Part shown: positions 1 to 64,000 of the stretch, one piece after another | How positions within the stretch are numbered: position 1 is the stretch's first letter | Layout: each line of letters begins with the position of its first letter | From: Escherichia coli | GTDB taxonomy: Bacteria > Pseudomonadota > Gammaproteobacteria > Enterobacterales > Enterobacteriaceae | Length of the DNA: 64,000 nucleotides | Assembly: GCF_003334305.1 (NCBI RefSeq) | Contig: NZ_QOWS01000010.1 | Strand: one strand, 5' to 3' | Notes under the pieces: generated by a model | What the model saw: only the letters and a program-made list of their open reading frames with translations | Database searches by the model: none | What the model was told of the DNA's origin: nothing | Made by a program: the position numbers and the translations under genes

Positions 1-1888
1 CCGACGCAGGGTCTGAATATTATTATCCGCAATAATGGACTCGCGCGCCTGCGCAAGTTTTTCTTCGTATATCGCCTGACGCCACTCCAGCGGCGTACGC
101 ACCGCGGGATTATCATCTTCAACGATAGTCAGTTCAACCGTTGAACCTTTTAACGTGCTCAACGCTTCAGCCAGTTTTTGCTGTGCACCGCGGTTGTTCA
201 AATGCCGCTGAGAGGAGCGCAAATGCAGACATACTGCGTTGTCGCTCTCCTCTTTCCAGGCATTTAAGGCCACCTGTTCGACCAGTTTTGGTAGCGAAAG
301 TTGACTCACCTGTGCCGCCCACGCGTCGCGCTCAATGGCTTCTGCCGCCAGCTTCGCCGCCAGTTCCGGCGTTTTTTCATGTTCCAGCGCTTTTTTCAGC
401 GCCTTCGGCGTGGCGACCACTTCTTTTTGCTGCATCACTGGAGTGGTAGCCTTCCAGCGATACGCTTCTTTTTTGGCTGGCGCTTTTTCCAGCGCCGATG
501 GCACCGGACGCGCCTGAACGCGATCGGTGACCGAAGCCAGTCTTTCCAGCGCAGCGTTATTCACCGGCCGCGCGCGGGTAGCGGCTGCCGGTTCACTCTT
601 TTTTGCTTTGGTTGCTCCCTGCACGCGCTGCAACTGCTGGCGCGCCGCCAGCACCTGGCTGGTGGTTTCCGGGAGCGGTACAGTCGGTGCCTGCTGCGGC
701 GCTGATTGCGGTTGCGGCGGCACCTGGGTTGGCGTCATTACTGCCGTTGGCGCGACGGGCGCAAAGGACTGGCGTGGCACTTCTGGCTCAGGCAGAGGCA
801 TACGTGGATGGAACGCCAGCGCGCGCAGCAGCGTCATCTCAACGCCCATGCGGCGGTCCGGCGCATACGGTAATTCTTTGCGACCAATCAACAGCGTCTG
901 ATAGTAAAGCTGAATATCCGTCGGCGGTATGGTGCGCGCCAGTTCACGCATCCGCAGCTCAATGGCGGCCATGTCGTTGCCAAGTGCAGCAGGCGAAAGT
1001 TGTACCATCGCAATACGATGCAACAGGCCGAGCATTTCCACCAGCAACGCTTCCCACTCGATACCACGGGCAGCGGCTTCATTAATCAGCGCCATTACGC
1101 GCTCGCCGTTGGCCTCGACCATCGCTTCAACCAGCGACAGCGCCTGATCGTCGTCAAGCGTACCCAGCATCGCACTGACTGCCTGGGTTGAAACCTGGCC
1201 GTCACCGCTGGCAATCGCCTGGTCGGTCAGACTTAAGGCATCTCGCAGGCTGCCTTCAGCGGCGCGCGCCAGCAATTGCAACGCCCGCGGCTCGTGAGCG
1301 ATATGTTCTTCGTTGAGGATGTGCTCAAGTTGATGGCGAATTTGCTCGACATCCAGCGCCTTGAGATGAAATTGCAAACAGCGCGACAAAATCGTCACCG
1401 GCAATTTCTGTGGATCGGTCGTCGCCAGCAGAAACTTAACGTGCTCCGGCGGCTCTTCAAGGGTTTTTAACAGTGCGTTAAAGCTGTGGCGCGACAGCAT
1501 ATGCACTTCGTCGATCAGATAAACTTTGAAACGACCACGCGCCGGAGCGTACTGGACGTTATCCAGCAGGTCGCGGGTATCTTCAACTTTGGTGCGCGAG
1601 GCGGCGTCGATTTCAATCAGATCGACAAAGCGCCCCTGCTCGATTTCACGACAGTTATCGCACACGCCGCACGGCGTCGCGGTAATGCCGGTTTCGCAGT
1701 TTAGCCCCTTCGCCAGCAGTCGGGCGATAGAGGTTTTTCCGACGCCACGGGTACCGGAAAAAAGATAAGCATGATGAATACGCCCTAACGACAAGCCGTT
1801 CGCCAGTGCGGTCAGCACATGTTCCTGGCCGACGACGTCAGCAAAGGTTTGTGGGCGCCATTTTCGGGCTAAGACCTGATAACTCATT
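1..1888 (-). CDS. dnaX: DNA polymerase III tau/gamma subunit, C-terminal end cut by window edge
   Basis: Reverse complement of 1862-1888 encodes MSYQVLARK, the DnaX N-terminus as I recall it; frame stays open to the window start; ~14 C-terminal codons missing. Not in the ORF track because no stop is present. Confidence 0.9.
563..620 (-). promoter_or_regulatory. dnaX: dnaX programmed -1 ribosomal frameshift cassette (upstream AGGGAG, slippery A AAA AAG, downstream stem-loop)
   Basis: Minus-strand reading: AGGGAG (615-620), AAAAAAG (598-604), -1 frame UGA immediately after, then GC-rich stem-loop CCGGCAGCCGC...GCGCGGCCGG (563-590). Matches the established gamma-subunit frameshift architecture. 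Confidence 0.85.
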
Positions 1889-2015
1889 GGCAGGCTCTGA
1901 AACGCTGGAAGGTGGATTCACGAAGGGGTAATGCTAACACAGCCCCGTCAGAACGGCGAGGCTGAATGCACATCTTGTGCTGTCCGTAGCGTGGGCAGCA
2001 CAAGACTGGCGATAA

Positions 2016-2567
2016 TTAATGGCCCGGGAACGGGACAAGGCTGTAGCTGGTAATGCCCTGTTTTTCGAGACGCTGTTCGCCGCCGAGATCGAACAGGTTG
2101 ATAATGAACGCAGCGTCAGCCACTTCACCACCCAGACGACGGATCAGTTTAACGGTCGCTTCGATAGTGCCGCCGGTTGCCAGCAGATCGTCCACCACCA
2201 GAACTTTGTCGCCCGGTTTGATGGCATCAACGTGGATCTCCAGCTGATCGGTGCCGTATTCCAGGTCGTAAGTTTCACTGATGGTTTCACGCGGCAGTTT
2301 GCCCGGTTTACGGACCGGTACAAAGCCAACGCCCAGACCCAGAGCTACCGGAGCGCCAAACAAGAAGCCACGCGCTTCGGTGCCGACAACTTTGGTAATG
2401 CCCGCATTTTTGTAACGCTCAACCAGCAAGTCGATGCTGAGAGCGTAAGCTTTCGGGTCTTCCAGTAAGCTGGTGACATCGCGGAAAAGAATGCCGGGTT
2501 TTGGGTAGTCCTGAATGCTTTTGATGCTATTTTTGAGATACTCAAGCTGCTGTGCAGTCGCGGTCAT
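2016..2567 (-). CDS. apt: adenine phosphoribosyltransferase
   Basis: 183-aa product starting [16 protein letters not shown] at internal ATG 2567; the track ORF is N-terminally extended. Confidence 0.93.
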
Positions 2568-2719
2568 AAGTGTATGCCTGCTTGTTACGGTGGTACTCAC
2601 GGCGCGTTTTAAACGTATCAAAAGTAACAGTTGTTTAACCTTTGACCGCCTGCGCCTGTGCTCGAAAACGCCAGAATGTACTGGCTGTACGCAATAATTG
2701 CAACTGCGATTGTTGTGCT

Positions 2720-3097
2720 TCAGTGCTTTTCTTGCTTTTCATCAATCACCGGAATTCGCCACATATAGAAAAGCAAACAGGCGAGAATTACCAGCAACAT
2801 GATGCGCACCCATGGCATCTGGACGAACCACAGAGAAATGGCAAACGTGAGCAAAATAAGCAAAATCGCCCGCGGTTTGACGCCGCGCGGCATCGCATGA
2901 TGTTTCTGCCAGAAACGTAGATAGCTGCCAAACCATGAGCGGTACAGCAACCAGGCGTGAAAGCGCGGGGAAGAACGGGCAAAGCACCAGGCCGCCAGCA
3001 GGATAAACGGCGTCGTCGGTAATACCGGTAATACCACGCCCAGCGTACCCAGCACTACCGCCAGCCAGCCAATGATGATTAAAATGATTCGTTGCAT
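2720..3097 (-). CDS. ybaN: inner membrane protein, DUF454 family
   Basis: 125-aa hydrophobic ORF; position and sequence match remembered K-12 YbaN. Confidence 0.85.
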
Positions 3098-3166
3098 ATT
3101 GAGTGTTGTCAGCTTACAGAGTGGCTACTTTAGCATAACAATTATCATTTTCATTGAGGTCTTATC

Positions 3167-3694
3167 GTGAAAACCGCCCTGCTGCTGGAAAAACTGGAAG
3201 GACAGCTCGCTACGCTGCGTCAGCGTTGTGCCCCGGTAGCGCAATTTGCCACGCTAAGTGCCCGTTTTGACAGACACCTTTTTCAAACCCGTGCGACAAC
3301 ACTGCAGGCTTGTCTCGATGAGGCGGGCGATAATCTGGCTGCGCTTCGTCATGCAGTTGAGCAGCAACAGCTGCCGCAAGTGGCCTGGCTGGCGGAACAT
3401 CTGGCGGCACAACTGGAAGCCATCGCGCGTGAAGCCTCCGCCTGGTCATTGCGCGAGTGGGACAGTGCGCCACCGAAAATTGCCCGCTGGCAGCGTAAAC
3501 GTATTCAGCATCAGGATTTTGAGCGGCGGCTACGTGAGATGGTTGCCGAACGCAGAGCCCGCCTGGCGCGGGTGACCGATCTCGTGGAACAGCAAACGCT
3601 GCATCGTGAAGTGGAAGCCTATGAAGCGCGCCTGGCACGCTGCCGCCATGCGCTGGAAAAAATCGAAAACAGGCTAGCGCGCTTAACCCGCTAG
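3167..3694 (+). CDS. priC: primosomal replication protein N''
   Basis: 175-aa ORF with GTG start ([21 protein letters not shown]); matches remembered PriC. Confidence 0.9.
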
Positions 3695-3707
3695 CAATGG
3701 AGAGAGT

Positions 3708-3869
3708 ATGTCACTGGAAAATGCCCCTGACGATGTCAAACTGGCTGTCGATTTGATTGTGCTGCTGGAAGAAAATCAGATCCCAGCCCGCACCGTGCTG
3801 CGCGCGCTGGATATTGTAAAACGCGATTATGAAAAGAAATTAACGCGCGATGATGAGGCGGAAAAGTGA
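3708..3869 (+). CDS. ybaM: small DUF2496 protein (53 aa)
   Basis: ATG at 3708, stop TGA 3867-3869, translation [29 protein letters not shown]...; below the track size cutoff; conserved neighbour of priC. Confidence 0.75.
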
Positions 3870-3922
3870 GAAATAAATGGGGCCGCTAAATGTCCCCTAA
3901 GATTGTGGGCAAACGCAAAACT

Positions 3923-4024
3923 GCCTGATGCGCTACGCTTATCAGGCCTACACCGCTCCTGCAATACATTGAATTCTTGCGGTTTCGTAGGCCGGATAAG
4001 GCGGTCACGCCGCATCCGGCATGA
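3923..4024. repeat. REP/BIME cluster (two palindromic units)
   Basis: gcctgatgcgctacgcttatcaggcctaca and gtaggccggataaggcggtcacgccgcatccggca are typical E. coli REP palindromes. Confidence 0.8.
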
Positions 4025-4080
4025 ACAACGCGCACTTTGTCAGTAATCTCGGGGCAACTAAATGTCGCCCCCTTTGGTTA

Positions 4081-7000
4081 TTACCCTACCGCTGGCGTCG
4101 GGTCATCGCCTTTGTAGTCGCGTTTGACTTCCGTCACCTCATCGCCCTTCTCGTTGTGCAGATGCACTTCAAGCTGGTTAAAGGCAATGTTGATGTCGTT
4201 TTCACGGCACAGCTGATCGATAGTACGGTTCAGCTCATCGACAGTACGACTACGGTCACGCAGTTCACGCACATACAGACGCAGCTCATGATCCAACGTG
4301 CTGGCACCAAACGCCGTAAAGAAGACTTCCGGCATTGGTTCGTGCATCACCCTTGGGTGCTCAGTCGCCGCCTTCAGTAACACTTTACGCACTTTTTCCA
4401 GATCGGAGCCATAGGCCACGCCGAGACGGATCACCAGACGCGTAGTAGTGTCAGTCAACGACCAGTTGATCAGACGCTCGGTAACAAACGCTTTGTTCGG
4501 GATGATCACTTCTTTGCGATCGAAATCGGTAATCGTTGTCGCACGAATACGGATCTTACTTACCGTCCCCGAGAAGCTACCAATGGTTACCGTATCGCCA
4601 ATACGCACCGGACGTTCGAACAGAATGATCAAACCGGAGACGAAGTTACCGAAAATTTCTTGTAAACCAAAACCAAGACCTACGGATAATGCTGCGGCCA
4701 GCCACTGGAGTTTATCCCAAGAGACGCCCAGCGATCCGAACACCGTCATCGCACCAACGGCAATAATGATGTAGTTAAGGATGGTAGTAATGGCATACGA
4801 CGCGCCCTGACGCATATTCAGTCGCGAGAGCACCAGCACTTCCAGTAAACCAGGCAGGTTGCGAATCAACGCCCAGGCCACCATTGAGGCGATAATCGCA
4901 AACAACAGACTGCCCATGGTGACGTTTTTCACCACCGCAGCGCCAGCTTCAGTGCCGTTGTAATGCCAGAGCGTGATGCTGTCGAGATAGCTGAACACGG
5001 TGATCAAATCGGACCAAATTGCCCAGAACATGACACCGAACAGCGCAAACATCAGCAACATGGTAATACGCAGCGTCTGCTGGTTAACTTGCTCCAGTGC
5101 AATGGTGGGTTCTTCCGGCGGTTCGGCACCTTCTGCGCCCTCTTTCACCAGATTCTGCCGACGCGCCAGCGCACGACGCCAGGCGATACGCCGCGCCGCT
5201 ACGCTTAAGCCGCGCAATACCGTCTGGTAGAGCAAGTTCCAGATGATCACCAGATAAACGGTTTCAATCCAACGCCCGGAGAGGCGCAGCGTGGTGTAGA
5301 AATAACCCGTGGCAGTCAGCACCATCAATGCAATCGGGATAATCGACAGCACGGTAATGGTGACCAGTCGCATGGTGTGCGACTCTTTATCACGCCAGCT
5401 TTCGCGGCACATTGGCCATACCAGGAAGGCAATCAGCAGCAGGTTGAAGAAAATCATCGCCTGCCCCAGCACATCATCCATCAGATGCAGCGGGGAAAGT
5501 TCTGCCACCACAGACCAGAAATGGATAGGCAGCAACGCGAGACTGATGCGGACAATTTGCCGACGCCAGTGGCTGGTCTGCTGCTCCGGCATGCCGAAGT
5601 GACGCACGGCAACGCCATTTTTCTCCAGTACCTTCCAGCACAGGCCAAACACCAGCCAGAAAATCGCCAGTTTTTTACTGAACGACCATAGCAGTTCGCT
5701 GATGTTGAGCTGCATGGTCAACAGAATCAGGCCAACCGCGAGAATAATCAGGCACACCGGCAGCGCGCGGATCAGGTCGATAAGGATCGCTTTTGGTGTG
5801 TTGAGCTGGCTATCGTTACGCAGGGAACCCACAGCGGAAGCCAGTTTCTGTTGATACGCTTTCAGCCAGCCCAGACGCCAGTGGATCAGCCCGGCAATCA
5901 ACAGCAGCGGCAAACCGGCGAGGAAAGCGATAAAAACGGCAGGCCAGGCTTTTTCCCAGTTCACCGTGATTTTCATCGACTTAAATTCATCTTTCAGGCT
6001 TTGCGGGAACGCTTTGATCCAGTCCCAGTCCATTGGACGGTTACTGTTCACCCAAAAGATTTGCTGAGTCAGGATGGATTTCAGGTTTTTCGATACGCTC
6101 ATTAACTGCTGCTGGTTGATTTGCAGGTTAATGGCCATCATCAGCTGGTTACCCAACTGTTTGTTGAGTTGATCCAGCAATTCGCGACGCATATCAACCA
6201 CTTGCAATAACGCATCGTGAACTTCGCTGTTGACTTCGTTGGTGTGACCTTCTTCCAGTTTGTTGACGAACGCATCGCTCTGGAAGAGTGCATCACGCTG
6301 CTGGTTAACTTCAAACTGTTCGAGACGCAAATCCGCGATGCGGTTGGTCATGTTTTCCAGTTCATCCGCCGAGGGCAGCGTTTGTTGTTGCTGGTAAAGG
6401 ATACGAGACAACAGCAGGCTACCCTTCAGGACGGCAATCTGCTCTTTAATATTGCGTTCCGATTGCAGCGCCCGCTCCAGCCAGTTTTTGACTTTAATGT
6501 TTTGCTGCATCAACTGATTACCGTTTTCAGTCGCGGTAATCAGACGCTGACTTAACTGCTGGTTAATTTCCAGTTCCTGCTTCACCAGCGGATTAGCCTG
6601 AATACGCGCGGCTTCATCCGGGGAGACGGCTTCCTGCGCCGTTTTTTCGGTTAAAGTCAGGCGCTTGCTGTTTACCGCTTCTTGCAACAGTTGTAACTGG
6701 TGCTCCAGACGAGCGCTGTTCGCCGTCACGTAATCACGTTGCTTTTGCAAGGTATCCTGCAAGACGGTGTTCCCTTCCAGGCTTTTACGCTGCTGGTCAA
6801 TCTCCGCATTCAGCAACGCCTGCTGGGCCTGCATTAACACTTTCTGGCTGGGACGTAAGGCTGTCTCGCCGACATCAGTCCCATCCAGACGACTGCGAAT
6901 TTGTTGCAGCTGCTGCGAAGCGTTATACATCGCATTTTGCACGCGTTCGGGCTGCGTCTGTAACGAAACCAGCTGGCTGTTATAAGACGCCAGATCGTTT

Positions 7001-7443
7001 TGTGCGTTTTGCAAATCGTCCAGCGCCTGGGCAACGCGAGTTTCCAGCTGGCGCAACGAAAGCGTGCTCAGAATTTTGCGCGTTTCTTCGTCGTTATCGA
7101 CATCGCTAAGTGCTGTTAACGCCGCGGTCGCCTGGCGCATTTTTTCCGGCGCTTCAGCGACTTTTTGCCGTAGCTGAACTGTCTCTTCTTTTATGCGATC
7201 GATTTTATCGAGGGTGGCTAATGTATCTGTCAGATCCTGCTGCACCAGTTTGTCCTGAGCAGAAAGATCTTTTTGTTTATTTAGTGAGTCAAGTTGCGCC
7301 TGCAGGTCCGCTTTTGTCGGCAGATCACCATTCGATGACGCCCGCGCAAACGCCGTGTTCTGGCATAACAAGACAAAAACAAAAGCAATAAATGCTGAAA
7401 AAACAAAATGCCGTGATCGTTTGTAATACTGGAACATAGTCAT
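4081..7443 (-). CDS. mscK: potassium-dependent mechanosensitive channel
   Basis: 1120-aa ORF with long N-terminal coiled-coil region and C-terminal MscS-like channel domain; matches remembered MscK (KefA). Confidence 0.93.
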   Translation of the reverse strand: MTMFQYYKRSRHFVFSAFIAFVFVLLCQNTAFARASSNGDLPTKADLQAQLDSLNKQKDLSAQDKLVQQDLTDTLATLDKIDRIKEETVQLRQKVAEAPEKMRQATAALTALSDVDNDEETRKILSTLSLRQLETRVAQALDDLQNAQNDLASYNSQLVSLQTQPERVQNAMYNASQQLQQIRSRLDGTDVGETALRPSQKVLMQAQQALLNAEIDQQRKSLEGNTVLQDTLQKQRDYVTANSARLEHQLQLLQEAVNSKRLTLTEKTAQEAVSPDEAARIQANPLVKQELEINQQLSQRLITATENGNQLMQQNIKVKNWLERALQSERNIKEQIAVLKGSLLLSRILYQQQQTLPSADELENMTNRIADLRLEQFEVNQQRDALFQSDAFVNKLEEGHTNEVNSEVHDALLQVVDMRRELLDQLNKQLGNQLMMAINLQINQQQLMSVSKNLKSILTQQIFWVNSNRPMDWDWIKAFPQSLKDEFKSMKITVNWEKAWPAVFIAFLAGLPLLLIAGLIHWRLGWLKAYQQKLASAVGSLRNDSQLNTPKAILIDLIRALPVCLIILAVGLILLTMQLNISELLWSFSKKLAIFWLVFGLCWKVLEKNGVAVRHFGMPEQQTSHWRRQIVRISLALLPIHFWSVVAELSPLHLMDDVLGQAMIFFNLLLIAFLVWPMCRESWRDKESHTMRLVTITVLSIIPIALMVLTATGYFYTTLRLSGRWIETVYLVIIWNLLYQTVLRGLSVAARRIAWRRALARRQNLVKEGAEGAEPPEEPTIALEQVNQQTLRITMLLMFALFGVMFWAIWSDLITVFSYLDSITLWHYNGTEAGAAVVKNVTMGSLLFAIIASMVAWALIRNLPGLLEVLVLSRLNMRQGASYAITTILNYIIIAVGAMTVFGSLGVSWDKLQWLAAALSVGLGFGLQEIFGNFVSGLIILFERPVRIGDTVTIGSFSGTVSKIRIRATTITDFDRKEVIIPNKAFVTERLINWSLTDTTTRLVIRLGVAYGSDLEKVRKVLLKAATEHPRVMHEPMPEVFFTAFGASTLDHELRLYVRELRDRSRTVDELNRTIDQLCRENDINIAFNQLEVHLHNEKGDEVTEVKRDYKGDDPTPAVG

Positions 7444-7570
7444 GATGAATGAAGGTTTCTGAACCTGAAGAACGACCTGAAAAAGTCAAACCGCAAGAAT
7501 ATCACGACGCAGTGAACCAGAATAGCAACGACGAAAATGTCCAGGAAAAATCCTGGAGTCAGATTCAGGG

Positions 7571-8218
7571 TTATTCGTTAGTGGCAGGATTACGAAGCGT
7601 GGGGCACAGGAGATACATCTCCAGTAAGATGGCGACGTAATCGCGGGCTTCTTTTTTAAGATCAAAAGATTGCGGGGCAAAGAGCCAGTTTTCCATCAGG
7701 CCGGAAATATAGCCGCGCATAATAATTGCTGCCCGACGCGTCATTAAATCCGCAGGCAACATTTTCGCTTCAATACAATGTTTTAACGTTTGTTCTATAC
7801 GGTCATAACTTTCCAGACAGAGATTACGTTGTGCCTGTTGCACAACAGCCATTTCTCCGACAAATTCGCATTTGTGGAATATAATCTCCATCAATAATCG
7901 ACGTCGTTCTTCTGTCACCGTGGATTCAAGAACATGAATTAATATCTCTCTTAATACTGAGAGTGGATCGCCAGGGAATTTTGCCTGATACTCAAGCTCT
8001 AGTTCACCAATATTGGATTCTGACAGTTCCCAGATCTCACTGAACAAATCCGACTTGTCTTTAAAATGCCAGTAGATTGCACCGCGCGTAACGCCAGCTG
8101 CTTTTGCAATCTCGCCCAGCGAGGTGGATGATACCCCCTGCTGTGAGAAAAGACGTAGAGCCACATCGAGGATGTGTTGGCGCGTTTCTTGCGCTTCTTG
8201 TTTGGTTTTTCGTGCCAT
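7571..8218 (-). CDS. acrR: TetR-family repressor of acrAB
   Basis: 215-aa [27 protein letters not shown]..., divergent from acrA. Confidence 0.95.
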
Positions 8219-8246
8219 ATGTTCGTGAATTTACAGGCGTTAGATT

Positions 8247-8270
8247 TACATACATTTGTGAATGTATGTA
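8247..8270. promoter_or_regulatory. AcrR operator palindrome in the acrR-acrA divergent promoter region
   Basis: 24-bp near-palindrome TACATACATTTGTGAATGTATGTA seen directly; matches the AcrR binding site as I recall it from the literature. Confidence 0.75.
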
Positions 8271-8359
8271 CCATAGCACGACGATAATATAAACGCAGCA
8301 ATGGGTTTATTAACTTTTGACCATTGACCAATTTGAAATCGGACACTCGAGGTTTACAT

Positions 8360-9553
8360 ATGAACAAAAACAGAGGGTTTACGCCTCTGGCGGTCGTTCT
8401 GATGCTCTCAGGCAGCTTAGCCCTAACAGGATGTGACGACAAACAGGCCCAACAAGGTGGCCAGCAGATGCCCGCCGTTGGCGTAGTAACAGTCAAAACT
8501 GAACCTCTGCAGATCACAACCGAGCTTCCGGGTCGCACCAGTGCCTACCGGATCGCAGAAGTTCGTCCTCAAGTTAGCGGGATTATCCTGAAGCGTAATT
8601 TCAAAGAAGGTAGCGACATCGAAGCAGGTGTCTCTCTCTATCAGATTGATCCTGCGACCTATCAGGCGACATACGACAGTGCGAAAGGTGATCTGGCGAA
8701 AGCCCAGGCTGCAGCCAATATCGCGCAATTGACGGTGAATCGTTATCAGAAACTGCTCGGTACTCAGTACATCAGTAAGCAAGAGTACGATCAGGCTCTG
8801 GCTGATGCGCAACAGGCGAATGCTGCGGTAACTGCGGCGAAAGCTGCCGTTGAAACTGCGCGGATCAATCTGGCTTACACCAAAGTCACCTCTCCGATTA
8901 GCGGTCGCATTGGTAAGTCGAACGTGACGGAAGGCGCATTGGTACAGAACGGTCAGGCGACTGCGCTGGCAACCGTGCAGCAACTTGATCCGATCTACGT
9001 TGATGTGACCCAGTCCAGCAACGACTTCCTGCGCCTGAAACAGGAACTGGCGAATGGCACGCTGAAACAAGAGAACGGCAAAGCCAAAGTGTCGCTGATC
9101 ACCAGTGACGGCATTAAGTTCCCGCAGGACGGTACGCTGGAATTCTCTGACGTTACCGTTGATCAGACCACTGGGTCTATCACCCTACGCGCTATCTTCC
9201 CGAACCCGGATCACACTCTGCTGCCGGGTATGTTCGTGCGCGCACGTCTGGAAGAAGGGCTTAATCCAAACGCTATTTTAGTCCCGCAACAGGGCGTAAC
9301 CCGTACGCCGCGTGGTGATGCCACCGTACTGGTAGTTGGCGCGGATGACAAAGTGGAAACCCGTCCGATCGTTGCAAGCCAGGCTATTGGCGATAAGTGG
9401 CTGGTGACAGAAGGTCTGAAAGCAGGCGATCGCGTAGTAATAAGTGGGCTGCAGAAAGTGCGTCCTGGTGTCCAGGTAAAAGCACAAGAAGTTACCGCTG
9501 ATAATAACCAGCAAGCCGCAAGCGGTGCTCAGCCTGAACAGTCCAAGTCTTAA
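8360..9553 (+). CDS. acrA: multidrug efflux periplasmic adaptor (lipoprotein)
   Basis: 397-aa product from ATG 8360 (MNKNRGFTPLAVVLMLSGSLALTGC lipobox); the track ORF is N-terminally extended. Confidence 0.95.
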   Translation: MNKNRGFTPLAVVLMLSGSLALTGCDDKQAQQGGQQMPAVGVVTVKTEPLQITTELPGRTSAYRIAEVRPQVSGIILKRNFKEGSDIEAGVSLYQIDPATYQATYDSAKGDLAKAQAAANIAQLTVNRYQKLLGTQYISKQEYDQALADAQQANAAVTAAKAAVETARINLAYTKVTSPISGRIGKSNVTEGALVQNGQATALATVQQLDPIYVDVTQSSNDFLRLKQELANGTLKQENGKAKVSLITSDGIKFPQDGTLEFSDVTVDQTTGSITLRAIFPNPDHTLLPGMFVRARLEEGLNPNAILVPQQGVTRTPRGDATVLVVGADDKVETRPIVASQAIGDKWLVTEGLKAGDRVVISGLQKVRPGVQVKAQEVTADNNQQAASGAQPEQSKS

Positions 9554-9572
9554 CTTAAACAGGAGCCGTTAA

Positions 9573-12725
<3,153 letters not shown>

Positions 12726-12744
12726 TACAACGTGTAATCACTAA

Positions 12745-12766
12745 GGCCGCGCAAGCGGCCTTTTTT
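12745..12766 (+). terminator. intrinsic terminator after acrB
   Basis: ggccgc-gcaa-gcggcc hairpin followed by tttttt. Confidence 0.7.
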
Positions 12767-13270
12767 ATGCATAACCTACGAACATTAAGGAGTAATTGAA
12801 CCACCAACTCAGGATCTCATACGAAAACCAGTATTAACCACGGATAAAATTCATAAAAAATACTGATTGTTAGTTAATTTATATTAAGTAGCGCTAATAG
12901 ATTTAATAATCCATAATCATTTAGAGGCTATTCTTAATTATTTGCGGTAATTCTTTATTCATTCCTCGGTTATTACGTCATATTCAGAGCAATCCTGGTA
13001 TTAGTGTCACCAATTTCATCTGGCGATAATCCTGAAATGTTATGAACAGTTCGAGCAGACTGCTTTTACCTGCTGCGGGTTAGTGCTAGTATGAAAAAGT
13101 GAGTCCTGTCCCGATTCCTTCCTAATTGTAATTTTTCGTAATAATGCGATGAAAACCTGCAAAGAGTGGCTTATAGTTAAGCTAACAAACGAGAGGGCAA
13201 GTCCAGGTCAGTAAGTTTTTTCCATCCCGAAAGGTGTCCGTTAGTTCAACCGCTAAGAAGGGGACGCGTT

Positions 13271-13645
13271 ATGGATGAATACTCACCCAAAAGACATGAT
13301 ATCGCACAGCTTAAGTTTCTCTGTGAAACCCTGTATCATGACTGCCTTGCAAACCTTGAAGAAAGCAATCATGGCTGGGTTAACGACCCAACCTCGGCGA
13401 TCAACCTCCAGTTGAATGAACTGATTGAGCATATTGCGACCTTCGCACTTAATTACAAAATTAAGTATAATGAAGACAATAAGCTCATTGAGCAGATCGA
13501 CGAATATCTGGATGACACCTTTATGTTGTTCAGTAGTTATGGTATTAATATGCAGGATCTTCAGAAATGGCGGAAGTCAGGTAATCGACTATTCCGTTGT
13601 TTTGTCAATGCGACGAAAGAGAATCCTGCGAGTTTATCTTGTTAG
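13271..13645 (+). CDS. tomB: Hha toxicity modulator TomB
   Basis: 124-aa [28 protein letters not shown]... matches remembered TomB (YbaJ). Confidence 0.93.
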
Positions 13646-13670
13646 AATTATTACAACCATGGGTAGAAGT

Positions 13671-13889
13671 ATGTCCGAAAAACCTTTAACGAAAACCGAT
13701 TATTTAATGCGTTTACGTCGTTGCCAGACAATTGACACGCTGGAGCGTGTTATCGAGAAAAATAAATACGAATTATCAGATAATGAACTGGCGGTATTTT
13801 ACTCAGCCGCAGATCACCGCCTCGCCGAATTGACCATGAATAAACTATACGACAAGATCCCTTCCTCAGTATGGAAATTTATTCGCTAA
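13671..13889 (+). CDS. hha: haemolysin expression modulator Hha
   Basis: 72-aa product from ATG 13671 ([27 protein letters not shown]...); the track ORF 13425..13889 is an upstream extension overlapping tomB. Confidence 0.93.
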
Positions 13890-14059
13890 TAAATAATTCG
13901 CTTTCGGAGCTATAACCGGCTGTTTATTAAGAATTTTATACTTTTCACCATGAAGACATACCCTATGTGATCTTTATCACACAGATGTAATGGGAACGTT
14001 CTCTTCACTGACTTTTCGTCTTACTGTGTTGCCGCATTTTCAGCAACCGGAGGTCAGTA

Positions 14060-14611
14060 ATGAGCACAGAAAAAGAAAAGATGATTGCTGGTGAGTTGTA
14101 TCGCTCGGCAGATGAGACGTTATCTCGCGATCGCCTGCGCGCTCGTCAGCTTATTCACCGATACAATCATTCCCTGGCGGAAGAGCACACATTACGCCAG
14201 CAAATTCTCGCTGATCTATTCGGTCAGGTGACAGAGGCTTATATTGAGCCAACGTTTCGCTGTGACTATGGCTATAACATTTTTCTCGGTAATAATTTTT
14301 TCGCCAACTTCGATTGCGTGATGCTTGATGTCTGCCCTATTCGCATCGGTGATAACTGTATGTTGGCACCAGGCGTTCATATCTACACGGCAACACATCC
14401 CATCGACCCTGTAGCACGTAATAGCGGTGCTGAACTGGGGAAACCCGTCACCATCGGTAATAACGTCTGGATTGGCGGACGCGCGGTCATTAACCCTGGT
14501 GTGACCATTGGTGATAACGTCGTGGTAGCCTCAGGTGCAGTTGTCACAAAAGATGTCCCGGACAACGTTGTCGTGGGCGGTAATCCAGCCAGAATAATTA
14601 AAAAATTGTAA
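14060..14611 (+). CDS. maa: maltose O-acetyltransferase (hexapeptide-repeat)
   Basis: 183-aa ORF with left-handed beta-helix hexapeptide repeats in the C-terminal half. Confidence 0.92.
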
Positions 14612-14726
14612 TCGGTTTTTCGCAACTGTTATGCAAAATTGTGGTAAATCTGTTACTTCCTCTCTACTATTCCCACGTTAAAATAGGGTGTTCCCTGGAA
14701 AGTTGCAGATACCACGAAGGCAAACG

Positions 14727-15197
14727 ATGACCGAAATACAACGCCTGCTGACCGAAACGATTGAGTCTCTGAATACCCGCGAAAAACGCGACAACAAACC
14801 CCGCTTTAGTATCAGTTTTATCCGTAAACATCCGGGGCTGTTTATCGGTATGTACGTTGCTTTTTTTGCCACCCTGGCGGTGATGTTGCAGTCCGAAACG
14901 CTGTCAGGCTCTGTCTGGCTACTGGTTGTATTATTTATCCTGCTTAATGGTTTCTTCTTTTTCGATGTCTACCCACGCTACCGCTATGAAGATATCGACG
15001 TGCTGGATTTCCGCGTTTGCTATAACGGCGAATGGTACAACACGCGCTTTGTACCTGCCGCGCTGGTTGAAGCCATCTTGAACTCTCCGCGTGTCGCGGA
15101 TGTTCATAAGGAACAACTGCAAAAAATGATCGTCCGTAAAGGTGAACTGTCTTTTTACGATATTTTTACCCTCGCTCGCGCCGAATCAACATCTTAA
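14727..15197 (+). CDS. ylaC: inner membrane protein YlaC
   Basis: 156-aa product from internal ATG 14727 ([22 protein letters not shown]...), two hydrophobic segments. Confidence 0.85.
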
Positions 15198-15354
15198 GTT
15201 AGGGTTACATACCAGGCGTAAAGCTCTGCGCCTGGTCAAATGACAATGATCGTTTCCACCCATCACTTCATGAAATACCAGCTCTACCTCCTTATCTCCT
15301 GCCAGCCTTTTTCCACAATCAGATATACTTTCCCTACACTGTGTTAATAAGGAT

Positions 15355-16911
15355 ATGCTGGTGAGAACACGACATCTGGTCGGCCTTATTTCGGGAGTAC
15401 TGATTCTTTCAGTATTGCTGCCTGTCGGCTTAAGCATCTGGCTGGCCCATCAGCAGGTAGAAACATCGTTTATTGAAGAGCTGGATACCTATTCCTCCCG
15501 CGTCGCTATTCGGGCCAATAAGGTGGCGACACAAGGGAAAGATGCGCTGCAAGAGCTGGAAAGATGGCAAGGCGCTGCCTGTAGCGAAGCCCATCTCATG
15601 GAAATGCGTCGGGTATCTTACAGTTATCGCTATATTCAGGAAGTGGTTTATATCGATAACAACGTTCCCCAGTGTTCGTCTCTGGAGCATGAAAGTCCGC
15701 CCGATACCTTCCCCGAGCCAGGTAAAATTTCGAAAGATGGTTATCGTGTCTGGTTAACATCGCATAACGATTTAGGCATTATCCGTTACATGGTCGCCAT
15801 GGGAACGGCACATTATGTCGTCATGATCGACCCCGCTTCCTTTATTGATGTCATTCCCTATAGCTCATGGCAAATTGATGCCGCCATTATTGGCAATGCC
15901 CATAACGTTGTCATAACCAGCAGCGATGAAATTGCTCAGGGAATTATTACCAGGCTACAAAAAACACCCGGTGAGCATATCGAAAATAATGGAATCATTT
16001 ACGATATCCTGCCCTTCCCGGAGATGAATATTTCGATCATCACCTGGGCTTCAACGAAAATGTTGCAGAAAGGCTGGCATCGGCAAGTCTTTATTTGGTT
16101 ACCGCTCGGGTTGGTGATTGGCCTGCTGGCAGCGATGTTTGTGCTGCGTATTTTGCGCCGTATCCAGTCACCGCATCATCGGCTGCAGGATGCTATCGAA
16201 AATCGTGATATTTGCGTGCACTATCAGCCGATTGTCTCCTTAGCCAATGGCAAAATTGTCGGTGCTGAGGCACTGGCGCGCTGGCCGCAGACAGACGGTA
16301 GTTGGTTGTCACCAGATAGTTTTATTCCGCTGGCACAGCAAACGGGCCTTTCTGAGCCATTGACGCTACTGATTATAAGAAGCGTCTTTGAAGATATGGG
16401 CGACTGGCTGCGTCAGCATCCACAGCAGCATATTTCGATCAATCTTGAATCCACCGTGCTCACCTCGGAAAAAATCCCGCAATTGCTGCGTGAAATGATC
16501 AATCACTATCAGGTTAATCCCAGACAGATCGCGCTTGAACTCACTGAACGCGAGTTTGCCGATCCGAAAACCAGCGCCCCGATAATTTCTCGCTACCGGG
16601 AGGCGGGCCATGAAATTTATCTTGATGATTTTGGTACGGGATATTCAAGTTTAAGTTATTTACAGGATCTGGATGTCGACATTCTGAAGATCGATAAATC
16701 TTTCGTTGATGCGCTGGAATATAAAAATGTCACGCCGCATATCATCGAAATGGCAAAAACACTGAAACTGAAAATGGTAGCGGAGGGAATCGAAACCAGT
16801 AAACAAGAAGAGTGGCTACGCCAGCATGGCGTGCACTACGGTCAGGGCTGGCTCTACAGCAAGGCATTACCGAAAGAAGATTTCTTACGCTGGGCCGAGC
16901 AACATTTGTGA
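15355..16911 (+). CDS. pdeB: c-di-GMP phosphodiesterase (CSS sensor + EAL domain)
   Basis: 518-aa ORF; EAL-domain signatures (EALARW, DDFGTGYSSLSYL) seen in translation; corresponds to ylaB/pdeB. The K-12 annotation may start two codons later. Confidence 0.9.
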   Translation: MLVRTRHLVGLISGVLILSVLLPVGLSIWLAHQQVETSFIEELDTYSSRVAIRANKVATQGKDALQELERWQGAACSEAHLMEMRRVSYSYRYIQEVVYIDNNVPQCSSLEHESPPDTFPEPGKISKDGYRVWLTSHNDLGIIRYMVAMGTAHYVVMIDPASFIDVIPYSSWQIDAAIIGNAHNVVITSSDEIAQGIITRLQKTPGEHIENNGIIYDILPFPEMNISIITWASTKMLQKGWHRQVFIWLPLGLVIGLLAAMFVLRILRRIQSPHHRLQDAIENRDICVHYQPIVSLANGKIVGAEALARWPQTDGSWLSPDSFIPLAQQTGLSEPLTLLIIRSVFEDMGDWLRQHPQQHISINLESTVLTSEKIPQLLREMINHYQVNPRQIALELTEREFADPKTSAPIISRYREAGHEIYLDDFGTGYSSLSYLQDLDVDILKIDKSFVDALEYKNVTPHIIEMAKTLKLKMVAEGIETSKQEEWLRQHGVHYGQGWLYSKALPKEDFLRWAEQHL

Positions 16912-16952
16912 ATTTTTGGGCTGACGGCACGCCGCACAGCCCGTCACGCTAC

Positions 16953-17306
16953 CTATTCGTCGATGATTGACTCGAATCCGCCATAGATCATTCGCTTGCC
17001 GTCAAACGGCATGGACTCGCCGAACTCTTTCATCCGTGGGTCCGACATCATCTTTTGAGTAGCAGCGTCGCGGACCTCTTTTGAAGGGTATTCAATCCAG
17101 CTAAAGACAACCTCTTCATTCTCTTCCGCTTTCACCGCCATACGAAAATCGGTCACTTTGCCATCCGGTACATCGCTGGCCCAGCATTCGACAATACGAA
17201 GCGCGCCAAACTCTTTAAACAATGGCGCAGCCTTAGCGGCCATTTCCCGATAGGCATCCTTTTTATCGGCAGGAACGGCAACCACAAAACCATCAACATA
17301 CTTCAT
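16953..17306 (-). CDS. ybaA: DUF1428 protein YbaA
   Basis: 117-aa ORF MKYVDGFVVAVPADKKDAYREMAAKAAPLF... Confidence 0.9.
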   Translation of the reverse strand: MKYVDGFVVAVPADKKDAYREMAAKAAPLFKEFGALRIVECWASDVPDGKVTDFRMAVKAEENEEVVFSWIEYPSKEVRDAATQKMMSDPRMKEFGESMPFDGKRMIYGGFESIIDE

Positions 17307-17416
17307 CAGACATACCTCCGAAGCGTACTGCGCAGCCAGACAATTCTTGCGACGTCAGTTGTGGTTAAAGTTTAGCCATGTTGGGGTTTTTTGACGAAAC
17401 GGTGGGAGGCAGAAAT

Positions 17417-17530
17417 GGGTGGGGGCCCTGCCAGCTACATCCCGGCACACGCGTCATCTGCCTTGGCTGCTTCCTTCCGGACCTGACCTGGTAAACAGAG
17501 TAGCGTTGCGGGAGAACCAACAGAGCCCCC
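17417..17530 (-). ncRNA. ffs: 4.5S RNA (signal recognition particle RNA)
   Basis: Reverse complement reads GGGGGCTCTGTTGGTTCTCCCGCAACGCTACTCTGTTTACCAGGTCAGGTCCGGAAGGAAGCAGCCAAGGCAGATGACGCGTGTGCCGGGATGTAGCTGGCAGGGCCCCCACCC, the 114-nt 4.5S RNA as I recall it. Confidence 0.93.
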
Positions 17531-17606
17531 ATTGAGAGCGTTGAGAACCAACGCGCAGGCGCATTATCACTGCTGCCCCGGCTAATTGCAACCCATCGCG
17601 TGCCAG

Positions 17607-17996
17607 ATGCTGGTTTCTTGCGCAATGCGACTTCACTCGGGCGTTTTTCCAGATTATGCTGAAAAATTACCTCAGGAAGAAAAGATGGAAAAAGAAGATT
17701 CATTTCCCCAACGCGTCTGGCAAATCGTCGCCGCTATTCCCGAAGGCTATGTCACCACTTACGGTGATGTGGCGAAACTGGCGGGATCGCCCCGCGCCGC
17801 GCGCCAGGTGGGCGGTGTGTTAAAGCGTCTCCCTGAAGGCAGCACCTTACCCTGGCACCGGGTGGTTAATCGCCACGGCACAATTTCGCTAACCGGACCG
17901 GATTTACAGCGTCAGCGACAGGCATTACTGGCAGAAGGTGTGATGGTATCGGGAAGCGGGCAAATCGACTTGCAGCGTTATCGCTGGAACTACTAA
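17607..17996 (+). CDS. atl: alkyltransferase-like DNA-repair protein
   Basis: 129-aa product from ATG 17607 (MLVSCAMRLHSGVFPDYAEKL...); the track ORF starts at an upstream TTG. Confidence 0.88.
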   Translation: MLVSCAMRLHSGVFPDYAEKLPQEEKMEKEDSFPQRVWQIVAAIPEGYVTTYGDVAKLAGSPRAARQVGGVLKRLPEGSTLPWHRVVNRHGTISLTGPDLQRQRQALLAEGVMVSGSGQIDLQRYRWNY

Positions 17997-18026
17997 CCCT
18001 CTCCGGGCGGAGAGGGTTAACGTCGC

Positions 18027-18599
18027 TTAATATTGCGTAGGAGCTGGAACTGCCGAAGACGGATTCACCTGAGTTGGTGAAGTCGAAGGTACGGTAGTCG
18101 TTGCACCACCGCTGGCCTGAACCGGCACGGCGGTTTGCTGCACCGGCACCAATGTCAGGTCGGCTTTAGTTCCGCCCTTGTTGATCACCGGCTGAACGGT
18201 ATCGGTAATAAATACCAGTTTGTCATTCACGGTAATCGCCGCACTCAACAGAATACGCGCGTTCGGCTGAACATCTGCCGGGTTAAATGGCAGAACAAAG
18301 CTGAATGGTGACTGTTTACCTTCAGTACGCACCGCTTTCTGCGCCAGCACTTTTGACGGTGCATCGGCTAACGACGCGTCAGAAAGTGTCACGGTCAGCA
18401 CAGCATCAGGCGGCAGTGCGACTTTCTGACGGATCCAGACGGTACCGGAGACATTCGGTTGCTGGATAGCAGGTTGTTGTGTTGCTGAAATAGACGTATT
18501 TGCAGCCGGGGCTGGCGTCTGAATATCCGCGCTTTTATCTGCGCAAGCCGCCAACGCAATCGCAACCGCTAAACCACTGGCCATGTGCACGAGTTTCAT
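18027..18599 (-). CDS. ybaY: outer membrane lipoprotein YbaY
   Basis: 190-aa ORF with lipoprotein signal (LAVAIALAAC). Confidence 0.9.
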   Translation of the reverse strand: MKLVHMASGLAVAIALAACADKSADIQTPAPAANTSISATQQPAIQQPNVSGTVWIRQKVALPPDAVLTVTLSDASLADAPSKVLAQKAVRTEGKQSPFSFVLPFNPADVQPNARILLSAAITVNDKLVFITDTVQPVINKGGTKADLTLVPVQQTAVPVQASGGATTTVPSTSPTQVNPSSAVPAPTQY

Positions 18600-18816
18600 T
18601 CATTTCTCCTTATTATCAATGCACCAGCGGGCTAACTTTCCTCGCCGGAAGAGTGGTTAACAAAATAGTAACGTCAACAAGTGTGGCACACATCACGCAT
18701 TTCTGCCTGTAATTAGCCCGTAATTCAGACCATTGCACCCATCGGACCAGTAGCAAATTTGCGTTATACTCAACTCACTTTGGCTTGCTGCGGCAGCTTT
18801 GTTACTGGAGAGTTAT

Positions 18817-19677
18817 ATGAGTCAGGCGCTAAAAAATTTACTGACATTGTTAAATCTGGAAAAAATTGAGGAAGGACTCTTTCGCGGCCAGAGTGAAGAT
18901 TTAGGTTTACGCCAGGTGTTTGGCGGCCAGGTCGTGGGTCAGGCCTTGTATGCTGCAAAAGAGACCGTCCCTGAAGAGCGGCTGGTACATTCGTTTCACA
19001 GCTACTTTCTTCGCCCTGGCGATAGTAAGAAGCCGATTATTTATGATGTCGAAACGCTGCGTGACGGTAACAGCTTCAGCGCCCGCCGGGTTGCTGCTAT
19101 TCAAAACGGCAAACCGATTTTTTATATGACGGCCTCTTTCCAGGCACCAGAAGCGGGTTTCGAACATCAAAAAACAATGCCGTCCGCGCCAGCGCCTGAT
19201 GGCCTGCCTTCGGAAACGCAAATCGCCCAATCGCTGGCGCACCTGCTGCCGCCAGTGCTTAAAGATAAATTCATCTGCGATCGTCCGCTGGAAGTCCGTC
19301 CGGTGGAGTTTCATAACCCACTGAAAGGTCACGTCGCAGAACCACATCGTCAGGTGTGGATCCGCGCAAATGGTAGCGTGCCGGATGACCTGCGCGTTCA
19401 TCAGTATCTGCTCGGTTACGCTTCTGATCTTAACTTCCTGCCGGTAGCTCTACAGCCGCACGGCATCGGTTTTCTCGAACCGGGGATTCAGATTGCCACC
19501 ATTGACCATTCCATGTGGTTCCATCGCCCGTTTAATTTGAATGAATGGCTGCTGTATAGCGTGGAGAGCACCTCGGCGTCCAGCGCACGCGGCTTTGTGC
19601 GCGGTGAGTTTTATACCCAGGACGGCGTGCTGGTTGCCTCGACCGTTCAGGAAGGGGTGATGCGTAATCACAATTAA
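18817..19677 (+). CDS. tesB: acyl-CoA thioesterase II
   Basis: 286-aa product from ATG 18817 ([30 protein letters not shown]...). Confidence 0.94.
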
Positions 19678-19715
19678 AAAAATAGCCGGAGGTAAAACCG
19701 TCCGGCTATTTTTTG
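19676..19715. terminator. bidirectional intrinsic terminator between convergent tesB and amtB
   Basis: A-run, 9-bp stem atagccgga / tccggctat, then T-run. Confidence 0.75.
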
Positions 19716-19724
19716 CAGTGCTTG

Positions 19725-21011
19725 TTACGCGTTATAGGCATTCTCGCCGTGACTGTTGACATCCAGCCCTTCTCGCTCCTGCTCTTCCGGTACACGCAGA
19801 CCAACCGTCAGATCCGCCAGTTTGTAGCCAATAAATGCCACCACACCGGACCAGACGATCGTAATGGCGATGCTTTCCAGCTGTACCAGCAACTGATGGC
19901 CCATCGTCACACCTTCAGCGAAGCCCACGCCACCCAGCGAACTGGCGGCAAAAATCCCAGTCATGATACAGCCGACAATGCCACAAACGCCGTGCACACC
20001 GAAGACATCGCAGGGATCATCCACCCGCAGCAAGCGTTTGAGCATAGTAACGCCCCACAAGCCCGCCAGACCAGCTACCACGCCGATAATCAACGCGCCG
20101 CCAACCCCAATGTAGCCACACGCTGGCGTCACGCCGACCAGACCGGCAATCGCGCCAGAACACGCTCCCAGCAGAGAAGGCTTACCACGCAGCGCCCATT
20201 CACCGAAGATCCAGCCAAGAATTGCCGCCGCCGTTGCGACCACAGTATTCACAAATGCCAGTGCCGCGATTTCATTCGCCGTGCCCGCTGACCCGGCGTT
20301 AAAGCCAAACCAACCAATATAGAGAATGGCAGTACCGGTGAAGACCATTGGCAGGTTGTGCGGTTTAAACGCCTCTTTGCCGAAGCCCACGCGTTTGCCT
20401 ATCAGATACGCGCCCACCAGACCGGCGATTGCGGCGTTAATATGCACCACCGTGCCACCCGCGAAATCCAGCGCACCGTGAGAAGCCAGCAAACCACCGC
20501 CCCACACCATATGCGCAATCGGAATGTAAGAGAGCGTCAGCCATACCACCACGAAAATCAACACAGCTGAGAAGCGGATTCGTTCCGCCAGCGCCCCAAC
20601 GATCAAGCCGACGGTAATGCAGGCAAACGAGCCCTGAAACGCCACGTGGATATACTGATAAATGCTGCCCATCACCGCCGTCAGTTCGATGTTTTTTAGC
20701 ATCAACCAGTTAATGTTGCCGAAGAAGTTGTTGCCCTCACCAAACGCCAGCGAGTAACCGTAAACCACCCAGAGAATACAGACCAGTGCAAACGTCACCG
20801 TCACCTGCGTCAGCATCGACAGCACGTTTTTGCCGCGAATCAACCCACCGTAAAACAGGGCAATCCCCGGAATAGTCATAAACAGCACCAGCGCAGTACA
20901 AATCATCATAAACGCATTGTCGGCTTTATCGGCCACCGCAGGTGCAGCCATTACCAGTCCCGGCAGCATCGCCAGTGAAGCAAGCCCAGTTTTTATCGTC
21001 GCTATCTTCAT
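19725..21011 (-). CDS. amtB: ammonium transporter
   Basis: 428-aa polytopic membrane ORF MKIATIKTGLASLAMLPGLVMA... Confidence 0.95.
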   Translation of the reverse strand: MKIATIKTGLASLAMLPGLVMAAPAVADKADNAFMMICTALVLFMTIPGIALFYGGLIRGKNVLSMLTQVTVTFALVCILWVVYGYSLAFGEGNNFFGNINWLMLKNIELTAVMGSIYQYIHVAFQGSFACITVGLIVGALAERIRFSAVLIFVVVWLTLSYIPIAHMVWGGGLLASHGALDFAGGTVVHINAAIAGLVGAYLIGKRVGFGKEAFKPHNLPMVFTGTAILYIGWFGFNAGSAGTANEIAALAFVNTVVATAAAILGWIFGEWALRGKPSLLGACSGAIAGLVGVTPACGYIGVGGALIIGVVAGLAGLWGVTMLKRLLRVDDPCDVFGVHGVCGIVGCIMTGIFAASSLGGVGFAEGVTMGHQLLVQLESIAITIVWSGVVAFIGYKLADLTVGLRVPEEQEREGLDVNSHGENAYNA

Positions 21012-21040
21012 TTTTCGTTCCTGTTGCTGTGTGCCAGAGA

Positions 21041-21379
21041 TTACAGCGCCGCTTCGTCGGCTTCGCCGGTACGAATACGAATGACGCGTTGCAATTCAGC
21101 GACGAAGATTTTGCCGTCGCCAATTTTTCCGGTGTAAGCCGCCTTACTGACGATATCGATCACTTCATCGAGTTGGTCATCAGCAATCGCCACATCAATT
21201 TTTACTTTTGGCAGGAAGTTGACGCTGTATTCCGCCCCCCGGTACAGCTCGGCATGCCCTTTCTGACGCCCGAAACCTTTCACTTCGGTGACGGTCAGGC
21301 CCTGAATACCAATGGAAGATAACGCTTCACGAACGTCTTCCAGCTTGAATGGTTTGATTATCACGGTCACCAGCTTCAT
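21041..21379 (-). CDS. glnK: nitrogen regulatory protein PII-2
   Basis: 112-aa product from ATG 21379 (MKLVTVIIKPFKLEDVREALSSIGIQGLTV...); the track ORF is extended upstream. Confidence 0.95.
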   Translation of the reverse strand: MKLVTVIIKPFKLEDVREALSSIGIQGLTVTEVKGFGRQKGHAELYRGAEYSVNFLPKVKIDVAIADDQLDEVIDIVSKAAYTGKIGDGKIFVAELQRVIRIRTGEADEAAL

Positions 21380-21430
21380 AGATCCCCTCCGGTCAGAATT
21401 CGGTAATGGTTCTGCTACACGAAGAAGGTA

Positions 21431-21447
21431 TTGCAAGCGGTGTGCCA
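21431..21447 (-). promoter_or_regulatory. sigma54 (-24/-12) promoter of glnK-amtB
   Basis: Minus strand reads TGGCAC-ACCGC-TTGCA, an exact match to the sigma54 consensus spacing, about 50 nt upstream of the glnK start. Confidence 0.8.
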
Positions 21448-21500
21448 GAAATGAAAAACGAGAAAGAGAGCAGGAAGTTAAGAAGATTGAAAATGAAAAC

Positions 21501-21517
21501 GCACTATGACAGTGCAC
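21501..21517. promoter_or_regulatory. putative NtrC binding site upstream of the glnK promoter
   Basis: gcactatgacagtgcac resembles the NtrC dyad TGCACC-N5-GGTGCA; a second partial copy tgcaccaacg lies near 21533. Confidence 0.5.
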
Positions 21518-21559
21518 AGTGCGTTACATTTTTGCACCAACGATGAAATATTGCGCTAT

Positions 21560-25106
<3,547 letters not shown>

Positions 25107-25135
25107 GCGTTGTGTCCTGACCTGATTCTGGATAT

Positions 25136-25594
25136 TTATTCGATGGGTAAAGAAGTGGTGTATTTAATCTGTTCCATCGCGAAGCTGGAAGTGACGTCCG
25201 ACAGCCCCGGCACGCTGTTTACCAGACGCTTATAAAACTCGTCGTAGCGTTTCATGTCGGCAACCTGGACGCGCATCAGATAATCGTATTCACCAGCCAT
25301 GCGCCAGAACCCCAGCACTTCTGGCATTTCGGTAACCACCGTGACAAAGCGGCAATACCATTCGCTGCTGTGATGTTGCGTTTTTATCAGCACAAAGGCG
25401 GTCAGGCCGAGGCCTATTTTTTCCGGATCCAGCAGGGCGACTTTGCCGATAAGGATACCGTCGTCCTCCAGCCGTTTCAGGCGCTTCCAGCAAGGGGTGG
25501 TTGTCAGATTAACGGCTTCAGCCAGTGCCTGCAAAGAGAGGGTGCAATCCTGCTGCAGTAAGGCCAGCAGCTTACGGTCAATTTTATCTAACAT
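25136..25594 (-). CDS. decR: Lrp/AsnC-family transcriptional regulator
   Basis: 152-aa product from ATG 25594 ([43 protein letters not shown]...); ybaO/decR. Confidence 0.9.
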
Positions 25595-25746
25595 AGCTCT
25601 TCCACGGAGAATTTTTTTCTCTTTTAATTCTATTTTAAAGGTGAAATCGCGACAATTTATTCTGTGCGGTTTAAACACCACGGCACAAAATGACAAATTC
25701 AACGCAAAAAAAACCGGGCAATTGCCCGGTGCTGGAAGGGATCTCG

Positions 25747-26565
25747 TTATTCGGGGGAATAAGGTAGATGTGGATAGTCCAGCCAGTGCGTCAAATAGTG
25801 AGAGACAGCCTGATTTCGGCAATGTCCAATCACCGGTAAATGCGGGAGCTCCGCGCGCAGTTGCGGCATCGCATTGCCCATAATAAACCCGCTACCGACG
25901 CTGCCTAACATTTCGCGATCGTTCATCGCATCACCAAAGGCCATGCAATCGCGCAACGATAAACCTAAATGTTGGGTCAGCACCGTCAATGCAGCGCCTT
26001 TATTGCAGCCCACCGGCAGCACTTCGAGGCAATCCGTGGCGGAAAAACACAAATGTGCACGCTCGCCTAATGCTTCGTATAGCTGGATCTGCAAGCGTGT
26101 AAGATCGTCGTGATCGCCACAGAAGCAGATCTTGGTGACGCTGCCGAGTGGCATTTTTTTGACATCGATTATCTGATAACGAAAACCGCTATAGACAAAT
26201 GCCTGCAACAACGCAGGGATCTCTTTCCCGGTAAACCAACCGTCGTCATTGAAGATATGCATGCTGGCTCGGGTATCCCATTGCTGATACAGCACCAGCT
26301 CCGCGACATCCGCAGGTAAATCATCACGATGTAAAAGTTCACCTTCCAGAGAATGCACGCGCGTTCCGTTGCCGGTAATCAAATATGCATCCAGCGATAG
26401 CGCCCCGAGAATATGCTGCATCTCCAGCGCATGACGCCCCGTGGCAAAAGTGAGGGTAATGTCGCGTTCACGCAGTCGCGCCAAAGTAGAGAGGGTTTTC
26501 TCACCTAAATGATGGTCAGGCATCAATAAAGTGCCATCCATATCAAATGCTGCCAGACGAGCCAT
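25747..26565 (-). CDS. cof: HAD-family HMP-PP phosphatase
   Basis: 272-aa product from ATG 26565 ([19 protein letters not shown]...), HAD motif DMDGTL. Confidence 0.9.
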
Positions 26566-26664
26566 TTCTTTCTCCACTCTGTGACACGGTTAATGGTGAT
26601 TGAGTATCACCTGATATATACGGAAGTAATAGTGAATAGTTAAATAATATTGTTCCGGGTTTAT

Positions 26665-28365
26665 ATGCGATTGCTCAACCGTCTTAACCAGTATCAACGT
26701 CTGTGGCAACCTTCAGCCGGAAAGCCGCAAACCGTCACCGTCAGCGAACTGGCCGAACGCTGTTTTTGCAGCGAACGCCATGTTCGTACGCTGTTGCGTC
26801 AGGCACAGGAGGCGGGATGGCTGGAGTGGCAGGCGCAGTCAGGACGCGGAAAGCGCGGACAATTACGCTTTCTGGTCACGCCGGAATCGCTACGCAATGC
26901 GATGATGGAACAGGCACTGGAAACCGGAAAGCAGCAAGATGTGCTGGAGCTGGCGCAACTGGCCCCAGGTGAGCTGCGCACTCTGTTACAGCCGTTTATG
27001 GGCGGACAATGGCAAAACGATACACCCACGTTGCGTATTCCCTACTATCGCCCGCTCGAACCGCTACAACCAGGCTTTTTGCCCGGCCGTGCCGAGCAGC
27101 ATCTCGCCGGGCAGATATTTTCCGGCCTGACCCGCTTCGATAATAATACTCAGCGCCCGATTGGCGATTTAGCGCATCACTGGGAAACCTCTACTGACGG
27201 GTTACGCTGGGACTTTTATCTTCGTTCAACCCTACACTGGCATAACGGCGATGCAGTAAAAGCCTCACACTTACACCAGCGATTATTGATGCTGTTACAA
27301 CTGCCAGCACTGGATCAATTATTTATTAGCGTGAAGCGTATTGAAGTCACCCATCCGCAGTGTCTGACCTTCTTTTTACATCGCCCCGATTACTGGCTTG
27401 CGCACCGGCTGGCGAGCTATTGCAGCCATCTGGCGCATCCGCAATTCCCACTGATCGGCACTGGTCCTTTTCGCTTAACACAATTCACAGCGGAGCTGGT
27501 GCGCCTGGAGAGCCATGATTATTACCATTTGCGTCATCCGCTGCTTAAAGCGGTTGAGTACTGGATAACTCCGCCGCTTTTCGAAAAAGATTTGGGAACC
27601 AGTTGTCGGCATCCCGTGCAAATCACCATCGGCAAACCGGAGGAGCTGCAACGGGTCAGCCAGGTCAGTAGTGGCATCAGTTTAGGTTTTTGCTATTTAA
27701 CGTTGCGCAAAAGTCCCCGACTCTCCCTCTGGCAGGCGCGAAAAGTGATCTCCATTATTCATCAATCCGGTTTATTACAAACGTTAGAAGTCGGAGAAAA
27801 CCTGATCACCGCCAGTCATGCATTACTGCCAGGCTGGACTATTCCGCACTGGCAAGTACCGGATGAAGTCAAACTACCGAAAACCTTGACGCTGGTTTAT
27901 CACTTACCGATAGAACTTCATACCATGGCAGAACGCCTACAGGCGACACTGGCAGCGGAAGGCTGTGAACTCACAATTATTTTTCATAACGCAAAAAACT
28001 GGGACGACACGACCCTACTGGCACACGCAGACCTCATGATGGGCGACAGATTAATTGGCGAAGCACCGGAATATACTCTGGAGCAATGGCTACGTTGCGA
28101 TCCACTATGGCCACATGTTTTCGACGCTCCAGCATATGCACATCTGCAATCGACGCTGGACGCGGTGCAAGTAATGCCTGATGAGGAAAACCGATTTAAT
28201 GCCCTGAAAGCGGTTTTTAGCCAGTTAATGGCAGACGCGACGCTGACGCCGCTGTTCAACTATCACTATCGCATTAGTGCCCCTCCCGGCGTGAACGGTG
28301 TGCGACTGACACCGCGCGGCTGGTTTGAATTTACCGAAGCCTGGCTTCCCGCGCCGTCGCAATGA
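26665..28365 (+). CDS. ybaE: solute-binding-protein-like protein YbaE
   Basis: 566-aa product from ATG 26665 (MRLLNRLNQYQRLWQPSAGKPQ...). Confidence 0.88.
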   Translation: MRLLNRLNQYQRLWQPSAGKPQTVTVSELAERCFCSERHVRTLLRQAQEAGWLEWQAQSGRGKRGQLRFLVTPESLRNAMMEQALETGKQQDVLELAQLAPGELRTLLQPFMGGQWQNDTPTLRIPYYRPLEPLQPGFLPGRAEQHLAGQIFSGLTRFDNNTQRPIGDLAHHWETSTDGLRWDFYLRSTLHWHNGDAVKASHLHQRLLMLLQLPALDQLFISVKRIEVTHPQCLTFFLHRPDYWLAHRLASYCSHLAHPQFPLIGTGPFRLTQFTAELVRLESHDYYHLRHPLLKAVEYWITPPLFEKDLGTSCRHPVQITIGKPEELQRVSQVSSGISLGFCYLTLRKSPRLSLWQARKVISIIHQSGLLQTLEVGENLITASHALLPGWTIPHWQVPDEVKLPKTLTLVYHLPIELHTMAERLQATLAAEGCELTIIFHNAKNWDDTTLLAHADLMMGDRLIGEAPEYTLEQWLRCDPLWPHVFDAPAYAHLQSTLDAVQVMPDEENRFNALKAVFSQLMADATLTPLFNYHYRISAPPGVNGVRLTPRGWFEFTEAWLPAPSQ

Positions 28366-28429
28366 ATAGCTGGTCCGGGTTAATCGCAGGCGTTACCATA
28401 ACGCTTTTATTGTTCAAGCAGGATTATCT

Positions 28430-29125
28430 ATGAAACGTGCTGTCGTTGTGTTCAGTGGAGGCCAGGATTCCACCACCTGTCTGGTGCAGGCATTACAACA
28501 ATATGATGAAGTCCATTGCGTGACGTTCGATTACGGTCAGCGACATCGCGCAGAAATCGACGTGGCACGCGAACTGGCGCTGAAACTGGGAGCACGCGCG
28601 CATAAGGTTCTTGATGTAACGCTGCTCAACGAGCTGGCGGTCAGCAGCCTGACACGTGACAGCATTCCGGTGCCTGATTATGAACCTGAAGCCGATGGCA
28701 TCCCGAATACGTTTGTCCCAGGGCGTAATATTTTGTTCCTGACGCTGGCGGCAATATATGCGTATCAGGTAAAAGCAGAAGCCGTAATTACCGGCGTCTG
28801 TGAAACGGATTTCTCCGGCTACCCGGATTGCCGCGATGAGTTTGTGAAAGCACTAAACCATGCCGTCAGTTTGGGCATGGCGAAAGATATTCGTTTTGAA
28901 ACGCCGCTGATGTGGATTGATAAAGCGGAAACCTGGGCGCTGGCAGATTATTACGGCAAACTGGATTTAGTCCGTAACGAAACGTTGACCTGCTATAACG
29001 GCATTAAAGGCGACGGTTGCGGTCATTGTGCGGCATGTAATTTACGCGCCAACGGTTTGAATCATTATCTGGCCGATAAACCGACGGTGATGGCAGCGAT
29101 GAAGCAGAAAACCGGGTTGAGGTAA
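28430..29125 (+). CDS. queC: 7-cyano-7-deazaguanine synthase
   Basis: 231-aa [21 protein letters not shown]..., PP-loop SGGQDS and C-terminal Zn-binding cysteines. Confidence 0.94.
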
Positions 29126-29176
29126 TTATTCCGGGTGTCGCCGGATGCGGCTTGAGCATCCGGCACCACAAAACGT

Positions 29177-64000: not shown

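Follow-up and report, generated by a model that had tools for sequence, protein, structure and literature searches.

The dnaX site of Escherichia coli has been the standard model of −1 ribosomal frameshifting since 1990. The primary reports are said to be those of Tsuchihashi and Kornberg (1990), Flower and McHenry (1990) and Blinkowa and Walker (1990), the first two of which reportedly assigned E. coli gamma, with its C-terminal Glu, to frameshifting; the Shine–Dalgarno (SD) element and the hairpin were reportedly the subjects of Larsen et al. in 1994 and 1997, respectively. [quoted passage not shown] The natural dnaX shift site, A_AAA_AAG, shifts with particular ease, since the one tRNA-Lys of E. 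coli (UUU anticodon, modified U34), which decodes both AAA and AAG, pairs better with AAA (PMC5009743). The upstream SD is a major 5′ stimulator (PMC5009743; its stimulator role is also described in PMC5389563), and the dnaX stem comprises 11 bp (PMC5009743). In vitro, a dnaX construct gave 84% frameshifting, which decreased to 50% when the SD was mutated, to 20% when the hairpin was deleted and to 2% when the heptamer was changed to G_AAG_AAG; the exact timing of the slip is still debated (PMC5389563).

Tau and a shorter gamma are likewise obtained from a single gene with Thermus thermophilus dnaX, by transcriptional slippage, and with Caulobacter crescentus dnaX, by proteolysis (PMC5009743). 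An internal SD:anti-SD duplex also acts as a 5′ frameshift stimulator in IS911 and the IS3 family and in prfB (RF2) (PMC5009743). The prfB shift is, however, to +1 with a short SD spacing, whereas that of E. coli dnaX is to −1, and IS911 joins two ORFs and uses a three-way junction, whereas the −1 shift of dnaX truncates the protein.

The window, that is, the whole stretch of 64,000 nucleotides analysed here, holds a site of the E. coli dnaX type on its minus strand. An earlier note, made from the sequence, had reported the three parts of the tau/gamma frameshift signal on this strand; all three were found at the positions given there, and its range of 563–620 has exactly the first base of AGGGAG at one end and the last paired stem base at the other. 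The features of the locus are as follows.

1–1887, minus strand: dnaX zero-frame ORF (tau), from open translation, PDB alignment, the E. coli E2865 annotation and Pfam
593–1887, minus strand: gamma coding range (zero frame to Lys430, −1 slip, GAG, TGA)
615–620, minus strand: internal Shine–Dalgarno-like element AGGGAG, a 5′ stimulator according to the literature, with 10 nt between it and the heptamer
598–604, minus strand: slippery heptamer A_AAA_AAG in X_XXY_YYZ phase, codons 429–430 (Lys429–Lys430)
593–595, minus strand: −1 frame stop UGA, with one GAG (Glu) codon before it
563–592, minus strand: 3′ stimulatory hairpin, 11 bp, GC-rich, from the Rfam structure, the ViennaRNA minimum free energy (MFE) fold and covariation
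559–623, minus strand: match to RF00382 (DnaX ribosomal frameshifting element), model positions 1–65 of 65

Minus-strand reading of window positions 1–2400 placed the dnaX start codon ATG at 1887–1885, with the gene beginning MSYQVLARKWRPQTF, and translation met no stop across 629 codons down to window position 1. Tau comprises 643 codons, of which 629 lie in the window and the final 14, together with the stop, lie beyond position 1. Residues 1–629 of the translated ORF aligned to residues 1–629 of the 643-aa PDB tau chain 8gj0_B, and the ORF is annotated as dnaX in E. coli E2865. Pfam analysis of the translated ORF gave the following modules, in the order required for a DnaX clamp-loader subunit.

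Residues 20–178: AAA+ ATPase module (PF13177)
Residues 182–230: lid (PF22608)
Residues 232–358: domain III (PF12169)
Residues 417–498: tau domain IV, DnaB-binding (PF12168)
Residues 500–629: tau domain V, alpha-binding (PF12170)

Translation in the zero frame to Lys430 (AAG, 600–598), a −1 slip at 604–598 and subsequent reading of GAG (598–596) and TGA (595–593) gave a predicted gamma of 431 aa, consisting of the 430 residues common with tau and one Glu, with the C-terminus ...ATKAKKE; Glu431 is encoded in the −1 frame only. The known length of gamma is 431 aa. The PDB contains an E. coli dnaX chain, 8giy_B, of the same length as the predicted product, and also the classic gamma-complex structures, e.g., 1JR3. 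The UGA had been described in the earlier note as immediate; the heptamer and the −1 frame UGA are indeed present, but GAG is decoded before termination. Since the shift occurs at codon 430, past domain III and 13 residues inside tau domain IV as delimited by Pfam, the resulting product would retain the whole clamp-loader part and lack the helicase and polymerase contacts.

The upstream AGGGAG (620–615) is separated from the heptamer by the 10-nt spacer CAACCAAAGC (614–605, minus strand), and beyond the heptamer come AGUGA and then the GC-rich inverted repeat. The heptamer's first A lies 1283 nt from the ATG, at codon position 3, which gives the X_XXY_YYZ phase for tandem −1 slippage. The heptamer is an invariant part of the Rfam model RF00382 and is located about two-thirds into dnaX (codons 429–430 of 643). 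The composite AGGGAG-N10-AAAAAAG was found a single time in the 64-kb window and never in 100 shuffles, whereas bare AAAAAAG was frequent (22 sites in the window vs 14.7 expected). Two more AAAAAAG sequences were found in dnaX downstream of the real shift site, at 474–468 and 396–390 (minus strand); both start at codon position 1 (AAA AAA G), which is the wrong phase, and they are tau-specific coding sequence only. To our knowledge, this locus is not one where tRNA-Lys genes would be expected.

The inverted repeat at 592–563 reads ACCGGC-A-GCCGC-UACCC-GCG-C-GC-G-GCCGGU and begins 5–6 nt past the heptamer. The lower stem is formed by 592–587 with 568–563 (ACCGGC/GCCGGU), and the upper stem by 585–584 with 571–570 and by 583–581 with 575–573, with the loop at 580–576 and with A586, C572 and G569 unpaired. 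The MFE structure from ViennaRNA was identical to the Rfam consensus structure, with folding energies of −19.1 to −19.7 kcal/mol for the downstream part and −23.6 kcal/mol for 71 nt. Compared with GC-matched dinucleotide shuffles these energies were unremarkable (z = −1.56 and −1.67), and folding energy by itself is therefore no proof of the hairpin. The case for it as a real structure is made by the Rfam structure model, by covariation and by published mutagenesis. The GC-rich stem-loop that had been claimed downstream of the heptamer is thus present at 592–563, with the RF00382 structure and with covariation in relatives.

The match to RF00382 scored 96.8 bits with the covariance model, against a gathering score of 35 (E = 5.8e-20), i.e., 62 bits over the threshold. 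No sequence difference that would disrupt the heptamer or the stem-loop was found, all 65 model positions being matched. A segment of 2100 nt spanning apt and dnaX showed 100% identity to many complete E. coli chromosomes, so that the alignment to annotated dnaX proposed as a check in the earlier note gave complete identity. RefSeq record NZ_AP018808.1 annotates the corresponding stretch as dnaX, with the product name "DNA polymerase III subunit gamma/tau" and one CDS listed; its neighbours are apt, ybaN and priC to one side and ybaB, recR and htpG to the other. A feature named "DnaX frameshifting element" is placed in this record at exactly the corresponding 65 nt. The full-length RF00382 match, the coinciding RefSeq feature and the 431-aa product bear out the reading of the site as a tau/gamma frameshift signal. 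The accompanying remark that gene finders miss such a feature holds for the CDS, only one being listed in RefSeq, but not for the element, which the NCBI pipeline flags as a feature.

The cassette was also compared with that of E. coli K-12 dnaX. Sequence (65 model positions), spacing, phase, the −1 stop after Glu and the host gene are the same, as are the flanking genes apt, ybaN and priC, and no difference is detectable, apart from the loss of the last 14 tau codons at the window edge. The whole window was colinear with the chromosome NZ_AP018808.1 at 99.2–99.98% identity and, on this alignment, is an ordinary E. coli chromosomal segment.

Several other features of the window were recorded. 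The sRNA sraA (35161–35256, plus strand; Rfam, 106.7 bits) and the 4.5S/SRP RNA ffs (17426–17522, minus strand; Rfam, 68.1 bits) were found, both of which are expected at this E. coli locus. At 3945–3962, between mscK and rsmS, the window has an empty site, where E. coli E2865 carries an IS621 (IS110-like) insertion of about 1.3 kb. The yajO–dxs intergenic spacer (57973–57978) differs from that of E2865 by a 130-bp indel, the window being without the extra sequence; this may represent a difference in a REP-type element. Between yajR and cyoE (47281–49235) there are three ORFs, named after the E2865 annotation.

47281–47658 and 47642–48184, plus strand: DUF1778 protein and GNAT acetyltransferase, overlapping by 17 nt, a toxin–antitoxin-like pair
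48240–49235, minus strand: TPR protein (E2865 annotation)

This accessory insert is presumably absent from K-12 at this position.

A match to the 2.1-kb apt–dnaX region was present in all but one of 5426 complete E. coli genomes, i.e., in 5425. The 71-nt element was at least 99% identical in 5373 of these 5425 genomes, and in 2291 of them the surrounding 2.1 kb was at 95–99% identity. Divergence of at least 1% predicts a mismatch within 71 nt for at least half of the 2291 genomes, and 52 genomes have one. Because this number is far below the expectation from the divergence of the 2.1 kb, we infer stronger constraint on the 71-nt element than on the sequence around it, in a set of genomes that are not independent of one another. 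In addition, two complete E. coli assemblies have dnaX on a replicon that bears the label "plasmid", and one of the 5426 complete genomes was without any match to the region; assembly or labelling oddities are the likely cause in all three cases.

Relatives of the cassette were retrieved by the pattern AGGGAG-N10-AAAAAAGAGTGA with one genome per species, which gave at least 120 loci. Because SD, heptamer and GAGUGA are all prescribed by the pattern, conservation can be tested with these sequences for the hairpin only. Among the matches listed, 58 distinct sequences had an enterobacterial dnaX context, from genera including Citrobacter, Enterobacter, Kluyvera, Pluralibacter, Kosakonia, Buttiauxella, Pantoea, Erwinia, Mixta and Serratia. 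Fifty-seven of these 58 listed variants fold into a CCGGC/GCCGG-based hairpin with energies of −17.7 to −30.4 kcal/mol, located mostly 5–6 nt, and in a few cases 4 nt, past the heptamer. The other Enterobacterales cassettes resemble that of E. coli in having a hairpin on the same base and at the same distance, the likeness in SD, heptamer and GAG-UGA being fixed by the pattern.

Covariation was computed on an alignment of 32 distinct Enterobacterales sequences taken from the matches listed, in which the position of the hairpin was unchanged. In this alignment 86–90% of the cells were paired, as compared with 25–54% when the 3′ partners were slid by 1–3 columns; for the Rfam structure the values were 86% and 28–53%. 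Double changes occurred at five pairs, and the observed covariation score was reached by none of 500 shuffles. At the closing pair 592/563, 19 sequences have A-U and 12 have G-C, and the pair 588/567 changes from G-C to A-U in Mixta; these two are the clearest compensatory changes.

A single upper-stem structure common to all Enterobacterales was considered and rejected in favor of two lineage-specific registers. With the E. coli register, 18–19 of the 32 sequences were unpaired at two upper pairs, and with the alternative register 12–15 of the 32 were unpaired, so that the pairs common to all are the lower six and the first two of the upper stem only. In Escherichia and Citrobacter the upper stem is GCCGC...GCG-C-GC with a bulged C, whereas in Enterobacter and Pantoea it is a continuous GCGC/GCGC with a loop of 3–8 nt.

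Two of the enterobacterial-type loci deserve a separate description. In the dnaX of Candidatus Pantoea persica, the remaining one of the 58 variants, the usual GCCGG 3′ arm is absent and a different hairpin is formed (−22.5 kcal/mol, 5 nt past the heptamer); the structure in this locus (L052) has so been replaced, not lost. A Citrobacter-type dnaX cassette was found on a 799-kb contig labelled Chryseobacterium sp. 18061 (L065) and is almost identical to that of Citrobacter sp. 18056 from the same study (L062); the former assembly is probably mislabelled or contaminated.

The matches listed also included the Collinsella locus L034 and about 45 further Collinsella loci (e.g., L002, L003 and L012), with an identical AGGGAG-N10-AAAAAAGAGTGA. 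In L034 (8439–9800, minus strand) the pattern lies at the extreme 5′ end of an rpoD-like sigma-factor gene beside dnaG, where the sequence reads ATG AAG GGA GAA TCT GTG CCA AAA AAG AGT GAG. Here a −1 frame UGA accompanies a heptamer in slippery phase; no downstream hairpin was found at this site (−7.4 kcal/mol, z = +1.31). As a second dnaX-like cassette the Collinsella loci were rejected, given that they lie 5′-terminally in an rpoD-like gene and have no hairpin. The AGGGAG of these loci may be the initiation SD of a GTG start.

Other origins of gamma were weighed against these data. That RNA polymerase slips on the A run during transcription, the route described for T. thermophilus dnaX (PMC5009743), is very unlikely as the source of gamma at this locus. 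An A run is present, and stops are close to the site in both alternative frames (E* in the −1 frame, and a stop after 11 codons in the +1 frame), but the run consists of only six A's (CAAAAAAG) as compared with about nine A or T for bacterial transcriptional slippage (PMC5009743). Slippage, moreover, would need neither a conserved phased hairpin nor an SD at fixed spacing, both of which are ribosome-directed signals, and in vitro translation of defined mRNAs yields the shift (PMC5389563).

Gamma could also arise by proteolytic cleavage of tau, as in C. crescentus, with the motif at the shift site being incidental, and this we regard as extremely improbable. The route exists in another bacterium (PMC5009743), but the combination of motifs is not expected by chance, as seen from the 100 shuffles without an occurrence; the motif is nearly invariant in the 5425 E. 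coli genomes, and the hairpin covaries in relatives. The literature, too, assigns E. coli gamma to frameshifting, and its C-terminal Glu is not encoded in the zero frame (PMC5009743). With its six-A run and its ribosome-directed SD and hairpin, the locus differs in mechanism from the dnaX genes of both T. thermophilus and C. crescentus. That three short motifs should have come together by chance and without function, as might be argued from the abundance of the bare heptamer, from a hairpin energy that is ordinary for GC-rich sequence and from the same 28-nt pattern arising by chance or convergence in unrelated genes such as Collinsella rpoD, has a negligible probability, being opposed by the correct codon phase and excluded by the RF00382 match, the shuffles, the conservation in E. 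coli and the covariation.

No evidence opposing the canonical dnaX frameshift reading was found in this analysis. The anatomy and phase of the signal, the RF00382 match, the 100% identity to annotated dnaX, the conservation and the covariation make it practically certain that the site is the canonical E. coli dnaX programmed −1 ribosomal frameshift cassette. In such a cassette, ribosomes translating dnaX would arrive at A_AAA_AAG with two tRNA-Lys in the P and A sites, while the GC-rich hairpin, 5–6 nt downstream, would stand at the mRNA entrance and hinder translocation, and AGGGAG, 10 nt upstream, would pair with the anti-Shine–Dalgarno end of 16S rRNA. Of the ribosomes, about half would then re-pair one base back (AAA AAG to AAA AAA), read GAG and stop at UGA. 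These shifted ribosomes would produce gamma of 431 aa, with domains I–III and 13 residues of domain IV, and the unshifted ones tau of 643 aa, which would have in addition domain IV, for binding DnaB, and domain V, for binding Pol III alpha. In this scheme the efficiency of about 50%, the roles of the elements and the timing of the slip are taken from the literature, whereas sequence, phase, spacing, structure and conservation are from the present analysis.

The upper half of the hairpin has at least two mutually exclusive registers in the sequences compared, and lineages could conceivably, although this seems rather unlikely, tune their tau:gamma ratio through hairpin architecture. This idea provides nothing new on the window itself and is only a mildly new, comparative angle.

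The feature had been recorded in the earlier note as well-known biology and is, in agreement with this, already known and identical to the reference, adding no new biology. Its value is one of correct annotation only: a plain ORF caller gives one dnaX product at this locus and the cell makes two, namely tau, by which the clamp loader is joined to polymerase and DnaB helicase, and gamma, which is without those contacts.

Follow-up and report, generated by a model that had tools for sequence, protein, structure and literature searches.

The stretch of Escherichia coli DNA analysed here (the window, 64,000 nucleotides in total) carries two small adjacent genes, tomB and hha, located downstream of acrB. 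Both genes were established from the ORF listing and the raw sequence, open with an ATG, and encode proteins of 124 and 72 amino acids, respectively. In the ORF listing, the hha frame is entered from an upstream TTG at 13425; the gene itself starts with the ATG at 13671, and its stop codon ends at 13889. The interval 13271-13889, singled out in an earlier note on this DNA, has the tomB start and the hha stop as its exact limits. That note had also placed the pair downstream of acrB, and this position was borne out, as acrB ends at 12725 and tomB starts at 13271. The maa gene comes after hha and is followed by ylaC and pdeB, and the order acrA-acrB-tomB-hha-maa-ylaC-pdeB agrees with the RefSeq annotation. 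The coordinates of all features are collected in Table 1.

Table 1. Features of the tomB-hha locus and of the DUF1778/GNAT island in the window.
Feature	Position	Strand	Description
acrB	9576-12725	+	upstream of tomB
acrAB intrinsic terminator	12743-12762	+	GC-rich stem of 8 bp, then a T run (terminator scan)
AT-rich spacer	12766-13115	.	34.9% GC; length conserved, sequence poorly to moderately conserved; probable H-NS/Hha binding platform
Invariant block	13126-13143		TTGTAATTTTTCGTAATA; contains the CpxR-type box
CpxR-type tandem pentamer	13128-13142	+	GTAAT-N5-GTAAT = GTAATTTTTCGTAAT; within the invariant block
sigma70 promoter of tomB-hha	13149-13177	+	ATGAAA-17-TATAGT (promoter scan); -10 at 13172-13177
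5'UTR of tomB	13184-13270	+	about 86 nt; start deduced from the -10 element
CCATCCC motif	13222-13228	+	near-invariant amid variable sequence (alignment of 49 UTRs); candidate anti-SD site
Shine-Dalgarno (SD) sequence	13258-13264	+	AAGGGGA
tomB (ybaJ)	13271-13645	+	Hha toxicity modulator, 124 aa, four-helix-bundle family
Element in tomB codons 58-67	13442-13471	+	sigma70-like TTCGCA-18-TATAAT, 10/12 matches (promoter scan)
Perfect palindrome in tomB	13448-13465	+	CTTAATT-ACAA-AATTAAG; between the TTCGCA and TATAAT hexamers
tomB-hha spacer	13646-13670	+	25 nt, without a terminator (terminator scan)
hha	13671-13889	+	H-NS-binding co-repressor, Hha/YmoA family, 72 aa; 'toxin' of the pair
maa	14060-14611		after hha
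DUF1778/GNAT island	47163-49576		2.4 kb, between cyoE and yajR
DUF1778/TacA-like antitoxin gene	47347-47658	+	Pfam TacA1 (PF08681), 1.3e-17
GNAT acetyltransferase gene (TacT-like toxin)	47642-48184	+	Pfam Acetyltransf_7, _10, _1

The two genes have the layout of an operon, as they are small, adjacent, separated by the 25-nt spacer and preceded by one conserved promoter. The spacer measures 23-28 nt in all 81 enterobacterial loci compared. Co-transcription of tomB and hha has been described, and their 25-bp spacing was among the arguments of the original toxin-antitoxin (TA) proposal (PMC2408971). Megablast against 5426 complete E. coli genomes found a 1334-bp stretch of the locus, annotated with tomB and hha, in 5425, and in many of them it is 100% identical. 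In the loci fetched from other Enterobacteriaceae, hha follows tomB in every case (81/81), and acrB lies upstream of tomB wherever the flank reached it (77/81). The locus is the chromosomal tomB-hha operon, which is core in enterobacteria and already known.

The identity of the genes is supported by profile, structure and K-12 matches, which all agree. TomB matches the Pfam family YbaJ (PF10757; E 1.1e-65, model positions 1-117 of 118), the NCBIfam equivalog NF007948, 'Hha toxicity modulator TomB' (234 bits, cut-off 108), and the YmoB structure PDB 2mn2 (2.3e-50). Hha matches the Pfam family HHA (PF05321; E 9.5e-40, model positions 1-57 of 57) and the NCBIfam Hha model (169 bits, cut-off 90), and it is matched over residues 1-72 by the Hha structures PDB 1jw2 and 2mw2. 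The two proteins are identical to b0461 and b0460 of K-12 MG1655, respectively. The earlier note had proposed that failure of the translations to align with Hha and TomB would speak against its naming of the genes; both translations match, and the identification therefore holds. Further matches of Hha include YmoA (2k5s), YdgT (2jqt) and PDB 4icg, a closely related Salmonella Hha in an Hha-H-NS complex. Hha is chiefly an H-NS co-repressor, and the 4icg match is consistent with this role. Both Cys18 and Asp48 are present in Hha, the latter being a residue used for H-NS binding.

Cys18 of Hha has been described as conserved and functionally important, and the same work named the TomB residues that surround its buried Cys18 and form the Hha-contact surface (PMC5155140). 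Conserved residues present in the TomB described here are K15, L17, C18, E19, C25, N49, E53, A56, E78, D81, D82, F84, F108, C110, F111 and C124. They include the buried Cys18 context (K/R15-L17-C18-E/D19), the channel residues F108 and F111, and the Hha-contact residues N49, E53, A56, E78, D81, D82 and F84. Position 77 is D, where the published description gives E77 (PMC5155140).

The gap between acrB and tomB is 545 bp long and has a GC content of 38.2%, compared with 51.5% for the window. Among the 38 intergenic gaps of the surrounding 41 kb, none is longer; the next longest measures 235 bp, and the acrB-tomB gap exceeds it by a factor of 2.3. The length of the gap before tomB ranges from 435 to 559 bp across genera (71 loci where it was measurable). 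In Providencia, it amounts to 525 bp with 28.6% GC, and the upstream gene is mltD, not acrB; in Proteus, it reaches 657 bp with 26.5% GC. A 28-genus alignment was used to obtain a conservation profile of the gap, which was divided into five zones. The acrAB terminator block at the 5' edge is kept across genera (0.87 identity). Positions 12766-12835 and 13056-13115 are essentially unconserved or variable (0.06-0.38 identity), the AT-rich part at 12846-13050 is moderately conserved, and conservation within the gap peaks at 13116-13185.

Several other candidates were considered for this gap and rejected. A search of positions 12600-14200 against Rfam, with E up to 1, gave a single hit, a Trp_leader match at the acrB terminator (20.5 bits, below the gathering score of 41) that is just the terminator; no Rfam family is present in the gap. 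A small ORF of 40 amino acids on the minus strand (13040-13162) covers the least conserved block, and a repeat or mobile element was dismissed given a genome copy number with a median of 1 and a maximum of 2.

The sigma70 promoter of tomB-hha lies in the conserved block, and its -10 hexamer, TATAGT, is shared by all informative loci (80/80). The hexamers ATGAAA and TATAGT have also been given for a constitutive RpoD promoter in front of tomB-hha (Shimada 2014, PMC3946193). A fragment spanning -198 to -1 drives GFP expression in E. coli and is repressed by Hha (PMC2408971). In Salmonella, three promoters were predicted in the 1 kb before tomB, and only the proximal one was active; the two upstream candidates gave no GFP signal, and deletion of the proximal promoter mimicked the gene deletions (PMC5133643). 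An RNA polymerase (sigma-S) ChIP-seq peak has been assigned to tomB (PMC4447067), and our own conversion of coordinates between genome versions places this peak at about -185 to +10 of tomB. From the -10 element, we infer a transcription start site (TSS) near 13184, about -87 relative to tomB.

Because this promoter sits at 13149-13177, the 5'UTR of tomB would be about 86 nt long, and most of the region at 12.77-13.27 kb is not leader. The earlier note had called this region an unusually long AT-rich leader; the unusual length and the AT-richness stand, and the term leader does not apply to most of it. The upstream part of the gap, of about 350 bp, would instead be an untranscribed regulatory spacer. 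An H-NS genomic-SELEX site has been marked in the acrB/tomB spacer (Shimada 2014, PMC3946193). The spacer is probably a binding platform for H-NS and Hha, and it is most plausibly through this H-NS-bound DNA that the reported negative feedback by Hha/H-NS operates.

Upstream of the -35 hexamer, two GTAAA-like pentamers stand in tandem, 5 nt apart, which is the arrangement expected of a CpxR promoter. The CpxR consensus is GTAAA-N5-GTAAA. Of 80 informative loci, 67 carry an exact copy of the box GTAATTTTTCGTAAT; its distance to the -10 is 44 nt in 66 of these and 45 nt in one. Within the 64-kb window, it is the sole match. RegulonDB lists both tomB and hha as targets of CpxR, and the CpxR iModulon includes tomB (PMC7657598); tomB is missing from the direct CpxR targets determined by ChIP-exo (Choudhary 2020, PMC7657598). 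In Yersinia, phosphorylated CpxR (CpxR~P) binds the ymoBA promoter, where the motif lies at -162 and the mapped TSS2 at -106, and a second TSS was reported at -188 (PMC13353760). The motif-to-TSS offset of 56 nt in Yersinia equals the distance here between the box at -143 and the start at about -87. By analogy with the -188 TSS of Yersinia, an additional upstream start for tomB-hha is possible.

Within the 5'UTR, the CCATCCC motif is complementary to the SD region, which reads GGGGAUG in most genera, and it is a candidate anti-SD site. A structured leader was also considered. RNAalifold, applied to 49 UTRs, paired only UCCC with the GGGG of the SD sequence (4 bp), with no covariation or compensatory changes. 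The fold of the single sequence has a z-score of 0.11 and is no better than those of shuffled sequences. Hairpins seen by eye between CCATCCC and the SD sequence are weak (-2 to -7.5 kcal/mol) and inconsistently placed. On account of these RNAalifold, z-score and hairpin results, the idea of a structured leader was dropped.

Another element of small size lies within the tomB coding sequence. Synonymous variability was computed over 79 distinct tomB sequences, and the normalised synonymous-site entropy over codons 58-65 (13442-13465) is 0.195, compared with a gene mean of 0.609; a minimum of this value was reached by 116 of 20000 permutations. The palindrome at this site is unique within the window and can be written more generally as CTTAATT-AYAA-AATTAAG. 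Its codons are nearly fixed (Leu60 CTT in 76/79 sequences, Ile64 ATT and Lys65 AAG in 79/79 each), and CTT for Leu and AAG for Lys are non-preferred codons. As judged by eye, only the two short core elements of the degenerate MarA/SoxS/Rob marbox consensus fit the palindrome, which is too weak a likeness to claim, and the Fur and FNR consensus sequences do not appear to fit. A limited full-text check of the literature found no description of a tomB-internal element. An RpoD-holoenzyme SELEX peak, given without an assigned sequence, was reported between tomB and hha (Shimada 2014, PMC3946193).

This element might be a functional control point, acting either as an internal promoter-operator for TomB-independent hha transcripts or as an RNA hairpin or processing site by which the Hha:TomB ratio is set; we regard this as a tentative proposal and rather doubt it. 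The internal -10 differs among genera (TACAAT, TATGCT), and this variation, together with the Salmonella upstream-promoter deletion that mimicked the loss of hha, weighs against a strong independent promoter. The CpxR-type box, the palindrome and CCATCCC were not found in Providencia or Proteus, which share only the long AT-rich gap.

Published work has ascribed a TA-like nature to tomB-hha (PMC2408971, PMC5155140, PMC8610362), and TomB is known to counteract Hha (PMC2408971, PMC5155140), as the earlier note had stated on both points. The proposal of Garcia-Contreras 2008 was based on the shared operon, the 25-bp spacer, the small size of the proteins and negative autoregulation by Hha; the toxicity of induced Hha was relieved by YbaJ, which was hence renamed TomB (PMC2408971). 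In E. coli, this toxicity is indirect, involving prophage lysis genes and rare tRNAs, and was seen on induction (PMC2408971). In Salmonella, it is conditional and occurs under acid stress (PMC5133643). Hha toxicity has been shown mainly on over-expression, or under acid stress in Salmonella.

Regarding the mechanism, protection from Hha by TomB or YmoB requires oxygen, and the contacts with Hha are only transient; TomB/YmoB enhances the oxidation of Hha Cys18 to SOxH species, upon which Hha unfolds (PMC5155140). Hha/TomB has accordingly been reviewed as the founding type VII TA system (PMC8610362). [quoted passage not shown] In the proteins described here, the type VII target residue (Hha Cys18) and the TomB channel residues are present; the oxidation itself is known from the literature.

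The distribution of the two genes differs from what the term TA module usually implies, as tomB-hha is not jointly inherited as a patchy, mobile or accessory module. In a tblastn search of 72,556 plasmids, Hha homologues were found on at least 5000, with 3882 conjugative plasmids among the 5000 counted. TomB homologues were found on only 14 'plasmid' records in the same set; many of these are 1-5 Mb in size and evidently chromosomal, and 12 of the 14 were typed as non-mobilizable. Two plasmid hha loci were inspected, and neither has a TomB-like gene next to hha; an ORF upstream of hha on a Klebsiella IncF plasmid was considered as a possible partner and rejected, as it has no similarity to TomB. 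Because Hha spreads widely without TomB, a regulator with a dedicated modulator fits these data better than an addiction module does. For tomB-hha, 'toxin-antitoxin' is an operational label and not a classical designation.

A second TA-type module, unrelated to tomB-hha and about 34 kb away according to the earlier note, was confirmed by the PF08681 and GNAT matches and starts 34.1 kb from tomB. The DUF1778 gene lies directly upstream of the GNAT gene and overlaps it by 17 nt, which is the arrangement of TacA/TacT-type modules. DNA identical to 47347-47658 is annotated by RefSeq as encoding a DUF1778 domain protein, and the GNAT domain matches range from 1.6e-7 to 1.8e-5. TacT-type toxins acetylate aminoacyl-tRNA. 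The island that carries this module is covered to at least 80% in 1368 of 5426 E. coli genomes (about 25%). The DUF1778/GNAT module is accessory and behaves as a typical TA module, unlike the core tomB-hha pair. This TacA/TacT-type type II module resembles the latter in comprising two small proteins with the antitoxin gene first, and differs from it in its unrelated folds and mechanism, in the 17-nt overlap of its genes and in its accessory nature.

The best explanation of the locus, which we hold with a probability of roughly 0.85, is a core enterobacterial operon for an H-NS co-regulator, that is, a type VII pair expressed from one promoter and accompanied by a CpxR-type box and an H-NS spacer. 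This analysis itself established the identity of the genes, the conserved residues, the anatomy of the locus, and how far the promoter, the box and the length of the spacer are conserved; the toxicity, the mechanism by oxidation, the binding of CpxR and H-NS and the autoregulation come from published work. According to this explanation, Hha, which is not known to contain a DNA-binding domain, binds the N-terminal domain of H-NS and strengthens the silencing of AT-rich genes; it is called a toxin because it is growth-inhibitory or lytic when over-produced. TomB counteracts Hha without a stable complex, with transient contact leading to oxygen-dependent oxidation of Cys18 and unfolding of Hha, and the pair is classed as type VII because TomB acts by oxidising Hha. 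Both genes are transcribed from the one conserved sigma70 promoter about 100 nt before tomB. The CpxR-type box, at about -56 to -42 of the deduced start, may provide an envelope-stress input, and the long AT-rich upstream DNA would be an H-NS-bound spacer that probably mediates the reported Hha/H-NS negative autoregulation.

Two rival explanations concern the nature of the pair. It could be an addiction or persistence module of the classical, type II-like kind, in which labile TomB sequesters stable Hha in a tight complex and represses its own promoter until stress frees Hha and causes arrest or death. Co-precipitation in Salmonella, the labile TomB, the TomB electrophoretic mobility shift assay (EMSA) on the promoter and persister effects (PMC5133643) point in this direction, and the antitoxin gene in first position, the short spacer, the small proteins and autoregulation fit the checklist of Garcia-Contreras 2008 (PMC2408971). 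This explanation is nevertheless improbable, since the interaction was found to be only transient, with neutralisation by oxidation (PMC5155140), and since the operon is core and syntenic (5425/5426 E. coli genomes, 81 loci), whereas the GNAT/DUF1778 pair is fully present in 25%. The plasmid data also argue against it, with Hha homologues on at least 5000 plasmids, most of them conjugative, TomB homologues on 14 'plasmid' records, and no TomB-like neighbour at the two plasmid hha loci inspected. Alternatively, the TA behaviour might be an over-expression artefact of a nucleoid-associated co-regulator and its dedicated redox modulator; at native levels, there would then be no role for a toxin. 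We give this reading considerable weight, somewhat short of even odds. The core and syntenic distribution, the abundance of solo Hha homologues on plasmids, the indirect toxicity via derepressed prophage lysis genes and rare tRNAs, for which induction was needed (PMC2408971), and the conditional toxicity in Salmonella (PMC5133643) all favour it, but the oxygen-dependent protection by TomB/YmoB has been reproduced (PMC5155140) and reviews keep the type VII class (PMC8610362). It also overlaps the best explanation and differs from it only in whether the toxicity is ever physiological.

A further rival concerns the upstream DNA. The whole AT-rich stretch of 500 bp could be transcribed as a long 5'UTR with post-transcriptional control elements, as might be suggested by the conserved length of the gap (435-559 bp across genera, with 525 bp in Providencia and 657 bp in Proteus, even with a different upstream gene) and by the more distal TSS at -188 in Yersinia (PMC13353760). 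We consider this the least probable of the explanations, because identity falls to 0.06-0.38 at 12766-12835 and 13056-13115, and the best conserved part is the promoter block (13116-13185); moreover, the acrB terminator occupies the 5' edge, and no Rfam family was found. The -198 to -1 fragment suffices for regulated expression (PMC2408971), and, in Salmonella, the upstream promoter candidates are silent and the proximal deletion mimics the gene deletions (PMC5133643).

The closest known system is tomB-hha of E. coli K-12 (b0461-b0460), in which both proteins are 100% identical to those described here; the neighbouring genes and the 545-bp gap are also shared. Over the 1335 bp that run from acrB to maa, the DNA shows 99.3% identity, with 8 mismatches and 1 gap, and the four single-nucleotide differences in the upstream gap (12752, 13047, 13058 and 13114) spare the box, the promoter and the UTR motifs. 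The Yersinia ymoB-ymoA pair is an orthologous two-gene operon (YmoB 2mn2 to TomB, 2.3e-50; YmoA 2k5s to Hha, 3.7e-34) and likewise has a TSS that lies 56 nt downstream of a CpxR motif (PMC13353760). It differs in its more divergent sequences and in the second TSS reported at -188 (PMC13353760), and in its cysteines, which are C18 and C117 in YmoB and C18, C25, C110 and C124 in TomB (PMC5155140). Other members of the HHA family are the plasmid Hha homologues (IncF, IncI/K and others), with 54-68% identity to the Hha described here, and the chromosomal paralogue YdgT/Cnu (48.8 bits for YdgT). As the plasmid Hha proteins and YdgT/Cnu are encoded without a TomB homologue, they do not belong to a two-gene module.

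The pair itself is a textbook E. coli locus that has been re-identified, with the same proteins as in K-12, and this re-identification matters little. Two corrections of annotation follow from the analysis. The upstream AT-rich DNA is to be read as a regulatory spacer with a short 5'UTR and not as a long leader, and the genes are to be read as a core H-NS co-regulator with its redox-dependent antagonist and not as a mobile addiction module like GNAT/DUF1778. Possibly new are two small items, the nucleotide-level constraint in tomB and the anti-SD-like motif in the UTR, either of which could affect the Hha:TomB ratio. If both the tomB element and CCATCCC function as proposed, the stoichiometry of 'toxin' to 'antitoxin' would be actively tuned at two unreported levels.

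Synonymous variation along tomB, measured across 79 enterobacterial tomB sequences, reaches its lowest value at window 13442-13471, corresponding to codons 58-67, where it falls to 0.195, compared with 0.609 on average (~0.006 by permutation). A sigma70-like sequence, TTCGCA-18-TATAAT, lies at the same place, and the trough also contains a perfect palindrome, CTTAATT-ACAA-AATTAAG, which is kept through the use of non-preferred codons. This element may be an internal promoter-operator of hha or an RNA element; a description of it was not found in the literature searched.

A further conserved motif lies in the tomB 5'UTR, where CCATCCC (13222-13228) is near-invariant and the rest of the UTR is variable. 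It is complementary to the tomB Shine-Dalgarno region (13258-13266), which reads GGGGAUG in most genera and GGGGACG in Escherichia, and from sequence the two form a candidate anti-SD pairing; for this pairing, no covariation was available and a thermodynamic signal was absent.

In the acrB-tomB spacer, the first ~70 bp past the acrB terminator (12766-12835) are essentially without counterpart in other genera, with a column identity of 0.06-0.15, and appear to be an Escherichia-specific insertion. The tomB-hha genes of Morganellaceae are also preceded by long and very AT-rich gaps (26-29% GC), which persist even with mltD, rather than an RND pump gene, as the upstream gene. The Providencia and Proteus loci lack the CpxR-type box (GTAAT-N5-GTAAT), the CCATCCC motif of the 5'UTR, and the palindrome within tomB. 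On the other side of the module, in the hha-maa interval, a terminator scan of the minus strand returned a 10-bp inverted repeat, CCTATGTGAT-CTTT-ATCACACAGA, at 13962-13985, lacking a convincing T run; it could be a maa operator or a bidirectional hairpin.

Coordinates of the gaps preceding tomB-hha in Morganellaceae and of a gene in the DUF1778/GNAT island
Feature	Location	Strand	Length
Gap before tomB-hha, Providencia	L086 976-1500		525 bp
Gap before tomB-hha, Proteus	L087 844-1500		657 bp
Sel1/TPR-repeat protein gene (in the 47163-49576 island)	window 48240-49235	minus	331 aa

The DUF1778/GNAT pair is contained in a 2.4-kb island (window 47163-49576) in the cyoE-yajR interval. Of 5426 E. 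coli genomes, 1368 carry this island at a coverage of at least 80%, and an IS3-family element splits it in some genomes (H11 and H12).

At least 5000 plasmids of the plasmid collection, the majority of them conjugative, encode Hha homologues (54-68% identity) without a TomB homologue, as in loci L084 and L085. On a Klebsiella IncF plasmid, a DUF1778/GNAT pair lies ~0.8 kb from hha and a ParD/RelE-ParE pair ~1.7 kb from it. Several PLSDB records designated as plasmids (H20-H22, H27, H29, and H30) are 4-5 Mb in size, carry chromosomal loci such as tomB-hha, and look like mislabelled chromosomes; such records push up the plasmid counts of core genes.

What the first reader, a model, noticed from the sequence alone, without database searches (positions are those of the whole stretch)
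21431..21517. Nitrogen-regulated glnK-amtB control region is intact
An exact sigma54 -24/-12 element (TGGCAC-N5-TTGCA) and an NtrC-like dyad GCAC-N7-GTGC lie upstream of glnK. Expected core regulation, noted so the region is not mistaken for unexplained structure.
Basis: partly seen in the sequence, partly recalled or inferred. Interest (0 to 1): 0.15.

Follow-up and report, generated by a model that had tools for sequence, protein, structure and literature searches.

The report
Known E. coli glnK nitrogen-regulated promoter
This is the well-studied switch that turns on the E. coli ammonium-transport genes glnK and amtB when nitrogen runs out; it is present and undamaged here, so it is ordinary.

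Summary
Confirmed, and already known. The window is E. coli chromosome. mdlB, glnK and amtB all lie on the minus strand. The 180-bp mdlB-glnK spacer matches K-12 MG1655 except for one common T/A polymorphism at 21486, which lies outside every motif.

TGGCACACCGCTTGCA sits at 21447..21432 (-). It is the only such match in 64 kb (0.10 expected). It is the same sequence, at the same coordinate, as the sigma54 site mapped by ChIP-seq in K-12. It is also listed among known sigma54 promoters.

The dyad GCAC-N7-GTGC sits at 21501..21515. Alone it occurs at chance frequency (2 found, 2.0 expected). It is invariant in eight enteric species, and it stays in helical register with the -24 element while the spacer changes length (-87, -97, -108, -117/-118, -129). 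Published NtrC ChIP-seq and gSELEX peaks fall in this spacer.

The elements read on the minus strand. The enhancer extends beyond 21517: a second, weaker, conserved NtrC-like site lies at 21536..21520.

Side observations. The proximal palindrome plus an invariant T-run also looks like an intrinsic terminator for mdlB; this is untested. A CT-rich stretch at -7..+1 is predicted to sequester the glnK ribosome-binding site on read-through transcripts only, as already published. Interest is low.

The parts
21432..21448 (-). sigma54 core promoter glnKp: CTGGCACACCGCTTGCA, with GG at -24 and GC at -12
   Evidence: The pattern TGGCAC-N5-TTGCA (21432..21447) has a single match in the window, 0.10 expected. 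The 17-mer is identical to the K-12 ChIP-seq motif and the gSELEX motif. TGGCA-N6-TTGC is invariant in 8 enteric species. A -24/-12 element precedes glnK in all 18 loci from the genome scan.
21421..21421 (-). Predicted transcription start, about +/-2 nt, giving a 42-nt 5' UTR
   Evidence: Placed 19 bp downstream of the motif centre, by the rule of PMC4591121, which gives 42 bp to the glnK start in K-12. The geometry is the same here. It is a prediction and was not mapped here.
21500..21516 (-).
   Evidence: It matches 10 of 14 consensus positions. TGCAC-N7-GTGC is invariant in 8 species. Its distance to the promoter changes in steps of about 10.5 bp. NtrC ChIP-seq and gSELEX peaks lie in this spacer.
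21520..21536 (-). Distal, probably weaker, NtrC-like site TGCAAAAATGTAACGCA, centred at about -107; the conserved block runs to 21540
   Evidence: It matches 9 of 14 consensus positions. The block TGGTGCAAAA..AAC is conserved in E. coli, E. albertii, C. koseri, Klebsiella and Enterobacter, and degenerate in Salmonella. Phaseolibacter has the same 17+3+17 layout. It lies outside the finding's coordinates.
21489..21499 (-). T-run TTTTCATTTTC immediately after the proximal site
   Evidence: TTTT directly after GTGC(G/A) is invariant in 8 species. Together with the hairpin it meets the terminator pattern.
21498..21525 (-). Hairpin AACGCACTGTG-CACTGT-CATAGTGCGTT that overlaps the NtrC sites; a possible mdlB intrinsic terminator
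   Evidence: The terminator scan hit it. The RNA folds at -18.8 kcal/mol, z -4.9. 85% of cells pair across 8 species, but covariation is weak: 24 of 500 shuffles reach the observed score. No 3' end data were found.
21449..21488 (-). Pyrimidine-rich looping spacer between enhancer and promoter, variable in sequence and length between species; holds the T/A polymorphism at 21486
   Evidence: Alignments. 14 of the 30 E. albertii differences fall in these 40 bp.
21421..21428 (-). CCTTCTTC at -7..+1: a published anti-Shine-Dalgarno 'insulator' carried only by read-through RNA
   Evidence: bioRxiv 10.1101/086108. In the native context the ribosome-binding site has P(unpaired) about 0 in read-through RNA and about 0.5 in the sigma54 transcript. 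It is not conserved outside Escherichia and Enterobacter.
21384..21390 (-). glnK Shine-Dalgarno sequence GGAGGGG
   Evidence: Sequence. GGAG.GG is conserved in all 8 species.
21041..21379 (-). glnK coding sequence (112 aa, PII-2)
   Evidence: ORF list. The translation is an exact match to GLNK_ECOLI. The RefSeq annotation agrees. The 158-aa GTG-started ORF 21041..21517 in the ORF list is a mechanical upstream extension.
19725..21011 (-). amtB coding sequence (428 aa), co-transcribed with glnK
   Evidence: ORF list. K-12 annotation. Pfam Ammonium_transp hits the product in related loci.

Best explanation
The region is the sigma54-dependent, NtrC-activated promoter of the E. coli glnK-amtB operon (glnKp), read on the minus strand. 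RNA polymerase carrying sigma54 binds the -24/-12 element (21448..21432) as a closed complex that cannot open by itself. When nitrogen is limiting, NtrB phosphorylates NtrC. NtrC-P binds the upstream enhancer. The enhancer is a good proximal palindrome at about -87 (21516..21500) and a weaker tandem site at about -107 (21536..21520). NtrC-P then oligomerises and reaches the polymerase by looping the roughly 50 bp of DNA between the proximal site and the -24 element. ATP hydrolysis opens the promoter, and transcription starts near 21421. Shown here or in cited papers: the sequences, their identity to K-12, sigma54 occupancy, rpoN and glnG dependence, NtrC binding within this spacer, and conservation with phasing. 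Inferred: that NtrC contacts exactly these two 17-mers, the exact start site, and the strong/weak assignment. That assignment fits my recollection of Atkinson et al. 2002, which is not held in the library.
For: The exact consensus element is unique in the window and lies 68 nt upstream of the glnK ATG. The spacer is identical to MG1655 apart from one spacer SNP. The region is present in 5424 of 5426 complete E. coli genomes. K-12 sigma54 ChIP-seq gives the same 17-mer at the same coordinate. glnK falls 18.8-fold in an rpoN deletion. RpoN and NtrC gSELEX peaks fall in the mdlB/glnK spacer. An NtrC ChIP-seq peak is assigned to glnK-amtB, and glnK mRNA is lost in a glnG deletion. glnKp depends exclusively on NtrC-P. 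No sigma70-like promoter was found in 20900..21800. In the 8-species alignment only the enhancer block, the core promoter and the ribosome-binding site are conserved. Against E. albertii, 3 of 51 motif positions differ, compared with 27 of the other 129. The proximal site sits at -87, -87, -97, -108, -108, -117, -118 and -129. These are steps of about 10.5 bp, with Monte Carlo p about 0.0007 for four independent length changes. Such steps are expected for an activator that must stay on one face of the helix relative to the promoter. More distant taxa also pair a -24/-12 element with upstream NtrC-like palindromes.
Against: The dyad and the 17-mer are not statistically unusual as bare matches. 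The published NtrC ChIP-seq bin covers -81..-1 from the ATG, which is window 21380..21460. That is over the core promoter and 88 bp downstream of the dyad. The same data set also places the glnA bin 137-169 bp downstream of the classic -108/-140 sites, so the offset looks systematic. No held paper shows a footprint or mutagenesis of these exact 17-mers. EcoCyc listed the promoter as predicted in 2015. The distal site is degenerate in Salmonella. Spacing is not in phase in distant taxa, at -122 and -154.
Confidence: 0.95

Rival explanations
1. Dual use. The proximal NtrC palindrome, extended in E. coli by pairing with the distal half-site and followed by the invariant T-run, also acts in RNA as the intrinsic terminator of the upstream mdlAB transcript. 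One sequence would then be both terminator and enhancer, shielding glnK-amtB from read-through.
For: The terminator pattern was hit 35 nt after the mdlB stop on the correct strand. The hairpin folds at -18.8 kcal/mol, z -4.9, with none of 200 shuffles folding as well. All 8 species fold a hairpin of -11 to -24 kcal/mol ending at the T-run. TTTT after the site is invariant, although the NtrC consensus does not require it. mdlB is upstream on the same strand in every enteric locus.
Against: The scan expects 1.1 such hits in this region by chance. Covariation is weak: 24 of 500 shuffles reach the observed score, which the tool's own notes treat as not significant. The palindrome helix is explained by NtrC symmetry alone. 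No mdlB or glnK 3' end appears in the held Term-seq supplements. In Escherichia sp. E1V33 an insertion removes the T-run. The T-run could instead serve DNA bending for looping.
Confidence: 0.35
2. The dyad is only a terminator or a chance palindrome, and NtrC acts from somewhere else in the spacer.
For: As a bare match the dyad is at chance frequency. The ChIP-seq bin lies over the core promoter rather than the dyad.
Against: Upstream of the core promoter, no other 17-mer in the spacer scores above 9 of 14. The dyad is invariant in 8 species. Its helical phase relative to the -24 element is preserved through four independent length changes, and a terminator has no reason to keep that phase. 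The ChIP offset is also seen at glnA.
Confidence: 0.03
3. An enhancer-binding protein other than NtrC drives this sigma54 promoter.
For: Recalled, not tested here: E. coli has several sigma54 activators that share the same core promoter type.
Against: glnK mRNA is lost in a glnG deletion and restored by complementation, and NtrC ChIP-seq is enriched 40-fold here. The upstream palindromes match the NtrC consensus.
Confidence: 0.01

Closest known systems
E. coli K-12 glnKp (glnK-amtB promoter)
   Same: The same locus. The 180-bp spacer is identical apart from one polymorphic base, including the sigma54 17-mer, both NtrC-like 17-mers, the 5' UTR and the ribosome-binding site.
   Different: Gene-strand T instead of A at window 21486, in the variable spacer. 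This allele is shared by many E. coli genomes.
E. coli glnAp2
   Same: A sigma54 -24/-12 promoter activated by NtrC-P from tandem upstream palindromes through DNA looping.
   Different: glnAp2 has sites centred at -108 and -140, 32 bp apart, overlapping a sigma70 promoter (glnAp1), plus governor sites. glnKp has sites at about -87 and -107, 20 bp apart, no sigma70 promoter was found by the scan, and it is described as the simpler promoter. The glnAp2 -12 region departs from consensus (TTCGCT), while glnKp is a perfect match.
E. coli nac and glnHp2 promoters
   Same: NtrC- and sigma54-dependent Ntr promoters. glnK and nac are reported to switch on only on nitrogen starvation, after NtrC has risen.
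   Different: glnHp2 and astCp are naturally bound by IHF or ArgR. No such site was looked for systematically here.
CT-rich anti-Shine-Dalgarno insulators in sigma54 promoters (Levy et al., bioRxiv 10.1101/086108)
   Same: glnKp is the founding example. The CCTTCTT stretch centred at -4 is present here, and it is predicted to pair with the native glnK ribosome-binding site on read-through RNA only.
   Different: The published tests used synthetic constructs with a reporter ribosome-binding site. The native-context pairing here is a prediction, and the motif is not conserved in Salmonella, Klebsiella or C. koseri.

Membership tests
sigma54 (-24/-12) promoter | GG and GC dinucleotides exactly 10 bp apart within TGGCAC-N5-TTGCA | tested here: met
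   A perfect match at 21447..21432 (-), unique in the window. PMC7045595 calls glnKp a perfect match to consensus.
sigma54 (-24/-12) promoter | Correct orientation and a short distance upstream of a gene | tested here: met
   It is on the same strand as glnK, and the predicted start is 42 nt before the ATG.
sigma54 (-24/-12) promoter | sigma54 occupancy and rpoN-dependent expression | tested here: met
   This was not measured on this strain. It rests on published K-12 data for the identical sequence: a ChIP-seq peak, gSELEX and an 18.8-fold drop in an rpoN deletion.
sigma54 (-24/-12) promoter | Experimentally mapped transcription start about 12 nt downstream of the GC | not testable with these tools
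   Only a predicted start is available. EcoCyc status was 'P' (predicted) in PMC4591121.
NtrC (NRI) enhancer | 17-bp dyad resembling TGCACCAnnnTGGTGCA | tested here: met
   The proximal site matches 10 of 14 and the distal site 9 of 14. The consensus is taken from PMC8743547. The match alone is not above chance.
NtrC (NRI) enhancer | Two or more sites, in tandem, upstream of a sigma54 promoter | tested here: met
   Centres lie at about -87 and -107, 20 bp apart. The same layout occurs in other genera.
NtrC (NRI) enhancer | Evolutionary conservation and fixed helical face relative to the promoter | tested here: met
   The dyad is invariant in 8 species. Spacing changes in steps of about 10.5 bp, p about 0.0007. 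Phase is not kept in distant taxa.
NtrC (NRI) enhancer | NtrC binding in vivo or in vitro at the locus, and glnG-dependent expression | tested here: met
   Published K-12 data give a ChIP-seq peak with 39.7-fold enrichment, loss of glnK mRNA in a glnG deletion and an NtrC gSELEX peak. Their resolution is the spacer as a whole, not the individual 17-mers.
NtrC (NRI) enhancer | Footprint or mutagenesis on these exact 17-mers | not testable with these tools
   The primary papers (Atkinson 2002, van Heeswijk 1996 and 2013, Reitzer 2001) are not held. A sequence-string search of the library found nothing relevant.
Intrinsic (Rho-independent) terminator | G+C-containing hairpin directly followed by a U-run, downstream of a stop codon on the same strand | tested here: met
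   The pattern was hit at 21525..21498 with tail TTCATTTTC, 35 nt after the mdlB stop. The fold is -18.8 kcal/mol, z -4.9.
Intrinsic (Rho-independent) terminator | Compensatory changes that keep the stem | tested here: inconclusive
   85% of cells pair and 2 pairs change on both sides, but 24 of 500 shuffles reach the same covariation score.
Intrinsic (Rho-independent) terminator | Observed RNA 3' end at the U-run | tested here: inconclusive
   No mdlB or glnK entry appears in the held supplements of the E. coli Term-seq paper PMC7815308. Absence there is not informative if mdlAB was poorly expressed.

The most novel reading that the evidence does not exclude
In Enterobacteriaceae one short sequence may do two jobs. 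As DNA it is the high-affinity NtrC site of the glnK enhancer. As RNA, together with the invariant T-run that follows it, it is the intrinsic terminator of the upstream mdlAB operon. With the anti-Shine-Dalgarno stretch at -7..+1, this would give glnK-amtB two layers of insulation from read-through. NtrC binding could in principle also influence mdlAB termination.
Probability: 0.3. Interest if true: 0.3.

Novelty: already known. Interest (0 to 1): 0.06.

Why it matters
The result matters mainly as housekeeping. It shows that the conspicuous palindromes and pyrimidine tracts in the mdlB-glnK spacer are the textbook glnK-amtB nitrogen switch, intact in this strain, and need no new explanation.

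Two small by-products may interest specialists. First, natural length changes between the NtrC site and the promoter come in whole helical turns across enteric genera. That is comparative support for the face-of-helix constraint seen with synthetic enhancers. Second, the activator site may double as the terminator of the upstream operon.

Tried and rejected
I tried to read the primary and review papers on glnKp: Atkinson et al. 2002 (PMC135341), van Heeswijk et al. 2013 (PMC3973380) and Reitzer & Schneider 2001 (PMC99035). None is held, so curated NtrC site coordinates could not be compared directly.

I searched the paper library for the site sequences as text strings. Only the sigma54 element is printed anywhere.

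The NtrC motif table (Table S3) of PMC8743547 is not among the held supplements.

The degenerate GlnK N-terminus pattern returned only 18 loci from the genome collection and missed Salmonella and Klebsiella. Those were recovered through cluster members and exact-protein look-ups.

An Rfam scan of 19500..22000 found nothing in the promoter region.

I rejected chance co-occurrence, on the grounds of position, conservation and phasing. I rejected the 158-aa GTG-started ORF 21041..21517 and the 65-aa plus-strand ORF 21312..21509 as real genes: they are mechanical ORFs that overlap the known promoter. I rejected a sigma54-like match inside mdlB (TGGCAGCCAGCGTGCG, starting 221 nt upstream of the glnK ATG, about window 21600..21585) because it is a poor match and lies in coding sequence.

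I looked by eye for an IHF-like site in the spacer and saw no convincing match. I did not pursue it.

Full report
**What is in the sequence**

The window is E. coli chromosome. A 351-bp query around the finding matches 5424 of 5426 complete E. coli genomes, annotated mdlB | glnK. In the window the genes run on the minus strand:
- mdlB ends at 21560.
- glnK is 21379..21041.
- amtB is 21011..19725.
- tesB converges on the plus strand.

Read on the gene strand, the 180-bp mdlB-glnK spacer holds these features:
- TGGTGCAAAAATGTAACGCAC
- TG
- TGCACTGTCATAGTGCG
- TTTTCATTTTC
- a pyrimidine-rich spacer
- CTGGCACACCGCTTGCA
- ATACCTTCTTC
- a 42-nt leader that carries GGAGGGG
- ATG

The spacer is identical to MG1655 except at 21486 (gene strand T versus A), in the variable part. 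That polymorphism is common in E. coli. GlnK is identical to GLNK_ECOLI.

**Checking the observation**

TGGCAC-N5-TTGCA is at 21447..21432 (-). It is the only match in 64 kb, with 0.10 expected. GCAC-N7-GTGC is at 21501..21515, but the window holds 2 such matches against 2.0 expected. The full 17-mer matches the NtrC consensus at 10 of 14 positions, a score reached by 35 sites in the window.

The sigma54 element is therefore significant on its own once its position is considered. The dyad is not, and needs other evidence.

**Published data on the identical K-12 sequence**

- Sigma54 ChIP-seq lists peak OS03 with motif CTGGCACACCGCTTGCA. Its centre is 61 bp upstream of the glnK start and the predicted start site is 42 bp upstream. 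This maps exactly onto 21448..21432 and 21421.
- The same sequence heads a table of known sigma54 promoters at -68..-51 from the ATG. glnK falls 18.8-fold in an rpoN deletion.
- gSELEX finds both RpoN holoenzyme and NtrC-P on the mdlB/glnK spacer, with the same RpoN motif.
- NtrC ChIP-seq in nitrogen-starved cells gives a 39.7-fold peak assigned to glnK-amtB. glnK mRNA is not readily detected in a glnG deletion and is restored by complementation.
- glnKp is described as depending exclusively on NtrC-P.

The ChIP-seq bin covers -81..-1 from the ATG and so lies 88 bp downstream of the dyad. The same table also puts the glnA bin 137-169 bp downstream of the classic -108/-140 sites. The offset is therefore a property of that data set and is no argument against the dyad.

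In 2015 EcoCyc listed the glnK promoter as 'predicted'. I could not obtain a mapped start site or a footprint.

**Comparative test**

I collected glnK upstream regions without using the promoter as bait. The species were E. albertii, Salmonella enterica, S. bongori, Citrobacter koseri, Klebsiella pneumoniae, Enterobacter kobei and Enterobacter sp. RIT418. All have mdlB upstream on the same strand.

The 8-species alignment shows a classic footprint. These features are conserved:
- TGCAC-N7-GTGC, followed by TTTT;
- TGGCA-N6-TTGC;
- the ribosome-binding site.

The stretch between enhancer and promoter differs in sequence and length. The distal block TGGTGCAAAA..AAC is conserved everywhere except Salmonella. 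Against E. albertii, 3 of 51 motif positions differ, compared with 27 of the other 129.

The centre of the proximal site lies at these positions relative to the predicted start:

| Species | Position |
|---|---|
| E. coli | -87 |
| E. albertii | -87 |
| C. koseri | -97 |
| Enterobacter kobei | -108 |
| Enterobacter sp. RIT418 | -108 |
| S. enterica | -117 |
| S. bongori | -118 |
| K. pneumoniae | -129 |

These are offsets of 10, 21, 30-31 and 42 bp, that is 1, 2, 3 and 4 turns of 10.5 bp. A Monte Carlo test on four independent length changes gives p about 0.0007. Preserved helical phase is expected of an activator that loops to the promoter. A terminator or a chance palindrome would have no reason to preserve it. 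This is the best evidence obtainable here that the dyad is the working partner of the sigma54 element.

In more distant taxa (Tenebrionibacter, Gilliamella, Frischella, Leminorella, Sutterella) a -24/-12 element always precedes glnK. NtrC-like palindromes lie upstream at other distances and are not in phase with E. coli.

**Mechanism**

Sigma54 holoenzyme sits on 21448..21432 in a closed complex. On nitrogen limitation NtrC-P occupies the proximal site at about -87 and the weaker distal site at about -107. It oligomerises, loops to the polymerase and uses ATP to open the promoter. Transcription of glnK-amtB starts near 21421.

Shown, here or in the cited papers:
- the sequences and their identity to K-12;
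- sigma54 occupancy;
- rpoN and glnG dependence;
- NtrC binding within the spacer;
- conservation and phasing.

Inferred:
- contact with exactly these 17-mers;
- the start site;
- the strong/weak assignment of the two sites. This matches my recollection of Atkinson et al. 2002, which I could not read.

**What else is there**

1. *A terminator-like hairpin.* On the gene strand the enhancer is also flagged as terminator-like: AACGCACTGTG-CACTGT-CATAGTGCGTT followed by TTCATTTTC, 35 nt after the mdlB stop. The RNA folds at -18.8 kcal/mol, z -4.9. Every species folds a hairpin ending at the invariant T-run. Covariation is weak, with 24 of 500 shuffles reaching the observed score. The palindrome helix is explained by NtrC symmetry. 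No 3' end was found in the held Term-seq supplements. I rate a dual role as mdlAB terminator at about one in three.

2. *A published insulator.* CCTTCTTC at -7..+1 is the published anti-Shine-Dalgarno 'insulator' of glnKp. In the native context the ribosome-binding site is predicted fully paired on read-through RNA and about half open on the sigma54 transcript. The stretch is not conserved beyond Escherichia and Enterobacter.

3. *A natural spacing variant.* In Escherichia sp. E1V33 a GC-rich repeat element is inserted right after the proximal site. It replaces the T-run and most of the native spacer, so the site-to-start distance grows by 145 bp and the enhancer moves to about -232.

**Verdict**

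There are two corrections: the elements read on the minus strand, and the enhancer extends to about 21540. The feature is already known and interest is low.

Noticed in passing
window 21498..21525 (-) plus T-run 21489..21499: The NtrC enhancer doubles as a terminator-like hairpin with a U-run, 35 nt after the mdlB stop (-18.8 kcal/mol, z -4.9). TTTT after the site is invariant in 8 enteric species. It may be the mdlAB intrinsic terminator.
   Followed up: partly
It is degenerate in Salmonella.
   Followed up: yes
alignment A3: window, L002, L019, L030, L031, L033, L035, L037: The distance from the proximal NtrC site to the sigma54 promoter differs between enteric genera by 10, 21, 30-31 and 42 bp. 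These are whole helical turns.
   Followed up: yes
window 21421..21428 and 21384..21390 (-): CCTTCTTC just upstream of the start site is predicted to pair with the glnK ribosome-binding site on read-through RNA only. This matches the published glnKp 'insulator'. It is not conserved in Salmonella, Klebsiella or C. koseri.
   Followed up: partly
L010 about 2690..2866 (Escherichia sp. E1V33): A GC-rich repeat element (CCCTCTCCC...GGGAGAGGG type) is inserted between the NtrC sites and the -24 element. It replaces the T-run and most of the native spacer, and the site-to-start distance grows by 145 bp, moving the enhancer to about -232.
   Followed up: partly
window 21486: The only difference from MG1655 in the spacer (gene strand T versus A). 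Both alleles are common among E. coli genomes. It lies in the variable looping spacer.
   Followed up: yes
window 19630..19715 (+): A weak Rfam hit to Thr_leader (29 bits, below the gathering score of 55) lies between the convergent tesB and amtB ends. It is most likely just a shared terminator hairpin.
   Followed up: no
L023 and L028 (E. coli assemblies): Rare E. coli variants touch the motifs. One is a T>A change at the position of window 21511, in the unspecified centre of the proximal site. The other is a C>T change at 21448, the base before TGGCAC. Neither hits a consensus position.
   Followed up: partly
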